Positions 1 through 64,000 of a stretch of 64,000 nt of DNA are shown here, one piece after another. Within the stretch, counting starts at the first letter, position 1. The number at the start of each line of letters is the position of its first letter. The translations under genes were made by a program, and so were the position numbers. The stretch is from a virus, in the IMG/VR virus record IMGVR_UViG_3300031857_000094, positions 1 to 64,000 of that record, one strand, 5' to 3'. The notes beneath the pieces were generated by a model. That model did not search any database and was not told the origin of the DNA. It saw nothing but the letters and a program-made list of their open reading frames with translations.

Positions 1-1
1 G

Positions 2-856
2 AACATACTGTTCAGCTTTTGCCTTGGGAAGATTACCAACGTCGATGTAGAAGATACGACGCTCGGGAGCGCGCGCGAGGCGATAGATAACTACCGCGTC
101 TTCGAGCATACGCAACTGATTGAGTGGCTTAATCGCTTTGTGTAGATGCGAAAGAACCATGCGATTGCGAGCGTCGAGCAAACCGCTGTGAACGTAGCAG
201 ATAGCATCCTTCGAAATCTTTACGCCCTGTGTGAGCGTACCAGATGAAAGACCTGCTGGATTGAAGAGATAGTATTCTTCGTAGGGAGGAGCAATCAGTT
301 TAGAGTTCTGACCAACAACTGGCGTTCTTTTGATTGGCTGGCGGATCTTACGAATACGACGAGGATCGATGTAACGCAGCTCTTGGATACCTTTGCGAGG
401 TTGAGCTGTGTCGATCATGATGTGGTAGAACAAACGTCCGTCGATATACCAACGGCGGAAAATTTCATAAGCCGTGCTATTGAAATCAAGGAGCTTGATA
501 ACTTCATCAAACTCTTCTCTGATCTTTTTCTTAATGCTTTCTGGCTGTTCTAGCTTGTCAAGATTAAGTGAAATTGGATCATCATGTTCATTCGAAATGA
601 TAGCTTCATTAACAACGTCATCGACTGCAGACTCGCACTCTGGATACATCGACATTTCGCGATATCGAGTTACGAGTTCTGCTTCGTTCTTAGCTGTACC
701 TTCTAAATCAACATATGTTCCATATGCGCCACCAGGCGCAACTTCCATCGCGCCGTCAAGATTAGGTGGGGGTGCAAAGGAAGGAACTTGGACTGCCAGC
801 TTTTCAGCTGTGTCTTCGTCCTTCCCAATACGGAAGCCAAATAATTCGATCGCCAT
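2..856 (-). CDS. gp20: Portal vertex protein (T4 gp20-like); N-terminal part only, runs off the left edge
   Basis: Hand translation from ATG 856: MAIELFGFRIG...YREMSMYPECESAVDDVVNEAI...FRRWYIDGRLFYH...ELRYIDPRRIRKIR; follows gp19 as in T4. Confidence 0.95.
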   Translation of the reverse strand, partial: MAIELFGFRIGKDEDTAEKLAVQVPSFAPPPNLDGAMEVAPGGAYGTYVDLEGTAKNEAELVTRYREMSMYPECESAVDDVVNEAIISNEHDDPISLNLDKLEQPESIKKKIREEFDEVIKLLDFNSTAYEIFRRWYIDGRLFYHIMIDTAQPRKGIQELRYIDPRRIRKIRQPIKRTPVVGQNSKLIAPPYEEYYLFNPAGLSSGTLTQGVKISKDAICYVHSGLLDARNRMVLSHLHKAIKPLNQLRMLEDAVVIYRLARAPERRIFYIDVGNLPKAKAEQYV

Positions 857-897
857 TAATTTTCCTTCAATTTAATTATAACAAAACGGCGATCAAA

Positions 898-1506
898 TTA
901 CTCGTTGATCACCCTACCGTTAACGTCGGCGTCAACAGTCCAGTAATCGTATGCGAACTCTACAGTGAATTCTTCGATAGCATCAGTAGTTTCCCAATTC
1001 AGTTCGATGTTACCAACTGTTACTGGGAAGATGTTTACGAAAGTGTATTCGCGAGTAGGGATAGCTGCATCGCCAGAAGTAGTACCACCAGCGAATACAC
1101 CTGTCTTAGCATAGTGACGAACTGTAGCTGATGTGCGATATGAAGCGAGACCCTGCTCAGTGATTACTGATGGATTACGAAGATTGTTTTCGTGTGAGTT
1201 GATATATGAGCTCCACAGTTCGAAAGCGTTACGAACCAGGAAGTCTTCGTCGTTGAGAACTGTTACTGTCCAGTTTTCGAACGTGCGATTACCAGCCATC
1301 TTTACCTTACGACCAAAGTATGGAACTTCAATTGTTCCTACTGTTGATGTGGGGATTGATGTAGCTTTACATACGAAAGTGAACTGCTGTTCGGCAGTTG
1401 GCTCTGCGATGCCAGCTGGAAGCGTCAAGAACACCTCGAAAAGAGATGCTCTTGCGCCACCATATGGTAAACCTCTTGCGGCGAATGATGATACATTAAA
1501 GGGCAT
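898..1506 (-). CDS. gp19: Tail tube protein
   Basis: IEVPYFGRKVKMAGNRTFENWTVTVLNDEDF and IEEFTVEFAYDYW motifs; lies between sheath and portal. Confidence 0.95.
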   Translation of the reverse strand: MPFNVSSFAARGLPYGGARASLFEVFLTLPAGIAEPTAEQQFTFVCKATSIPTSTVGTIEVPYFGRKVKMAGNRTFENWTVTVLNDEDFLVRNAFELWSSYINSHENNLRNPSVITEQGLASYRTSATVRHYAKTGVFAGGTTSGDAAIPTREYTFVNIFPVTVGNIELNWETTDAIEEFTVEFAYDYWTVDADVNGRVINE

Positions 1507-1531
1507 TAGTTTTTCTCCCTATCCTTTCTAG

Positions 1532-1539
1532 TATTTAGT
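1532..1539 (-). promoter_or_regulatory. T4-type late promoter variant (ACTAAATA) upstream of gp19
   Basis: TAAATA core in the intergenic gap. Confidence 0.6.
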
Positions 1540-1546
1540 TCGCCGA

Positions 1547-3493
1547 TTAGAACTTTCCTACAACTTCAGTGAAGTCAACACCCGTGCGAACTGCAACGAA
1601 GTTGAGCTGAATGAAGTTGATCGAACGAGCAGGCTTGATGTAAATGTCACCAACGAACTCGTTGCGGTCAATAACTTCTGGCGTATTGTTTGTTTCGTCG
1701 CAAACAACGCGGAAGTCTGTGATACCACGACGGCCCTGAACGTCACGAAGGAATGGTTCTACGAGAGCCTTGAACTGAGCGCGAGTGAACGCATCGTTGA
1801 ACTCGAACAGAGTATACTTGGCTGCTGTAGCGATTGCCTTTTCAAGAACAATGAACAGACGACGAACGTTGATACGGTCGAAAGCTGATGGCTTAGCCAA
1901 CATCGTCTTATCACCAAACAGGATAGTTCCTTCGCCTGGGAAAGTCGTGATTGGATTTACGCCAGCTTTGTAGAGGGCATCACGTTCTGTCTTATTAGGA
2001 TTGAACGCGAGCTTAACAACGTTTTTGATCTGACCGCGATTGTATCCAGCTGGTGAGTACCATGGATCGCGTTCGATATCTGTACGAACCATCGTACCAG
2101 CAGTATCGCCGTTGCAAGGAACATGACGGAATACGTCATTATACTTGTCGTATTGATACTTCCAGCCTGAGTCCATTACAGCGTATGAAGTTGAAATACC
2201 TATTGAGTTTTTAAACGCAATGATATCATCTACTTCTGCGCCCGCATATCCAGAGTTGTTAACAACATCTGCTTCACGCGGCGAAAAGATTGCAATACAA
2301 TCTTTGCGATATTCTACGATGTTATTGATAATATGAATTGCGCGAGTTGCGTCTGATCCTGATCCAAGGATCAATGATACATCAACAGACTCAGCCGACT
2401 TGAACAGATTATATCCATTGATGTAGTCTGCTGCTCTTGGAGCAGCGCCATCACGTCCGTTAACGAAACTTGCGTTAACTGGCAGAGACTGCGTTCCTAC
2501 GCCAAAGTTTGAACCCGAAACAACAGATTTACTTGAGTTTGTAATTCCTATTGGATGAGAAGCCCACCAAACCCAACGTGAGTTTTTGTTGATATACTTG
2601 TTATAGTGAATGTTAGTGCCATTTTCCGATTTAGCGTTTGACGCTTTTGATAAGTTCGGATGAATTTCTAGGATCGCGTCGGCAGTTCCTGTAATTCCAC
2701 CATCTTGATCTGCAATAACGATATGCATTTCGTCATTTGAGCTGCTATACTTTGCAGCTTCTGCAGAAGTTCCTGGAGCGGTTGGAACATAATCATAATA
2801 TTCCCAACGACGTGTTGTCGTAGCTTGCGTTCCAGTGTTACCAACATACTTAGTCTGAAGTGTTACAGTGTTTCCTGTAACAGAAGCAACTTTACGTTGT
2901 TGTCTATCTGGACCTAGGATAAGGATATCGCCCGCAACAACTTTCGTATTAACAGATGTGGCTGTTGTGAACGTTACAGTTGTTGAGTTATTCGTAAATG
3001 CGCAAGCGCCTGCAATAGTGCTTTCGTATGCGTTTGCAGTCAAGCAAACAGAAATACGCAAATTGTTACCAATAGAACCAGGATACTTAGCTACCCAGTT
3101 ACCTACATCAGAAATTCCAGAAGAATAATTGTTTTCGTAATCATCTTCGTTCTTAATGATTGTATTTTTAGTGTTTGCTGCATTTGTAGTAGCATTTCTT
3201 CCGCGCGCAGTGTTTGAAGCAGCTGTACCAGATTCGTTAATTACACGAACTGTATAAAGCGCATTTCCGTATGCAAGGAAGTTTGCTGCTGTAAAAAAGT
3301 CAACATAAGTGTTGCCGCTAGGCGTGTTAAACTGCTTCACGAGCGTATCTTCTGAATCTACAAGAACACGCTGCCCAACAGGACCCCACTTAAAATGACC
3401 AGCTAATGCGCCAGTTGTCGTGCTGACGGCAGGGATAATGGTTGTGAGATCAATCTCACTTACATTTACACCTGGAGAAACTTGGAAACCCAT
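1547..3493 (-). CDS. gp18: Tail sheath protein
   Basis: N-terminal SPGVNVSEIDLT; PWYSPAGYNRG, FDRINVRRLF, IYIKPARSINFIQLNFVA. Confidence 0.97.
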   Translation of the reverse strand: MGFQVSPGVNVSEIDLTTIIPAVSTTTGALAGHFKWGPVGQRVLVDSEDTLVKQFNTPSGNTYVDFFTAANFLAYGNALYTVRVINESGTAASNTARGRNATTNAANTKNTIIKNEDDYENNYSSGISDVGNWVAKYPGSIGNNLRISVCLTANAYESTIAGACAFTNNSTTVTFTTATSVNTKVVAGDILILGPDRQQRKVASVTGNTVTLQTKYVGNTGTQATTTRRWEYYDYVPTAPGTSAEAAKYSSSNDEMHIVIADQDGGITGTADAILEIHPNLSKASNAKSENGTNIHYNKYINKNSRWVWWASHPIGITNSSKSVVSGSNFGVGTQSLPVNASFVNGRDGAAPRAADYINGYNLFKSAESVDVSLILGSGSDATRAIHIINNIVEYRKDCIAIFSPREADVVNNSGYAGAEVDDIIAFKNSIGISTSYAVMDSGWKYQYDKYNDVFRHVPCNGDTAGTMVRTDIERDPWYSPAGYNRGQIKNVVKLAFNPNKTERDALYKAGVNPITTFPGEGTILFGDKTMLAKPSAFDRINVRRLFIVLEKAIATAAKYTLFEFNDAFTRAQFKALVEPFLRDVQGRRGITDFRVVCDETNNTPEVIDRNEFVGDIYIKPARSINFIQLNFVAVRTGVDFTEVVGKF

Positions 3494-3554
3494 CGGACTT
3501 ATCTCCTTTTATGTAACGAAGTATGCTTCTTCGTGCCTTAAATCCTACTCGTTT

Positions 3555-3562
3555 TATTTATA
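3555..3562 (-). promoter_or_regulatory. T4 late promoter TATAAATA upstream of gp18
   Basis: Exact T4 late consensus in the intergenic gap. Confidence 0.75.
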
Positions 3563-3574
3563 AAAAAAGGACTT

Positions 3575-5200
3575 TTATCCAAATCTCATATCGTCAAATC
3601 CAGCTCCGAACGAAGGATCTCCTGAATCTTCCATGGATTGGACGGCTCCGCCGTCGTCTATGAATCCAGCTGGAAGGATATCTTCATGAACTTCTCTCAT
3701 CGTTTCGTTCGCTAAGTTTCTGCGGATATCATTATTCGTCAAATCTTTGAAGTATGGCTGAGTGATAAGCCATCCAAAGAGTACCAAAGTCATCGCCAAA
3801 TCATCATGACAGCCTTCTTCAGCTCTATATGTATCTTTAGTCTCAACGAAGGTAGTCAGCTCTTCGATAGTGTCGAAATCATTGATAACGAGCTTGTTTG
3901 ATTCTACAATAGTTTTTAAGTTCGAACAACCAATTTTCTTAACAGATTTCGTTGTTCGAATACCAAAAGCTGATCGAGAACTGAATCCGCCACCAACCTT
4001 GATATTCTTGTTCTTAGTAAATGTAGCGATTACATTTTCATACTCAAGATCGGTAAACAGAGACTGAACGACCTGCTGACCAATGTTATTCGTTTCACCT
4101 AGTATCCATGCGTTGTTATACATCTTTGCGAAACGATAGATCACATCTGGAAACATAAGTGGAGTGATTTCTCGACTCCTGAACTTAGCCACCTGTCTGT
4201 ATGGGAACTGAGTCACGTCAAAGATAGACATAGCGGAGTAGTCTCCGCCTACGCCTTCGGACACGTCAAACACGCCAATATACAGTTTCCGTGGATCAGG
4301 CATCTCATGGATATCTAATCCGAACTTATCTTTCACTGGCTGAGCCCATACTAGTTCTCTGAGCTTCATTGGATGGATCAGCGTATGCGATGATCCAATG
4401 AACTCGCATTCAAACTCCTGACGGAACTGCTCTTCGCTAGTGTTAGCGATGGTTTGCTTTTTCCATTCCTCGTCTCGACCAGGAACGTCTGACCAGTGAA
4501 TCTCGATTGGTTTATACTCGCTCTTACCATCAGTCGCATCAGTCCACATCTTGTAAAAATGATTCATACCGTTAGGCGTAGAAACGATAATGATCTTGGT
4601 TGTCTTACCAGATGAAATCGTAGGATACGTTGACGCGAAGAACTGATCAGCAAGATTACGCTGCACGAACGCAAACTCGTCGAGGAAGATGAGATTATAC
4701 GATCCACCGCGGATGGCGCTTGATGAAGTAGCAGCTGCTACGACTTTAGAACCATTTTCCAGTTCAATGTTACCTTTGTTCCAAGTCACAACGCCTTGCT
4801 GAAGAAACTTAGGAAGATATTCGTATGCGAGCTGGAGCTTCGCGAGCAGATCGCGCGCGAGCGCTCCCTTGTTCGCGAGGATGGCTACATTCTGTTGATC
4901 TGTAAACAAAACAAGCCAAAGGATGTATGCGACCGACGTTGTTGATTTACCAACCTGACGAGGGAGCTTGCATATGGAAAAGCGATTATCAGCGAAGGTA
5001 TGGAGCATCTTCGCTTGGAAATCCCACATACGAAATGGAATCAAACCTTGGTCGACGTTAACGATCTTGATATAGTTGCGGGCAAAGTATTCTACGTCTT
5101 TGGCACACTTGATATACTCATCAACTTCTTCTCTTGTGTATTGATGAATGACACCAGCGGCTTTTAGATTAGGATTACCAAGATACGTTTTTACAGCCAT
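3575..5200 (-). CDS. gp17: Terminase large subunit
   Basis: YLGNPNLK start, Walker A PRQVGKST, Walker B LIFLDEFAF, STPNGMNHFY, HDDLAM nuclease motif. Confidence 0.97.
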   Translation of the reverse strand: MAVKTYLGNPNLKAAGVIHQYTREEVDEYIKCAKDVEYFARNYIKIVNVDQGLIPFRMWDFQAKMLHTFADNRFSICKLPRQVGKSTTSVAYILWLVLFTDQQNVAILANKGALARDLLAKLQLAYEYLPKFLQQGVVTWNKGNIELENGSKVVAAATSSSAIRGGSYNLIFLDEFAFVQRNLADQFFASTYPTISSGKTTKIIIVSTPNGMNHFYKMWTDATDGKSEYKPIEIHWSDVPGRDEEWKKQTIANTSEEQFRQEFECEFIGSSHTLIHPMKLRELVWAQPVKDKFGLDIHEMPDPRKLYIGVFDVSEGVGGDYSAMSIFDVTQFPYRQVAKFRSREITPLMFPDVIYRFAKMYNNAWILGETNNIGQQVVQSLFTDLEYENVIATFTKNKNIKVGGGFSSRSAFGIRTTKSVKKIGCSNLKTIVESNKLVINDFDTIEELTTFVETKDTYRAEEGCHDDLAMTLVLFGWLITQPYFKDLTNNDIRRNLANETMREVHEDILPAGFIDDGGAVQSMEDSGDPSFGAGFDDMRFG

Positions 5201-5616
5201 TACTTCCTACCATTAATCAACTGCTGAAGTTCAGCTGCATTACCAACAAAAATCGCATTTTGTGCTTGAACAGACTGAGGAGCTTTCTCCTCGTCATTCT
5301 TTTTTAAATCTTTCAGTTTTTTCTGGATGTCAAGTAGATCTTTGTTAGCGTCAACCAGCGTCTTGATAAGACCTCCGACGACTTCAAAGGCTCTTGGATG
5401 CTCTGAGGTTTTTGCGACGAGCAATGCTTCTTCCAAGGCATCATTACCTTTGTGAATGATCTGATGCAAGTTCCTGCGCGCTGTAGCAAAGTCGTCATCG
5501 ATGTCTGCATTTTCATTAACCTCAATAGGAGCTACGGCTTGTACCATAGGAGGAGACGACTCTGGAAGCCCTAAGGCTTGCTCGACGCTCAGTTCAAAGT
5601 TAGTTTTTTCACTCAT
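5200..5616 (-). CDS. gp16: Terminase small subunit
   Basis: EHPRAFEV and NAIFVGNAAELQ motifs; directly upstream of gp17. Confidence 0.9.
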   Translation of the reverse strand: MSEKTNFELSVEQALGLPESSPPMVQAVAPIEVNENADIDDDFATARRNLHQIIHKGNDALEEALLVAKTSEHPRAFEVVGGLIKTLVDANKDLLDIQKKLKDLKKNDEEKAPQSVQAQNAIFVGNAAELQQLINGRK

Positions 5617-6488
5617 TGATCTTGTCCAGTTGCAGGATTATACTTTAGTCCATCCATATAGAAAAACGTGTTTGAACAGAATCCATAGTCATCGTCCGCA
5701 TCAATTTGATTGTACGGGATAGAAGCTGCGCTATTTGTTGTTGGGCTACCGTTAGCAAATAGTCCTGGCTGAATAACGATACGTGAGCTGCGTCCAGTTT
5801 GTGCGACATCTTCAAGTGTGATTTTGCTTCCGCTGTTTGCAGTAACAATACCAAAGTCGATCTGTGTGCGCTTGATAATACCCTGACGACGAACTGGTCC
5901 GTAGAAGTATGCTTTGACTGTAAAATCAAACGTATAGATCAAAGCGCGACGACTTTCGAAGTCACCTTCGTAAGTATCCTCAATAGAAACTGTGTTCAAA
6001 ATCGTAGGAATATCCTGCGTGATATTCGTTTGCGAAATGATTCGAACGCTGTTTGTCCACTCTGGACCAAAGTATGGAACGATCTGCTCGAGAATCTGTG
6101 CGCCATCGTCAGCGTTGCGAACGTATGCGTATAGATTGAACTGTAAGTCATACGGAACTGGCGCATAGTTAAAATCTAACTTGTCCTCGTCAGTTACGAC
6201 CTTGACGTTACGATTGTGCGAGTTCAGTCTGCGATTTCCATCGTAATTGAGCGTCGTCATCTCAAAGCTCATCGCAGGAAGCTGAATGGCTACTGGACGA
6301 TCTAAGTTAGGATCGGCTACTGTTCTAGCCAGAAACTTTTCCTTAGGTGCATATGAAAGGGGAACAGCGATCGCTTTTACATTGTTTCCGTTAGCGTCAT
6401 ACTGACGAACCACGATATCGTTGAACATGTTACCGAACATGATAACATATCTACGCAGCGATTGATGGTAAAACTGTGATCCGAACAT
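5613..6488 (-). CDS. gp15: Tail sheath stabiliser / tail terminator
   Basis: FYHQSLRRYVIMFGNMFNDI, VPLSYAPKEKF, QILEQIVPYF. Confidence 0.93.
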   Translation of the reverse strand: MFGSQFYHQSLRRYVIMFGNMFNDIVVRQYDANGNNVKAIAVPLSYAPKEKFLARTVADPNLDRPVAIQLPAMSFEMTTLNYDGNRRLNSHNRNVKVVTDEDKLDFNYAPVPYDLQFNLYAYVRNADDGAQILEQIVPYFGPEWTNSVRIISQTNITQDIPTILNTVSIEDTYEGDFESRRALIYTFDFTVKAYFYGPVRRQGIIKRTQIDFGIVTANSGSKITLEDVAQTGRSSRIVIQPGLFANGSPTTNSAASIPYNQIDADDDYGFCSNTFFYMDGLKYNPATGQDQ

Positions 6489-7321
6489 TAGTAGCGATCC
6501 ACTTCAGAAAATGGGTTACGTTCACTGAAGTCAATGAAATCAAGTGACTTCCTGAAGTAAATTTCGTTGTTAGCTGTTTTAGTCTGTGTTTCGACTCTAT
6601 ACTCTTGAAGAATGTATTCGCCATCTTCGTTCTGCAGCGTATCTCCGTCTTCATAAAGGAACTGATACACAAGGATATCTTGACTGTAATTGTCCTCGAT
6701 AAGATCAATTTCTGTATTACCAGTGTTAAGGTCAATAGCTCCCATACGATCTACGAGTTCGCAACGCAGCTCGTATGTGTAGAGCTTGCCGTGCTGATAG
6801 AACACTTGCTCGTGCTCTACGAACTTGACTTCGTATAGTTTCTTATTGAGCGGGAAGTAAATGAAATCACCTTCGAATGGACGCGGCGAAGTTGTTTGAT
6901 ACTGTTCTGTTGATCCTGTTTCTAAACGAAGAGCAACAGAGTTAGCCCAACGTCCAGTGTTCGCTTCTTCGAGTTGAATGTTATATCCGACTTCTGTCAG
7001 AACTTTTTCGTTGGATACTTGTTCCCAGCGTTTGCGCGCCATAACAAGAGTCATAGAGTCGCGAATCTCAAGATTGAACTTGGAAAGGAAATCGCCTTCG
7101 CCTTCGAAGTTCTGTGTGTTCTTGACATACATTTCAATGTCAATAGCATCGTTGAACTCTGACAAAGGATCTTCGCCAAGTAGTGCATCAGGTCCAATAA
7201 TAGTGCGCGGCAAATACTTCACGTCAAGACCATGGATCTTGATTGATTCAATAATCAAATCTTCGGCTGTGTCTTGTTCACGACCGTAGGTAAAATAGTT
7301 GAAGTATTTGTTCGTGGCCAT
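6488..7321 (-). CDS. gp14: Neck protein
   Basis: EDLIIESIKIHGLDVKYLPR, RPFEGDFIYFP, EVKFVEHE. Confidence 0.93.
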   Translation of the reverse strand: MATNKYFNYFTYGREQDTAEDLIIESIKIHGLDVKYLPRTIIGPDALLGEDPLSEFNDAIDIEMYVKNTQNFEGEGDFLSKFNLEIRDSMTLVMARKRWEQVSNEKVLTEVGYNIQLEEANTGRWANSVALRLETGSTEQYQTTSPRPFEGDFIYFPLNKKLYEVKFVEHEQVFYQHGKLYTYELRCELVDRMGAIDLNTGNTEIDLIEDNYSQDILVYQFLYEDGDTLQNEDGEYILQEYRVETQTKTANNEIYFRKSLDFIDFSERNPFSEVDRY

Positions 7322-7323
7322 CG

Positions 7324-8067
7324 TTATCCGATCATGTCAGTAACAGGCAGCGAGTAACTGTTAATTACTTCGTTGTCTAGCTTCTCGATTTCTTCGCGAG
7401 CCTCGTCCCAAATTTTCTGACCGTTGAATGTCAATCCACCTGGAAGATTCATACCCTCGAACTTCTTAAGATTTTCACCCCACTGACGCTTAACGAGAGC
7501 AGTCGCATACTGCTTAAGCCACGGATCATTCCATACATCGGTATATACGTCTGGGTCAACTGTGCGATAGCAGTCGATGATGATATACTGTCCGACCTGA
7601 ACGTCTTCGTCCCATTTCATGTCAATATGGAGCTTATCCATATGACGATTGAAACGGATTGGCTTTTTACCTACGAATACTTCTTCAAGGAACTCGATGT
7701 GACGCATCGCAACAACGTATGGCGTTACCGATACGCTGGAAATGTTGAACAGTTCGTTGAGGTGAAGCTGATAGCGGATATTGAACAGATTCATAGCATT
7801 GTATGAATCGTTGATATCAAAAATACGAGTTACGCCAATAATCCCTTCTGGGAGCGTCACATACTTATTGACGCGATCTTCAGCTGTAACTTGATATGGA
7901 AGATATACATGCTCTGTACCGTCGTAGTGATAATCACGGAACTTGAGCAGAGCGTCGTCGATACGATCTTCAACCTGCTCATCATCGACGTTGATATCAA
8001 TAACTGGTGCACCTAAACGGCGTAAAATGTAGTCTTTAAATTGTTGTCTAGACGAAGTTGCGGCCAT
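7324..8067 (-). CDS. gp13: Neck protein
   Basis: ILRRLGAPVIDINV, WLKQYATALVKRQWGENLKKF, LPGGLTFNG. Confidence 0.95.
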   Translation of the reverse strand: MAATSSRQQFKDYILRRLGAPVIDINVDDEQVEDRIDDALLKFRDYHYDGTEHVYLPYQVTAEDRVNKYVTLPEGIIGVTRIFDINDSYNAMNLFNIRYQLHLNELFNISSVSVTPYVVAMRHIEFLEEVFVGKKPIRFNRHMDKLHIDMKWDEDVQVGQYIIIDCYRTVDPDVYTDVWNDPWLKQYATALVKRQWGENLKKFEGMNLPGGLTFNGQKIWDEAREEIEKLDNEVINSYSLPVTDMIG

Positions 8068-8094
8068 TGAGGAAGCTCCATTGAATACTTCCCC

Positions 8095-8102
8095 TATTTA
8101 TT
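8095..8102 (-). promoter_or_regulatory. Late promoter AATAAATA upstream of gp13
   Basis: TAAATA core overlapping the cyclase stop codon. Confidence 0.65.
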
Positions 8103-10165
8103 CATTTTGATGTGGCGCGATATACTCCATCCCAGTTTTTGGGTATATCAGCGTTTCGTAGCTCCTCAATGCGCTCCTCCATCATTCCATAATATTCAGT
8201 GAGTTCGCCTTTAAACGCATTTCGCAACACTTTGATATACTGTAATGCGTTATCCCAGTTTTGATAGCGATACTGTTTAATGAAGTCTCTATGAGTTTTT
8301 AGATATGTGTGATCAACTCCTGTCCCATTGACAATCGTAAAGATACGGACTCCTTTCGATTTACCTTTTACAGCGATGCAGTCTAGCTCTGCTAGTGGAT
8401 ATGCTCCGTCAAGCAGTTCTGCTGTGCGCTCACCGATGATAATACGAACGTGATACGGTTTGCTCTGTCCCTCTAACCGCGAAGCCAAGTTGACAGAATC
8501 CCCCAAACAGGTATAATCAAATCTTTGACTGGAACCCATATTGCCAACGACAACATCACCAGAATTGATACCGAGACCCATACCAAAAGGAGGAACTCCT
8601 TCAGGCGCGATAGAAGCGTTAAAAGCATCGAGATCATCGAGCATTGCGAGACCCGTGCGAACTGCGTTTTTAGCGTGTTCGCGATCATCCAAAGGCGCGT
8701 TCCAGAAAGCCATCTGCGCATCGCCGATATACTTGTCGAGTGTTCCATTGTTTTCTAAAATCCTTGCAGTCATCGCTGTCATGTAGCGATTCATTATCTG
8801 AGTAAGACCTTGAACGTCAGATCCATAATGCTCACTAATAGAAGTGAAGCCGCGCACATCAGTAAACATAATTGAAAGTTCACGAGTTTCTCCTCCTAGG
8901 CGTAGTAGCTCAGGATTCTTCTGTAACTTTTCAACAAGAGCTGGTGAAAGATATGTACCAAACTGCTTTTTGATTTGCAGCTTCAATCTATTCTCGCGCG
9001 CGAAGTTGTTATATACTAAGTGACCAAAGCTGAAAGTGCCTGCCAACAATAAATAACTAGCATCCCACAGCTGCATGTGTTCTTTGAACATGTAGTAAGA
9101 ACCATATGCGGAGGATCCAACGAATGCTAGATATAATGGCACTGTCAATGAAACAGATGTTCTTGGTACAAGAAAGAGCAATAATCCTAGCATTACAGAC
9201 AGAACGAGCAATTCAAGAGTCTTCGCGAAAGGCAGTCGGGTTATACTTGATCCATCTATCAAAGTTTGCAATGCAGCAGCTTGAACTTCATGGCTCCACT
9301 TTTCACCCAACGGCGTGCCGATAATCCCACCAACGCCTTCAATCGTTAATCCTAAGACAACAATTTTTCCTTCGACTTTATCTTTTGTAGCTTCTGTTGC
9401 ATCGACGCGCTCGAAGTTATTGTTCCATGTTGTCCAGATGCGACCACGCTCGTCTGTGGAGATTGCGGGGAACTGCGGGATGCGGACTGCTTCGACACCT
9501 GCTTGACCTGTTTTGATTTGGTAAGATGGATCTCCAGCCACTGCTCGTAGGGTTTCCAATACAAGTGAAGGATACAGTGTATCCCCAATCCTAACCAGCA
9601 TAGGCAAGCGACGAACAACCCCATCACGCTCAGGTGTTGCAGCGAGAACCCCAACCCCTTCGGCAACGTCAGCGAAAGATCGTAGAGGAGATATAGCCCC
9701 AGGCCAAGAATAGACCCATGAATTAGGGTCATCACCGATACTAGCGAAGCCTCTGCGAACAGCATCTGGCGCTCTTCGCTGAGCTGTTGGTGTTTGCGAT
9801 ATAACGACACCACCAGCCGCAATAGATTTTGCCAAATCGGCATCGCCACCAGCGCGATCTTTTTCACTAAAAAGAATAGGAACGACGATAGCTGCAGCGC
9901 CAGCAGCACGAAGACGTTCAATAGTCGCAGCGATGTCTCGACGGTCGAATGGCCATTGACCGTATTCCTGAACTGACTTTTCGCCGAACTCAACCAGAAC
10001 AACTTCATCGGACTTCTTTTGCTCCAAAGATGTTATGAAGTAGTCAAAAGTTTTCAGTTGTAAAGTTTCAATGGGAGATGGATTCAATATGAACAGGATG
10101 ACAAGCATCAAAGCTGATGCGATAGCCGCCCACGTCGAAGTGAGATATTTGCCAAACGTTTCCAT
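8102..10165 (-). CDS. CHASE2-domain class III adenylate cyclase, membrane-bound
   Basis: N-terminal TM, CHASE2 motifs (GQWPFDR, DGVVRRLPM), three TMs, then cyclase motifs IMFTDVRGFT, DKYIGDAQMAFWNAP, RFDYTCLGDSVNLASRLEG. Confidence 0.92.
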   Translation of the reverse strand: METFGKYLTSTWAAIASALMLVILFILNPSPIETLQLKTFDYFITSLEQKKSDEVVLVEFGEKSVQEYGQWPFDRRDIAATIERLRAAGAAAIVVPILFSEKDRAGGDADLAKSIAAGGVVISQTPTAQRRAPDAVRRGFASIGDDPNSWVYSWPGAISPLRSFADVAEGVGVLAATPERDGVVRRLPMLVRIGDTLYPSLVLETLRAVAGDPSYQIKTGQAGVEAVRIPQFPAISTDERGRIWTTWNNNFERVDATEATKDKVEGKIVVLGLTIEGVGGIIGTPLGEKWSHEVQAAALQTLIDGSSITRLPFAKTLELLVLSVMLGLLLFLVPRTSVSLTVPLYLAFVGSSAYGSYYMFKEHMQLWDASYLLLAGTFSFGHLVYNNFARENRLKLQIKKQFGTYLSPALVEKLQKNPELLRLGGETRELSIMFTDVRGFTSISEHYGSDVQGLTQIMNRYMTAMTARILENNGTLDKYIGDAQMAFWNAPLDDREHAKNAVRTGLAMLDDLDAFNASIAPEGVPPFGMGLGINSGDVVVGNMGSSQRFDYTCLGDSVNLASRLEGQSKPYHVRIIIGERTAELLDGAYPLAELDCIAVKGKSKGVRIFTIVNGTGVDHTYLKTHRDFIKQYRYQNWDNALQYIKVLRNAFKGELTEYYGMMEERIEELRNADIPKNWDGVYRATSK

Positions 10166-10167
10166 GA

Positions 10168-10431
10168 TCAGTATTGATTGACGATATAAGGAGAAGAAGG
10201 GCAGCTACTGTAACAAGAAACGCTAAGGCTGAAAGACTGTGGAGTATTTCCTGACTGCGTGACCGAGACGCTGATGCCGTCGCCCGCCAATTGTAAATTA
10301 GCAGAATGACCAACAGCAGACTGAGTGATAGTAACATTTTGTGTTGATCCTATAATATTGACTGTTGCGTTGTTAACCTGTTGTGCGTTAGCAGAAACGG
10401 TCAGTAACAATAGAGCTGCTAATACTTTCAT
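10168..10431 (-). CDS. Small secreted curlin-repeat-like protein
   Basis: Signal peptide, NxAxV / VTITQ / SVTQSGN beta repeats, C-terminal Cys pair. Confidence 0.5.
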   Translation of the reverse strand: MKVLAALLLLTVSANAQQVNNATVNIIGSTQNVTITQSAVGHSANLQLAGDGISVSVTQSGNTPQSFSLSVSCYSSCPSSPYIVNQY

Positions 10432-10432
10432 A

Positions 10433-11539
10433 TCAGTTCCCCTGCTTGATGGTGATAGTCGTAGTTCCTGCGCTGTTTACCATCTGTGTAATCTCGACAC
10501 CATCTTGTGTTAGTTTCATAGTCATGCTTTGGCTAATCGGAACTGTAACCTGAGCATACGCATTGAAGGATTCGCGATACAAGGTAACGAAATCATCTTC
10601 AACAAAGTATTTGAGCCCCGTTGCTGCATTGTATTTAGGCAAAAGTGCGTTGAATTCTGCAAGCTCATTTGTCAACATCTGCGAGCTGGAAAGATCCAAA
10701 AGATTGATAAGGAAGTCGCTGTCAAGGAAGTTGCGATCTAGTTTGTTGTATTCGGTCAGATAGTTCTTATCTAGTTCGGTATACTTTAGCAAATCTTTAC
10801 CAAGCAAATCTTCGTCGAGATAGTTATAGCCTTTAGCTTCTGTATGAACTTCTACGGTTGCAGATTTTGGCGGAGTAACAATCAAAAGATTATTGATTTG
10901 ATCCAAACTCAAATTCATGATACTTGATCTAGGAGTATTCATGCTTGTTTGAACGTTGACCGTTTCAAATGGTTTAGTTAGAATAACAGTTCCCATATCC
11001 GTTGTTACGGAAATAGATCCAGTGATACAATCGCGTTCTATGTTTTTCCAACCAGTAGGGCAAGAAGGTAGAAGAATAATAGTAGAACGACCAATCTCAT
11101 CAACTGTCCCAGAAAAGTCGGTGCCACGAACTCCAATAGTAGCAGTCGGAGTTTCCACCATAACTTGTTGCGGGTCGCTCTTCGCGATCTGTCCTGAAGC
11201 ATATTTGATTGTCCCCAATGCCATCTTCATTCCGAGCTTGCCAGTTTTTTTACTGTCATCGTAAACGAAGTTGTCGATTACTAATCTAGAATGCTCAGTA
11301 ATTTGAACTCGTGTATCATCTCTGAACGTGATTCCAGCGCGACCATTCGCGGTTGTAATAGTATCCTGCATCTCAACACCAGTATCTTTGGCGCTGGGAA
11401 TCACGTTCGTATTGCGTTTTATTTCAGCTGGTCCTGTTAACTCTGTTACTTTTCCAATATCAGCATTACTGATGGTTGGACTTGATAGTAAGAGTATTGC
11501 CAGAGCCAGTGATTGTAGAAATGACCTTAGAGTCAACAC
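10433..11539 (-). CDS. FecR-domain periplasmic protein
   Basis: Signal peptide; DTITTANG..ITFRDDTRVQITEHSRL; VETPTATIGVRGTDF FecR signature. Confidence 0.85.
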   Translation of the reverse strand: MLTLRSFLQSLALAILLLSSPTISNADIGKVTELTGPAEIKRNTNVIPSAKDTGVEMQDTITTANGRAGITFRDDTRVQITEHSRLVIDNFVYDDSKKTGKLGMKMALGTIKYASGQIAKSDPQQVMVETPTATIGVRGTDFSGTVDEIGRSTIILLPSCPTGWKNIERDCITGSISVTTDMGTVILTKPFETVNVQTSMNTPRSSIMNLSLDQINNLLIVTPPKSATVEVHTEAKGYNYLDEDLLGKDLLKYTELDKNYLTEYNKLDRNFLDSDFLINLLDLSSSQMLTNELAEFNALLPKYNAATGLKYFVEDDFVTLYRESFNAYAQVTVPISQSMTMKLTQDGVEITQMVNSAGTTTITIKQGN

Positions 11540-12143
11540 CGCCGCCTTGCTTGATATCTACTGTGTTTGTTGCACCTAAGATATTCACGTCAGCGTCGTG
11601 ACCGTTTGTGCCAGCAGCACCAGTCTGAATAATGTTAACATCGTTTCCACCACCGCCAGCGATAAGAACAGTGCTCTTAGCTCCAGCAACAGCAGTCGAA
11701 TCATTTTGAATGTTTACAGTATTGTTATCAGTATTGATTGTAACATTGGAAATCGTAAGACCATCAGCTGATTGAGTTACAGTGTTTCCATCACCAGTAA
11801 TCGTGTTATTGATTATAGAGCTTGTACAAGTTCCGCTTACACCGCAAGCGATGTTCACAGTATTATTATCACCTGTTACAAGCGAGTTCACTTGTACGTC
11901 ATCACCCTGCACATTAATTGCAGTGATGTTAGAGTTACCGATCTGGTCAATAGTTACAATATTGTTTTGACCGTTGATTATAGCCTTATCGGTAGGATTG
12001 CCAATCGCATTCGAATTGCCTGTTTGAGTCATAGAAATTGTAGAGCCACTACCGATTTGGTCTACATACACACTATTTCCCGCGGCGTTTGCATATTGAA
12101 ACATAACCAAGAATGACAACAGTGTCATACTTGAGAGTTTCAT
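11466..12143 (-). CDS. Secreted curlin-repeat (CsgA/CsgB-like) protein
   Basis: Signal peptide and repeated QxGxxN / GDNNTVNI units rich in N, G, Q, T; adjacent to csgG. Confidence 0.65.
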   Translation of the reverse strand: MKLSSMTLLSFLVMFQYANAAGNSVYVDQIGSGSTISMTQTGNSNAIGNPTDKAIINGQNNIVTIDQIGNSNITAINVQGDDVQVNSLVTGDNNTVNIACGVSGTCTSSIINNTITGDGNTVTQSADGLTISNVTINTDNNTVNIQNDSTAVAGAKSTVLIAGGGGNDVNIIQTGAAGTNGHDADVNILGATNTVDIKQGGGVDSKVISTITGSGNTLTIKSNHQ

Positions 12144-12148
12144 TCCTT

Positions 12149-12952
12149 TTACCTCTTCTTGATACTCCAGAGCTTTTTCTTAGCTCCCTCCTTAATCATA
12201 TCAGCAACTGCTGCTTCAATAGCTATTCTTACAGCGTATGTCGTAGGTTCGTTCACAGAGTTACCAGCTTCAAACTCAACGGACTTAGTGCCCACATCAA
12301 TAAACTTGAATACGTTTGCGCCAGCGCCTGTGCTCAATACAGTTTTAGATGCTCCAGTCGATAATAGAACTTCACCAGTGTTGATAGAAATCAAACGTAG
12401 CACAACAGTCACTTCGTCTTTTCTATATTCCTGATTAGCGCCAACTCCTAAGAAGCGAGCACCAATACCACCAGTTCCGATATTACTATCATATCCGACA
12501 ACTCCGCCATCCAACATAATCCCAGCAACAGTCAATGGAGTTAGTGGCTTTGCTTGATCCTTTTCGTAAAGCTCGCGCTGACTGCGAATCAGCTGACGTT
12601 CCTTTACAAGATTATCAAGCGCACTACGCTCTACAACCTGAAACCATTTACCGCGACCAGCGTCTTGTAGTGCTTTGATTAGAAACACTTCTGAACCTTG
12701 TGTCACAGCAGAACTCAAACTAGCGAAGTTCGCTGCTGGCTTACGCTGTCCTGTTAGATCAGGAAAACGATATACAGCAATTGGAATGACTGGACCATCT
12801 ACTCCAGGCAAATTCACTAGCTCGTTGAACCGCTTCGTCGTAATAACTTCAGGAGCTTCCGCTCGGGCTTCAATAGATTCTTTTGTTACCGACTCAGCTG
12901 TGCAACCAGCCAACAGTATAGTAGCAAGAATCATACCAAATATCTTTACCAT
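12149..12952 (-). CDS. csgG: Curli secretion channel CsgG-like lipoprotein
   Basis: Lipobox LLAGC; IAVYRFPDLTGQRKP, STAVTQG-like SSAVTQG, WFQVVER..LDNLVKERQLIR, GIGARFLGVG. Confidence 0.92.
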   Translation of the reverse strand: MVKIFGMILATILLAGCTAESVTKESIEARAEAPEVITTKRFNELVNLPGVDGPVIPIAVYRFPDLTGQRKPAANFASLSSAVTQGSEVFLIKALQDAGRGKWFQVVERSALDNLVKERQLIRSQRELYEKDQAKPLTPLTVAGIMLDGGVVGYDSNIGTGGIGARFLGVGANQEYRKDEVTVVLRLISINTGEVLLSTGASKTVLSTGAGANVFKFIDVGTKSVEFEAGNSVNEPTTYAVRIAIEAAVADMIKEGAKKKLWSIKKR

Positions 12953-13386
12953 GCTAAACTCCCATAAGGAACAACAACTTCAGTGACGCTACCGCCAGCG
13001 TCTGTAATTCTTAATGTGATTTGTGATCCATCAGATGACCATTGAACATTGTTTGATGCGATATCAAACGATCCACTCGTATTACCATTATCAGAAAACA
13101 ATTGCTCCGCAATTTTTTGCGATAAAGTCGCGTACACGCGCGACTCTAAGTTGTTTAGAAACTTCGCAAGGTTAGTATTTTTTGCAGCCGCAGCTTCAGC
13201 AGCTGCTTGAGCTTTTTTATCTTCGGCAATTTTTTGACGGCGTGATGCTTCTAAGTTATCAATCGTCAAAACGTGAGCAGAGTAACCAATGCCGCTGAAC
13301 GATGGACTTTTATATTGAAATTGAATTTCACTTGCTAGCGTCTGGCTGCTTATCAGTAGCAGCGTTGTTGCCATTAGAATGCGCAT
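12946..13386 (-). CDS. csgF: Curli assembly protein CsgF-like
   Basis: Signal peptide then EIQFQYKSPSFSG, resembling the CsgF N-terminus FQFRNPNFGG; overlaps csgG start. Confidence 0.8.
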   Translation of the reverse strand: MRILMATTLLLISSQTLASEIQFQYKSPSFSGIGYSAHVLTIDNLEASRRQKIAEDKKAQAAAEAAAAKNTNLAKFLNNLESRVYATLSQKIAEQLFSDNGNTSGSFDIASNNVQWSSDGSQITLRITDAGGSVTEVVVPYGSLAW

Positions 13387-13633
13387 CTTTCATCTCCTCG
13401 ATTTCTTTGCCTCTTAGCGTCAGAACTACGTTGACCTTTTGATTCAATCGAATTAGGTCATTATCGAGCATACGGATACGATCAATCAACGCAATTAGAA
13501 CTGTGTTAGCTTCAGAAAGAACTGGCTTGATTTCTTGAGTAGCCCACTTCCAAACGTAGAAGATAAGATAGCCCATGCCGCCAGCAGCGACGATAGGAAA
13601 GCCATACTTATTGATCAGTGATACTACGTCCAT
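13328..13633 (-). CDS. Small single-TM membrane protein (holin-like candidate)
   Basis: INKYGFPIVAAGG TM followed by coiled coil; paralogous to the next gene. Confidence 0.55.
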   Translation of the reverse strand: MDVVSLINKYGFPIVAAGGMGYLIFYVWKWATQEIKPVLSEANTVLIALIDRIRMLDNDLIRLNQKVNVVLTLRGKEIEEMKDAHSNGNNAATDKQPDASK

Positions 13634-13911
13634 CAGTCTCTCCTTGCGTCGTTTTTGCCATCAGCTCTTGCGATACGATCTACGTCTGGCTTTACGCCAA
13701 GAGCATTTGACACAAGAGTGTCGACGCGAATGACGTCGTGATTCATAGTCTTCACGCGATTGTCAAGAGCCGTAATAATGTTGCTCATACCCTTGACACT
13801 TGACATAACACCAGCTAGAATAAACTTGAGCGTCAAAAAGACGAAATATCCGCCAGCAAGGGCTGATGCAATAGGAAAGCCCACTTCAGCAACCAGCTTA
13901 AAAAAGTCCAT
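13633..13911 (-). CDS. Small single-TM membrane protein (holin-like candidate)
   Basis: VAEVGFPIA TM; LDNRVKTMNHDVIR resembles LIDRIRMLDNDLIR of the neighbour. Confidence 0.55.
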   Translation of the reverse strand: MDFFKLVAEVGFPIASALAGGYFVFLTLKFILAGVMSSVKGMSNIITALDNRVKTMNHDVIRVDTLVSNALGVKPDVDRIARADGKNDARRD

Positions 13912-13934
13912 AACACATCCTTTCAGTTTTACAC

Positions 13935-13942
13935 TATTTATT
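13935..13942 (-). promoter_or_regulatory. Late promoter AATAAATA heading the curli/FecR/cyclase operon
   Basis: TAAATA core 24 nt upstream of ATG 13911, with an AAAGGA SD between. Confidence 0.65.
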
Positions 13943-13962
13943 CAGGAGTGCTATATAATAGT

Positions 13963-14937
13963 ATGCTTAGATCATTAGTTTTCTTCCTGACGCTGTCTGC
14001 GAGCGCGATGGCTCAGGAATTAAGAGTTATCACTCCTTCTCCTGCAGATAGTTACAATATCAACGCTAGAATCCTGGCTCCGTATATGGCAAAGTATCTG
14101 CTTGAGAAGCCAACTCCTGTAATTCAAGTGATGCCTGGAGCTTCGAGTTTGGTCGCTACGAATTACATGTACAACGTGGCTCCTAAAGACGGGAACACAA
14201 TCGCGACCGTTTATAAAAACATTCCGCTTGTAGGTATTCTCGGTGGCCCTACTGTTATGTTCGATCCAACGAAGTTCAATTGGATTGGCTCGACTGTTGA
14301 TGGTCGTAAAGATGCAGTCTTAGTATGGACACATCGCAAAGAATCACTCACAGAGTTTAAAACTAAGGAACTCATTGTCGGAACAGAAAGTATCGTTTCC
14401 GCAGACTCTACAAAGTTCATTCGAAACTCGCTCGGACTAAACTTCAAGCAGATCGCTGGTTACGCTAATCCAGGCGCTGCGCGACTAGCTCTTGAACGCA
14501 AAGAAGTCGATGCTGTTATTTTTAATTTGCTTGGGATCAAAACACAAACACAATGGACTGATCCAAATAGCGGCATCCGCGCATTGCTACAGTTTGGTAA
14601 CGGTAAGATTCGCCATCCAGATTTCAAAAACGTTCCAACATTCGCAGAGCTTATTACGAACGAAGATGATAAGGCTATTCTTGATATCTTCGAAACACAG
14701 TTTATCCTACTGAGACCATTCATCGCTCCACCTGGAGTTCCTGCTGCTAGAGTAAAAGAACTTCGCGAAGCGTTCAACAAAGCTGTCAACGATGTCGGAT
14801 ACATAGAAGAAGCGACTAAGGCTAGAATGGAAATACAGCTGATCACAGGTGAGCAGGCTGAGCATATTGTAGCTGTTTCATCGAATGCTTCTCAAGCAGT
14901 TTTAGATAAACTTAGAAACCTTCAGAGTGAAAAATGA
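13963..14937 (+). CDS. Tripartite tricarboxylate transporter substrate-binding protein (TctC/Bug family)
   Basis: Signal peptide; MPGASSLVATNYMYNVAPKDGNTI; RPFIAPPGVPAARVKELREAF; ATG 13963 preferred over GTG 13948. Confidence 0.85.
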   Translation: MLRSLVFFLTLSASAMAQELRVITPSPADSYNINARILAPYMAKYLLEKPTPVIQVMPGASSLVATNYMYNVAPKDGNTIATVYKNIPLVGILGGPTVMFDPTKFNWIGSTVDGRKDAVLVWTHRKESLTEFKTKELIVGTESIVSADSTKFIRNSLGLNFKQIAGYANPGAARLALERKEVDAVIFNLLGIKTQTQWTDPNSGIRALLQFGNGKIRHPDFKNVPTFAELITNEDDKAILDIFETQFILLRPFIAPPGVPAARVKELREAFNKAVNDVGYIEEATKARMEIQLITGEQAEHIVAVSSNASQAVLDKLRNLQSEK

Positions 14938-15617
14938 TTGAACATGCACTATTCCCCACGCTAGTCTGTGAGTTTCACTATAATAAGAAGGATGAGTTCA
15001 AGCAGCTCTTCTATCAAAAGATCTTTGACTATATGACCCCAGAGGGATACTCAAACGAGTTCACTGGTCACGTCAATATCCATCACGAAGAATCGTTCGC
15101 TCCATTTTTCGCATACGCAATTAACTGTGCTAAACAGTATGCTGCACGTTTGCATATCGACACGAATAAGTTCGAGTTCAATCTAGTCAAGACGTGGATG
15201 AACATTAAGAAAGATGACTCGACGCCATATCACGCGCACGGGGATGCGCACATTTCGTTCACTTATTATGTGAACGTTCCATCAACGTTTGTTCGACCTA
15301 TTCGCTTTCATAATCATGAGCGCAGGCACGAACCATATCCTGGCTCTATCCGCTGGAATAACACAAGCGATACTTGGGATTGGTTGAACGCATACACTTG
15401 GCAGTTTGAACCAGTCGAGGGACAGCTGCTAGTATTCCCTTCGACGCTTCCTCATGATACTATTGGTCAGACAAATGGTGAAGATAAAGGTAATCCGACT
15501 GTAGAAGAGCTAAACGAAAATCGTATTTGTCTTGCAGCCGATATCCTTCTCACATACAAAGATAAGACCGCAAGTCCACTTGGTGTCCAACCAGTTAGCA
15601 ATTGGAGACAGTTTTGA
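14934..15617 (+). CDS. Putative 2OG-Fe(II) oxygenase (TIGR02466-like)
   Basis: LFPT start, WMNI, HAH..HISFTYYVNVP, LLVFPSTLPH. Confidence 0.75.
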   Translation: MIEHALFPTLVCEFHYNKKDEFKQLFYQKIFDYMTPEGYSNEFTGHVNIHHEESFAPFFAYAINCAKQYAARLHIDTNKFEFNLVKTWMNIKKDDSTPYHAHGDAHISFTYYVNVPSTFVRPIRFHNHERRHEPYPGSIRWNNTSDTWDWLNAYTWQFEPVEGQLLVFPSTLPHDTIGQTNGEDKGNPTVEELNENRICLAADILLTYKDKTASPLGVQPVSNWRQF

Positions 15618-16225
15618 GCTATACTACAATCTACAATAATCCTTGGCAGAGATCACAAATCACTTATCCATTCGTTACATGGGATAATGGATTTACAGAA
15701 GAAGAGCTTAATGCTATTATTGAATACTGCGACTCGAACGGGACTGAACTTGGTACTACGTTTGGCGCATCTTCAGAAGAAGAAATTAAAGCACATCGCG
15801 TATCAAACGTAAAGTTTCATGGCAGGAATGAGAACACAGCATGGATATTTGACAAGCTCAACTTTATCATTCAAGCATCAAACGAGCAGTTCTACAACTT
15901 CAACTTGAATGGATATTCTGAGTTTCAATATACAACATACGATCCTAATGGTCGTTATGATTGGCATACAGATATGTCATTCGGTGAAAAGTATGGTAAT
16001 GATGCAGAACCACGCAAACTATCAATGACGCTTTTATTGAATGATGGTTTTGAAGGCGGTGAGTTTCAGATCAACAATGGTAAGCAAGAAACACCAATCA
16101 CAGTAGATATGTTTAAAGGACGGGTTGTTTTGTTCCCGTCCTTTATGATTCATCGTGTGAAACCTGTGACTAAAGGTGTTCGTAAGTCGCTGGTTGTTTG
16201 GGTGCTTGGTCCTAAGTTCGTTTAA
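15602..16225 (+). CDS. 2OG-Fe(II) oxygenase, prolyl-4-hydroxylase/PKHD type
   Basis: YDWHTD (HxD), RKLSMT, FEGGEF, LFPSFMIHRVKPVTKGVRKSLV; start codon uncertain. Confidence 0.88.
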   Translation: METVLSYTTIYNNPWQRSQITYPFVTWDNGFTEEELNAIIEYCDSNGTELGTTFGASSEEEIKAHRVSNVKFHGRNENTAWIFDKLNFIIQASNEQFYNFNLNGYSEFQYTTYDPNGRYDWHTDMSFGEKYGNDAEPRKLSMTLLLNDGFEGGEFQINNGKQETPITVDMFKGRVVLFPSFMIHRVKPVTKGVRKSLVVWVLGPKFV

Positions 16226-17142
16226 TCTATATCGAACTCAATACCACGCTCAATAAACATTTTCTTTTCGTCAGCTACGAGTTTCTTAATAGCTCCATCG
16301 TTGATACACATAGGAACATACTTACGATCAGTAATCAGTTTCTTGATATCTGGATCAGCGCACACTCTATCAAAAAGGGATTGAATCTTAGTGATCAGCT
16401 CCTTTTCGCTTTTAAGAATAGCGAATGAAGTGTATGCTCCGAAGTTAAACTCAGGAAATCCAAGTTCTGCTCCTGTAGGTACGTTAGGATATTCTGACAG
16501 TCTTTCGGGGCTCGACATAGCAATAATTTTTAAAGATCCATTTTCAGCCACGTTAGCTGAAGCTGGATTGTTGATCATAAAATCAGCTTCCTTGACTATC
16601 AATGCACGAACACGATCAGGAACGTTCTTATAGTGAACGATCTTAACGTTGTTTCCTAGCTTATACTTGTCGAGGAAAATGTCAGTCAATACTGGTCCGC
16701 CACCACTTGAGTTGATTGAGCCAGCATAAAATCCGTTTCGCGCGCGCATCTGAGCTACGAACTCATCAATCGTATTAGCAGGATTATCTGGACCCACCAT
16801 GAACGCAGCATAGCTTACCATGTGCGACGTTAAGAAGTGAAACTGATCTACTCTGTTATCAGCATTCGTTTTAGGATTAGAAAAGAACGACTGATTACCA
16901 TACAGAATAACGTTGTTTCTTACGGCTAACACTCTCTGATAAGCAGACTCACCCGCAGAGCCAGGGATAGTCATGTATCTAAACTCATAGTCCGACTGAA
17001 TCTGATTCAGCTTGTTCAGAAACTGAACGGCTAACTGTCCAGAAACGTTTGAGTTTGAAATTCTAGAGATAACATCAATTTTTGTTTGTGCGTGTGCAAC
17101 GCTAGAAGCTAATAGTGCAATGATAAAGTAAATCAGTTTCAT
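16222..17142 (-). CDS. Divergent TctC/Bug-family periplasmic binding protein
   Basis: Signal peptide; IPGSAG; LKIIAMSSPERLSEYPNVPTGAELGFP. Confidence 0.75.
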   Translation of the reverse strand: MKLIYFIIALLASSVAHAQTKIDVISRISNSNVSGQLAVQFLNKLNQIQSDYEFRYMTIPGSAGESAYQRVLAVRNNVILYGNQSFFSNPKTNADNRVDQFHFLTSHMVSYAAFMVGPDNPANTIDEFVAQMRARNGFYAGSINSSGGGPVLTDIFLDKYKLGNNVKIVHYKNVPDRVRALIVKEADFMINNPASANVAENGSLKIIAMSSPERLSEYPNVPTGAELGFPEFNFGAYTSFAILKSEKELITKIQSLFDRVCADPDIKKLITDRKYVPMCINDGAIKKLVADEKKMFIERGIEFDID

Positions 17143-18341
17143 TAAAACGTTTTCCTCTTCAACGATCCTACAACGTAATGTTTAGTGACCCAATGTCTCT
17201 TCAGTAAGTTTTGGGCTTTGATGCTTTTGTATCTGTTCAAATAGTAGCTTTTCTTTTCATCAATCATTTCGTTGTAGTATCGTTTGTTTTCATTGTTTTC
17301 GATTTGATTGATAAGGAAAAGCTCTGGATTTTGTTTTGGTTTTGGTGCTATGAACTCAATGCTGTTAGTGTGATAGTATATCAGTTTGGCATAAAGTTTG
17401 TCCAAAACGTTAGGGAGTTCCTGATTGTATTCTGATAGTCCTCTATTAGATACGTTTTCCATAAACAACTTATAAACGTTAGGATGTCTGATAAGAATGT
17501 TTTTGATAACATGCGATTGCTTCACAGGTATCAATGGATAGTTAGGAGTCCAAAAAAAATCTTCCAGCGTGTATATATTGTTTACGTCCTCGCTGCGAAT
17601 ACGCCCAACACCATGCATCGGAATATCCGAAAAACGAAAAATGAGAGTATCGTTTTCAGTCGTAAACAACCACGGCTTTTCGAATCCACGAATGAATGCT
17701 ACTTTGTTTTTCTTAGGTGCATTGAGATTGTTGTACGTGTGCATGTAATAGTTGTAAATCCTTAACGGTTTGATAAGGCTCATTCCGTTAGTGGGATTAT
17801 GATTCATTCCCATATAATCAAACTTACGACCTACGATTTGATCATAGGCGTAGTCAGAAAGATCCATACTATTGATCTTAGTGTTTGGGCTTAACTCTTT
17901 GACGCGCTTTAGTTTTGGTAAAACAGCACCACGATACTCATAAAGAACACCTAGAGTATCATGCTTCTTCAAATAGTCATCGTCGAGTCGATTCAGTAGC
18001 GATTCATAATGCACCGTTTGAATCTCATCAATGAATATGCCGTTTTCCAGAAACGTTTCTAAAATCTCATTAGAATCGCTCCCTCCAGAAAACGCAAGGA
18101 TGAGATAGTCGTATTGATCACGAAGCTGTTTCGCTCTTTCTACATACATTTGCTTGAGTGGCATAGTTGGTTCAACTTTCCAATCTATGCCATCAAACAC
18201 TTCTTCGTTGTAATGAAAGATGTTTAGTTTAGGATCATAATCTTCATTCGCTAACATCAAATCTAAAAGAGTTTCGCGATCAGAAACATAATGTCCATTG
18301 TATAGATAATAGCCGCAGTGGCTTTGTTTCAAATCATACAT
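17142..18341 (-). CDS. PP-loop (adenine nucleotide alpha-hydrolase fold) protein
   Basis: RAKQLRDQYDYLILAFSGGSDS; EDFFWTP. Confidence 0.7.
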   Translation of the reverse strand: MYDLKQSHCGYYLYNGHYVSDRETLLDLMLANEDYDPKLNIFHYNEEVFDGIDWKVEPTMPLKQMYVERAKQLRDQYDYLILAFSGGSDSNEILETFLENGIFIDEIQTVHYESLLNRLDDDYLKKHDTLGVLYEYRGAVLPKLKRVKELSPNTKINSMDLSDYAYDQIVGRKFDYMGMNHNPTNGMSLIKPLRIYNYYMHTYNNLNAPKKNKVAFIRGFEKPWLFTTENDTLIFRFSDIPMHGVGRIRSEDVNNIYTLEDFFWTPNYPLIPVKQSHVIKNILIRHPNVYKLFMENVSNRGLSEYNQELPNVLDKLYAKLIYYHTNSIEFIAPKPKQNPELFLINQIENNENKRYYNEMIDEKKSYYLNRYKSIKAQNLLKRHWVTKHYVVGSLKRKTF

Positions 18342-18756
18342 TATTAACGGTTATCACCTCTTCTTGTCCGTTTTCGTCAATTAAAATCCACTGAGAGTTA
18401 TAGTTAGTTGGTTTTTGTTTTATAACCGAGTTAATGAATGTTTCTCTAACATTTTTGTTCGGTGTTGGAGAAGCATGAATGAAAGTGTTTGCCAAAATTC
18501 TATCGCTGAAATAATAGATTAGACGCAATTCGTTGTTACCAACGTATTCTCTATCCCACCCTTCATATCCAGGCGCATTTTTAATGTTTTCTCTAATGTT
18601 GTCTCTTATGAGAACAATTTCTGTATTGCTATACATCGTTTCCTGATCGCGTGGATCAGGTGTTGAGCTTATCGTTGAATTTATGTTTTTGATGTACACA
18701 CCAGACCAGTCTTGACTTGAAGTCTTAGTGAATTTTTTAATAGCTCTAACAGTCAT
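18334..18756 (-). CDS. Hypothetical protein
   Basis: 140-aa ORF with GAGGGA SD, tightly packed in the operon. Confidence 0.6.
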   Translation of the reverse strand: MTVRAIKKFTKTSSQDWSGVYIKNINSTISSTPDPRDQETMYSNTEIVLIRDNIRENIKNAPGYEGWDREYVGNNELRLIYYFSDRILANTFIHASPTPNKNVRETFINSVIKQKPTNYNSQWILIDENGQEEVITVNNV

Positions 18757-18780
18757 CTAGGTTCCCTCTAAAATCAAAAC

Positions 18781-19821
18781 CTATTCTATGAAATGAGGTT
18801 TTGATCGAAACTTGTATTGTTGTTTAGTCGAAAATCCAAGTCTATTTATATACTTTAAACCGTCAATGAATATGTTATATATTTCTGAATTCTTATGTTC
18901 AAACATGAACATATCTCTTGCGCTAACAGAAGTAGAAATAGATTTGGGCGACATGAAAACCAAAGGATGTTTTAAATCATACAGCAGTTTGTTTAAGATT
19001 TCATTTTCAGTTTCGTCAGCATCACCGTAATTATTGATTCTTTTGTATGTGTTAACAACGTGTGCTTGTTTCCTTATGATGTTCGTTGCAGTAAAGTGAA
19101 CATCCGTATAGAAATTTACTCGTTGAAAATTTTCGTCGTGATACTTAGATCCATAATCAAAGAAAGAAAGATCTACGAAAAAAACGTTAGATTTATGACC
19201 TATCCGATAGTCAAGATTTACTTTGTCGGTACCCATGATATAACAGGTATCTTTAGAGTTTTGATGTCCGATAAACTTTTTAAGATCATGCCAAAATAAA
19301 GTGTGAACGCTCCTAAATCCGCCAATATGTTTAGTCCACTCACGGCCGTGATTAGAAAGAGCAGTGAAGTTAATCTTTGGGTCGTTAAACCATTTAGTAT
19401 AGTCGGCGACTGTGATTTTCGTGTTGGGTAAATTTAATCGACTAAGAGTAGGAAATACATTTTCATATAACTCTCCGTTATGATTTTCATCACTTCCCTT
19501 ATAGCTATCTCGAGCCAAAGCTCCAACCACAAGAATTTCATCGATATGAATGTTGTTATAGTAAAAAGTTTCTAAGATGTTTGTAGAGTCATGCCCACCA
19601 GAATAACAAAGAATAACATACTTGTATTTGTCCCTGATGTACTGCGCACGAATTTTGTAAAGAGTATCTAATGATTCATGTGGCTCTGTTTTCCAATCTA
19701 CCATACGCATTTCTTTATCATAAAAATAAAGATAACAGTTTTTACCAGAAAGAAGAGCATCTATTTGATTATTGTAAATATCGCCGTCTTCATCATAGTA
19801 GTAGATTGAATCAGTTATCAT
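18781..19821 (-). CDS. PP-loop protein, paralog of 17142-18341
   Basis: RAQYIRDKYKYVILCYSGGHDSTNILETF..IHIDEI aligns with the neighbour. Confidence 0.7.
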   Translation of the reverse strand: MITDSIYYYDEDGDIYNNQIDALLSGKNCYLYFYDKEMRMVDWKTEPHESLDTLYKIRAQYIRDKYKYVILCYSGGHDSTNILETFYYNNIHIDEILVVGALARDSYKGSDENHNGELYENVFPTLSRLNLPNTKITVADYTKWFNDPKINFTALSNHGREWTKHIGGFRSVHTLFWHDLKKFIGHQNSKDTCYIMGTDKVNLDYRIGHKSNVFFVDLSFFDYGSKYHDENFQRVNFYTDVHFTATNIIRKQAHVVNTYKRINNYGDADETENEILNKLLYDLKHPLVFMSPKSISTSVSARDMFMFEHKNSEIYNIFIDGLKYINRLGFSTKQQYKFRSKPHFIE

Positions 19822-20581
19822 CTATGAATTCAACTTTGTATTTGGTGTTAGGATATATCGTTCTCTTTGCTCTTATCGCAGCAAGAGCTTTTTTATATGG
19901 TAATCCATAATCATAGTTCAACTTAGGTCTAAATGGAACGTTGTATATTCGGTACTTGAAATCTTGATGATCGCCTCCATCATATTCTTTTTGCATGGCT
20001 TTAACAAGTTCTGGAGTCCACATGAAAAAGTATATACTGTTATCTTCATGAATCAGCACATCATTATAGAAATCCCACTCACTAACATCGTCGTATGCAT
20101 GCTCTCCAATAACAGCCACACCACCCATTTCTTCAGCGTATCTACCTGCCAATAAAGCCGATACAGAGTCTGAACCTATACCATTGAGTTTCATGAAGAT
20201 ATCATCGTAATAGATCTGAAGCATTTCAGCTTCGGTTTTTTGAATAACAACGGGTTTTAAACTATGTTTTTTGCAGTAGTGAAATGCGTAAGATGACTCT
20301 AGCTTGTTGCCTGGAGTATCAACGATAATTGGCGTAGGATATAGATGTTTCAGACAGTCAAACACAAACTCTGAATCCATACCTCCGCTGAGGGGAACAT
20401 ATAGTTTCTTACTGATCCATGAAAAATCTGTGATTGTGTCGAACAGAGCTTGTTCCCAGGTTAAAGTTTCAACTTCTTCAACATCATGCCAAACTTTCAA
20501 ATCTGCTGCTGGATTTGTGAGACGCTCTGCTATATTAGTTTTCAGCCAGTTGTTTTTCGTTGCCATTTTTCTTAGTCCCAA
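19811..20581 (-). CDS. Short PP-loop protein
   Basis: LYVPLSGGMDSEFV; likely start is the internal MATKNN. Confidence 0.6.
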   Translation of the reverse strand: MGLRKMATKNNWLKTNIAERLTNPAADLKVWHDVEEVETLTWEQALFDTITDFSWISKKLYVPLSGGMDSEFVFDCLKHLYPTPIIVDTPGNKLESSYAFHYCKKHSLKPVVIQKTEAEMLQIYYDDIFMKLNGIGSDSVSALLAGRYAEEMGGVAVIGEHAYDDVSEWDFYNDVLIHEDNSIYFFMWTPELVKAMQKEYDGGDHQDFKYRIYNVPFRPKLNYDYGLPYKKALAAIRAKRTIYPNTKYKVEFIDDN

Positions 20582-20996
20582 AGACTAGATCCCAAATCGG
20601 AAAGAACACTCCGTAGTTTTTAGTAGGATCTTCATGATGCACCAAATGCCATCTACCACTAGTTAGTATTGGATACAGATTGACTTTGGGATTGTGTTCG
20701 ATTGCTTCTTGTATGAATGCAGCCCAAACATAGTAGAAACCAAACAGCCACCAATGGCCAGTTACAGCAGCTAAGACGAATGTAGGAATGACTTCGGTCA
20801 GCCACTGATCGACTGTGCTTTTCCAGTTGTCGAACCAGAGAAAAGCGTTTTTCCAGTTAAGGCCTTGAATGGTAGATTGGGTTACTTGCTTATGATGATC
20901 GTTGTGGAACTTGCGCATGAACGACCACACATGCGCAAGTCTGTGCATCCAGTAGATCATAAACGTCCATAGAAGAAATACTAATGCGTAGGTCAT
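20535..20996 (-). CDS. Fatty-acid hydroxylase / sterol desaturase family membrane di-iron protein
   Basis: His boxes YWMHRLAH, FHNDHH, WHLVHH and NYGVFFPIWDLVFGT. Confidence 0.85.
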   Translation of the reverse strand: MTYALVFLLWTFMIYWMHRLAHVWSFMRKFHNDHHKQVTQSTIQGLNWKNAFLWFDNWKSTVDQWLTEVIPTFVLAAVTGHWWLFGFYYVWAAFIQEAIEHNPKVNLYPILTSGRWHLVHHEDPTKNYGVFFPIWDLVFGTKKNGNEKQLAEN

Positions 20997-21397
20997 CTAT
21001 CATTAGCTGTAATCTTATCAATCATTTCTTGAATTTGTTCGTCAGTTAATGTGTCGAACTGAGTTTCTAGTTTACTCACATCAACAGTAAAAGACGTATT
21101 TTTCAGTTTGATAATATCAGACATAGATGTATCAATGTCTGGCGCTTGAACCTTTTCCAAAGTTTTCAACCACTCAATCGGTGCTTGTTTAATTATGAAA
21201 TCTTCTAATTCTTTTCCAATAGGAGCTGGAATAGGAAGTGTCAGAGAAACATCAGAACGACATCTTACTGGAGTTCCATCTTCGTTGCGATTAGAATCGC
21301 TAGCCAAAAACTCTTCGGAAAGAATATCTGTCCAGTATCTCGCTACAATCAAATGATCACTGGGCCATACTTCTACGATTTTATAATGTAAGTTCAT
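20993..21397 (-). CDS. Hypothetical protein, possibly fibre-associated
   Basis: Overlaps the stop codon of the adhesin-like gene. Confidence 0.55.
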   Translation of the reverse strand: MNLHYKIVEVWPSDHLIVARYWTDILSEEFLASDSNRNEDGTPVRCRSDVSLTLPIPAPIGKELEDFIIKQAPIEWLKTLEKVQAPDIDTSMSDIIKLKNTSFTVDVSKLETQFDTLTDEQIQEMIDKITANDR

Positions 21398-22773
21398 GCT
21401 ATTGGTCCGTTTCTAGTTCCTGTTGCTATGTATCTAGTTATATTTGCATTGCCTGTTACAGCATTACCCTGAGAACCTGTAGGTCCAGTTGCACCTGCTG
21501 GAGCAAAACCAAAACCACCCGCTCCTGCTGGACCTGTAGGGCCCGTTGCACCAGCATTGCCTGGAGCACCCGCAGGACCAGTTGCTCCCAAGTTTCCTTG
21601 AGCACCAGTCGGTCCAGTAGCTCCAGCTGCACCACCTCCGCCACCAGCACCATTGTTGAAGTTATTGTTAAACGATCCAGCGCCACCAGCGGCGCCTAAG
21701 TTACCACCGACACCACCAGATCTTGGCGTCGCATTAGTAACGGTTCCGCCATTACCACCACCATTTGCTGATCCTGCACCAGCGTTTGCTGCTATAGTTC
21801 CAAAAGATGTTCCTCCAGCACCGCCAGGAACACCTGCGCCACCGCCACCACCAGCACCAGTATTCGCAATAACACCTTTACCGTCGGAGTATCCGCCGCC
21901 ACCACCGCCGCCGCCACCGCCGCCAGATCCGCCTGGACCACCAGGTCCGCCAGGTCCGCGAGCACCTCCTGGACCGCCAGGACCGCCAGGACCAGCTGCA
22001 CCGCCTGGACCACCAGGACCACCTGGTCCGCCTGTTCCACTTAAACCACCTGGGCCTCCTGCGCCACCAGGTCCGCCTGTTCCGCCAGTGAATGTACCGC
22101 CAGCATTATCTACAACTGTAATCAATCCAGTTACAGAGGGAACAGTGAAAGAAGACCCACCTGTTCCACCAGATCCACCAGCGTTGCCTGGTCCGCCAGC
22201 ATTAGCAGCATTGCCTGGTCCGCCAGCATTTCCTGGCGATCCGTTATTTCCCGTGCCGCCTGGTCCGCCTGTTCCACCATTATTTCCTGGTCCACCTGTT
22301 CCACCAGCGTTGCCTGGAGATCCACCTGCTCCAGGATTACCTGGAGCGCCGTTAGCTCCATTTCCACCACCACCACCAGCACCAGAGTTACCAGGAGTAC
22401 CAGTATTGCCTGGATTACCAGCTGCACCTGGATTACCTGTTGTTCCTGTGTTTCCAGCTGCACCAGCGTTTCCTGGTGTTCCTGGATTTCCGTTAGTTCC
22501 ATTATTACCAGGAGTTCCAGCGTTTCCTGTATTTCCGATTCGACCTGTAATCGTATTGTTATTGTCGACGTAAACGAGCGATCCACCTTTCCATCCAGAT
22601 CCTACGTCGAACGCTGGTGTTGCTGGAGAGTTAGAAGTTACACCAGCATTAATGAAGCATAGCAAGTTAAGCGGATAAGCTGGGCTTCCCGCTTGAGTAT
22701 AGAGATTGACGTTCGTAGCAGCATTGCTGATCGTAACGACTTTTGTTGGTCTTGCTAATAATGCTAGAAACAT
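21394..22773 (-). CDS. Glycine-rich, gp38-adhesin-like / collagen-like fibre-tip protein
   Basis: Long G-X-Y and GGP triplet tracts between short beta segments; C-terminal GNAVTGNANITRYIATGTRNG recalls T-even gp38. Confidence 0.65.
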   Translation of the reverse strand: MFLALLARPTKVVTISNAATNVNLYTQAGSPAYPLNLLCFINAGVTSNSPATPAFDVGSGWKGGSLVYVDNNNTITGRIGNTGNAGTPGNNGTNGNPGTPGNAGAAGNTGTTGNPGAAGNPGNTGTPGNSGAGGGGGNGANGAPGNPGAGGSPGNAGGTGGPGNNGGTGGPGGTGNNGSPGNAGGPGNAANAGGPGNAGGSGGTGGSSFTVPSVTGLITVVDNAGGTFTGGTGGPGGAGGPGGLSGTGGPGGPGGPGGAAGPGGPGGPGGARGPGGPGGPGGSGGGGGGGGGGGYSDGKGVIANTGAGGGGGAGVPGGAGGTSFGTIAANAGAGSANGGGNGGTVTNATPRSGGVGGNLGAAGGAGSFNNNFNNGAGGGGGAAGATGPTGAQGNLGATGPAGAPGNAGATGPTGPAGAGGFGFAPAGATGPTGSQGNAVTGNANITRYIATGTRNGPIA

Positions 22774-22781
22774 GTTATCCC

Positions 22782-23612
22782 TTACTTAACGTCTGGGAGA
22801 TAAGATCCATAAAGATTCGTACCATCAGAATAGAATGTAAACAAGTCTCTTGCACCAACTGTTGTTGTGAGCGAAGGAGCTACACCAGCAGGCCACTTGA
22901 ATACACCGTTCCATGTGATAGTGTAGCTACCCGATCCACCTTGAATGACGCTTAGAATATATGTGCCAACTTTAAGATTCGTTGGAGCAGCCATCGTACG
23001 CGAAGCGCCAATAGTTACTGTAGCAACGCGACCTAGTGATGTATCCCAAGTGATCGTAGCTTGATCTGTCAGAGTCTGATTGAGGGCGTTTGAACGATCT
23101 GTGGTTGTGCCGTTGAGTGTAGTATTACCACCAACGAAAAGATTCGTTGAAACAGTAGCACGTCCAGTTACACCAAACCAACCAGTGGCGTTTGCTGTAG
23201 CTCCAGAACCACCAACAGTAAGAGTTTTAGACGCACCACCAAGAGTCGTATTACCAGAAACAGTTAGATTTGTTCCTACTGTAGCGCGCCCCGTGATTGT
23301 TAAAAGATCTGTGGTTGCATCGCCTAGATTGATGCCGCCATTTACGTTCAGGATACCGCTGATAGTCGTGTTACCAGCTACGTTAAGATTTCCGTTCGCG
23401 CTCAGGAGTCCATTAACGATAGTTCTGTTTGAGCCAGTAGTACCTAGTCGTGTAGATTGAGAAGAAACGAATCGAACGTTGGCTGTAATAGTGTTTGCAT
23501 ATAGCTTTGAGTTGTCAATGGCAAACTGACTTAGGCGATCAAATGCTTCGTTTGATCGTGTTCTCCATGTATCAAATGTGTTGGTTAGAGCAACGTTAGC
23601 AATTTTTGCCAT
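22782..23612 (-). CDS. Tail fibre protein
   Basis: NTFDTWRTRSN start, G/N/T beta repeats, C-terminal IQGGSGSYTITW..FKWPAGVAPSLT..DLFTF domain. Confidence 0.7.
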   Translation of the reverse strand: MAKIANVALTNTFDTWRTRSNEAFDRLSQFAIDNSKLYANTITANVRFVSSQSTRLGTTGSNRTIVNGLLSANGNLNVAGNTTISGILNVNGGINLGDATTDLLTITGRATVGTNLTVSGNTTLGGASKTLTVGGSGATANATGWFGVTGRATVSTNLFVGGNTTLNGTTTDRSNALNQTLTDQATITWDTSLGRVATVTIGASRTMAAPTNLKVGTYILSVIQGGSGSYTITWNGVFKWPAGVAPSLTTTVGARDLFTFYSDGTNLYGSYLPDVK

Positions 23613-23615
23613 TGG

Positions 23616-23831
23616 TTATCCTATCTTGTCTAATAGACGCTGCATGAGCGTTTTGAGTTCGTTGACTTCCTGTCTTAAGTTATTTATATCTTCAACAGCA
23701 GACTGAATTTCCTGCTGTTTTTCGCGTTTCTTTTTGTAGGCTTGCAAAGCGGTTAAGTTAGTGTTCAAAATCGCTTTGCTATCCATATCCCTGATCAGCT
23801 CAGGGTTTTCTTTTACCTTGGCATATTTCAT
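23616..23831 (-). CDS. Small coiled-coil protein typical downstream of the large baseplate protein
   Basis: LIRDMDSKAILN..INNLRQEVNELK. Confidence 0.65.
   Translation of the reverse strand: MKYAKVKENPELIRDMDSKAILNTNLTALQAYKKKREKQQEIQSAVEDINNLRQEVNELKTLMQRLLDKIG
23681..23688 (-). promoter_or_regulatory. Late promoter TATAAATA inside the small ORF, upstream of the fibre/adhesin genes
   Basis: Exact consensus about 70 nt upstream of ATG 23612. Confidence 0.5.
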
Positions 23832-23832
23832 G

Positions 23833-26800
23833 TTAAATCATCAGTGCTATAGCTCTCAAGTCTTTGACTCGAGGTGGATTACTGCTTGTGCTATTCGTCA
23901 GAACGATCTTAATCGCGAAATACTTAAACTTGCTATATGCAGCACGAGCAGAGTTGCGATACTCAATGATACCTGTCGAGTTGTTAGCGCCCGAACGAGC
24001 CGTATTGGTATAGTTCGGAACATCGTAAACTAGTTCAAGGAAATCATTTTTATTTTCGCTTGACGAGTAACGAGTTGCAGCAGTAAAGCCCTGAGATTCG
24101 TTAAGCTCCATTGGAATCCAACGAACGTCAGCCATACTATCATTATCTTCAGCCGCAAGGATCTTGTAGTAAACAAAGATGTTCGATCCGCTTGGCTTAT
24201 AAGCCGTCAGATAAACGCGGAGATCTTCAGCGTCCTGTCCGTCTGCGAGGCCAACGATACGTGTGATATATCGTGTTTCAGCGTTTCCGCCAAACTTGAC
24301 ATAATCTTCTGAGCTACCGATAGCGGCGTTCGTGCTGATCAAGTTATGAGTATGATACAATGCAATACGATCAAGATCGATAGCTGGAGAAGCTACGATA
24401 TTTCTTCCGTCGATCTCATACTTGATTTCCAACGATCTGTTCGTAGCCATAGTAGCAGACGAAGCAGAAGTGTTAGATTCAATGCTACGACTCAGAACAT
24501 AACGTGGAGAGCTCAGCTCTGTGTCGCCGTTGATGTTCACTCTGAAGAATGAAGAGTCGCGAGCAGATGTAGATGTTGCCATCTTAGCGAAAGCACGAAC
24601 TTGATTATTCGATGGAACAATCATGTTAGTGATCAGATTCATATTATCAATTGCAACGTTGTTGATAGTTACGATGCGAGCATTGTATCCACTTGTCTGA
24701 CCTTTGATATACGTATCAGTCGCGAAAGCACGAGCGTTGGCAAATGCAACGCCGCTATTAACATATGAAGTATTTGCTACAATCAATCTTGTATTAGCAT
24801 AGTTGATTGCATCATAGTATGTTACGCGACCAACTGGATACGTGGCTGATGTGATTCCACCAGTTGAGTTACCAGCGAGCGGCGAAGTCGTTGGGCTTGC
24901 GCCAAGACGGAAACGAACTGCTTCGCCACCACGGAACTTAGCTCCAGTCGACACGTCACGAACAACAACGTGATTTGCGCTGACAGAAACGATCTTACCA
25001 GTAGCACCAGAAGTCATACCCTGAACGAACGAGTTACCTGTAGCAGTATTACCTTTCAGTCCATTTCCTGGAGTGAACGTTCCCACCAGTCTCGTTTGAC
25101 CATGAACAACTTCACCAATGCTTGAAAGAGCACCAGTTGTATTTGCGATTGTTAAGTGATCACGAGCTGGATTCTTAACGATCAACGTACCTACTGTAGA
25201 TTTGTTAAACTCAGCATAGTATGCTGTGAACTTAAGATCTTCTTTTTGTTCTGGCTGGAATACTCTCTGATTCGCAGAAACGAACAGAACACCAGCGGCT
25301 GGCTGTTCAGAAACAATTGATTTGTCAATTAAATCTTTTCCTCCTAAAACAGCTGTATATACAGAGTAATAGGGACTACCAGACTCTGGAGTGATTACGA
25401 TAGCATATTCAGTTTCATTCGACAAATGAACTGGCGAAGGGAAATATACTGGCGTTGCTGCGCTAGAATCCGCACTAGTATTAACTTCTGCAGATGTTAA
25501 AGTTACTCTAGAATAAGGAACAACTTTCATCGTTACAGCAGATGTAAGTGGATCTACTTCACGAATATCAATTGTAACGCTTCTGATATTATCTTTTGAA
25601 GCAAAGAACAAATCAAATTTCGTTAGATACATTCCAGAAGTTTGTGTTTTCGTAGAAAGTATGCTATTAATAAAGAAACTTTGTCCAATAGGATCGCCAT
25701 GTGCTGGAACTTCTGGTGGTACCCAATCACCTCCATCGTCATTATCTTCTTCTGGAGCTGGAATAGTTCCGACAACAACCTGTCCACTTGATGTTGTAAC
25801 TGAACTTGAACTTCCATATGTTGTTGAGTTCAACGCAGATTGAGTTATTTCAACAGATTTAGTTGTAACTGTAAGCGATGAAACTGTTTGAGCCAAACCT
25901 TCTGCAGTATAAGTTGCTTCACAAGATGTAACCAACTGACCAAATGATCCAGAATTTGTTGGATTATCAGTAAATCTAAGGCGTTTTGCTCCAGTTCTAA
26001 ACTTCAAAGAAGAATCATTTGGCAGTTGGAACGCGCCATAAGCAGTGCCATAAGCATCTGTTACAAAAGCAGAACCAGCAGCAGCTGCAGGAGTAATTGG
26101 TGCTCCTGTTATCGTTTTAAGACCAGAGGTAAACTCTGCTTCTGTAAGTGGTGTAACATATGCATTAACATCAACTCCGTCAAAAAATCCATAAACGCGA
26201 ATTGATGGCATCATTCCTTGCATCTTGAAGAGAATTTGACGCGAGCGCATGTATGGGATGATTGAAGTATCTACTACGATATTACCATAAGATGCGGTCG
26301 TTGTAACAAATCCGATACCAGTTTGTTCGCCAGTTTGCGTTGTAATAGTAGGAGTAGCATAGTAATTTTGAGTTTGAGTATCCTGATAGATGATTTGAGA
26401 ACCATCTATCTGAGTAACAGCATATGTACCGCCAACATTATTTGTCGCGCTTCCTACCAGAACAGGAGAGCCTGTAAAGCTAGTAATAGGTGCATTCCAA
26501 TTTGCAGGCCATGTTGATGCTAGGTATTCCCATGAGTCCGTATTTAAATCAATTGTAATATTCGTATCTGGACCTTCAACCGTATCACACCAATAATCGT
26601 TATCAGGAAGAAGTGTTAGTGTACCAACGAAATTCCAAATAGCACCAGCGCAGTTTCTTGTTGTTGTAGCGTATGGTTGATTAACAAGAATTTTGTGCGA
26701 GTATGGAAGCGTTACGAGTTTACCAGCAGTTGTTGCTGTTACAGATGAAACATTTGCTGATTCACTTCCGCCAACAGCACGATTTCCAACTACAGTAGCT

Positions 26801-29800
26801 CCAGCTGCAAAATTAACAATTGCATCCTCAACATACAACTTATTTCCAACCCTATGTCTAATTGTAGCGGATGGTGTGCTACCAATTTTTACTTCGGTAC
26901 CAGGAAGGAAAGCTGATGATGATGGTGTAGAAGAAAGAACAATAACTTGATCTCGCGACAAACCAGCAGGCGTTACGTTCGTGCGAACAACGTTTGCTGA
27001 GTTGGCAGTCATCACGAGTGGCGTTTCGTCGTTAGTGAAACGTGGGCGCATTTCGCCCTTAGTAGGATCAATAGCAACCTTGTAGTCTAAATCAAACACG
27101 TTACCGACAGCATGTGTCGTGAACGAATCCACGAGGATACCGTTCTTGAAACGATCTAAACCGTTGGCGTCTTGAACAAGCAAGTCTTGTGCTGACAGTT
27201 CAAGAAGAGTCAGTGATGTGTAGTATTCAAGACGATCGATGCGCTCCGCAATCTTACCAATATCGCGCATTGTATAGCGACGATTGTTGAACTTGCGGAA
27301 CTTGTTAGCCTGATCTGGACGTCCAACACGACGAGCCAGAACTGGAGGAAGTGATGGATATGGAGCAAGCTCGATAGAAGCCATAGCCATAACATCATTA
27401 GGAGCAGGAGGCGTCGCAGGTCTAACTGCAGGAACACCCTTAGTGACTACAAGACTTCCGTCAGTATTCAATCCGATGATATCAACACGACGCAGATAGT
27501 ATTCAAGATCTGTCGTAAAGTCCTGGCCCGTAGGTGAGAAGTGCAAGCCACCTGAAGGAAGAACGAATGTGTTCGATGTTTTAGGATTGGTAGCAATAGT
27601 GCTTGAAGAAAGTACAGTCACAGAATTAGCTGTATCTGTCATGCGTGGGCGGAAATCTACGCAATCACGAAGATCGTATGAGATACCTGTAGAAGGTGAA
27701 ATATATACAGGAATTTCATATGTAAAAATTTTACTTGTGTTTGTTGCAGCTGTTGCATCGTCAACTGGATAAGAATCATACGAGAAAAATCCTGTTGGAT
27801 TTACCCCGTGTGTAAAGTAATCAAACTTAACAAGCAAACGATCGCCAGAAGCGATAGAAAGCGCGCTTGATGATTTCTTAACTAGACGAGAATGGCTATA
27901 ATAACTATCTAGCATACCACTGTCTAGTGTAAAGTGTGATGTTACGTCTGTACCTTCAGTTGCAGAAGCGAAGTCAGCGCTGCTCTTCTTACGAACTGAA
28001 ATAAGTTTGAAACCATCTGACAGACCGAGCGACCACGGACCAGTTGTATTGGCTGTATATCCAGACCCACCACGATTACTGCCGACATGAATCTGTACAA
28101 GTCGATTGCGCTGAACGGATTTAGACTGTTCCTGCCCATTAATTTTGTTTAACGTGGAAACAATTGTTGCACTAAGAGTAGTAGTTAAAGTTTCGTTGAT
28201 ATCAAACGTTGCACCAGTTGATGATGTAATATTGATAGAACGAGCTCCATCTTTTCCAACACCAGCAAAGTCAAGAACTTGACCAGGGAAAAATCTTTTA
28301 AAGAACGATTTACCAGAACCAGTAACACCGTTTACAGGTCCAAGAGTTGTAATCGTAGAACCACTAACTGTGCTTACAATAAACGTATTGCTGACTGAAG
28401 AAATATAAATCGCGTCTCCAGGATTTACTTTACCATCAATCGTAGCACTAGCTGTTATTGTATTTGATCCATTGGTCGTAGAAAGCGTTTCGCTGAACGT
28501 TGTAGTATTGGCGTATCCACGAGAAACGACATAAAAATCTGTTCTTGTAGCAGCATCGCTTAGAACACCAGAACCGTCAAACGTTCCATCACTAAGGGTT
28601 AATGTAGCTATTCCGCCTGTCGTAAAGGACACATTGTTCGAAACATAGAACGAATAATCGTTTCTAACGGTTCCTGATGTGGTGCGCAAACGCTTAATAG
28701 CTTGGGCTGGAAGACGGAAAACTGCACGATCAAATAGAGGATCTGAAGTGTTGGCATTTAAACCATTAGATCCAACAATATCTGCTTTACCATAAACAGT
28801 ACTACCGCCGCCATTGTAACCAATAGACTGCACAGCCGTGAACGACTGACCTGCAGCCATTGTTACGTCAGTAAGATATAGCTTGTACTGTGCGCTTGGA
28901 AGCCCAGGAGTTCCGCTGTAGTATTCGATACCACGAACACGAGCTGTACCAATTTGAGAACCAGAGAAAACAGTTGTTGAGTAGTTTCTTGAGCTAACGG
29001 CATCAGCTTGCGCTGAACGCAGAGAAACGATGCTCTGTTGATTTACATCCCAGTTACCAACAACGTTATCTACAATAACATAGTTGCCATAATCAACTAG
29101 CGCTTTTGCAGACTGTACTGCTTCTGAATCTGTTGCTTTTTGAATATTTCTGCCAATAGTAGCAATACGTTCGATATCATACCCTTTAACGTATGCTTTT
29201 CCTGGCTCAGCAAATACAACTAGGAGTTGATTGTTGCCGCCTTCAGCCGAAGTCAGTACCCCTTGATTGTTACCAGTTTTAAGGTGTTCTTTTACGTTAA
29301 TCTCGAATCCATTTACAACGTAATCACCAGATTCATCCGCGGTACGTTTTGCGATGTAATCGCGAATTTGAGAATACTGCGGACGTGTAGAAATCGACTG
29401 AACAACGCCATCCTTAACTTGGAAAAGCTCAACGAATGTGTTAGATACTGTAGCAGTAAGAGCAACAGAGCGAACGTTGGCCGTAAGTTTAAGACGAGCA
29501 GCACCAGGAGCGGCATAGTTGTATGAACCGCTCGCTGGATCAAGCAGTGATTCATCGGTTGTTTCTGTTACAATAGTTTCTGTAATATCAAAACCAACAC
29601 GAGCTGACGCGGTTGTCGATTGATAATTACTTACAAGAACAGTTTGTTCTGGAACACGAATAAAGTGATCTTTGGCATAAACAATACCAGTATTAAATGT
29701 GACTGCGGCCCCAAATCCAGTCGCACCAGATGTGATTGAGTTTGCTGAGTAAATCGTTCCACCACCAACTGTTCTGATGATTTCGTTATTAGCGAAGAAA

Positions 29801-30255
29801 CGATATCCAGTTGAGTTGTTGGCTGCAATATATTTAACATACAACGTTTTATAGTTTGGTGATGTAGATTCTGAACCGTCTTTAACTTTAACAACTATAC
29901 CAAGAACACCAGACGTTGCACCTTTAACGATCTTATTAGAAAAATCGCTAACTGTTACTGTATTACCAGTTGAATTGTTGTTGCGCAGTTTAACGAAACT
30001 ATAACGAGTATCGTAATTAGTTTCAAGACCCTGAACGGTTGAACCTTCTCTAAAAATATGCGAAGCGAAACGATCGATCTGATTTTGAAGGATCGTTTGC
30101 ATCTGCGTGAGTTCGCGAGCCTGCACAGCCAATCCTGGGCGGAACAGAATACGATGGAAGTTTTTAGACTCATCGAAATCGTCGTAGTAAGGTGATACGT
30201 TGAAGTTCGTTGAGAGCGTGACGTTATTAGCTTCTGCAGCCATGATACCTTCCAA
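23833..30255 (-). CDS. Large virion structural protein (DUF4815 / VrlC-like)
   Basis: NVSPYYDDFD..RILFRPG.AVQARELTQ, NYAAPGA.RL, YTMRDIG..RLEYYTSL, DPIGQSF, FAIKIVL; likely start is the internal MAAEAN. Confidence 0.85.
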   Translation of the reverse strand: MEGIMAAEANNVTLSTNFNVSPYYDDFDESKNFHRILFRPGLAVQARELTQMQTILQNQIDRFASHIFREGSTVQGLETNYDTRYSFVKLRNNNSTGNTVTVSDFSNKIVKGATSGVLGIVVKVKDGSESTSPNYKTLYVKYIAANNSTGYRFFANNEIIRTVGGGTIYSANSITSGATGFGAAVTFNTGIVYAKDHFIRVPEQTVLVSNYQSTTASARVGFDITETIVTETTDESLLDPASGSYNYAAPGAARLKLTANVRSVALTATVSNTFVELFQVKDGVVQSISTRPQYSQIRDYIAKRTADESGDYVVNGFEINVKEHLKTGNNQGVLTSAEGGNNQLLVVFAEPGKAYVKGYDIERIATIGRNIQKATDSEAVQSAKALVDYGNYVIVDNVVGNWDVNQQSIVSLRSAQADAVSSRNYSTTVFSGSQIGTARVRGIEYYSGTPGLPSAQYKLYLTDVTMAAGQSFTAVQSIGYNGGGSTVYGKADIVGSNGLNANTSDPLFDRAVFRLPAQAIKRLRTTSGTVRNDYSFYVSNNVSFTTGGIATLTLSDGTFDGSGVLSDAATRTDFYVVSRGYANTTTFSETLSTTNGSNTITASATIDGKVNPGDAIYISSVSNTFIVSTVSGSTITTLGPVNGVTGSGKSFFKRFFPGQVLDFAGVGKDGARSINITSSTGATFDINETLTTTLSATIVSTLNKINGQEQSKSVQRNRLVQIHVGSNRGGSGYTANTTGPWSLGLSDGFKLISVRKKSSADFASATEGTDVTSHFTLDSGMLDSYYSHSRLVKKSSSALSIASGDRLLVKFDYFTHGVNPTGFFSYDSYPVDDATAATNTSKIFTYEIPVYISPSTGISYDLRDCVDFRPRMTDTANSVTVLSSSTIATNPKTSNTFVLPSGGLHFSPTGQDFTTDLEYYLRRVDIIGLNTDGSLVVTKGVPAVRPATPPAPNDVMAMASIELAPYPSLPPVLARRVGRPDQANKFRKFNNRRYTMRDIGKIAERIDRLEYYTSLTLLELSAQDLLVQDANGLDRFKNGILVDSFTTHAVGNVFDLDYKVAIDPTKGEMRPRFTNDETPLVMTANSANVVRTNVTPAGLSRDQVIVLSSTPSSSAFLPGTEVKIGSTPSATIRHRVGNKLYVEDAIVNFAAGATVVGNRAVGGSESANVSSVTATTAGKLVTLPYSHKILVNQPYATTTRNCAGAIWNFVGTLTLLPDNDYWCDTVEGPDTNITIDLNTDSWEYLASTWPANWNAPITSFTGSPVLVGSATNNVGGTYAVTQIDGSQIIYQDTQTQNYYATPTITTQTGEQTGIGFVTTTASYGNIVVDTSIIPYMRSRQILFKMQGMMPSIRVYGFFDGVDVNAYVTPLTEAEFTSGLKTITGAPITPAAAAGSAFVTDAYGTAYGAFQLPNDSSLKFRTGAKRLRFTDNPTNSGSFGQLVTSCEATYTAEGLAQTVSSLTVTTKSVEITQSALNSTTYGSSSSVTTSSGQVVVGTIPAPEEDNDDGGDWVPPEVPAHGDPIGQSFFINSILSTKTQTSGMYLTKFDLFFASKDNIRSVTIDIREVDPLTSAVTMKVVPYSRVTLTSAEVNTSADSSAATPVYFPSPVHLSNETEYAIVITPESGSPYYSVYTAVLGGKDLIDKSIVSEQPAAGVLFVSANQRVFQPEQKEDLKFTAYYAEFNKSTVGTLIVKNPARDHLTIANTTGALSSIGEVVHGQTRLVGTFTPGNGLKGNTATGNSFVQGMTSGATGKIVSVSANHVVVRDVSTGAKFRGGEAVRFRLGASPTTSPLAGNSTGGITSATYPVGRVTYYDAINYANTRLIVANTSYVNSGVAFANARAFATDTYIKGQTSGYNARIVTINNVAIDNMNLITNMIVPSNNQVRAFAKMATSTSARDSSFFRVNINGDTELSSPRYVLSRSIESNTSASSATMATNRSLEIKYEIDGRNIVASPAIDLDRIALYHTHNLISTNAAIGSSEDYVKFGGNAETRYITRIVGLADGQDAEDLRVYLTAYKPSGSNIFVYYKILAAEDNDSMADVRWIPMELNESQGFTAATRYSSSENKNDFLELVYDVPNYTNTARSGANNSTGIIEYRNSARAAYSKFKYFAIKIVLTNSTSSNPPRVKDLRAIALMI

Positions 30256-32079
30256 TTAGTATTTAATTGCTATTTTGAAATCTTCTGTCTGAGCAGGATC
30301 GCGGAGAACAGCTTCTCTATTTTCAGTATATATGACAAAACCAGTGTGGGGTTTTGTAGCAGGTTTCGTTAGTGAAACTACGTTGGCTGTGATAGATGAA
30401 GTCAATCCTGTCAATGTTTCTCCAGGAGTAAACGATCCACCAGTTCCATTGGTTACTACACGAATGACTTTCGCGACACCTTTGGTTCTAGAAGCATTTG
30501 AGTTGGCAAAATAAACAAGTCGTGCCTTTGCACCGCTCGTTGATCCAACTACAATTTCATCCTCAACGAAATCGCCCGTAACTAACTCTACACCTATTCT
30601 GGTTGTCTGATCGATAACAGTAGAGTTGGCATATGAACCGTTAGCAAGAATAGGATCTCTAAGAATACCAATCAAACGGAAATCGTTGTTTGTTGGGAAC
30701 GTATTCGATTCTGATCCGCTAGTGCGAATGTTCAAGAAGATAGTCGTTCCACCAAGCTCGTCGACTGGATCTGATCCATGACCGTTGAGTGGTGAAATGA
30801 TAGGACGAGCCGTTGCACCAAAACCATGCGAAGAGTTAGCAGTAATCGTAGCATTCGCTGACGAATACGAACGACCCTGATTAATTATGGTGATCTTACG
30901 AACACTACCACCAGTCGTACTTGATACATACGCAGTCGCGCGCGAAGTAGTCGTTCCACCTGAATCGCCACGAATAGTAACGAGCGGAGAAATCACATAA
31001 CGACTTGATGTGGTAGGCGTGACAGTAAAAGCTGAGTTAACAATTAAAGTGTTGTTAGATCCCCAATACTTTACAATTTTACGAAGCTCTCCCGCGGCGG
31101 GTCCTTCACTTATAAACAAACCAGAACCAACATAAGTTCCGTCGATACCAGAAGAAGTTGACTGCAATTTCATTACTGTTGTACTCGTAACAGTGTGAAA
31201 CGTATTTGTTGTATGAAGATATCCAGCGCCGTCAGCGATAACCTTAACGTGATGAATTGAACCGTTACCCGATGTGCGAGCGTTTTGTTGCACCGTCCAC
31301 TGCGCACTATTACTGCTGGATGTTAAAGTTTTAACTGGCATATAATCAACAGTCAAAAACTGAGTGCGTTCTCCAGACTCGATGGTATACATGTATTTCC
31401 AACGATATCCATCGGCTGTCGTTTCGATAGATGTTCCAGTTGTCGTTGGTTTTACAGTTGAGTTGGCTCCACGATTATTATCAATGCACTTATACACATT
31501 GTAATCGTCCGTCATCATAAAGAAACGGAGCGATCCAGGCGCAGCCGTCAATGAAACTACTGCTTTATCGTCCCACTCATTGTAAAACGTATTATTAGCC
31601 CAATTGACGCGAGGAATGGCATGAGTCGCATCTGAAGACTGAATTTTCTTCATGGATGTGATGTCGTCAACTAAATCGTAGTTAACGTTGAAGTAACTTG
31701 GCGTTACAGCTGGAGGTTGAGATTCAGAAAACGTCTTACGAATATAAGCGTTTGCTCCAGTTGTGTTAGCGCCAGATGGTCTCGGTGTAACAACAATAGT
31801 TTGTGCAGTCGGAATAGAGTGAACACGAACTACTGTCGACTGACCAGTAATACCAATTCTATCACCAACGGCAAGCTCTGTCGTAAAGTATGTGCCTATG
31901 CCTACGATAGTATTAGAACTCGTCGTCGTTTTTACAGTCCCCGCGATAGGAATCGCATTAGCATATTGTTGAGGTTTCCCGATGAAAAAGTAATAGCGAG
32001 TAGGTGCTGCTTCGTTCAGTCCCTCAAGGAACTGTTGGGCGTTCAGCACTCTAAATCGACGAGGTACTAATCCTGGCAT
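30256..32079 (-). CDS. gp8: Baseplate wedge subunit
   Basis: YFFIGKPQ, YNVYKCIDN, DGYRWKYMY, GHGSDPVDELG, QTEDFKIAIKY. Confidence 0.85.
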   Translation of the reverse strand: MPGLVPRRFRVLNAQQFLEGLNEAAPTRYYFFIGKPQQYANAIPIAGTVKTTTSSNTIVGIGTYFTTELAVGDRIGITGQSTVVRVHSIPTAQTIVVTPRPSGANTTGANAYIRKTFSESQPPAVTPSYFNVNYDLVDDITSMKKIQSSDATHAIPRVNWANNTFYNEWDDKAVVSLTAAPGSLRFFMMTDDYNVYKCIDNNRGANSTVKPTTTGTSIETTADGYRWKYMYTIESGERTQFLTVDYMPVKTLTSSSNSAQWTVQQNARTSGNGSIHHVKVIADGAGYLHTTNTFHTVTSTTVMKLQSTSSGIDGTYVGSGLFISEGPAAGELRKIVKYWGSNNTLIVNSAFTVTPTTSSRYVISPLVTIRGDSGGTTTSRATAYVSSTTGGSVRKITIINQGRSYSSANATITANSSHGFGATARPIISPLNGHGSDPVDELGGTTIFLNIRTSGSESNTFPTNNDFRLIGILRDPILANGSYANSTVIDQTTRIGVELVTGDFVEDEIVVGSTSGAKARLVYFANSNASRTKGVAKVIRVVTNGTGGSFTPGETLTGLTSSITANVVSLTKPATKPHTGFVIYTENREAVLRDPAQTEDFKIAIKY

Positions 32080-32651
32080 TATGCAGACGCAGTATAAGTT
32101 ACGTTAACAACGTCACCGTTACCAATGGTCTTATCGCCACCTGTGAACAGACCTGCTGAGTAAAGTGAACCAGAGTATCCACCCTTAGCCGCAGCTAGAC
32201 CAGTTCCAGTGTTAGCCATCAGGAACGTACCTTTGATTGTGTTGGCTGAAGTAATCGAGAACACAGCAGCTGTTGAAGTCGCCTTCGAGCCGCTTGATGC
32301 TGCTGAAAACGATGGTGGGCGACGAGTTGTCTGTGAGTAACCTGTGAACTCAGTCCAGCCCGTATGTGAGTTAGCTGTATCGCCAGCAGCAACAGCAGTA
32401 TAACCTGTTGAGCTGATCAGACCAAGAAATACTTTTCCAGTGTATGCAGAACCAGCTAGATACGTATCTAGAAGATGATTCTTGCCCTGAGTTGTAACAA
32501 GATTACTAAACTCTTCTTCCCACTTTAGGTTTCCATGCGCATCAAAACATTGTGCAACATACTTACCTGTTACATTAACCTCTTCCATATTACCTGCTCC
32601 TCTAACGACTGTAGCGTCGGCGTGAGTTGTTGATTTGATTGATTCTGTCAT
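32079..32651 (-). CDS. Probable virion structural protein
   Basis: KWEEEFSNLVTTQG..GDVVNVTYT; has its own late promoter. Confidence 0.6.
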   Translation of the reverse strand: MTESIKSTTHADATVVRGAGNMEEVNVTGKYVAQCFDAHGNLKWEEEFSNLVTTQGKNHLLDTYLAGSAYTGKVFLGLISSTGYTAVAAGDTANSHTGWTEFTGYSQTTRRPPSFSAASSGSKATSTAAVFSITSANTIKGTFLMANTGTGLAAAKGGYSGSLYSAGLFTGGDKTIGNGDVVNVTYTASA

Positions 32652-32666
32652 AATGCTTCCTATCCG

Positions 32667-32674
32667 TATTTATA
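32667..32674 (-). promoter_or_regulatory. Late promoter TATAAATA
   Basis: Exact consensus, intergenic. Confidence 0.7.
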
Positions 32675-32681
32675 ACTAGAT

Positions 32682-35087
32682 TTAGGACACAGTAGCGTCA
32701 ACTGTATCGTATAGATTAATTGTGATATCACCAACTGGAGTGCTTTGCTCAGAAGACACTAAGTTATCTTGATAGTTCAAGATCAATACGCCAAATATTC
32801 CGTTGGCCGTAATCGTCGCGTTTTCTGCAACAACAGTCGTGATCGACTCTGATATTGAAGTATTAGCGATAAATGTAGCATCAGGAGTTTCAGTAGGAGT
32901 GATAGATTCTGAAGCAAACGTATTAGCAATAAATGTAGCATCAGGAGTTTCAACGGATGTAATTGATTCCGTGATGTTTGTATTAGCAGTGAATGTTGCG
33001 GTGTGTGTTGCATCAGTCGAAACAGAATCAGTTACGCTCATACCGTAATTGTATTCTGCTGTCGCTGTTTCTGTTACCGCCGCCGTAATAGGCTCTCTCA
33101 CTACGCCGCGAGCAACGCTTGGCGCTTCGTCGATAACTGTGATATTTACATTCGCAGTCGAGCTAATAACGTAATCACCGAACAACTTGACGCCCGCTGG
33201 ATGAACGAGAGCCTTAATGATATCACGATACTTACTCAGCATCTGATTGACGCGAATAACGTATGAAAACTCTTGATAGTAGAAGTTATCTTGCAGCTTA
33301 TTGTTCCAGCTCAGGAAACCTTTAGTGTCGATATAACGACCTGGGAACGAAACGAAACCAGATGGTCTGGCTGTTCCAAAACCTGAGTATGTTTTCTTGC
33401 GATTCAGAGATCTATTGCTCGATGCTCCATTCGCGAAAGAGCTGCTTAAAGTTTGAATGATTGCCGCATTAGACTGCGTCAAGTTAAAGATTGTAGCATC
33501 TTCATACTTGTTAAAGTTTGAGCCAGAAGTTGTGACGCGGATTTTCGAAATTGAACCAGGCGCATTATCTGCTACAACAACTGCATTGTTACCGTGGAAA
33601 TTGCCATATCCATCTGATAGATTCAATCTTCTAATGAAATCATCTACGATTGTAATCGTAGGTAGCGAAGTGCTGTATCCCTTACCTGGATTAATAAGAG
33701 TGATTGCGTTGATTGAATAGAGCGATGTGGTACTGAATGTAAGAGCACTGACTAGTCTCGTGCTAACATTCGCAGCAGCCAAACGAATGTATGCGTTTGC
33801 GCCTGTTACATTTTGGAATGGTGTTTGCGTAGAAACGAACGAATTCGCACTAGTGATGGAATGAACGCGGGCAGTATTAGCTACGCCAAAAATGCGAACG
33901 ATATCACCAACTTGCAACTGCGAAGTAAAGTTTGTTCCAATTCCTGAAATAGTATTGGAAACACTCGATGTTGCAACAGTTCCTGTTAGTTTAGTTGCAA
34001 TTCTAGCTGTATTCGCTCCGCGACGAACAAAGAAAGATGGCGTATCAAGGCGCACATCTTTCATTGGGCCAATGAGATCTGTATTGATCGAAAGACCTGC
34101 AATAGGTTGAGATGTATATGATTCAACCTTTGCTTCGAATCCCGACCCGTTGCCGCCACTTACGAAAAGTCTAGTATTTTCTCTTGTGTATCCAGAACCA
34201 GCTTTCGTGAGTCTAACAGTGACTGCGCTTTTATTGGTAACTTCTGTGATAACGCCAGTCGCGTTTTCAGTAGAGCCAGCGCCGCTGATTTCTACGCTAT
34301 CTCCTAAGTTATGAAATGCACCACCGTCGGTTACATCAATTCCGACGATAGATCCAACTTGAGAGCTGACTGTCGTGAACTCACTAGTATTATCTGCGTT
34401 GATTACTCGTTCGCCATCGTTAAATGTTCCCACTATGTTACGAACAGTCATATCATAAACGAGAAGACCGAGAGCTTCTGTAGCGATAATATCTTCTACG
34501 AATGCAGTGGCTCCAGAAGTTACGCCACGAATGCGCTTACCTTGTAGCGTTCTTGGATTAATGTTAGACGGAGAGCCAACGCGAAGACGAGTTTCCTGTA
34601 CCCAACGTCCGTCAGACGCGCGAAGGATATCGTCGCCAGGATAATAAAAATCAATTTCTTGACCGAAGAGCGCACGGAAAAGGAAACGATATGACTCTTG
34701 CGAACCACGAGTACGATAGAACTCGCGGATGTGTTTAGTCAGCAGACGCTTATTAGCCAAAACGTCTTTAGGAATGTTGATCATAAACTGTTTGCGGAAA
34801 TATTCTACAAACGAATCAATAGTTCTGTCGATGTCTTGATTGTCGCGAATCGCACGAGCGGCATTGATTGCTTTTCCGCTCTGCTCCATATACTCGAAGT
34901 ATGCCTTCATGAAGGCAACGAACTGAGGTCCTTCTTCTCGAATGAACCCAGGTAGCTGAGTTTCAATTTGAGAAGATATCTTTTTCAAAATTTCTTCAGC
35001 ACCCACGATTGCTTTAGCATCAGTATTTGCGTCTGACGCATCACTGGTGGTAATAGATTCTGTGATACTATCTGTAAATGTAGTCAT
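32682..35087 (-). CDS. gp7: Baseplate wedge initiator (gp7-like)
   Basis: IETQLPGFIRE..FMKAYFEY, FYRTRGS.ESYRFLFR, LQDNFYYQEFSYVI, VHPAGVKLFG. Confidence 0.8.
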   Translation of the reverse strand: MTTFTDSITESITTSDASDANTDAKAIVGAEEILKKISSQIETQLPGFIREEGPQFVAFMKAYFEYMEQSGKAINAARAIRDNQDIDRTIDSFVEYFRKQFMINIPKDVLANKRLLTKHIREFYRTRGSQESYRFLFRALFGQEIDFYYPGDDILRASDGRWVQETRLRVGSPSNINPRTLQGKRIRGVTSGATAFVEDIIATEALGLLVYDMTVRNIVGTFNDGERVINADNTSEFTTVSSQVGSIVGIDVTDGGAFHNLGDSVEISGAGSTENATGVITEVTNKSAVTVRLTKAGSGYTRENTRLFVSGGNGSGFEAKVESYTSQPIAGLSINTDLIGPMKDVRLDTPSFFVRRGANTARIATKLTGTVATSSVSNTISGIGTNFTSQLQVGDIVRIFGVANTARVHSITSANSFVSTQTPFQNVTGANAYIRLAAANVSTRLVSALTFSTTSLYSINAITLINPGKGYSTSLPTITIVDDFIRRLNLSDGYGNFHGNNAVVVADNAPGSISKIRVTTSGSNFNKYEDATIFNLTQSNAAIIQTLSSSFANGASSNRSLNRKKTYSGFGTARPSGFVSFPGRYIDTKGFLSWNNKLQDNFYYQEFSYVIRVNQMLSKYRDIIKALVHPAGVKLFGDYVISSTANVNITVIDEAPSVARGVVREPITAAVTETATAEYNYGMSVTDSVSTDATHTATFTANTNITESITSVETPDATFIANTFASESITPTETPDATFIANTSISESITTVVAENATITANGIFGVLILNYQDNLVSSEQSTPVGDITINLYDTVDATVS
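32860..32953. repeat. 60-nt (20-aa) tandem repeat in the gp7-like C-terminus
   Basis: gtattagc(g/a)ataaatgtagcatcaggagtttca twice, 60 nt apart (ETPDATFIANT), with degenerate flanking copies. Confidence 0.8.
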
Positions 35088-36979
35088 TAGAAGCTATACA
35101 ACCTGATTGATGGTGTTTGAATAGTAGCTGTTTGTCCGATAGTTTCAATATTCGAAGCTGTAGCCACAGTTCGATTAGTCTTATCGTCAACGATATCAAC
35201 ACGGGTTTGAGAAATCAACAAGATCTGATTTCTAACAGGACTGATGTTTGGTGAAATTGGCGAAACGAAAACAGAAACGCCAGATCCGCTGTATGCGGAT
35301 GGAAGGAACGAACTGATGTTCACTATTCCAGCTTCATACTCAATAGTTCCTGCCGAGAAGTTAGTATAAACTCTACCAAGGCGCCCAGCGCCAGAGCGAT
35401 AGTATGTTCTTAGTGTGCCAAATCCGTTGTCATCAAAAAACGACTCTTGATCCTGATAAGTGAACGACGATGAAGTTATAGATCCATATCCTGGATGGCG
35501 CGCAACTCCGCTAATCAGTTCTGGAGTACCTAGTCTCTGAATGCCATTGTTGAAGTTGATTGTATAGTTGCTAGAAATCGCTAGATTAGGAACGAACTGT
35601 TTTCTTAAACGAATATTAGCGTTGGTTGTTCTGATAGACTCATCTGTTCCGTCAACATAGTCAAGGAAACGTGAGTATCTAAAGCTCTTATTGAATGTCG
35701 ATAGATTCGTAGATTCAAACTGAATAACACGAGCTGCAACAGCACTAGCCAATTCGCCAGGAGTCAGCGTCGTAAGTGTTGGATCGTATCTGACTGTTAC
35801 TTCTGGAACGATGTAGAGATAGACTGGATCAACGACTTCGATGTCGATTGACTGCACGTTGTATTTACGAACAGCATTAACGATTTCTTGTTTTCTGTTT
35901 TGTGAAAATACAGTTGACGTTTTTGGCTTGGCAGATACAAACACTTTACCATAGATAGGCGGATCGTTTTCTTCGCCACCCCAAACAGAAATAGCTTGAA
36001 TGTCTGGATTTTGTTTCAGAAGGATACGCTCATAATCCTCAGATGTTACTGTGCGATTTTGTGTTTCATAGATACGCGGAGCATTAAATCTGACTGATTC
36101 AATATCTTCGATAGAAGCACCACCAGAAGATCTTCCGATTGGAACTACAGTGATTCCGCTTTGTCCATTGATAGTCGTGTTAACGAGATTGAATGTGTTC
36201 GCGCCATTAGGAGCAGATCCGTTGCATACGCGATACGAAACTGTAATGATAGAAGATGTCGTTGGCTGTTTACCAAGCACATTATCGCCAAATGAAATCT
36301 TATATTTTTTCTGACGATCAGCTTCAATAAAGAAAACTTGAGACGAAGAGTTGGTAGTCATCAAGTCGTCAGCAGGAATATACGTTTGAACGTTTCCGCT
36401 GGCTGTAACTGAAACAGTGATACTTGTTGTATCTACATTTTCGTTAGGAAGAACAAATGATTGATTAGCAGTTCTGTTATAAACGAAACGATGTGTAAGT
36501 GGTGTTCCCTCTTTGATTTCAACGTATCCAGCAAATCCACCAGCACTATTGGCTGTAATTGTATATGTTTGTGGTGTTACGAACACATAGCTCGTTCCAT
36601 TGACAGTCGTAGTGAACTGTGTGTTTTTAGGAACTTGAAGAGAAAGTAATGAAGAGTTAGCTGTAGTTGCAGTAAAAATCAGCTGAACGTTTGCTGTAGA
36701 GCTACGAGCAGAAGTTGGCATATAGCCAAGAGACTTGGCATGAGACACAACGCTATCATACAGCTGAGCTGTATCGATGAATCCCTCGTTCGTAGCCATA
36801 TTCGTATAGAATGCGTTCAGATATGTGTTATACGCAAGCACATCGAGCAACGTACCAAGCGCTGAATCGCTGAAGTCATAGTCAGTAAACTCTGGCTTAG
36901 ATGCGATATAGTTTCGCAGATTCGAACGAATAGAATCGAAGTCTAATCCAGTTACTACAAGATCGGTAGTCGTTGCCAT
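35087..36979 (-). CDS. gp6: Baseplate wedge subunit
   Basis: LDFDSIRSNL, LLDVLAYNTY, QNRTVTSEDY, WGGEENDPPIYGKVF. Confidence 0.95.
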   Translation of the reverse strand: MATTTDLVVTGLDFDSIRSNLRNYIASKPEFTDYDFSDSALGTLLDVLAYNTYLNAFYTNMATNEGFIDTAQLYDSVVSHAKSLGYMPTSARSSTANVQLIFTATTANSSLLSLQVPKNTQFTTTVNGTSYVFVTPQTYTITANSAGGFAGYVEIKEGTPLTHRFVYNRTANQSFVLPNENVDTTSITVSVTASGNVQTYIPADDLMTTNSSSQVFFIEADRQKKYKISFGDNVLGKQPTTSSIITVSYRVCNGSAPNGANTFNLVNTTINGQSGITVVPIGRSSGGASIEDIESVRFNAPRIYETQNRTVTSEDYERILLKQNPDIQAISVWGGEENDPPIYGKVFVSAKPKTSTVFSQNRKQEIVNAVRKYNVQSIDIEVVDPVYLYIVPEVTVRYDPTLTTLTPGELASAVAARVIQFESTNLSTFNKSFRYSRFLDYVDGTDESIRTTNANIRLRKQFVPNLAISSNYTINFNNGIQRLGTPELISGVARHPGYGSITSSSFTYQDQESFFDDNGFGTLRTYYRSGAGRLGRVYTNFSAGTIEYEAGIVNISSFLPSAYSGSGVSVFVSPISPNISPVRNQILLISQTRVDIVDDKTNRTVATASNIETIGQTATIQTPSIRLYSF

Positions 36980-37407
36980 TAGCGGACCTTATTGAGATTG
37001 ATGTCTAGTGTTAGTTGATTCAGAGTCGTGACGTTTCGGAATCTAATCGTAACATACAACTCGTTACTATCACGATTTTCAGTAACGGTTACAGGTTTCG
37101 ACTCTCCGCTAATATCAGCTCTAGGCTCAAAGTTTTCGATCGCGTTAACAATCAAGTTCTCAAAGTCGCTAGCCGCGATATCATCAAAGTTCTCGAACAG
37201 CCTAGAGCGAATATTTCCACCATAGTTCGGAAGAAACGGACGCTCGTAAGTATTAGTCAGAATCAAATTCTTCAAGGCCTGCTTTACAGCATCATCATCT
37301 TTTTTAATCAGCAGCTTTCCCGTCGATGGATGACGACGAAACTGAAGATCAAAATCACGGAACGTGATCTTTTTGAGTGAAGCTGGTAGCGGTCTTTTGT
37401 TATTCAT
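36979..37407 (-). CDS. gp25: Baseplate wedge subunit
   Basis: AVKQALKNLILTN.YERPF, IENFEPRA. Confidence 0.9.
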   Translation of the reverse strand: MNNKRPLPASLKKITFRDFDLQFRRHPSTGKLLIKKDDDAVKQALKNLILTNTYERPFLPNYGGNIRSRLFENFDDIAASDFENLIVNAIENFEPRADISGESKPVTVTENRDSNELYVTIRFRNVTTLNQLTLDINLNKVR

Positions 37408-37423
37408 TGCTTTCCCTTTTCGT

Positions 37424-37431
37424 TATTTATT
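37424..37431 (-). promoter_or_regulatory. Late promoter AATAAATA upstream of gp25
   Basis: TAAATA core, intergenic. Confidence 0.65.
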
Positions 37432-37444
37432 CAGGAAAAAAGTC

Positions 37445-37473
37445 TTGACAATATAACCAAAGACCATTATAAT
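37445..37473 (+). promoter_or_regulatory. Consensus sigma70 promoter, antisense to late genes
   Basis: TTGACA (37445-50), 17 nt, TATAAT (37468-73). Confidence 0.7.
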
Positions 37474-37484
37474 AAGAACTGTGT

Positions 37485-38900
37485 TCAGGCGGTCGTAATA
37501 GCTGTATTCGCTCTTGCTGCTTCGATAGCTTCGTCTTCCTCAATAATAGCCAACGCTTCTAGAACTGGAGTTGTAGGCTTGATTCGTGGATGCTTCTTAA
37601 CTAGATCCTGATATGAATACTTAGTGAGCTTGCTATAGTCAACTTGACTCAATAGCTCCTGAGTTTCCTTTTCGATCTTAGCACTGATTTCCAATCTTCT
37701 CTTTTCCTGCAACTGAGTTGTAGTATTACGACCGTATCCACCTGAACCCCAGTTAACTGTATTAGCATTACCATTTAGCTTTTGATTGTAGGAAGTTTTA
37801 GCAGCAGAGTCAGCTGTAAGATTCGTTTGCGGCGCGATAGTAGAACGGATTCCCATGAACTGTGACAAAGGCTGCTTGAGTGTAGCCATAGCAGATCCAG
37901 CAGCAGCTTCTGCGAACAGATTTTTAAGTTGCACTGGCGGCTTTGGTTTAGGAGGATTAGCTGTTTTCAGCGGCTTCATTGCGTCAAGAACTGGTGTGAT
38001 ACCTGGAGCGGATAGCATCTTAATCGCTCCTCCAGCCATAACCATATTAGGAACCATGCTCTTAATGTTAAATCCCTTACCCCCAAGCGCACCAGCGATT
38101 GCTCCAGCCACCATATTAGATGCTAGTTTGTTTACGTTGATCATCGGGAATGTGCGAGCGATGTATGCAGCTTGAGCCGCAAACGCAGCTGCATTACCTG
38201 CAACAGCAGCAAGATTCGCGACTTCGGACTGTAGATTAACAGCTTTAGCAAGCTCTCCTACACCAGGAATGTCGGATAGGAAATTACCTTTAACTGCTGC
38301 GAAGATAAGTGACGCTGGTCCTTTGACGGCTACATCAAGCAACGTTTTAACTGCTACGATTTGATTTACGATATTGGCTGCTCCACCAACATTAAATGGA
38401 AGCTGCTTGGTTACGTTTCCGATAACAGCTTTAACTGCTTGAACTGGCGCATCTAATCCAGGCGGAAGGAAGTTACTAGCTAGACCAGCGACTGCTCCTA
38501 CAGCTCCGCCCGCAAGAGCACCTTTAATTGCGCTTTCAATTTGATTTTTTGATGTGTATTGGGGCCCGCAGAAGGGATCATTAACAGCAGCCAATGCACC
38601 ATACAGCGCTCCACCAATCGCTCCACCCAACACGCCATCAACGTCTCCTGTGAGAGCTGCTATTAGGCTTGGATCCATTTGATACACTGGAGGAACAAAT
38701 CCTAACGGATCACTCAGCATAAGTGAAACGTTGCGTGTATCTACCAGATCGACGTAGCCGCGTGACAAATCGTCCAACTGATCTACAATAAGATCAAGCC
38801 CAGTATACTGAACTTGTTTACCACATAAAACGAATACGTCTCCTGGAACAACATTAGGATAACGCATTCTTAGTCGAGTGTCAATCTGTAGCTGATCCAT
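37485..38900 (-). CDS. Hypothetical Ala/Gly-rich protein in the baseplate hub cluster
   Basis: 471-aa ORF between the gp5 C-terminal gene and gp25. Confidence 0.65.
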   Translation of the reverse strand: MDQLQIDTRLRMRYPNVVPGDVFVLCGKQVQYTGLDLIVDQLDDLSRGYVDLVDTRNVSLMLSDPLGFVPPVYQMDPSLIAALTGDVDGVLGGAIGGALYGALAAVNDPFCGPQYTSKNQIESAIKGALAGGAVGAVAGLASNFLPPGLDAPVQAVKAVIGNVTKQLPFNVGGAANIVNQIVAVKTLLDVAVKGPASLIFAAVKGNFLSDIPGVGELAKAVNLQSEVANLAAVAGNAAAFAAQAAYIARTFPMINVNKLASNMVAGAIAGALGGKGFNIKSMVPNMVMAGGAIKMLSAPGITPVLDAMKPLKTANPPKPKPPVQLKNLFAEAAAGSAMATLKQPLSQFMGIRSTIAPQTNLTADSAAKTSYNQKLNGNANTVNWGSGGYGRNTTTQLQEKRRLEISAKIEKETQELLSQVDYSKLTKYSYQDLVKKHPRIKPTTPVLEALAIIEEDEAIEAARANTAITTA

Positions 38901-38906
38901 GTTATC

Positions 38907-38975
38907 CTAAAATTGTGCAGGTGTAATCGGTTTGATTGGTTGATTTATTGGTTCTTCTTTCTTTTCGTCAGACAT
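38907..38975 (-). CDS. 22-aa ORF MSDEKKEEPINQPIKPITPAQF
   Basis: Strong SD AAGGAGA upstream; fills the gap; in frame with the next gene across a TAG. Confidence 0.45.
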   Translation of the reverse strand: MSDEKKEEPINQPIKPITPAQF

Positions 38976-38992
38976 AATTAATCTCCTTATTT

Positions 38993-39883
38993 TTATGATG
39001 GATAAAATCCACCTATGCCAGGGATAAGTCCAGCAGTATCGATCTTAGAACCATCATCCGTTTCAACGAGTAATTTACCGCCAGCGCCAATACGAACGTC
39101 GTGATCTTTCGAAAAGATGCCAGCTTTGTATCCTGAAGCGGCCATCAAGGCTCCGCCACTACCACTGCTTATGATATTAATAGCATATTCATCTCGAATA
39201 AATGTTCCTAATTTAGCGTTTGACTGTATCTGTGATTCTGACTTTAAACTCATAATATCAGCAGAAGCGATACCCATCTGACCCCCAGAGCCAAATCCCA
39301 TACCGCCTGCCGATACAACTTGATGCTCGCCACCAGTGAGCGTTGCGTTATGTGAAGCTACGATCTGTGTGTTTTCGCCACCAATCGTTTGTTTATTATC
39401 CGATCCAACAGACTCCGTATTATTTCCACCAGTAATTGTTTCACGATCGCCAGATGTACGATGCGAAGTCTTACCGTTGACTTGAACGCGCTGATCACCA
39501 CCAAACTCCATGATATTTTTGCCAGCAGCTTTTACCTTAAAGTCCCCGTGAGTAACGATCTCGTAATCACCGCGAACTTCATGTTTCAATTTTCCTGTAA
39601 CGTGCATGCAAACGTCACCAGCAATAATTACGCTGAAGTTTCCAGTAACAACTTGATCTATACCTTTATTGAAGATCTGTTGTTCTTTTCCTTCTACCTT
39701 CGTAATTCTAACGCCGTCATCTTTAATTTCAATGCGCGTTCCTGAAGCGTGACGAATATTAATACGCCTATCACCAGGCGTGTTATCGTATTCGACCATG
39801 TGACCAGCTTCTGTGGTTACAACATGATTTCCTAGATATTGGGATTTTTTCCCGCCTGGATCTTCTTCGTTAATTTTTGCCAT
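38993..39883 (-). CDS. gp5: Baseplate spike, gp5 C-terminal beta-helix part
   Basis: NHVVTTEAGHMVEYDNTPGDRRINIRHASGT, then 8-residue VxG repeats. Confidence 0.8.
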   Translation of the reverse strand: MAKINEEDPGGKKSQYLGNHVVTTEAGHMVEYDNTPGDRRINIRHASGTRIEIKDDGVRITKVEGKEQQIFNKGIDQVVTGNFSVIIAGDVCMHVTGKLKHEVRGDYEIVTHGDFKVKAAGKNIMEFGGDQRVQVNGKTSHRTSGDRETITGGNNTESVGSDNKQTIGGENTQIVASHNATLTGGEHQVVSAGGMGFGSGGQMGIASADIMSLKSESQIQSNAKLGTFIRDEYAINIISSGSGGALMAASGYKAGIFSKDHDVRIGAGGKLLVETDDGSKIDTAGLIPGIGGFYPS

Positions 39884-39896
39884 AATTTATCCTATC

Positions 39897-40679
39897 CTAT
39901 ACTAAACTACCAAATGTTGAGTTTGTAGGCAGATTATCAGTATTAACTCCTGTCGTGCCTACAACAGCGTCAGATAATGCTTGCGTTTCTTGCTGTGCCT
40001 TTTGTACATCGCCTAACAAATCTTGAGCTTGATCAGCTGATCCTAATGTCAAATCATATGTATCTTCTGCATCATCGCTTCCATCTGTAGCTCTAAACGC
40101 ATGTTTTCCTGGTGGCAATGCTGCATCTTTTACTTTTGTTTTTTGATCGCTCGTTGGTCTAGGATCTTCAGACCTTTCTTCATTACCAGCAGCAAGAAGC
40201 GTGGTTGATGATTGATCGTCGAGCGTAGGATGAACAGAGGGAAGTGGCGTTAGTCCATTCTTTCCGCCAAACAGCAGATTAATCGAGTTCATTAATAAAC
40301 TAAGTCTAGCATATCGCTGGCGCAAATTATATTGCTGCTGAGAAGCTGATTTTCTTGTAGGCGGCGCAGTAATAATAAGCTCATTGACTGTATCGTCAGA
40401 AGCAATGATTTGATTTGTTGCGATATCGTATACGATAGCCTCTACGTCATACGTTCCTGGATATAGCGGAGAGTCAAAACGCAGCTTCCACTCATTGGGC
40501 GTTTTCGTTTCGTCTAGTCCAAGATTACCTTCGAACAGTCGATATGGAACATAGTTCACATAGACTTCAATCGACTCCTTCGCTTTTCCAGGCGCACTGA
40601 AACGCTGGAACTCTACGGTCCCTGTGAGCGTGGGAGTAGTATTAGAAGTCGTAAGTTTCTTTACGGTTATTTTAGCCAT
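39897..40679 (-). CDS. Protein with N-terminal Ig-like domain, between the two gp5 parts
   Basis: TSNTTPTLTGT..W..L.PGTYDVEA resembles bacterial Ig-like domains. Confidence 0.55.
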   Translation of the reverse strand: MAKITVKKLTTSNTTPTLTGTVEFQRFSAPGKAKESIEVYVNYVPYRLFEGNLGLDETKTPNEWKLRFDSPLYPGTYDVEAIVYDIATNQIIASDDTVNELIITAPPTRKSASQQQYNLRQRYARLSLLMNSINLLFGGKNGLTPLPSVHPTLDDQSSTTLLAAGNEERSEDPRPTSDQKTKVKDAALPPGKHAFRATDGSDDAEDTYDLTLGSADQAQDLLGDVQKAQQETQALSDAVVGTTGVNTDNLPTNSTFGSLV

Positions 40680-40680
40680 A

Positions 40681-41076
40681 TTACTTCTTTACGTTCGATC
40701 CAGATCCAGGCGCATTATCGCCAATATTCTTTTTCGTTTGAACATGTGGAAGCGATCCAATAATTACTGGAATCTGCTCGCCGTCATCATCCATAAAAAA
40801 TCCTACGACTTTACTGTTCTCGACTAATCCTGTAGGACTGCATCCCGTTCCGCTAATGCTTGCTGAAGTCGTTGGAGTCATAACATACGCCCAAGGAAGT
40901 TCTTTTGTTGGGAGTTTGCTTTTATCTTCCGTATGTCTTCCGTGAATGCGAATCTTTACGCGCCCAATCTTCAGCTCATCTTTCTCACCTGAGAACTGTC
41001 CTGTGCCACGATCTTCAACAGTGGCGATAAACCACTTCAAACCGCTCTGACCAACCATTGATTTGAATAGTGACAT
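40681..41076 (-). CDS. gp5: Baseplate spike, gp5 N-terminal OB-fold part
   Basis: WFIATVEDR..GRVKIRIHGRH..LPWA..SASISG.G.SPTG..VVGFFMD..Q.PVIIGS. Confidence 0.85.
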   Translation of the reverse strand: MSLFKSMVGQSGLKWFIATVEDRGTGQFSGEKDELKIGRVKIRIHGRHTEDKSKLPTKELPWAYVMTPTTSASISGTGCSPTGLVENSKVVGFFMDDDGEQIPVIIGSLPHVQTKKNIGDNAPGSGSNVKK

Positions 41077-42344
41077 TAAGAAGCTACTCCAGAAGGTGAT
41101 GATTGTTTATTGGCGTGAGAGTCAGACTTACACTCAAGAATGCAGTTATATTTAACGTCCTGCACTTCTTTATATAGCACGTGTCGGACTGACGTTACGA
41201 GGAACGTTCCCGAGCGGGGATCAAGTGAAGTGCCGTCTTGGTTAGATGGAATATTCAATTTAATTTTAATTCCAGGTTTCAGTGAAGTATCACCAGGAAC
41301 GCGAACGTTCATAATGAGATTGTCTAACTGCAATGCAGCCGACGATTGTGCGGCGTGTTCTGGAAGAGTGCGCTTATATTCTACAGCCTTGGGATCGCGC
41401 GCTTTTACGAATCCGCTATCCTTTGCTGATGCGCCTGGTGCAACGATGAAGGAACGAACAGCGCCAGTCTCAGATTTTTTATCTTCAGTCAGTGTATCTT
41501 TTCCTGTATGATTTCCCTCACCAGCGCCATCGCGCTTGCCTTTCTTAGGAACTGAGTCGATTTTTCCTACGAGCGGATCATAATAATAAACATGCTCTGA
41601 CTCAGCACCATTTTCAGTTGATTCATTTCTATTAAAATCTTTTGCCTGATCGAACGAGATAATATTCTTTGATTCGTCTGACGCTCCTGCGCTTCCGATA
41701 TTCTGACTGGCGTATGCGAACGTTGCTGTCTCAGATCCCTTGAGCATAGCGTCGATTGTCTTGAAGTGATATCCATCGCGATCTTGCCAATACAGATAGT
41801 TCGACGCTTTGGATTCGGAAGACATACCTTCCTTAGCAGCCCAACGAATCGCAGTCGTGGGAGAGCGACCAGTTCCAACGTAGCTCTGATTCCCCTGCGT
41901 TTCTTCGTTAGTGACTAGATCTTTTTTAATTGTATTTGTTTCTTTTACATAATCATCATGCCATTCTTTCACCATCTCAGATATCTTTTTGCCGTTATAT
42001 GCTTTCGCGATATCCTTACGGTGATTATCAATCATTTCTTGGGGAACGCCGACGATGAGATACATATCGAGATTATCTTTCGCACGAATGCGATCCGTGA
42101 CGCGCTCGACCTTGAATTTCATACGGATTGATTCGCCTTTGCGAGCAGCGAAGTTGATAGATATTTCCTCGCCGCCCTTCAGCTTCGCGCGCTCGTGGAA
42201 TCCGCTACCATCGGATAGCGTAATATTGCACGATGCTGCTGTCGAGTAAACGCTCTCGAAATAATCTAGCTGAGTGACAAGGTTTTTAATATCGACGTTG
42301 TCAACCGTGCACTCATTAAATATACCGCCGCCTACATCACTCAT
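41076..42344 (-). CDS. Baseplate hub protein (gp27-like)
   Basis: YFESVY, YLYWQDRDGYHFKTID, VPGD..LKPG, SGTFLVTSVRH; lies between gp53 and gp5. Confidence 0.65.
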   Translation of the reverse strand: MSDVGGGIFNECTVDNVDIKNLVTQLDYFESVYSTAASCNITLSDGSGFHERAKLKGGEEISINFAARKGESIRMKFKVERVTDRIRAKDNLDMYLIVGVPQEMIDNHRKDIAKAYNGKKISEMVKEWHDDYVKETNTIKKDLVTNEETQGNQSYVGTGRSPTTAIRWAAKEGMSSESKASNYLYWQDRDGYHFKTIDAMLKGSETATFAYASQNIGSAGASDESKNIISFDQAKDFNRNESTENGAESEHVYYYDPLVGKIDSVPKKGKRDGAGEGNHTGKDTLTEDKKSETGAVRSFIVAPGASAKDSGFVKARDPKAVEYKRTLPEHAAQSSAALQLDNLIMNVRVPGDTSLKPGIKIKLNIPSNQDGTSLDPRSGTFLVTSVRHVLYKEVQDVKYNCILECKSDSHANKQSSPSGVAS

Positions 42345-42934
42345 CTTACAAACGTGCCTTCTTCAAAGATATATGGGTGCTGTTCTTTAATCAGCTGCAG
42401 ATAGTTCAAGTCAATTAAATATATGTGACGTCTTTGCTCATTTAAATTGTTTTCATAATCAAACACAGAAACAGATTTTCTTTTATCTGCTGCCAGCGTG
42501 AGATATGTGGTATAGTCCACTTCTAATGTTCTTTCAGGCAAAATGCGCTGAATGCCGTTCTCAACAATCAATCCTTGTGACTGCAAAATCTGCTCGTAAT
42601 GATGAACAGTTTGATAAGCATTTCGAACGGTGCCATATTTTTGAGCAAGATAGGAATTGAACTGCTCATAGGAAAGTGGCCACTCATAATATGGATCATG
42701 AATTTCGTTGGCTAACAGAATCAGCCAGTCCATAGTTTCATCGTCGTAATAATCGTATGCTACTGTATCTGGACGCTCGCCATCCTGAACATAGTATTCG
42801 TCGAAGTTAACTCCAGCGTTTCTTACGAAATTAGCCACAGAAAATCTACGAGTGATATCTGTCACTGCAATAGTTTGCTTCGTTCCAGGAATGCGATAGG
42901 GAATAGTAGGATGGGCTCTAAAATAAAATGCCAT
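42341..42934 (-). CDS. gp53: Baseplate wedge subunit
   Basis: DGERPDTVAYDYY..WLILLANEIHDPYYEWP, VHHYE. Confidence 0.92.
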   Translation of the reverse strand: MAFYFRAHPTIPYRIPGTKQTIAVTDITRRFSVANFVRNAGVNFDEYYVQDGERPDTVAYDYYDDETMDWLILLANEIHDPYYEWPLSYEQFNSYLAQKYGTVRNAYQTVHHYEQILQSQGLIVENGIQRILPERTLEVDYTTYLTLAADKRKSVSVFDYENNLNEQRRHIYLIDLNYLQLIKEQHPYIFEEGTFVR

Positions 42935-44062
42935 TTATCTTCCCTCTTGTTCTGGATTTAGTCGAGGTAAGGATCCATCCATTGTGCTAGGAACATTATC
43001 TGCTCTTCTATGCTGTATGATATTTTCTCTTCCAACTGGAGCAGGTGGTGTTGGCTGATTGCGAAGTCCTCTCGTAAGAGTATTCTTCGTGATAACTTCC
43101 GTTTCCTTAAATGATAGTGACAGAGTAACTTCTGCTGGAGCAGGAATACCACTGCCGTCAGCGTCACGAATATATGCTGGGAATCCCTGTCCGTGATAGT
43201 CGATACGAACGTCGGTACATACTGATGGCTCAAGCTCGAACAGATATGATGGATGACGGAATTTAATTTTAAAGAACTCAGGATATTTAAAGAATAATCC
43301 ACCAGCGAGATATTCTGGATGCGAGTAAAACTTAAACATCTCGCAAATTAAATGAATATCATTTGATTCTTTTCTGCTTCGTGGAGATAGTTTCCAGCTG
43401 AACGTATGATCGCGGAAGCCAACGCCTGTGAATAATACAACCTTATGTGGATTAACCGCTACGCCGCCTAGCACTTTTAGTGCAGCATTTACGCCTTCAG
43501 CGCCGACACCAGGAATAGAAGCGGCTTTAGTGGCTGCTACAGTTGTTGCTAGGCCTGCGGCTCCATTTTGTGCAGCCGTTGCTATTGCGCTACTGGCTGT
43601 TCCCATCTGTGCTTCTGTTTCCAGATCGCGATTTCCATACATGTTGCGATCAAATGGTTTTAGTGCTGCACCAGCCGCTGGTCCTAAATCTTGCTCAGTA
43701 TATTGTGGATTATAATCTGTAGATAAGCTGGAGGGCATTGGCAGTCGAATCGTGCCGCCATTAATTATACTTCCTCTAGCTCCAGGCAGACTGCTAGCAA
43801 TAACATCCGTCGCGAAACCTTTTGTTTCTTGCGCAACGAATTCAATCCAGTGATCGTTATCAACTAGATCTTCTGGAAACTGAACAGAGGCACCAGCATA
43901 TGGATCTGCTGTTGAAGCAGATTTACCCATAAGAGAATAAAGCGAAGCGCCTGCAGCTATAGCTAGTCCAACACCACCAACAATTCTTGCTTTGTCTGCT
44001 ACGCTGATTCTATCGTTTCTGAGGTTTCTGCTGCTACCGCTTGTTCTTGGTGCTCTTGCCAT
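42935..44062 (-). CDS. gp48: Baseplate tail-tube cap
   Basis: IRLPMP, VNPHKVVLFTGVGFRDHTFSWKLSPRS, LSLSFKETEV; start MARAP at 44062 preferred. Confidence 0.8.
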   Translation of the reverse strand: MARAPRTSGSSRNLRNDRISVADKARIVGGVGLAIAAGASLYSLMGKSASTADPYAGASVQFPEDLVDNDHWIEFVAQETKGFATDVIASSLPGARGSIINGGTIRLPMPSSLSTDYNPQYTEQDLGPAAGAALKPFDRNMYGNRDLETEAQMGTASSAIATAAQNGAAGLATTVAATKAASIPGVGAEGVNAALKVLGGVAVNPHKVVLFTGVGFRDHTFSWKLSPRSRKESNDIHLICEMFKFYSHPEYLAGGLFFKYPEFFKIKFRHPSYLFELEPSVCTDVRIDYHGQGFPAYIRDADGSGIPAPAEVTLSLSFKETEVITKNTLTRGLRNQPTPPAPVGRENIIQHRRADNVPSTMDGSLPRLNPEQEGR

Positions 44063-44086
44063 TAAAATCCCTTTCGTGAGATACAT

Positions 44087-44094
44087 TATTTATA
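44087..44094 (-). promoter_or_regulatory. Late promoter TATAAATA at the divergent gp48/gp4 junction
   Basis: Exact consensus. Confidence 0.7.
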
Positions 44095-44111
44095 TTGAAA
44101 TACATAGAGTC

Positions 44112-44555
44112 ATGGCAGCATATAGAGGTAGATTTCAACCGAAGAATCCCAGTAAGTATAAGGGCGATCCTACGAATATCGTTTATAGATCTTCGTGGGA
44201 GTTGCGCTTTATGAACTATCTGGACAGCAATCCCAATGTTATTCAGTGGGCTTCTGAAGAATTATTCATTCCATATAAATCTCCGCTCGATGGTAAGTGG
44301 CATCGCTATTTCCCTGACTTCATTATTCGTATGAGAGATAAGGACGGAAAAACGCTCGTGAAGATGATTGAGATCAAACCGCGCTCTCAGTCTGTTCCTC
44401 CACAACCAAAAGCCAAAGGCGCGCACAGCAAGAAGTATCTACGAGAGGTGGCGACATTCGGAATAAATAGTGCTAAGTGGCACGCAGCGAAAGAATATTG
44501 CGCTGACCGTAACTGGGAATTCGTCGTACTCACAGAAAAAGAATTAGGGATTTAA
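44112..44555 (+). CDS. gp4: Head completion nuclease
   Basis: AYRGRFQPKNPSKYKGD, YRSSWE, WASEE, HRYFPDF, EIKP. Confidence 0.92.
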   Translation: MAAYRGRFQPKNPSKYKGDPTNIVYRSSWELRFMNYLDSNPNVIQWASEELFIPYKSPLDGKWHRYFPDFIIRMRDKDGKTLVKMIEIKPRSQSVPPQPKAKGAHSKKYLREVATFGINSAKWHAAKEYCADRNWEFVVLTEKELGI

Positions 44556-45166
44556 TGGTCGCTTACGTTTTTGATAGAGTATTACAGCGAGGATCGCAAG
44601 CGGGTGTGGCTCCGTCAATTAAACGCGAGTCGCGTCAGTGGTTCCGTCAGCAGACTAAGAATTTAACTGTTAGTCCTACTCGCATGATTCGCAGCGATCG
44701 CACAAGATTAACGGATAAGCCGCTACTAGGTCGCATGTATCTGTTTCAGTATGATCCTAAAGGAAAGAAAACATTACCTTACTATGATAGATTTCCTCTT
44801 GTTTTTCCGATCGATTCTACACGCACCAGTGGATTTGCCAATAGTGGAGGATCGTTCTTGGGAATTAATCTCCACTATCTACCGCTCCCTCTTAGAGCCA
44901 GATTAATGGATGCGCTGTATGATACGATCACAACAAAAGAATTAGACGAGAGCACTCGTATTCGTATCTCATATAATATTCTACAGCAAGCGAGCAAGTA
45001 TCGTTTCTTCAAGCCTTGCATCAAGAGATATCTTATCTCTCACGTTAAATCTAGATTCTTTTATATCGAGCCGACTGAATGGGAAATGGCATTATTCTTA
45101 CCGCTCGATAGATTTGTCGGAGCTAATATGTCGCGTATCTATCGCGACAGTCGTAACAGGATCTAA
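44555..45166 (+). CDS. gp2: DNA end protector protein
   Basis: GRMYLFQYDPK.K..LPYYDRFPL, GINLHYLP. Confidence 0.92.
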   Translation: MVAYVFDRVLQRGSQAGVAPSIKRESRQWFRQQTKNLTVSPTRMIRSDRTRLTDKPLLGRMYLFQYDPKGKKTLPYYDRFPLVFPIDSTRTSGFANSGGSFLGINLHYLPLPLRARLMDALYDTITTKELDESTRIRISYNILQQASKYRFFKPCIKRYLISHVKSRFFYIEPTEWEMALFLPLDRFVGANMSRIYRDSRNRI

Positions 45167-45168
45167 CA

Positions 45169-45852
45169 ATGCCATTTAATATCGCAGATTTCAACTCAGA
45201 AATAGCACGATCAGGTATCGCTTCGACATCACAATTCGAAGCATGGATTCTTGGTGGACCTGGATCGCGTTATGGCATAACTGGAATTCTCGAGCAGTAT
45301 GGATTGAAAGAAGGAATGCGCCTTCGTATCGAAGCAGCGAATATGCCAGGACGTCAGCTCGTCACGCTGGATCAAAACTATTATGGGCCTGTTCGTCGTA
45401 TTCCGTATCGCTTTAACAATCAGCCAGTCACGCTCTCAGTCATTCTATCCAAAGACATGCGCGAGCGCGAGATCTTTATGAAGTGGCAGGATTTCTTTGT
45501 CGGTCACTATCGTACGAACGTAAATCGCTCGAATATGGCTGGAATGTTTGATGGAAAATACTTTAATGATGGAGTCGGTAGCATCGACATCGTTCAGTAT
45601 TCTTATCCAAATAATAATGGTGGATACGGATATTATTTCGAATCTGAGGGCGGAACGTATGAAGTTCAGAATGTGATTACGCTCGTAGAAGCATACCCAG
45701 TCAATGTCAACGATATTCAGATGTCGTGGAACGATGAGGGATATGGTAAGCTACAAGTGGAAATCAATTATCGTTATGCTATCGAAGATAATACAAACTT
45801 TGGAAGTGGTAAGAATTACGAGATCGATCGCGCTGGTCGTGGAAGATATTAA
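45169..45852 (+). CDS. Tail-tube-fold baseplate protein (gp54-like)
   Basis: ANMPGR, EAYPVNVNDIQMSW; synteny between gp2 and gp26. Confidence 0.7.
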   Translation: MPFNIADFNSEIARSGIASTSQFEAWILGGPGSRYGITGILEQYGLKEGMRLRIEAANMPGRQLVTLDQNYYGPVRRIPYRFNNQPVTLSVILSKDMREREIFMKWQDFFVGHYRTNVNRSNMAGMFDGKYFNDGVGSIDIVQYSYPNNNGGYGYYFESEGGTYEVQNVITLVEAYPVNVNDIQMSWNDEGYGKLQVEINYRYAIEDNTNFGSGKNYEIDRAGRGRY

Positions 45853-45869
45853 TTAAATTGAGGTGAATT

Positions 45870-46577
45870 ATGGCATTACCTAAGGTTGCGACTCCACGCT
45901 TTTCGCTGGAGCTACCGTCTAATGGAAAAAGAGTATCGTTTAGATCATTCTTGGTGAAGGAAGAAAAAGTATTGCTGATGGCCGCTCAGTCGGAAGATCC
46001 GTTGGCTATGATTGATGCAGTGAAGGATGTTATTGCGTCGTGTATCGTTGATGATCTCGATGTTAATAAGCTGCCCTACTTTGATCTGGAATATCTGTTT
46101 CTGAATATTCGCGCCAAGTCTATCGGCGAAATCGTCAAGATGGAGTATCGTCATATCGACGGCGTGAACTATCAGGGAATTAAATGCGAAGCGGTGACGC
46201 CCGTAGAGATTAATCTAGAGCAGGTCAAGGTTCAACGCGGCGAAGGACATACGAGCAAAGTCAAGCTCGACGATAGACTAGGAATTGAACTGAGATATCC
46301 TACGATTAATGACGTCAAGCTGATCACGGGTGGTAATGACGAGATCGAAATGCTAGCTCGTTGCATTCTTAGCGTATATGACGCGAATGATGTGTATGAG
46401 CCAGATAATCTACAGGATGCAGTTCAGTTCGTTGAGTCGTTGAATTCAAATCAGTTCGCTGAGATTATGAAGTTTATTGACACGATGCCCAAGCTAAGAC
46501 ACACATTTAAATATAAGTGCAAGGGATGTGGACAGGAAGATACCATTACGCTGGAGGGTATGTCTGATTTTTTTTAA
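45870..46577 (+). CDS. gp26: Baseplate hub assembly protein
   Basis: MALPK, FRSFLVKEEKVLLMA, DLEYLFLNIRAKSIGE, CxxC then LEGMSDFF. Confidence 0.9.
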   Translation: MALPKVATPRFSLELPSNGKRVSFRSFLVKEEKVLLMAAQSEDPLAMIDAVKDVIASCIVDDLDVNKLPYFDLEYLFLNIRAKSIGEIVKMEYRHIDGVNYQGIKCEAVTPVEINLEQVKVQRGEGHTSKVKLDDRLGIELRYPTINDVKLITGGNDEIEMLARCILSVYDANDVYEPDNLQDAVQFVESLNSNQFAEIMKFIDTMPKLRHTFKYKCKGCGQEDTITLEGMSDFF

Positions 46578-46753
46578 TGATCCTCTCTCATAATACGCTT
46601 GCGAACTATTATCAGACTAACTTTTCGTTGATGCAATACCACAAATATTCACTGAGTGACGTTGAAACAATGGTTCCGTGGGAGAGGGATATCTACGTTA
46701 AGATGCTGGTAGATTATCTAGAGAAGCTGGAAGAAGAATCTAAGAGAAGGTAA
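46577..46753 (+). CDS. gp51: Baseplate hub assembly catalyst (absent from the ORF track)
   Basis: Hand translation MILSHNTLANYYQTNFSLMQYHKYSLSDVETMVPWERDIYVKMLVDYLEKLEEESKRR. Confidence 0.88.
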   Translation: MILSHNTLANYYQTNFSLMQYHKYSLSDVETMVPWERDIYVKMLVDYLEKLEEESKRR

Positions 46754-46756
46754 TAA

Positions 46757-49132
46757 ATGGCAGATAAAGAGAGCGGCGAAGATATTCTCCGTGCCATTTT
46801 AGAAAAGGGAAATAAGAACGTCAAGGATCAAGTCGCAAAGATCCTAGAAGAACAGACGGCTGCTCCCACTCCAGCAAAGCCAACGAAAGCTCGTAAGAAG
46901 AAACTTGGTGTAGTCGTAGGAAAGGTCGGACAGTCGCGTTTCTTCAGAACTCCCGAAGGTGCAGTCGTCGATGAGAATGGAAAGCCAGTTTCTATTGGAC
47001 TCGCGAAAGCATTTTCTCAATACGAGCCCAAAGCGAAAGCAGCTGCTCAAACAAATGAACCAAAGCCCAGTGGTGGGCTCGCGCGAGCGCTCGAGCGTGA
47101 TCTACGTCGCAGCATACAGCTATCCAATAATATCGTCAAGGCCCAGGAATTAATTAATAAAAGAATTCCTGTGATGATTAATAATACGACTAATCTTGTC
47201 GATAAGATGTCAAAACAAAATGAACAGATAATTGGTTCATTCATACAGCAAAATCAAGAATTCCAAGATAAAGTTGTAGAGGCTATGACTGGCGTGAAAG
47301 CTCCTACTCGCGCGGGAGGAGCGAAAGCAAAGCTATCCAGAGGCGTAGGTGCTTCTCGTGCAGCTCGTCGTGTTAAGCCACGAGATACAGAACGCGCTCA
47401 GTATGTTCGTGATAGAGCTGAGCGTATAGCTGATATTCGTATGAAGCGCAATATCGCTTCCATCGCTGGCGCTGGATTACTGGGTGCTGGTGTTGGACTT
47501 GGTGCAGCTGCTGGAATCAACGCGCTTATCAATAAAGCTCCGTCTGATGCTGAGCCGTCTGGTCCTATCACCAAGTTCGAGGGACTAGGAAGCATTTCGC
47601 AGAAGTATGAGTCAGGAAACAAAGGCGTTCATACAGTATCCTCAGGCGCTGGTGATCCAGGCGGCGTATCGTATGGAGCACATCAGCTCGCGACTAATAC
47701 TGGAACGATGGCTCGCTATCTCGCATCAGCAGAAGCAAAAGATTATGCAGGACAGTTCGCAGGATTACAGCCAGGAACTGAGCCGTTCAATCAAAAGTAT
47801 AAGCAAGTCGCAGCAAGTGATCCACAGGGATTCGCTGCATCACAGAAAGCATTTATCACAAGAACACACTTCGATCCAGTATCAAAGCATGCTGGTGATC
47901 TTGGCTGGGCTGTAGCTGATCCACGAGTTCAAGAAGTTCTGTATAGCATGGGCGTTCAGCACGGCGGCGCTAAGAAGATTGTTTCTCAGGCTGGTAATCC
48001 GCAAGGCAAGAGCGTAGAAGAGCAAGTCAAGATGCTGTTCGAAGCGCGAAAAAACTACGTCGCTGGCGTATCTATGCCAGAGGGAACGAGACAGTCGCTC
48101 TATAGAAGATACGCAAGCGAGCAGCGAGATGTGCTTGCTATGACTGCTGCAGCTGGAGCTGCAACTACAACTGCTTCTGCTCCTGCAGCTGCTCCATCAA
48201 GTCCTGCCGCTGGTGCTGCTGCGACTGCTGCAACTAGTCGCGCTCAAGCACCTGGTCCATCTGGTGGTCCTGCGCAATCTCTAGCTGCTCAAACTGCTGC
48301 TGGTGCTCGCGCGCAAGCTCCTGGTCCTTCGGGTGCACCTGCTCAAGTTCAAGCAGCGACTACTGCAAGACAACCTGGTCCTGGTGCTCCTACTGCTGAA
48401 CAGATGGGAGCAGGCGGTGGAGCTGGCAACGTCAGAATGACTAATCAGGGAGCGACGAGAAACAAGCCAATTACTCCGTATCTATTGAGTGCTATTTCTA
48501 CAGCAGTCACTGATGTATATGGTCCTGGTGCTCGCGCTGAAATTTATTCTGGAGGACAAGAGCCATATCCGAGCCGACAGAGAACTGGATCTACACGACA
48601 CGACGGCGGTATGGCTGCTGACGTTTATGTTTATGTCGGTGGACGTAAAGTATCGGGAGACGATCTTGGTCGTTTAGCTCAGTATTGGCTTGCTCGCAGA
48701 CTCGGTGGTGCTGGTATTGAAATGCGTGGCGGCGGTATTCACTTGGATCAGCACACGAATCGTCATCCATACTGGTTTTATAATGCTGGCGAAACAGCTA
48801 AGTCACGCGCGATGGTTATGGCTGGCGTTCAGGGACAGATGCCTGAAGCCGCTGGATCAACTATGATAGCACAAGGACCTGGCGCTCCAGCTGGCGCTTC
48901 TGCTGGTGGAGCTCCTCGTCAATACGGCGCACTTGGTGCTTCATCGCGCGCAAATGAAATGAGAGAGATGCAAGCAACAACAGCTAGACCCATTATCATA
49001 GAAAATAGAGTTATGAATCATCAGCAATTCATTACTAGAAACTCTTATCCTGTAGGTCAAAGAAGCGAACAGTTTAATCCACTCGAAGTTGCTGTTGCCG
49101 CAGGAATCGGTAAAGCTCTGAGGTTGTTCTAA
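46757..49132 (+). CDS. Tape-measure-like virion protein with peptidoglycan hydrolase domains
   Basis: Helical N-terminus; lysozyme-like ISQKYESG..DPGGVSYGAHQL; M15-like RHDGGMAAD..IHLD; gp29 position. Confidence 0.65.
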   Translation: MADKESGEDILRAILEKGNKNVKDQVAKILEEQTAAPTPAKPTKARKKKLGVVVGKVGQSRFFRTPEGAVVDENGKPVSIGLAKAFSQYEPKAKAAAQTNEPKPSGGLARALERDLRRSIQLSNNIVKAQELINKRIPVMINNTTNLVDKMSKQNEQIIGSFIQQNQEFQDKVVEAMTGVKAPTRAGGAKAKLSRGVGASRAARRVKPRDTERAQYVRDRAERIADIRMKRNIASIAGAGLLGAGVGLGAAAGINALINKAPSDAEPSGPITKFEGLGSISQKYESGNKGVHTVSSGAGDPGGVSYGAHQLATNTGTMARYLASAEAKDYAGQFAGLQPGTEPFNQKYKQVAASDPQGFAASQKAFITRTHFDPVSKHAGDLGWAVADPRVQEVLYSMGVQHGGAKKIVSQAGNPQGKSVEEQVKMLFEARKNYVAGVSMPEGTRQSLYRRYASEQRDVLAMTAAAGAATTTASAPAAAPSSPAAGAAATAATSRAQAPGPSGGPAQSLAAQTAAGARAQAPGPSGAPAQVQAATTARQPGPGAPTAEQMGAGGGAGNVRMTNQGATRNKPITPYLLSAISTAVTDVYGPGARAEIYSGGQEPYPSRQRTGSTRHDGGMAADVYVYVGGRKVSGDDLGRLAQYWLARRLGGAGIEMRGGGIHLDQHTNRHPYWFYNAGETAKSRAMVMAGVQGQMPEAAGSTMIAQGPGAPAGASAGGAPRQYGALGASSRANEMREMQATTARPIIIENRVMNHQQFITRNSYPVGQRSEQFNPLEVAVAAGIGKALRLF

Positions 49133-50826
49133 TGGCTATTTCAAATCTAGTTACGCCAAGCGGAAATGTAAATAGACCTAGCGTCGCTGCTATGTTTGGT
49201 CAGCGCGCATCTAATGATAACTTCGCGAAAGAGTCGGATATCATTTCTGGATCGTTCGTTGCTTCTGCTGCGAACTCTATCACACAGCTCAATACTCAGT
49301 TAGCTAAACTGCAGGAAAGTTCTAAAGCAATTGTCAAGTCGATTAACGACTCGGTGAATAAGATTAAGACAGTCGACAAAGATATGTCGCAGCGTTTCAG
49401 AAAACTGAATGCTGAAATCGCTGCTTCACGTCCAGACTTTGGTAAGTTTCTTTACAAAGCTCCTCCGCTTCCATTAGCAGAAATTGCTCCAGGATCTATT
49501 CAGCAAGGGAAGTTGGCGAATACTGCTGGATTAGTTCCACCAGCACTACCAATCCCAGATATTGATCTTCCTAATAGAAAACGCACTTCAACGGGTGGTG
49601 GTAATGAACCAACAAGATCAAAAAAACCTGTTACTCAAACTGAACGTCCGCCAGTCACTAAAGCTGAACCACCAAAAGCTCCCGTTGATACGGAAAAGCC
49701 AAGAGCTCCTGTTGATACGGAAAAGCCAAGAGCTGGTGCTCCCGAATCGACTGCTAGACCATCACCAGCTCCTCCTCAAGGAGCACCAGAAAGAGCGCAG
49801 CCAGTATTAGATGAGCGAGGAAGAGGATCGCAGTATAGAGATCCACAGAGCGGTAGATTTGTAAAGGTAACTCCAGAAGAACTAGCTGCTAAACAAAGCA
49901 AACTGTCTAAGACATTAGCAGGCGGAGGAAAAGCTACAGGTATGATATTGGGGCCTGTTGCTACAGTATTTTCTGCTGTTATTGCTGGTATGGAAGCGAA
50001 AGATGAATATAAGAAGTATCAGGAAACTGGTGATAAGCAACATCTAAAAAGAGTTTATGAAGTTATCGGTGAAGAAGCTGGATCAACAGGCGGCGGATTT
50101 GCTGGCGCGATCGCAGGTGCATTCGCTGGTGGACCTATTGGTTCAATCGCAGGTGGTTTAGTTGGTCTCGTGAAAGGTGGTGATACTGGTCTCGCTGTTG
50201 GTAGAGCATTGTATGCGCACAATCACGAGGGAATGGATTTCATGCAAGCGTTAGAAATAGAAACGCTTAGACTCGCTAAAGAAAACAAAGATCGTTTAGT
50301 TGCTGGACAAAAAGAAAGAATGGAAGGTAGCACCATAGTCACTAGAGGTGCGCAACAACAGCTCAGCAGATTACAGGCAGATGCCGCAGATATCACTGCT
50401 AGATTAGACAGATCACTAGAAAATGCTGTAGGCGATTCTGCAGGATTCACAGGTGCGTCTGGTGATATTCTTCAACAAGCAACTAAACCTACAGAAGCTC
50501 CAGGTGGTGGTGAAGCTGGTGAAGAAGGTGGAGAACGCGGCACCACGTCTGCTCCTACAGGAGAAGCGACTGCTGATAAAACAGCAGTGGGTGCGCCTAC
50601 AGCAACAACGCCAACTCCTACTACACCATCAGCTCCTCCTCCGCCCCCACGACCAAATCAAGGAGCAGGTGGAGCAGATGTAGTTGTAAACAACACAACG
50701 AATACGACTGCTTCAAGTTCAGGTGGCGAAGGACAGAACGTCACTAACCCTAACATGAAACTGAATGCACATAATCCTTTCATAAAGGATTCGCTTGGTC
50801 GTCAGATGCTTCAAGAGCACAATTAA
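49132..50826 (+). CDS. Second tape-measure-like / ejected protein
   Basis: Coiled coil, glycine zipper GGFAGAIAGAFAGGPIG, C-terminal VVVNNTTN. Confidence 0.5.
   Translation: MAISNLVTPSGNVNRPSVAAMFGQRASNDNFAKESDIISGSFVASAANSITQLNTQLAKLQESSKAIVKSINDSVNKIKTVDKDMSQRFRKLNAEIAASRPDFGKFLYKAPPLPLAEIAPGSIQQGKLANTAGLVPPALPIPDIDLPNRKRTSTGGGNEPTRSKKPVTQTERPPVTKAEPPKAPVDTEKPRAPVDTEKPRAGAPESTARPSPAPPQGAPERAQPVLDERGRGSQYRDPQSGRFVKVTPEELAAKQSKLSKTLAGGGKATGMILGPVATVFSAVIAGMEAKDEYKKYQETGDKQHLKRVYEVIGEEAGSTGGGFAGAIAGAFAGGPIGSIAGGLVGLVKGGDTGLAVGRALYAHNHEGMDFMQALEIETLRLAKENKDRLVAGQKERMEGSTIVTRGAQQQLSRLQADAADITARLDRSLENAVGDSAGFTGASGDILQQATKPTEAPGGGEAGEEGGERGTTSAPTGEATADKTAVGAPTATTPTPTTPSAPPPPPRPNQGAGGADVVVNNTTNTTASSSGGEGQNVTNPNMKLNAHNPFIKDSLGRQMLQEHN
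49678..49734. repeat. 27-nt tandem duplication (APVDTEKPR twice)
   Basis: gctcc(c/t)gttgatacggaaaagccaaga twice. Confidence 0.85.
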
Positions 50827-50850
50827 AAAAGGGGGAGCCGAAGCTCCCCC
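50825..50850 (-). terminator. Intrinsic terminator with UUCG tetraloop downstream of gp32
   Basis: Minus strand reads GGGGGAG C-TTCG-G CTCCCCC TTTTTT; at a convergent junction. Confidence 0.9.
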
Positions 50851-50886
50851 AAGTTAAATCACAGGTGAAAGGAATAAGCCCTGTGA

Positions 50887-51801
50887 TTATTCATCGTCCT
50901 CAGCCAGCTTGTTGAAGAAATCCAAATCGTCATCTTCATCAATAGTAGGCTTCTTTGCAGGAGCAGCCGTCTTACCAACTGCTGGAGCCGCAGACGGACG
51001 CGGAGCAGGACGCTCAAAAGGGATATCGTCATCCTCACTCTTACGAGCAGCGCCGTTTGGTTCAGACAGAACCTTTTCCAAACGCTTCTTGAGTTCATCA
51101 TAGCTCTTGAACTTATCAGCAGCTACGAGTTCAGCAAGTGAAAACTGCGTCTTCCAGATTGCTTCCATATCATCATCGTCATCGAGCAGCGGAGCTGGTT
51201 CATCGAACTCAGACTTGTCGTAGTTACGATAGCCTTCAACCTTACGAATCTTCAGCTTGAAGTTAGCGCCAGCCCACAGATCGAATGGATTCGTCGGCTT
51301 TTCGTCTTCGAACTCAGGATTCATCTTCTCGTTGATCTTGTCGAAGATCTTCTTACCAAACTTGTAAAGGAAAACCTTTCCTTCGTTCTCAGGATGAGCG
51401 GGATCCTTGACAACATAGATGTTGGCGATATAGTTCAAGCGACGCTTCTGCTTACGAGCAATCTCCTTGTCCTTGTCGTTACCTGAGTTCCAGAGCTTGG
51501 AGTTATACTCAGCGACAGGATCGGTCTGATTGAGAGTAGTCAGAGAGTTTTCGATATACCATCCGCCTGGACCTTGGAAACCATGATTCCAGATACGGAC
51601 CCACGGAAGTTCTTCGTTAACAGGTGCGGGAAGGAAGCGAATGATAGCGTATCCGTTACCAGCCTTATCAACTTCTGGCTGCCAGTAGCGATCATCAGAC
51701 GAAGATCCCTGTTCCTTGTTGGCGAGCTTGTTGATTTCTTTGGTGAGACGCTCCAGCGAAGAAGTGCGCTGACGCTTGAGGGCAGAAAATGATTCGTTCA
51801 T
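50887..51801 (-). CDS. gp32: Single-stranded DNA-binding protein
   Basis: DKAGNGYAIIRFLP, HGFQGPGGWYIENSLTT, FGKKIFDKI, acidic tail. Confidence 0.97.
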   Translation of the reverse strand: MNESFSALKRQRTSSLERLTKEINKLANKEQGSSSDDRYWQPEVDKAGNGYAIIRFLPAPVNEELPWVRIWNHGFQGPGGWYIENSLTTLNQTDPVAEYNSKLWNSGNDKDKEIARKQKRRLNYIANIYVVKDPAHPENEGKVFLYKFGKKIFDKINEKMNPEFEDEKPTNPFDLWAGANFKLKIRKVEGYRNYDKSEFDEPAPLLDDDDDMEAIWKTQFSLAELVAADKFKSYDELKKRLEKVLSEPNGAARKSEDDDIPFERPAPRPSAAPAVGKTAAPAKKPTIDEDDDLDFFNKLAEDDE

Positions 51802-51849
51802 GTATGTCTCCGTTGTATGTTCGGTGTGTTACGTCTTATCCACTTAATC

Positions 51850-51878
51850 ATCATATAAGTTATATAGCGTGTTGTCAA
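51850..51878 (-). promoter_or_regulatory. Sigma70-type promoter for gp32
   Basis: TTGACA (51878-73), 17 nt, TATGAT (51855-50). Confidence 0.7.
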
Positions 51879-52471
51879 GACGCAAATACATCACGCATAA
51901 CTTTTTTTATCGTAGCCTTCTCGACCTTTACGAATGGGCGATACTTACTCAGCTGACGATAGAACTCAGGCCAGACAACTGGATCGTCGATTTCGTTGTT
52001 CCATTTGTCTAGAACATCAAATGTAATATCAAAGGCAATAACAGTTTCGGCTGCAATCTTGTTCGCCATATACATCTTCAATAATACTGGATGCGTCTTT
52101 TCAACCAGAAGAATACGGCTTACGCTGTTATTGCATTCATCAAGTAATGTTTCCAGATCTTGCTTCAGATAGTATGAAAAGGCTTCCATACGTTTCTGCC
52201 AGTTGAGATAAACTTTCTCAGACTCTGGACCATTCATTTCTCCAACCCAGCGAACTCCTGCGTTGGATACAAAGTTAGCAACGAAGAAATCTGTTAGTTC
52301 TTCATCACTGTATTTACGTTCCAACTTACGAAAGAGATACTGATCCTTTCGCTTGAGGAACGATTCCTCGCTGATCTTGCGGATCTTGCCACCATACTTC
52401 ACAAAGTCATAATCAGAAGTGAAGTGTAGCTTGAGCGCCTGATAGCGGCTGTAGGCTTTCATCCCTTCCAT
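51875..52471 (-). CDS. gp59: Helicase loader
   Basis: YQALKLHFTSDYDFVKYGGK, FFVANF, KYRPF. Confidence 0.9.
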   Translation of the reverse strand: MEGMKAYSRYQALKLHFTSDYDFVKYGGKIRKISEESFLKRKDQYLFRKLERKYSDEELTDFFVANFVSNAGVRWVGEMNGPESEKVYLNWQKRMEAFSYYLKQDLETLLDECNNSVSRILLVEKTHPVLLKMYMANKIAAETVIAFDITFDVLDKWNNEIDDPVVWPEFYRQLSKYRPFVKVEKATIKKVMRDVFAS

Positions 52472-53406
52472 TAGATGAACGCAATTTCAGATTTCCAACC
52501 GCGATCAAAGAACTTTTGATAACGCCAATACTCTGGCGTCTTATCACTATTCGGACGAAGAGTTTTGTTCTTAATAAGATTAAAAACTTCGCGGCTCATG
52601 AACATCTTATCATTCGCATAATCGTATGACACGCAGCAATGCTTGAAGTCGAAGCTGTCGATGAGTTCCTTGCGCGTATTATATTTCGTATAGATGTACT
52701 GAAGAGCAGTGCGACCAAGTGATACTGTTTTTTCGATCTTGTCGTTCTTGAAATATTCCTTATCGTTGATCTTGGTAGAAGTAGGGCTTAACGCAGATTC
52801 CTTCACTGTCAATAGATTCAACGCCAACTCATTACGAGAATTATTAAGTAGGAATATGTCGAAGTCTTTTACAACTTCATCGTTCATCATGGAAGCAAAG
52901 CAACCACCAGCAACGACAACGCCAGACATATCGAAGTCATATGTAGGCATGTGTTTATGAATATACGAACGAATAGATTTCTTCACTTCCATGATCTGAA
53001 GTTGTTCATCATCGCTAAACAGTTTCTTAGCAAGCACATCTTTCTGAGCCTGCTCCGTGTAGTATTCATCAACATATGCGGGTGCGCCCATTGCTCCACG
53101 CATCCCAATCCCACCAGCTCCTCCAGAACTGACAGAATATTGTCCTGCTCCTCCTAGAGCACTAGTATGAACTGATCCAGTCGTAGGTAACATTTGAGCA
53201 ATCGTTTCTATTATCGCCTGTCGTCTAAACGCGGGTTCCAGATATTCAATGGTCATCCTACTAACAATCTTAGATTCATTAGTAGTTCTGTTGCGAATGG
53301 CTATTGAATCTGTTGCATAGTCTACATCAAAAGATATATCGTTGATCTTGATACTCGTAACCCAGTTCAAGAACTCTGACCAGTTTTCTGAGGGTGATCC
53401 GAACAT
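52471..53406 (-). CDS. Hypothetical protein with C-terminal nucleotidyltransferase-like domain
   Basis: VVAGGCFAS..VKDFDIF and FDFKHC, resembling the Pol-beta superfamily head. Confidence 0.55.
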   Translation of the reverse strand: MFGSPSENWSEFLNWVTSIKINDISFDVDYATDSIAIRNRTTNESKIVSRMTIEYLEPAFRRQAIIETIAQMLPTTGSVHTSALGGAGQYSVSSGGAGGIGMRGAMGAPAYVDEYYTEQAQKDVLAKKLFSDDEQLQIMEVKKSIRSYIHKHMPTYDFDMSGVVVAGGCFASMMNDEVVKDFDIFLLNNSRNELALNLLTVKESALSPTSTKINDKEYFKNDKIEKTVSLGRTALQYIYTKYNTRKELIDSFDFKHCCVSYDYANDKMFMSREVFNLIKNKTLRPNSDKTPEYWRYQKFFDRGWKSEIAFI

Positions 53407-53648
53407 TAGATTGGTAACCTTGATCCAGTGCGTTTGATAAGATTGAGAGTCATAGCTTCTGACTGAAGCAGCTTACGCATGGCTGGAGTCATGAGCTTCG
53501 ATACGTTCTCGAACTCCAGTCCAGTCTTTTCACATACATCGGTAATCGCTTCAAGATAGCTCATACCCTTATCGCTGATACGTTCTTCTACCATAGACAC
53601 GAATGTATTAGAACTCATAATGCTTGCTACAGCAGCTGTCTCTGTCAT
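53406..53648 (-). CDS. gp33: Late transcription co-activator
   Basis: MSYLEAITDVCE..KLLQSEAMTLNLI; synteny with gp59 and gp32. Confidence 0.85.
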   Translation of the reverse strand: MTETAAVASIMSSNTFVSMVEERISDKGMSYLEAITDVCEKTGLEFENVSKLMTPAMRKLLQSEAMTLNLIKRTGSRLPI

Positions 53649-54172
53649 TTATCATATCCTTCATAGGGAACATTATCTAGAGCGCTGTCGATATCGACTT
53701 TGATTCTTCCAGCTTCTGCGATCTCAGCAAGAGTGCGTCCGCATCCAATACATCTTTCACCTGATTCATCGAGCTGACAAATCTTAACGCACGGTGACTT
53801 CTTAGGAACAGTGATAGGAACAGTTGCCTTACCACCGACGCTGCGGCGCACGATATCTTCGCTGATAGCTTCTGGATAATAGAGTTCTAGTGCAACACAG
53901 TCTTCAACGCAGTTGAACCAATGGAACTCGCCAGGACGGACAGTAGTAAAATCGCCTGCTCGAAGTGTAGTAATGTCGGTGAGATCATAGTTATTCTTTG
54001 CGACATGGATTTCCAACACTCCACTGATGACATAGAATCCGTTCCACTTGTGTTCATGCTTATGCTCCGAGCAGCGATAGCCAGCTTTGATATTGATCTT
54101 ATGGAGTTCGACGAGTGGCGTCTGAATAAGAACGCTCGTGTCGCCCCATACTTTTCCAGTGATATTTCCCAT
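53645..54172 (-). CDS. Cupin protein fused to a DUF1289-like Cys-rich domain
   Basis: GKVWG..CSEHKHEHKWNGFYV..PGEFHWF, then SPCVKIC..CIGCGRTLAEI. Confidence 0.7.
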   Translation of the reverse strand: MGNITGKVWGDTSVLIQTPLVELHKINIKAGYRCSEHKHEHKWNGFYVISGVLEIHVAKNNYDLTDITTLRAGDFTTVRPGEFHWFNCVEDCVALELYYPEAISEDIVRRSVGGKATVPITVPKKSPCVKICQLDESGERCIGCGRTLAEIAEAGRIKVDIDSALDNVPYEGYDK

Positions 54173-54174
54173 AA

Positions 54175-54357
54175 TTAACCTTTCGGAACACAAGCCAGTT
54201 TGTATTGATCCCACATTCCACGACCGTATTTCTTTTCTTCGATGAACTTCAGCGCATACATGCAGGATTCGTATGTATTGAACTCTTGGAACTTTACATT
54301 CTGACCGTTGCCAGCATTGCCAGAAAAGTATGTGATGACTATGAGAACGTAGATCAT
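54175..54357 (-). CDS. Hypothetical small protein
   Basis: Hydrophobic start, QEFNTYESC..ACVPK; overlaps the kdsA stop. Confidence 0.55.
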   Translation of the reverse strand: MIYVLIVITYFSGNAGNGQNVKFQEFNTYESCMYALKFIEEKKYGRGMWDQYKLACVPKG

Positions 54358-55181
54358 CGCCTTAAACTCCGTTTGGAGATATAATCCAATTCTATTAAAT
54401 CATATAGTAGTTGCTCGAAATTGTCAAGACGAACCATGTTCGGACCATCGCTTGGAGCGGATTCTGGATTCTGATGAACTTCAATGAACAGAGCAGCCAC
54501 GCCAACAGCTACAGCAGCGCGGGCCATCGTAGGCACGAACTGACGTTGTCCGCCAGAGCTTGTGCCATTACCACCAGGAAGCTGAACTGCGTGAGTGCAA
54601 TCCATGATGACACGGTCAGTATATTGCTTCATCACTTCTAGCGAACGCATATCGACCACAAGATTATTGTAGCCAAACGTTGTTCCGCGTTCAGTGAACA
54701 GATACTTATCACAGCCAAACGTTCTTAGCTTCTCAGCTACGTTTGCCATTTCCCACGGAGATAGGAACTGACCCTTCTTCACGTTGACTGGCTTACCACT
54801 CAGTGCAGCAGCTTGAATCAGGTCAGTCTGTCGGCAAAGGAACGCAGGAATCTGAATGATATCAGCTTGAACTGCTTCGCATTGCCAAGGTTCGTGAACG
54901 TCCGTGAGAACCTCGATTCCTCGAGCACGGACGGCCTCCATTCCGTAAAACGCCTCGTCGAAGCCGCCACCTCTACTACTATTCGCGGAACTTCGATTTG
55001 CTTTATCGAAAGAGGTCTTATAAATGAAGTTGATTTCTGTATCGAATCTATTACCAACGCTGAAGCAGATATCACGCAGTGCAGTAGCCATTTCCACTGC
55101 GTGATCCTTAGTTTCAAAAGCACAAGGTCCAGCGATAATGCTCAGGGGTTTATCATTCCCGCAGTTGTCATAGAAGCTCAT
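54354..55181 (-). CDS. kdsA: KDO-8-phosphate synthase
   Basis: IAGPC, SFDKANRSS, QIPAFLCRQTDL, VKKGQFLSP, TERGTTFGYNNLVVDMR, APSDGPN. Confidence 0.95.
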   Translation of the reverse strand: MSFYDNCGNDKPLSIIAGPCAFETKDHAVEMATALRDICFSVGNRFDTEINFIYKTSFDKANRSSANSSRGGGFDEAFYGMEAVRARGIEVLTDVHEPWQCEAVQADIIQIPAFLCRQTDLIQAAALSGKPVNVKKGQFLSPWEMANVAEKLRTFGCDKYLFTERGTTFGYNNLVVDMRSLEVMKQYTDRVIMDCTHAVQLPGGNGTSSGGQRQFVPTMARAAVAVGVAALFIEVHQNPESAPSDGPNMVRLDNFEQLLYDLIELDYISKRSLRR

Positions 55182-55183
55182 GA

Positions 55184-55768
55184 TTAGTCCCACAGAGAGC
55201 GATAGTACCTACCAAACAAACGAAGACCGTTTTGAATACGTTGATTGTGTGCATCTAGTGCATCTTTGTCCCAACCACTTACTTCGGCATAGAACAGATC
55301 ATAGTCGTTATCGTTCTTGAGTTGTTCGAACGTCCATACGAGTTCGTCCATCACCCAGTTATAGCGATCCTGTGCGTTCGTGTCGCTGTGACCAAAATCA
55401 GTTTCATCACCCTTACCGATGTGAGGAACGTCTTCAGCATCTGGATGAAAGAAACCGTGATTCGTGTCACGAAGCTGAACCAGCATGGGATGAATGATAA
55501 AAGCGAGCGTGTGATCCATGGACCAAGTATCGTAAGGATCAATGCGAACCTTTACATCGCGCTCACGATCGCCGATCATTTTGTTGACTGTTGCGTTTAG
55601 AACATCTTGAATGATATCGCAGATACGCTCGATGAACTTATCAGTCTTGGTGTATTCACTATCTTGAACAGACCAATATGACTTGTCGTGTTTCCACTCC
55701 ATATACTTGTCGAATAAAGTGTATGCGCTGATATGAGTTGTGCGATAAGGACCAATGTAAACTTTCAT
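55184..55768 (-). CDS. Conserved phage hypothetical protein
   Basis: MKVYIGPY start with GGAG SD; VRIDPYDTWSMDHTLA; GLRLFGRYYRSLWD. Confidence 0.75.
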   Translation of the reverse strand: MKVYIGPYRTTHISAYTLFDKYMEWKHDKSYWSVQDSEYTKTDKFIERICDIIQDVLNATVNKMIGDRERDVKVRIDPYDTWSMDHTLAFIIHPMLVQLRDTNHGFFHPDAEDVPHIGKGDETDFGHSDTNAQDRYNWVMDELVWTFEQLKNDNDYDLFYAEVSGWDKDALDAHNQRIQNGLRLFGRYYRSLWD

Positions 55769-55783
55769 AACAATCTCCAAAAA

Positions 55784-55859
55784 TGGTTCGGGGTGATGGG
55801 ATCGAACCACCAACCTACGGATTCAAAGTCCGCTGTTCTACCAATTGAACTAACCCCGA
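55784..55859 (-). tRNA. tRNA-Gln (UUG), CCA encoded
   Basis: 76-nt cloverleaf: TCGGGGT/ACCCCGA acceptor, GTTC/GAAC D stem, GCGGA-CTTTGAA-TCCGT anticodon arm, GGTGG-TTCGATC-CCATC T arm, ACCA. Confidence 0.95.
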
Positions 55860-55863
55860 ATGA

Positions 55864-56088
55864 TTACTTACCTGCGTGTTCGGTGAGAAGTTGAGTTACG
55901 TTCTTGACTGTTGGGTCGCGAATGTCGTCGATGAACTTCATAAGCTCGTCGGCTTTCTTGATAACTTCAGCTGTGGTTGGAAATGGTTTCTGCTCACCGC
56001 CGCGTTCAGCAGCGATAAGATATTCCGCATCGCACATCGACTGTGCCATTTGAAGAACGGAAAGACGGATATGCTTTTCTTCGGACAT
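55864..56088 (-). CDS. Small conserved T4-like hypothetical protein
   Basis: IRLSVLQMA..FPTTAEVIKKADELMKFI; GAGG SD. Confidence 0.7.
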   Translation of the reverse strand: MSEEKHIRLSVLQMAQSMCDAEYLIAAERGGEQKPFPTTAEVIKKADELMKFIDDIRDPTVKNVTQLLTEHAGK

Positions 56089-56109
56089 AGTGAATACCTC
56101 AATGTAGGA

Positions 56110-56382
56110 AAGTGGGGGGATTCTGTTTCCAAGCTCCCCCCGAGCTCATTCTTAGGCAGCTAGTGCGTAAGAGATAGGTGCATTATCGTTTGCATCTAAA
56201 ACGCGCTTTTGGTCTCTTCGCATCTTTACTACGCACGTCGATCCTAGTTCACCCCCATCAAAAACAGTAGCATCCAATCCTTACAGCGATGGTTCACATT
56301 GGGCTTCCTACTGCTTATGGTGGAGGCGGCGGGTACTGCCCCCGCGTCCGAAACGTTTATTCCATACGCCTCAACGACCTTA
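56110..56382 (-). ncRNA. ssrA: Circularly permuted two-piece tmRNA; tag (A)ANDNAPISYALAA
   Basis: Acceptor piece ends GCGGG-GGCAGTA-CCCGC CGCCTCC ACCA (56318); 61-nt spacer; coding piece starts GGGGGTGAACTAGGATCGAC (56256); G3.U70 pair; tag at 56193-56152; outer ends approximate. Confidence 0.92.
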
Positions 56383-56388
56383 GCATAG

Positions 56389-56422
56389 TATTTATTCTAG
56401 CTTGCTTTACTCTGATTGTCAA
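56389..56422 (-). promoter_or_regulatory. Overlapping sigma70 and late promoters for tmRNA/tRNA
   Basis: TTGACA (56422-17), 17 nt, TAGAAT (56399-94), overlapped by AATAAATA (56396-89). Confidence 0.7.
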
Positions 56423-56431
56423 GAACTCATT

Positions 56432-57799
56432 TCACAAAAAATTTTCTAGGAGTTCTACGACATCTGGAAAGGTTTCTTTCCAGTCTGTACCACGAAGTTT
56501 ATCTAGGGCGTCGCTTCGCGCGATGAAACTTTTTATATTTTGGGCGCAAACTTCTTCAGAGTCAGAATTGTATGTGTTCTTAACATAGCCCAAAGTCATG
56601 GCTTTGTGTTGCAGTTTTAGATCAGATTCTTCATATGCTTTGATTATCTTGTCTTTGGCTTTGCGTGGATACCATCTCAAATCGTAGCACTTTGGCGAGC
56701 GCAGTAATCTAAACGAAAACTTATCGAATCCAAAATTTTGGAAATGAGGAACTACTCTCATAGGAGCATACACGTCAAATATGCCTACACAAGAAGTGAT
56801 GGTACAGAACATATTAGAATGTTTCTTCAATCGAAGAATGTTTTCGTTCAGTTTTCTCCAGCTTGATGGATATCTGATTAGTTCGTATCTTTTTTCAGTA
56901 TCATCCACGCTTATACCAAATCGAACTTCTTTGAAGCGATCGAGTTTCTGTAAAATCTTGTCATTGATAACAGTTAGATTCGTGTCGTAAACCAATCGTA
57001 TCTTTTCAGCCTGACCGCATGAAATTAAACGATCTAGCATTTCTTCGTGTGCTGGTTGAAGAAATGGTTCTCCGCCAGTAATGTATACATGCAACAATCT
57101 ATTTTTAATTGTTTCGAACTGTTCCCACCAGATCGGAGAATCGTGCCATCGAACAAAATCGCTTTTGAGTTTGTTTCCTTCAGCGTGGATATGATATTCT
57201 TTAGGTCCAACCCAAAACGTATTCTTACCAGTCAAAGCAACATGATCAGAATACCACAGAGTAGAATATTGCGGCTCGCATTGAATACATTTAGAATTGC
57301 ACAGATTGGAAAAGCGAATATCGAGAGCTATCGGTAGATTGCTGATGGATCCATCAGAGTTCATGATTCTGCTTGCGTCTTCGAGGTTTACTCCGTTTTC
57401 TTGATCTTTCATGTGAGTAAACGTTCGACCTATGCGATAAGACAAACCGCCAATAGTTTCTGGTTCGAAGTATTCTTCCTGTTGCAGTTTTCTGTTGGCA
57501 TCTTCTTTATCCCAACAGACACGACACACTGGATGTCTTTTGTCTTGGGATTGGAAAAGCCTCAGTTCTTTATGAAGATCGCTGTTAAGAGCTTGTTCAA
57601 ATGTATGGGTGAGAATGTTCATCACTTCACCCGTAGATTCATCTTTACCTATTCCATGATCTTTAGTGTTATCATTTCCAGAAAAACAGCAGATCTTGAA
57701 ATTACCCGAGGGATTGATTTGAATTGAAGCCCACGGAAGAGCGCAAAAAGTATTCTTAGAAAACATTGCTCTTGCTTCCTTGTTCTTTCCTCCACTCAT
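56432..57799 (-). CDS. Radical SAM protein with N-terminal SPASM/twitch-like domain
   Basis: FCALPW..ICC..CRVCW; NLCNSKCIQC (CxxxCxxC); ITGGEP; YELIRYP; start may be 57766. Confidence 0.88.
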   Translation of the reverse strand: MSGGKNKEARAMFSKNTFCALPWASIQINPSGNFKICCFSGNDNTKDHGIGKDESTGEVMNILTHTFEQALNSDLHKELRLFQSQDKRHPVCRVCWDKEDANRKLQQEEYFEPETIGGLSYRIGRTFTHMKDQENGVNLEDASRIMNSDGSISNLPIALDIRFSNLCNSKCIQCEPQYSTLWYSDHVALTGKNTFWVGPKEYHIHAEGNKLKSDFVRWHDSPIWWEQFETIKNRLLHVYITGGEPFLQPAHEEMLDRLISCGQAEKIRLVYDTNLTVINDKILQKLDRFKEVRFGISVDDTEKRYELIRYPSSWRKLNENILRLKKHSNMFCTITSCVGIFDVYAPMRVVPHFQNFGFDKFSFRLLRSPKCYDLRWYPRKAKDKIIKAYEESDLKLQHKAMTLGYVKNTYNSDSEEVCAQNIKSFIARSDALDKLRGTDWKETFPDVVELLENFL

Positions 57800-58451
57800 A
57801 CTGATCGCGAACGCGAATCAGTTGACGAACATAGTCGTTGCGCTTGCCTTCGAAGCAGTCGAACTCGCCTTCATCTGATACGATGAGAATGGCAAAGTCA
57901 TGACATTCAATGCCAGTGTGTTCTTCGAACATGATAGAGTATGCAGTAGCCTGAAGGAAGTAATCTGTGATCATATCTGCAGTCTTTCTCTTACGAGAAG
58001 TCTTGAAGTCGATCACCGTTACTTTGCCATCCCACTCGCAGATTAAGTCCGCGGTCCCTGCGATTCTGAGGATGTCCGAGAACATCGGCGTTTCAGACGC
58101 ATAAACAAGCTGTAAGTTTTTGTCAATACATTTCTGAACAATACGAAAACGTGCGAGTGTCGAGGGCATGATTTTCTTGGCATCTATCTCATCTCCCAGA
58201 ATGTATGATTCCATAAGATTGTGAAGTTCAGTTCCACGATTTGCAGCTTGTCTGCTAATCTTGTTAGCTTCTTCTTCACCGACACGAGCGCGCCACTCAG
58301 CGAGAGATTTTTTCTTTTCAGGCTGATCGCCGAGTAGAGTTGTGATTGATGGGTAGACGTTACCATCTGGAGTTTGATAACGTCTACCGTTTGGAGTGTT
58401 TATCTGACGGGCTCTTGGCAAGTCAATATATGGATCATGATTAAATTTCAT
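57756..58451 (-). CDS. PD-(D/E)xK exonuclease
   Basis: YPSITT, RGTELH, AGTADLI, IDFKTS, YFLQATAY. Confidence 0.88.
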   Translation of the reverse strand: MKFNHDPYIDLPRARQINTPNGRRYQTPDGNVYPSITTLLGDQPEKKKSLAEWRARVGEEEANKISRQAANRGTELHNLMESYILGDEIDAKKIMPSTLARFRIVQKCIDKNLQLVYASETPMFSDILRIAGTADLICEWDGKVTVIDFKTSRKRKTADMITDYFLQATAYSIMFEEHTGIECHDFAILIVSDEGEFDCFEGKRNDYVRQLIRVRDQYEWRKEQGSKSNVF

Positions 58452-58462
58452 ACTATTATATA

Positions 58463-59233
58463 TTACGCAATAACGCCGCGCTCCTCAAGATTACATCTAG
58501 TCAGGATATACTCTTTGACGAAGCCCGAACGAACAACGTCTTCCTTGTGAAACTTGACGATTTCGAAAGAACGCATCTCACCTGCAATCTTTAGCAGATT
58601 GTTCATACCAGACCCTTCACGAGTATAGTCCTTCTGTGTAAAGTCACCACAGAAGATAACACGACATCCTTCACCAACGCGAGTCATGACCGTATGGATT
58701 TCGTGGTCGCTCAGGTTTTGACACTCGTCGATGATAATGATGTTGTCGCGGAAAGTCATACCACGAAGGAATGACGTGATATCAAACTGAATGTATCCGT
58801 TCTGCTTCATCCACTCATATGGCTTATCGCAAATCTCGGAAACGATTCCTTGATACGGAGCTTCATAGACTGCTGCTTTATCCTTCGCGTTGCCAGGAAG
58901 GAATCCGATGTCGCGAGTAGGAACAACGCTGCGTAGAATCACGATTGGCTTAGGGGCATCTCCACTAAGCATAGCGTTCATGGAAAGCCACAGAGCGAGG
59001 AACGTCTTACCAGTTCCAGCGCAACCATGAAGGATTAGATTTTTGTCTGAATTGAATGCGTCAACAACTATACGTTGAGCTGCTGTTCTAGGGGATACAC
59101 GACACAAGCTAGGAATCACTGGTTGTCGATAACCAGTTCCCTTTGCTCTCTTCTTTTGTTTTCGTTCTTTTCTCGTCAAATACTTCGATGCTTCGGCTTC
59201 AAGAAAGGCTTCGTCTATGATTGCAGTCTGCAT
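58463..59233 (-). CDS. phoH: PhoH-family ATPase
   Basis: GCAGTGKT, FLRGMTF, IIDECQN, FCGDFTQ, DVVRS. Confidence 0.93.
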   Translation of the reverse strand: MQTAIIDEAFLEAEASKYLTRKERKQKKRAKGTGYRQPVIPSLCRVSPRTAAQRIVVDAFNSDKNLILHGCAGTGKTFLALWLSMNAMLSGDAPKPIVILRSVVPTRDIGFLPGNAKDKAAVYEAPYQGIVSEICDKPYEWMKQNGYIQFDITSFLRGMTFRDNIIIIDECQNLSDHEIHTVMTRVGEGCRVIFCGDFTQKDYTREGSGMNNLLKIAGEMRSFEIVKFHKEDVVRSGFVKEYILTRCNLEERGVIA

Positions 59234-59302
59234 GGCTGCTCCGCTGTTATTGTTTATGGGATCATAACGAACGAGAACGAGTTCTGTGTCGTGCGGGTCT
59301 CC

Positions 59303-59536
59303 TTAAAATGTGTTGACGGTTGAGCGTGGATGGCGCTTCTTGATTGTCTTAAGAATGTCGCGGAATCCCGAGTCGGGCTTATTACGACCCGACGAAACGC
59401 CGCTTACAATAAGGGGAGCGCCAATTTCTTGACGAATGTGGGGATTCTCCTCAAGATAGGTTTCCATCTGGGAGATAGTCATGAAATCATCAAAGACTTC
59501 GTTGGTCTTCGTATTGACGAAAGTATATCTTGGCAT
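59303..59536 (-). CDS. Small conserved protein (FmdB-like, Cys-less)
   Basis: MPRYTF..YLEENPHI..GFRDILKTIK; usual position upstream of phoH. Confidence 0.65.
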   Translation of the reverse strand: MPRYTFVNTKTNEVFDDFMTISQMETYLEENPHIRQEIGAPLIVSGVSSGRNKPDSGFRDILKTIKKRHPRSTVNTF

Positions 59537-59541
59537 ACGAC

Positions 59542-60225
59542 TTATTTAGTATCCTGCTGAAGTACGTCTGTGAGAGACGGGAAAATCTTTATGATTTCGT
59601 CCCATGCTAGGGATGCGATTTCACGGTGTTCTTTCTGTGTTTCGACGCCCATACGCAACTCGCAGTAGTGAATCCAGCTACGCAGCGTTCCGTTCATATA
59701 CATACGGGACTGCGTAAGACCCTCAGGAAGCACAGCGCGAGCCTGTTCCTTAGCGACACCATTCTCAATAGCCCATTTATATGCATCTTCTGCCGAGGCT
59801 TTTACACACTTCTGAACATTTTCCCATTGCATTTGTAGATCATCATCATCAGTCTCAATACTATTCTGACGATTCTTCATATCCTGCAAACGAGCTTCGC
59901 GTGTAACAAAGCCAAGATCCTTGGTCGGATCAGCATAACGCTGTGAGAACTCTTGGAAAGAAAACGAACGATGACGCAGAATTTGACGAGCGATATCACG
60001 GGTCGTGTCGATTTCCATGCAGATAGAAACCATTTCGAATGGCGACCAATGCTTGTGCTTGGCAAGATACTTCAACAGCTTGGGAGCTGTCTGGGTATTC
60101 ATCTGATTGCTGGGATTACTTACACGAGCAACATAAGCAATGAACTCATCAACACCAACGATATATCCTGTAATAGGATCGCTGATTGTCGGTTTACTTA
60201 CAGCTACAATTTTCACGCTTTGCAT
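59542..60225 (-). CDS. thyX: FAD-dependent thymidylate synthase
   Basis: HWSPFE, RHRSFSFQEFSQRY, EQARAVLP, LRSWIHY. Confidence 0.96.
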   Translation of the reverse strand: MQSVKIVAVSKPTISDPITGYIVGVDEFIAYVARVSNPSNQMNTQTAPKLLKYLAKHKHWSPFEMVSICMEIDTTRDIARQILRHRSFSFQEFSQRYADPTKDLGFVTREARLQDMKNRQNSIETDDDDLQMQWENVQKCVKASAEDAYKWAIENGVAKEQARAVLPEGLTQSRMYMNGTLRSWIHYCELRMGVETQKEHREIASLAWDEIIKIFPSLTDVLQQDTK

Positions 60226-60427
60226 TTAATACCTCATTCAATTTGCTTACGACTTCACTCAAACTTTCTTCGACGAACCATTCGTTTCCGTTTGTAGCAT
60301 AGATCGTTGTTGTCAGACTGGCGCCTTGGGTACGCCGTGATTCATAAACGGACAAAACGTTCCTAGCATTAATATACACTGGCATATCAAGGAAGTTAGC
60401 ATTTAGATTAGTCAGCTTGATGAACAT
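60194..60427 (-). CDS. Small hypothetical protein (FlbD-like pattern)
   Basis: MFIKLT..VYINA..VEESLSEV. Confidence 0.55.
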   Translation of the reverse strand: MFIKLTNLNANFLDMPVYINARNVLSVYESRRTQGASLTTTIYATNGNEWFVEESLSEVVSKLNEVLNAKRENCSCK

Positions 60428-60953
60428 CGAACCACTCGGGTGTTGGGCGATTCGACCATTTCGCGAATCGTTTCTTGTGCTCTATGTAGTATGTGCGATA
60501 GCCGTCTACTGGATTTTCGCGCTTGCAATCATCGGGCATCGCTTGTGGAAACTGTGTTAGCGGACCGACAGGAATATTCCTAGGTGGTTTCGACAGTTCA
60601 TCAAACAGCTGACTGCACTTGTGCTGTTTGCCGTAGCGATACTCATATTCCTTGAGCAGAGCGCCAAGCAAGCAAACTGACCAGTTGTAGTTGTTGTTTG
60701 TCTGCATCGACCACTGAGTGCATGGATGATTGATATGCGTGACTTGATAGATCTTATCGTCGCGCTCATCGTCGAGCTTCCAGCGTTTAGCCTTGCGACC
60801 AGACTTCGACTGACCTTCATACTCAGTGCCGTCGAGAATACGATGCGCAGAAGAAAGCATCTGACATTCTTCGAGGATCATCTTGACGACGTGCTTGTCG
60901 CAGTGCTGTTGTGCAGCTACGATAGGATCTTTATCGAGAATGAATCTATTCAT
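60408..60953 (-). CDS. Pyrimidine-dimer DNA glycosylase-like protein
   Basis: HCDKHVVKMILE..QMLS, THINHPCTQW, EYEYRYGKQH, PQAMPD. Confidence 0.75.
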   Translation of the reverse strand: MNRFILDKDPIVAAQQHCDKHVVKMILEECQMLSSAHRILDGTEYEGQSKSGRKAKRWKLDDERDDKIYQVTHINHPCTQWSMQTNNNYNWSVCLLGALLKEYEYRYGKQHKCSQLFDELSKPPRNIPVGPLTQFPQAMPDDCKRENPVDGYRTYYIEHKKRFAKWSNRPTPEWFDVHQAD

Positions 60954-61117
60954 TTCGCGTCTTCCCATTTCCATTCAAAAACATAATACATCATCTTACG
61001 AGTCAACCAACGTGGACGCTTGAATGCAGTGAACTTGATTGTTGTAACTGCACTAACACTTCCTGGCATAATCCAATAACCAACAGGCTTTGGTGAAGGT
61101 TCGATCTTATATTCCAT
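60950..61117 (-). CDS. Hypothetical 55-aa protein (absent from the ORF track)
   Basis: MEYKIEPSPKPVGYW..KRPRWLTRKMMYYVFEWKWEDAK fills the gap with an ATGA overlap. Confidence 0.6.
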   Translation of the reverse strand: MEYKIEPSPKPVGYWIMPGSVSAVTTIKFTAFKRPRWLTRKMMYYVFEWKWEDAK

Positions 61118-61118
61118 A

Positions 61119-61784
61119 TTAGATTTCTACGATCAACGGCTTATAGATTCCGTGATCATCGTGTTCGCCTTTGTATCCACGCGGATGACAGATCACTCGT
61201 GTTTCACCGATCATGTAGTCGAAGCGATCATGCGTGTGTCCGTGAATCCACAGCTTTGGCGGCTTACGCATAGAAAGGATTTCTTCTTCCATATCGTTGG
61301 AGAACGATGTGTTGTATGGGCTTGTCAGATATCGCGGATGAATAGACTTGCGCGTGGGTGTGTGATGTGACACGATGATATCCGCTTCGCTAGTCATCAG
61401 GAACTTCTTGTGATATGCGTGTGTCGCAATCATGTCCTCTTGATTAAGATCCTTGATATAGCGATAGTCGATAAGCCCGTTCACATAGTAGACCCAGTCC
61501 ATGGTTTTAGACAGATCAGTCCACAACGTAGCACCAGCAATCTTAACATCATCAACAGTTCGCGTCAGCAAGTGCATGTATGCGTCGCTGAACGTCGATC
61601 CATAGTAATCATGATTACCAAGGATAGCGAACATATGATCTGCGTGACGCTGCACGAACTCATCACGGAAATCGTGCTGCTCGCTGATATCACCAGCACA
61701 GATATAGAACACATCGTCCTCAGGCTCGAAATCCCAAGGGCGCTCACGATACATATGCAAGTCTGAGATGATACCAATCTTCAC
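61119..61784 (-). CDS. Calcineurin-like metallophosphoesterase
   Basis: ISDLH, AGDI, LGNHDYY, SHH.P, WIHGHTH. Confidence 0.9.
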   Translation of the reverse strand: MKIGIISDLHMYRERPWDFEPEDDVFYICAGDISEQHDFRDEFVQRHADHMFAILGNHDYYGSTFSDAYMHLLTRTVDDVKIAGATLWTDLSKTMDWVYYVNGLIDYRYIKDLNQEDMIATHAYHKKFLMTSEADIIVSHHTPTRKSIHPRYLTSPYNTSFSNDMEEEILSMRKPPKLWIHGHTHDRFDYMIGETRVICHPRGYKGEHDDHGIYKPLIVEI

Positions 61785-62020
61785 AGCCCTACTCCATAAT
61801 GTTGCATCAGACCCATTAGATATATTATAGTCACAACGATCTGAATTGTCAAGAGCGAATACTTACGCCAGATCCAGCCAATAACGAACCAGCCAAAGTT
61901 ACCAGCGAGCGATAGCCATACGTTTAATGGATAGATGTTCCACGCAGTCAATGCTACGCCAATGATAAGAATCGCTGTCGATATCCATTCGATCCAAAAT
62001 TCTGTTCGCTTGCTTACCAA
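61781..62020 (-). CDS. Small multi-TM membrane protein
   Basis: EWISTAILIIGVALTAWNIYPLN; start uncertain. Confidence 0.55.
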   Translation of the reverse strand: MVSKRTEFWIEWISTAILIIGVALTAWNIYPLNVWLSLAGNFGWFVIGWIWRKYSLLTIQIVVTIIYLMGLMQHYGVGL

Positions 62021-62169
62021 TGTCGAATAACCCCCGCCACAATAAATATGTTCGTGATGATATAACACAACACAATAAGAGTGCGGATAAGTGCTACCTT
62101 ATCCGCCTCCTTATCGTTTTTGCCAGCTTTCTCACCTAGAGCTTTAGCCCATAGACGCCAGAAGTTCAT
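62014..62169 (-). CDS. Small membrane protein common in T4-like aquatic phages (absent from the ORF track)
   Basis: MNFWRLWAKALGEKAGKNDKEADKVALIRTLIVLCYIITNIFIVAGVIRHW. Confidence 0.7.
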   Translation of the reverse strand: MNFWRLWAKALGEKAGKNDKEADKVALIRTLIVLCYIITNIFIVAGVIRHW

Positions 62170-62262
62170 GACAGCATGTAAGCCCAATATGCGATGATAT
62201 CATCTTTGTTTGCTGGATCCCAACCGTTCACGAACATATCGTATTCGACAAGAAGTTCAAGT

Positions 62263-62733
62263 TCACTCTGCATTTTTACGCTCCTGATGTTTGAGGGAAT
62301 ACATTCGATAGTGTTCACCGCAAGTCTGACGATATCCACCTTCTGCTGGAAAACCAGCGCTGATCTGCTCATAGCATCCTGGCTCATCGCAGCAGCTCAG
62401 AATCTTCTTCAGCTTGTCATGATCGTTTTCAGCAAGCGCCTTACGAGCATCTGGAACTACATCGAGATCAAACTCGTTGCTGATAGTCATACCATCAGAG
62501 CAGAGCGGAGCGTATGCTTCTGGACCAAAGCCCAAACGATCATAGATCAGATAGCGATAGCTTCCACCTTCGCTTGCGTGAGCAACGATGTGTTTCATTA
62601 CCCACTTAGTCACAGCGAGCTTCATCAATGGTGAGCACTCGTCAGCCATCTTGGCATATTCGGCGTCGATATCTTGAAATGCTTTCTGGATGTTTTCTAC
62701 AGCATCCCAGAATTTTCTATTGTCTTCGGTCAT
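62263..62733 (-). CDS. Hypothetical protein
   Basis: GGSYRYLIYDRLGFGPEAY and C-terminal Cys/His cluster. Confidence 0.65.
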   Translation of the reverse strand: MTEDNRKFWDAVENIQKAFQDIDAEYAKMADECSPLMKLAVTKWVMKHIVAHASEGGSYRYLIYDRLGFGPEAYAPLCSDGMTISNEFDLDVVPDARKALAENDHDKLKKILSCCDEPGCYEQISAGFPAEGGYRQTCGEHYRMYSLKHQERKNAE

Positions 62734-62945
62734 GGGAACATATCCACTATTCGATCCGTTTGTTCACTGACTACGCGAACGCGAGCAGTATGTGTTGCGC
62801 TCATATTTCTTTTCATCGCGAGCGCGCGAGGAACGTAAATCTTTGGATCGTTCTGAACAGAACCTTCCATCGTAGTCCAGTTCTGAAGAACGTAGTCTCC
62901 TGGTCCATTTACTAGCATGAACTCGATGCGAACAGTATCCATCAC
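62730..62945 (-). CDS. Hypothetical protein
   Basis: Start/stop overlaps with both neighbours. Confidence 0.55.
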   Translation of the reverse strand: MMDTVRIEFMLVNGPGDYVLQNWTTMEGSVQNDPKIYVPRALAMKRNMSATHTARVRVVSEQTDRIVDMFP

Positions 62946-63148
62946 TTCACTCCAAAGTGTTCTTTGATCTGTTGAAGGTCTCTTTCGTTTTCACAGAGGC
63001 TTAGGCATTCTTCGACAATGAGTTTAGCAAACTCCTCAATCTCATCATTGAGATCATATCCCTCGATATACGGAGAATAGAGACCATCATCATTTTTGTA
63101 TTTCTTAAAGCCAGATTTGATTGCAAGTTCTTGGATTCGCTCGTTCAT
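62942..63148 (-). CDS. Hypothetical protein
   Basis: MNERIQELA..FAKLIVEEC..IKEHFGV, a common phage small-protein pattern. Confidence 0.65.
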   Translation of the reverse strand: MNERIQELAIKSGFKKYKNDDGLYSPYIEGYDLNDEIEEFAKLIVEECLSLCENERDLQQIKEHFGVK

Positions 63149-63306
63149 CACACATACCTCTTTACGATAACAGGACCAAGTCTCCAACAGTGATATGGAG
63201 AATAACCATACATAGATCCTGCGCCGTTCAAACGAAAATCATTCCAAATGAACAGCGAACCTTTCCAACCAATATATTCGATTGTCCAGCGATTGTTGAT
63301 GCGCAT
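63148..63306 (-). CDS. Hypothetical 52-aa protein (absent from the ORF track)
   Basis: MRINNRWTIEYIGWKG..GPVIVKRYV, with TGATG coupling on both sides. Confidence 0.5.
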   Translation of the reverse strand: MRINNRWTIEYIGWKGSLFIWNDFRLNGAGSMYGYSPYHCWRLGPVIVKRYV

Positions 63307-63680
63307 CACTTGCACTCCCGAACATGCTTGCAGTCTTTACGGAAACCAAAGCCAACACAAGTGCAGCTCCAATGCGAACCATCGCGAGTGACTGTATAAG
63401 TTGATCCAGGCTTTGAACCCTGAACGACGAACGTTTCAGTGCGAGGCTTATCGCAGGATACGATAGCCGCATCCAACCCAACGATCCGCTCACGATCAAT
63501 GATACGGAAAGGGAACTGGGTGTCGCCAGTAGAGATGCAGATGGAGTCTGAGGTTACCCACTTGGGATTAGGTAAGATCTGACCAGTATACTCACAGAAC
63601 TCGCGGATGACGCCACTAGCATACAATGCAGGATTGCGAGTATCGCGCACGCGGATCGTAACAGAATCACCAACGTTCAT
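63306..63680 (-). CDS. SWIM zinc-finger protein
   Basis: VQGSK..YTVT..WSCTCVGFGFRKDCKH. Confidence 0.75.
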   Translation of the reverse strand: MNVGDSVTIRVRDTRNPALYASGVIREFCEYTGQILPNPKWVTSDSICISTGDTQFPFRIIDRERIVGLDAAIVSCDKPRTETFVVQGSKPGSTYTVTRDGSHWSCTCVGFGFRKDCKHVRECK

Positions 63681-63709
63681 AGCCGAACTCCATCGTATAA
63701 ACTATTGTA

Positions 63710-64000
63710 TCAGCGTTTCAGGTAACTGTCAAGAATAACATCTGCGGTGCCACACATCTGTTCGATTGTGCCATCGTTGTGAATTGCAGCATCCATTGGC
63801 TCTCTATTCCAAGCCCGTTCGGACTCGTGGATCGACGGATCATCTTTGCCAAACCAATCAGGAAGCGGACCGCGGCGAACATGCCAAATCTTTCCGCCAT
63901 TACGACGAATCATAGCAATCTCGTTGGGAAAGCGCACATCGCTGATAACGAAGTTAGGCTTCTGACCAGTCATCTCAGCAAACATCTTTTCTGTATCAAG
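63710..64000 (-). CDS. Deoxynucleoside monophosphate kinase (T4 gp1-like), C-terminal part
   Basis: VISDVRFPNE, GGKIWHVRR, HESE, IHNDGT; 5' end lies beyond the window. Confidence 0.8.
   Translation of the reverse strand, partial: LDTEKMFAEMTGQKPNFVISDVRFPNEIAMIRRNGGKIWHVRRGPLPDWFGKDDPSIHESERAWNREPMDAAIHNDGTIEQMCGTADVILDSYLKR

Follow-up and report, generated by a model that had tools for sequence, protein, structure and literature searches.

The closest described relative of the locus reported here is a viral curli-type module from marine phages, for which Wittmers et al. (2022, mSystems, PMC9599517) report an alphaproteobacterial origin, ocean-wide spread and transcription. In GenBank, Methylophilales phage Melnitz (MZ577097) and Pelagibacter phage HTVC008M (KC465899) are annotated with the same cassette order. 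As this cassette was described in marine phages in 2022, the unit that we find in the window (the whole 64,000-nucleotide stretch of viral DNA that was analysed) is a further member of the marine pelagiphage module that combines a T8SS with FecR and an adenylate cyclase. The initial annotation of this DNA named only csgF and csgG from phages and thus overrated the novelty of the full set with FecR and adenylate cyclase, which PMC9599517 already contains. New here are the occurrence of the window's DNA in freshwater-labelled runs, the identification of its sensor domain as CHASE2 (a word that PMC9599517 does not contain), the match of its FecR fold to the PupR signalling domain, and the observation that bacteria hold the curli set and the FecR/CHASE2-cyclase set apart.

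The source of the window is a freshwater T4-like phage. Its G+C content is about 43%, and the runs that contain its DNA carry freshwater or ‘fungus’ metagenome labels rather than marine ones; none of the runs listed with the window sequence is an RNA run. The eight tightly coupled minus-strand genes initially assigned to 8102-13942 are all found there as densely packed ORFs from 13911 to 8102, with four overlapping junctions (1, 59, 7 and 74 nt) and three gaps (5, 1 and 2 nt). A putative late-promoter-like motif, GAATAAATA at 13935..13943 (minus strand), heads the eight-gene unit, with the end of its ATAAATA core 23 nt ahead of the first start codon (ATG, 13911). No further minus-strand ATAAATA occurs inside the cassette, in keeping with the single motif first noted ahead of the genes. 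A second GAATAAATA at 8095..8103 (minus strand) overlaps the cyclase stop codon, precedes the gp13-like neck gene and marks the downstream edge of the cassette. The motif is present in 5 copies in the window against 0.76 expected, a number reached in 0 of 100 shuffles, and many related loci have the ATAAATA core at a distance of 15-45 nt upstream of either csgF or the first small gene. Downstream of the cassette follow gp13-, gp14- and gp15-like genes, TerS, TerL and sheath, and therefore the position originally described as next to neck gene 13 is correct; the genes for fibres are reached only some 8 kb farther upstream, with a block of enzyme genes between.

Linkage of these genes is near universal in IMG/VR. 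Among loci selected by their cyclase, counting those with at least 6 kb of upstream flank, csgF, csgG, curlin and FecR genes stand in this order on one strand in 45/45. Loci selected by CsgG, where flank suffices, have csgF upstream of csgG in 76/76 cases and curlin plus FecR in 63/63, and a same-strand cyclase in 43/45, so that the co-occurrence of FecR and cyclase with csgFG, named in the initial annotation as a check, holds in both samples. The two exceptions have no cyclase within 7.9 kb (L183) or a cyclase on the other strand (L189), and according to PMC9599517 viral curli regions do not always include FecR and cyclase, the latter being less frequent in podoviruses; thus pore and FecR can exist without the cyclase.

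The CsgF-like protein (146 aa, 12946..13386, minus strand, as for all genes below) covers positions 3-132 of the 132 in Pfam CsgF (63.6 bits versus a cut-off of 25.8, 2.7e-17), matches phrog_35372 at 4.3e-45 and has a signal-peptide-like start; used as query, it matched no solved CsgF by sequence. The CsgG-like outer-membrane lipoprotein (267 aa, 12149..12952) scores 177.5 bits against Pfam CsgG (cut-off 20.8, 2.9e-52), and its residues 5-265 align with 3x2r, the CsgG of E. coli (E 8.4e-48). Its lipobox reads L-A-G-C, with Cys17 invariant in 18 viral homologs. The HMMER alignment places Ala, Ser and Leu opposite three E. coli CsgG positions that we take to be the constriction residues, so the phage pore may differ. 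In agreement with the initial annotation, neither CsgE nor CsgC was found in the 82.6-kb record, in a search that detected the E. coli control.

The first curlin-type subunit (225 aa, 11466..12143) carries a single Curlin_rpt match barely over the cut-off (22.8 versus 20.7 bits). Its AlphaFold model is all beta (pLDDT 84.9, pTM 0.79) and finds Pontibacter korlensis CsgA, 8c50_A, as the top match among 48,161 chains (Z 19.6, with rmsd 8.5 and 23% identity over 190 aligned residues), from which a beta-solenoid fold is predicted. The short protein (87 aa, 10168..10431) has no Pfam match, but by profile comparison it is curlin-type: hhalign pairs it with the 225-aa family at 72% probability (E 3.4e-5) and pairs the two families at 94.7% (E 5.9e-8), which bears out the earlier description as curlin-like, and Curlin_rpt is carried by 37% of the 159 viral members of its Atlas cluster. 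The slot that it occupies between FecR and cyclase is empty in 7 of 45 loci, about 220-330 nt long in 24 and 0.5-5.5 kb in 14. Both curlin-type proteins have signal-peptide-like N-termini.

The secreted FecR-domain protein (368 aa, GTG start, 10433..11539) matches Pfam FecR at 44.9 bits (cut-off 24, 1.7e-11). Its model (pLDDT 71.9) suggests a signal-peptide-like start, a FecR-type beta domain at about 29-210, a low-confidence linker at 222-301 and a small C-terminal beta domain at 310-365. Residues 56-223 superpose on the C-terminal cell-surface signalling domain of PupR, 6ovk_R (Z 15.1, rmsd 3.0, 136 aligned), and 4m0h_B is also matched (Foldseek E 3.6e-5, Z 14.3). In PupR, a domain of this modelled type binds an outer-membrane transducer at the transducer's periplasmic signalling domain. 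Sequence, model and hydrophobicity show neither a cytoplasmic anti-sigma part nor a transmembrane helix, and the cassette encodes no sigma factor (ECF included) and no TonB-dependent transducer.

The last gene encodes the CHASE2 class III adenylate cyclase (687 aa, 8102..10165), with matches to Pfam CHASE2 (136.7 bits versus 26.3, 1.4e-39) and Guanylate_cyc (72.4 bits versus 21.9, 4.8e-20) and hydrophobic segments at 7-35 and 311-344 that flank the CHASE2 region. All six catalytic residues (D436, K478, D482, D550, N559, R563) are invariant in 13 viral homologs and align with their counterparts in the solved adenylate cyclase CyaB 3r5g, so that, judged from these residues, the cyclase appears intact, as first described, and of the ATP-specific kind. 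Models of Pycsar cyclases match the cyclase domain as well (PADLOC PycC, 1.3e-26). A search of the window's record and of 5 relatives (Melnitz, HTVC008M and three IMG/VR records of estimated 90-100% completeness) found no cNMP-binding protein.

Bacterial counterparts of the two halves of the module are found separately. The bacterial cyclases nearest to the phage one come from Alphaproteobacteria and are 33-39% identical to it. From the bacterial collection we took the 80 loci that come closest to the viral cyclase and set aside L084, which holds the entire phage cassette and is probably a phage contig. In the remaining 79, a FecR-domain ORF lies within 10 kb of the cyclase in 29, and 18 of these ORFs, as we read the output, stop no farther than about 160 nt upstream of it; csgF, csgG or curlin near the cyclase was found in 0/79. 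Of five such FecR-domain ORFs scanned (656-1,736 aa), four carry cadherin-like, Big_9 or RTX repeats and one (L097) has FecR alone. Conversely, a strong CsgG is present in 7 of 401 sampled Alphaproteobacteria, with csgF and curlin ORFs within 9.5 kb in 7/7 and FecR or cyclase at 0/7 of these loci.

The best explanation as a whole, to which we give about an even chance, is that the window holds a freshwater copy of a viral module that joins an alphaproteobacterial-type curli secretion set (CsgF, CsgG, curlins) with a FecR plus CHASE2 cyclase pair, and that this copy provides an envelope-spanning route from fibre and pore through FecR to cAMP. Late in infection, CsgG and CsgF would form an outer-membrane pore that exports both curlin-type proteins into a surface fibre. 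The periplasmic FecR-domain protein could then connect the pore, the fibre or an incoming item to the periplasmic CHASE2 domain, upon which the cyclase would set the cAMP level of the infected cell. Because no phage cNMP-binding protein was found, cAMP would act on a host receptor, and it may alter lysis timing, aggregation or host metabolism. The small membrane paralogs that accompany the module may serve as partners in the inner membrane. Five exported proteins have signal-peptide-like or lipoprotein-type starts, and the layout of surface fibre, pore, periplasmic relay and cAMP output fits the predicted locations and the bacterial FecR/CHASE2 precedents; envelope-spanning sensing with a cAMP output is plausible. 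The gene identities first proposed are supported by Pfam, PHROG, hhalign and structural matches. None of the three outcomes that the initial annotation had named against its own proposal was observed: FecR and cyclase do co-occur with csgFG, the cyclase keeps all of its catalytic residues, and both curlin-type proteins have signal-peptide-like starts, the 225-aa one with a predicted solenoid like that of CsgA.

A rather unlikely but substantial alternative is that the fibre is the main point and that FecR and cyclase only regulate it, with fibres clumping infected cells with their neighbours (‘sibling capture’) or shielding them from other phages, and with cAMP tuning fibre output instead of reporting a signal from outside. 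Zaragoza-Solas 2020 (PMC7029224) and Wittmers 2022 (PMC9599517) read the module in this way, and this view is consistent with a complete minimal secretion set (CsgG, CsgF, two curlin-type proteins) and with a FecR-pore linkage that is tighter than that of the cyclase (63/63 versus 43/45). However, cells infected with Melnitz did not clump in the cytograms or TEM images of Buchholz et al. (PMC9004378), and the phage late-type motif ahead of the genes leaves no obvious need for transcription control by cAMP. Furthermore, the bacterial cyclases nearest to the phage one have FecR-domain proteins as partners and no curli genes, and therefore the FecR/cyclase pair has a role of its own.

The small membrane proteins invite a second alternative. 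Proteins 1 (92 aa, 13633..13911) and 2 (101 aa, 13328..13633) are indeed paralogs (26% identity over 92 aa, E 3e-12) and both match phrog_18771 (1.8e-33 and 3.4e-33). Protein 1 has an N-terminal hydrophobic stretch at residues 3-40 followed by a helical tail, and protein 2 a hydrophobic stretch at residues 11-28. Neither has a Pfam match, protein 1 not even at E<=10. Atlas clusters of protein 1 are viral only; the cultured phages that have it are Melnitz (4 records) and HTVC008M (2 records) and no others, and these records are also the ones that contain the cassette. Both small genes lie downstream of the cyclase on the opposite strand in 49 of the 61 related loci that hold both; the single operon of eight first described is limited to this lineage. 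An extension of the proposal of Buchholz 2022 would make the unit a lysis-timing device, in which the envelope is depolarised or permeabilised by late opening of the CsgG/CsgF pore, perhaps with the small paralogs in the roles of holin and antiholin, and the cyclase serves as timer or sensor. The idea is laid out in PMC9004378, and it draws on the late-type motif before the unit and on two paralogs that always accompany the module and that each combine a single hydrophobic segment near the N-terminus with a helical tail. We consider it improbable, as the small proteins match no holin family in Pfam (also at E<=10) or PHROG, and the conserved curlin subunits and CsgF are left without a role. 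In curli secretion CsgG sits in the outer membrane, where the pore alone cannot collapse the inner-membrane potential. Lastly, an uptake channel that without its CsgE gate admits nutrients or cofactors, with FecR sensing iron citrate as in E. coli, was raised in PMC7029224 and PMC9599517 and agrees with the absence of CsgE from the record, but is very improbable for a periplasmic FecR domain behind a signal-peptide-like start, with no anti-sigma part or transmembrane helix, in a cassette with no sigma factor or TonB-dependent transducer gene, and it leaves the curlin subunits and CsgF unexplained.

Compared with the pelagiphage module, the window has the same gene set and order (one or two small genes, CsgF, CsgG, curlin, FecR, second curlin, adenylate cyclase) and likewise no CsgE. 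Its cyclase is 42% identical to that of Melnitz and 39% to that of HTVC008M, and its CsgG 46-48% to theirs. The module lies directly upstream of the gp13-like gene in the window, and the small genes run in its transcription direction, whereas in Melnitz and HTVC008M it lies between DNA-replication and baseplate genes. The second curlin has 87 aa against 338 and 441 aa in relatives, and the DNA comes from freshwater or ‘fungus’ metagenome runs where the pelagiphage module is marine. The small genes are labelled histidine kinase in PMC9599517 (we infer from position that these are the same genes), whereas Pfam gives no kinase domain in the window's pair even at E<=10. With bacterial curli the phage shares a lipoprotein CsgG that aligns over its full length to that of E. 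coli, a CsgF family match and a predicted curlin solenoid resembling solved CsgA 8c50; alphaproteobacterial curli loci also lack CsgC, CsgD and CsgE, according to PMC9599517. Those loci have no FecR or cyclase (0/7), whereas the phage FecR gene lies between two curlin genes and the cyclase ends the unit. FecR/PupR anti-sigma regulators have the periplasmic domain fold in common with the phage protein, which is without their cytoplasmic anti-sigma domain and membrane-spanning helix, as the cassette is without an ECF sigma factor or TonB-dependent transducer gene.

The remaining comparison is with bacterial FecR plus CHASE2 pairs, namely S. meliloti CyaD1/CyaD2/CyaK with NsrA and SMc02177, and those of Campylobacterota, Burkholderia and Bradyrhizobium-type loci. 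In S. meliloti, smc02177 presumably adjoins cyaD1. The product of smc02177 has a FecR domain (PMC5498481), and the CHASE2 cyclases respond to a plant protein via the outer-membrane protein NsrA (PMC13001267). A Campylobacterota cluster comprises a CHASE2 cyclase, a phosphodiesterase, an outer-membrane protein with a FecR domain, plus a TPR protein (PMC9239204), and in Burkholderia a LysM/FecR protein adjoins a CHASE2 kinase (PMC5192318). Unlike the phage, the bacterial loci have no nearby curli genes (0/79), and their FecR partner is far larger (656-1,736 aa in the five scanned) than the 368-aa phage protein with its own small C-terminal beta domain, or is an outer-membrane or LysM protein in other pairs. 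As in the phage, a periplasmic FecR-domain protein is encoded beside a membrane protein with a periplasmic CHASE2 domain, and in the rhizobial and campylobacterial pairs the output is cAMP.

The cassette consists of eight tightly packed minus-strand ORFs spanning 13911 to 8102, with junctions that either overlap (by 1, 59, 7 and 74 nt) or leave gaps of 5, 1 and 2 nt. They encode, in order, two small proteins, CsgF, CsgG, a 225-aa curlin-repeat protein, a FecR-domain protein, an 87-aa curlin-type protein and a cyclase, and Pfam matches above curated cut-offs cover the CsgF, CsgG, FecR and CHASE2 domains, the class III cyclase domain and a single Curlin_rpt, which lies in the 225-aa protein. PHROGs viral families match six of the proteins, the cyclase over its full length (7e-214), which was the first sign that the cassette is common in phages. 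The genes directly 3′ of it follow the T4 order: those of the gp13-, gp14- and gp15-like proteins, then those for the two terminase subunits and the tail sheath. The large terminase is approximately 56% identical to those of cyanomyophages, the Pelagibacter phage HTVC008M and the Methylophilales phage Melnitz, and the IMG/VR record containing the window (82.6 kb) is estimated to represent about half a genome.

T4-type late promoters read TATAAATA. The motif GAATAAATA is present in five copies in the window against 0.76 expected, one of them just 5′ of the first cassette gene, where its ATAAATA core ends 23 nt before the ATG, and another in front of the neck gene, where it overlaps the stop codon of the cyclase gene. 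The minus strand, which carries most structural genes, holds 9 of the 12 ATAAATA cores in the window, and the window motif scan found no minus-strand core inside the cassette. In many related loci, not all, a core is found 15-45 nt 5′ of csgF or of the first small gene. The copy of GAATAAATA ahead of the cassette is promoter-like, and we regard it as a putative promoter of the late type. ORF coordinates, Pfam and the motif scan together confirm the initial annotation's description of eight coupled minus-strand genes behind one late-promoter-like motif.

Divergent from the head of the cassette, on the plus strand at 13948-16225, are genes for a secreted TctC-like solute-binding protein and two 2OG-Fe(II) oxygenases. 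The window also carries a permuted tmRNA of the alphaproteobacterial type (Rfam alpha_tmRNA, 117.8 bits) at 56111-56426 on the minus strand, adjoining a tRNA-Gln at 55784-55859 (minus strand), with an ANDN...-type tag peptide predicted by ARAGORN; GAATAAATA occurs near its 5′ end as well, at 56389-56397 on the minus strand. No glutamine riboswitch was found in the window at the Rfam threshold. A two-piece tmRNA is likewise described for Melnitz (PMC9004378).

CsgG and CsgF are the predicted outer-membrane components. CsgG (12149-12952, minus strand) reaches 177.5 bits against a Pfam cut-off of 20.8 and aligns over its whole length to E. coli CsgG (residues 5-265 to 3x2r, E 8.4e-48). Its lipobox reads L-A-G-C, with Cys17 aligned to the E. 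coli lipobox and invariant in 18 viral homologs. In the HMMER alignment Ala, Ser and Leu stand opposite the E. coli constriction-loop residues, which we take to be Tyr, Asn and Phe; the phage loop has one extra residue, with an Asn-Phe pair just upstream of the aligned constriction positions. CsgF matches its full Pfam profile (63.6 bits, cut-off 25.8), and its gene overlaps csgG by 7 nt; phmmer of the phage CsgF against PDB sequences returned no solved CsgF, only weak lectin rows. Family matches above cut-off, the lipobox and the full-length 3x2r alignment bear out the names CsgF and lipoprotein CsgG proposed in the initial annotation. The phage CsgG also matches the model of the Caulobacter holdfast anchor HfaB at 1.5e-10, far under that model's cut-off, which fits an alphaproteobacterial source.

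Two curlin-type proteins with signal-peptide-like starts accompany this predicted pore, and both are putative substrates for CsgG export and amyloid assembly. The 225-aa protein scores 22.8 bits with Curlin_rpt (cut-off 20.7), with more repeats below threshold, and its model is an all-beta solenoid (pLDDT 84.9, pTM 0.79). In a full VIA search of 48,161 solved chains, the best match to this model was CsgA of Pontibacter korlensis (8c50; Z 19.6, 190 residues aligned, 23% identity), at an rmsd of 8.5 because the twist of the solenoid differs. Generic beta-helices follow at Z 16-18, SufB/D-type among them, and Foldseek returned only weak beta-helix rows. The Curlin_rpt match and the likeness to CsgA agree with the beta-solenoid expected of this protein. 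Profile evidence only, at 72% sequence-to-profile and 94.7% profile-to-profile, makes the 87-aa protein a predicted short relative of the 225-aa family, as its earlier designation as curlin-like had implied.

The FecR-domain protein (10433-11539, minus strand; Pfam FecR 44.9 against 24) has a signal-peptide-like start and beta strands from residue 29. Its beta domain has a structural match in the cell-surface signalling domain at the C-terminus of PupR (6ovk_R; Z 15.1, rmsd 3.0, 136 residues aligned), so that the Pfam score and the fold both uphold the FecR assignment. In the model this domain leads into a linker of 80 residues with low confidence, after which a second, small beta domain forms the C-terminus. 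The protein is without the N-terminal cytoplasmic anti-sigma domain and membrane helix, and Pfam detected no sigma factor among the eight cassette genes; since the anti-sigma part is missing, we refer to a FecR-domain protein and not to a FecR regulator. Residues 25-119 also match a 'cell surface anchoring domain' (5ix9, 76 residues; Z 7.1, 73 aligned, rmsd 2.1, 20% identity), presumably the retention domain of a giant RTX ice-binding adhesin, at a Z level that, as the tool warns, can reflect a mere common arrangement. We considered the C-terminal domain as a curlin repeat that could join the fibre and found no support for this: when residues 300-368 were aligned to the 225-aa family with hhalign, the probability was only 0.5%, and the family of the domain reached 12.7% with the long curlin and 11.3% with the short one, compared with 94.7% for the short-versus-long control. 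The 120 listed homologs of the protein are all close metagenomic relatives (at least 63% identity), and that list therefore gives no bacterial context.

In the last protein of the cassette, Pfam places CHASE2 at residues 20-326 and Guanylate_cyc at 428-604, with hydrophobic segments at 7-35 and 311-344 flanking the CHASE2 domain. Class III cyclases employ two metal-binding Asp residues, a Lys/Asp pair that specifies ATP and an Asn/Arg transition-state pair. All 13 viral homologs compared keep D436, D482, K478, D550, N559 and R563 unchanged, and these positions align with the same residues of solved adenylate cyclases, for example CyaB (3r5g). The protein is thus a predicted CHASE2 class III adenylate cyclase, and the initial annotation was right to call it intact, as the domains are in place and the alignment retains all six catalytic residues. 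The cyclase domain also matches PycC models (1.3e-26), and it is the only part of the cassette to match defence-system models. Pycsar defence calls for an effector with a cNMP-binding domain beside the cyclase, and no cNMP_binding domain was found in the window's record or in five relatives (three IMG/VR records estimated to be 90-100% complete, Melnitz and HTVC008M). The same six records thus yielded no candidate of this kind for a phage-encoded cAMP receiver.

The two small proteins at the head of the cassette (92 and 101 aa) are paralogs (26% identity, E 3e-12), each with one N-terminal hydrophobic stretch. They match no NCBIfam model and no Pfam family at E<=0.01, nor at E<=10 apart from TM140 at 0.11; their Atlas clusters have viral members only, and among cultured phages the genes are found only in the six cassette-bearing records. 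From their position we infer that they correspond to the genes labelled 'HK' by Wittmers et al. (PMC9599517); the paper's 'histidine kinase' label finds no support in the window's two proteins, in which Pfam detected no HisKA or HATPase domain. In 61 related IMG/VR loci with both genes, the pair is always close to the module in variable orientation: in 49 it is downstream and runs on the opposite strand, in 10 it is upstream and co-oriented (the arrangement of the window), and in the other 2 it is downstream and co-oriented. An ORF with NUMOD3, homing-endonuclease-like, separates the two small genes in one locus (L026, 11417-11884, minus strand).

Is the grouping of these genes a property of the window or of the viruses at large? 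An IMG/VR scan with the cyclase gave at least 593 relatives, and among the best 80 loci, csgF, csgG, curlin and FecR occur in this order on the cyclase strand in all 45 that have at least 6 kb upstream. The slot between FecR and cyclase holds no gene in 7 of the 45, a gene of the 87-aa type in 24 and 0.5-5.5 kb in 14. The one longer insert examined, in locus L058, contains another curlin-repeat gene and unrelated genes, with Amidoligase_2 and DUF6934 genes at 4993-8267 (plus strand). A second scan, with CsgG, gave more than 590 relatives at least; 80 loci were analysed, 14 of them on contigs common to the cyclase scan. Where flank was available, csgF was found in 76/76, curlin and FecR in 63/63 and the cyclase on the same strand in 43/45, the exceptions being one locus with no cyclase within 7.9 kb (L183) and one with the cyclase on the other strand (L189). 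Synteny therefore supports the co-occurrence of FecR and cyclase with csgFG on which the initial annotation had staked its reading. FecR and the pore can nevertheless occur without the cyclase, as seen in the CsgG-selected loci and in PMC9599517. The module is also present on IMG/VR contigs of 286-364 kb, a jumbo-phage size (L184, L189, L195, L219 and L221), and two of these loci, L195 and L219, have two cyclase matches each.

Bacterial loci were searched with profiles built from the phage proteins (E<=1e-3), in samples only. The 80 bacterial-collection loci closest to the viral cyclase included one, L084 (RGCF01000015.1), a 'Bacteroidetes MAG' contig that carries the entire cassette with both small genes and a cyclase 49% identical to that of the window; as it probably belongs to a phage and was binned with a bacterial genome, it was set aside. 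The remaining 79 are mostly from Alphaproteobacteria, with cyclases 33-39% identical to the viral one. A FecR-domain ORF lies within 10 kb in 29 of them, directly upstream in 18 by our reading; curli genes were found near the cyclase in 0/79. FecR-domain plus CHASE2 is a recurrent pairing in published bacterial systems (PMC5192318, PMC9239204, PMC5498481, PMC13001267). From the other side, strong CsgG matches were present in 7 of 401 sampled alphaproteobacterial genomes, all seven with csgF and curlin ORFs nearby and none with FecR or a cyclase beside CsgG. No locus combining curli, FecR and CHASE2 was found in the 79 cyclase-side loci, three whole cyclase-bearing genomes or the seven CsgG-side loci. 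Curli loci without FecR or cyclase, together with cyclase loci without curli, indicate that the phage module interleaves two bacterial units.

In Bradyrhizobium and other Alphaproteobacteria (loci L110, L114, L115, L117, L125, L129, L130, L137, L138 and others), the ORF directly upstream of the closest CHASE2 cyclases is very large, up to approximately 3,000 aa, with an N-terminal FecR domain. Cadherin-like, Big_9 or RTX repeats were detected in four of five bacterial FecR-domain ORFs scanned with Pfam. Judging by these domains, the bacterial protein resembles a surface adhesin, and its periplasmic end could signal to the cyclase.

The best-supported reading of the module is a relay that spans the envelope, with parts that would be placed at the outer membrane, the cell surface, the periplasm and the inner membrane according to their predicted locations, and with cAMP as output. 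We infer every contact in this relay and give it an even chance of being correct. It is favored by the predicted locations, by the PupR-like fold, found in a domain that is known to contact an outer-membrane protein at its periplasmic part, and by a rhizobial precedent, in which CHASE2 cyclases of S. meliloti respond to a plant protein through the outer-membrane protein NsrA (PMC13001267). Aggregation or shielding centred on the fibre ranks next, followed by lysis timing and, last, uptake.

A more specific form of the envelope-spanning relay, which we consider rather unlikely, is that the phage installs a surface-sensing pathway in which the periplasmic FecR-domain protein connects a fibre exported by CsgG/CsgF with the CHASE2 cyclase. 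Late in infection, contact with other cells, particles or superinfecting virions would then be converted to a cAMP signal, and lysis timing or host physiology could depend on it. As one possible coupling, the flexible linker of the FecR-domain protein would thread the pore, as retained RTX adhesins thread theirs; the grounds for this version are just the disordered linker, the 5ix9 match and the adhesin-like FecR genes upstream of bacterial cyclases. If true, a fibre whose FecR-like periplasmic end is read by CHASE2 would also explain why adhesin-like genes precede the closest bacterial cyclases. If the FecR-CHASE2 half does read the envelope or the outside, it would be a virus-encoded sensory pathway and would offer a natural way into the ligand logic of CHASE2 domains. 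Relatives of the module abound, with upwards of 590 in each of the two scans, and an infected cell would gain a pore in its outer membrane, a fibre and a source of second messenger, all of which known hosts lack.

The sequence of the window is present in 20 runs from 16 studies (9 freshwater metagenome, 10 'fungus metagenome', 1 metagenome), with no RNA runs among those listed. Its cassette has the gene order of the viral T8SS-FecR-adenylate cyclase module described by Wittmers et al. (PMC9599517), namely one or two 'histidine kinase' genes, CsgF, CsgG, CsgA/B, FecR, often a second CsgA/B, and adenylate cyclase. That paper reports the whole module in podo- and myoviral pelagiphages, its passage from myoviruses into podoviruses, its presence at each of the 65 GOV2.0 ocean stations and evidence of its expression in Pacific metatranscriptome data; it places viral CsgG, CsgF, FecR and cyclase nearest to alphaproteobacterial versions in trees, and describes bacterial T8SS operons without FecR, kinase or cyclase. 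It takes FecR as an iron regulator, and the word CHASE2 is absent from it. The same module order is annotated in GenBank for Melnitz and HTVC008M, and the main texts on these phages (PMC9004378, PMC7029224) discuss csgF and csgG but say nothing of a cyclase or FecR. The central claim of the initial annotation was therefore already in print: its observation of the cassette stands and its interpretation is reasonable though unproven, and the novelty it saw does not hold, given the module in PMC9599517. Our literature search found no subsequent work on phage T8SS with cyclase. The window adds little that is new in kind, and the module itself is a good experimental target. New here are the naming of the predicted sensor domain as CHASE2 and the occurrence of the module in a freshwater T4-like lineage, beside the neck gene and with all eight genes co-oriented. 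By the account of Zaragoza-Solas et al. (PMC7029224), the curli operon is missing from the freshwater pelagimyophages of their study. The freshwater lineage and the different genomic position argue that the genes of the module move and are kept as a block.
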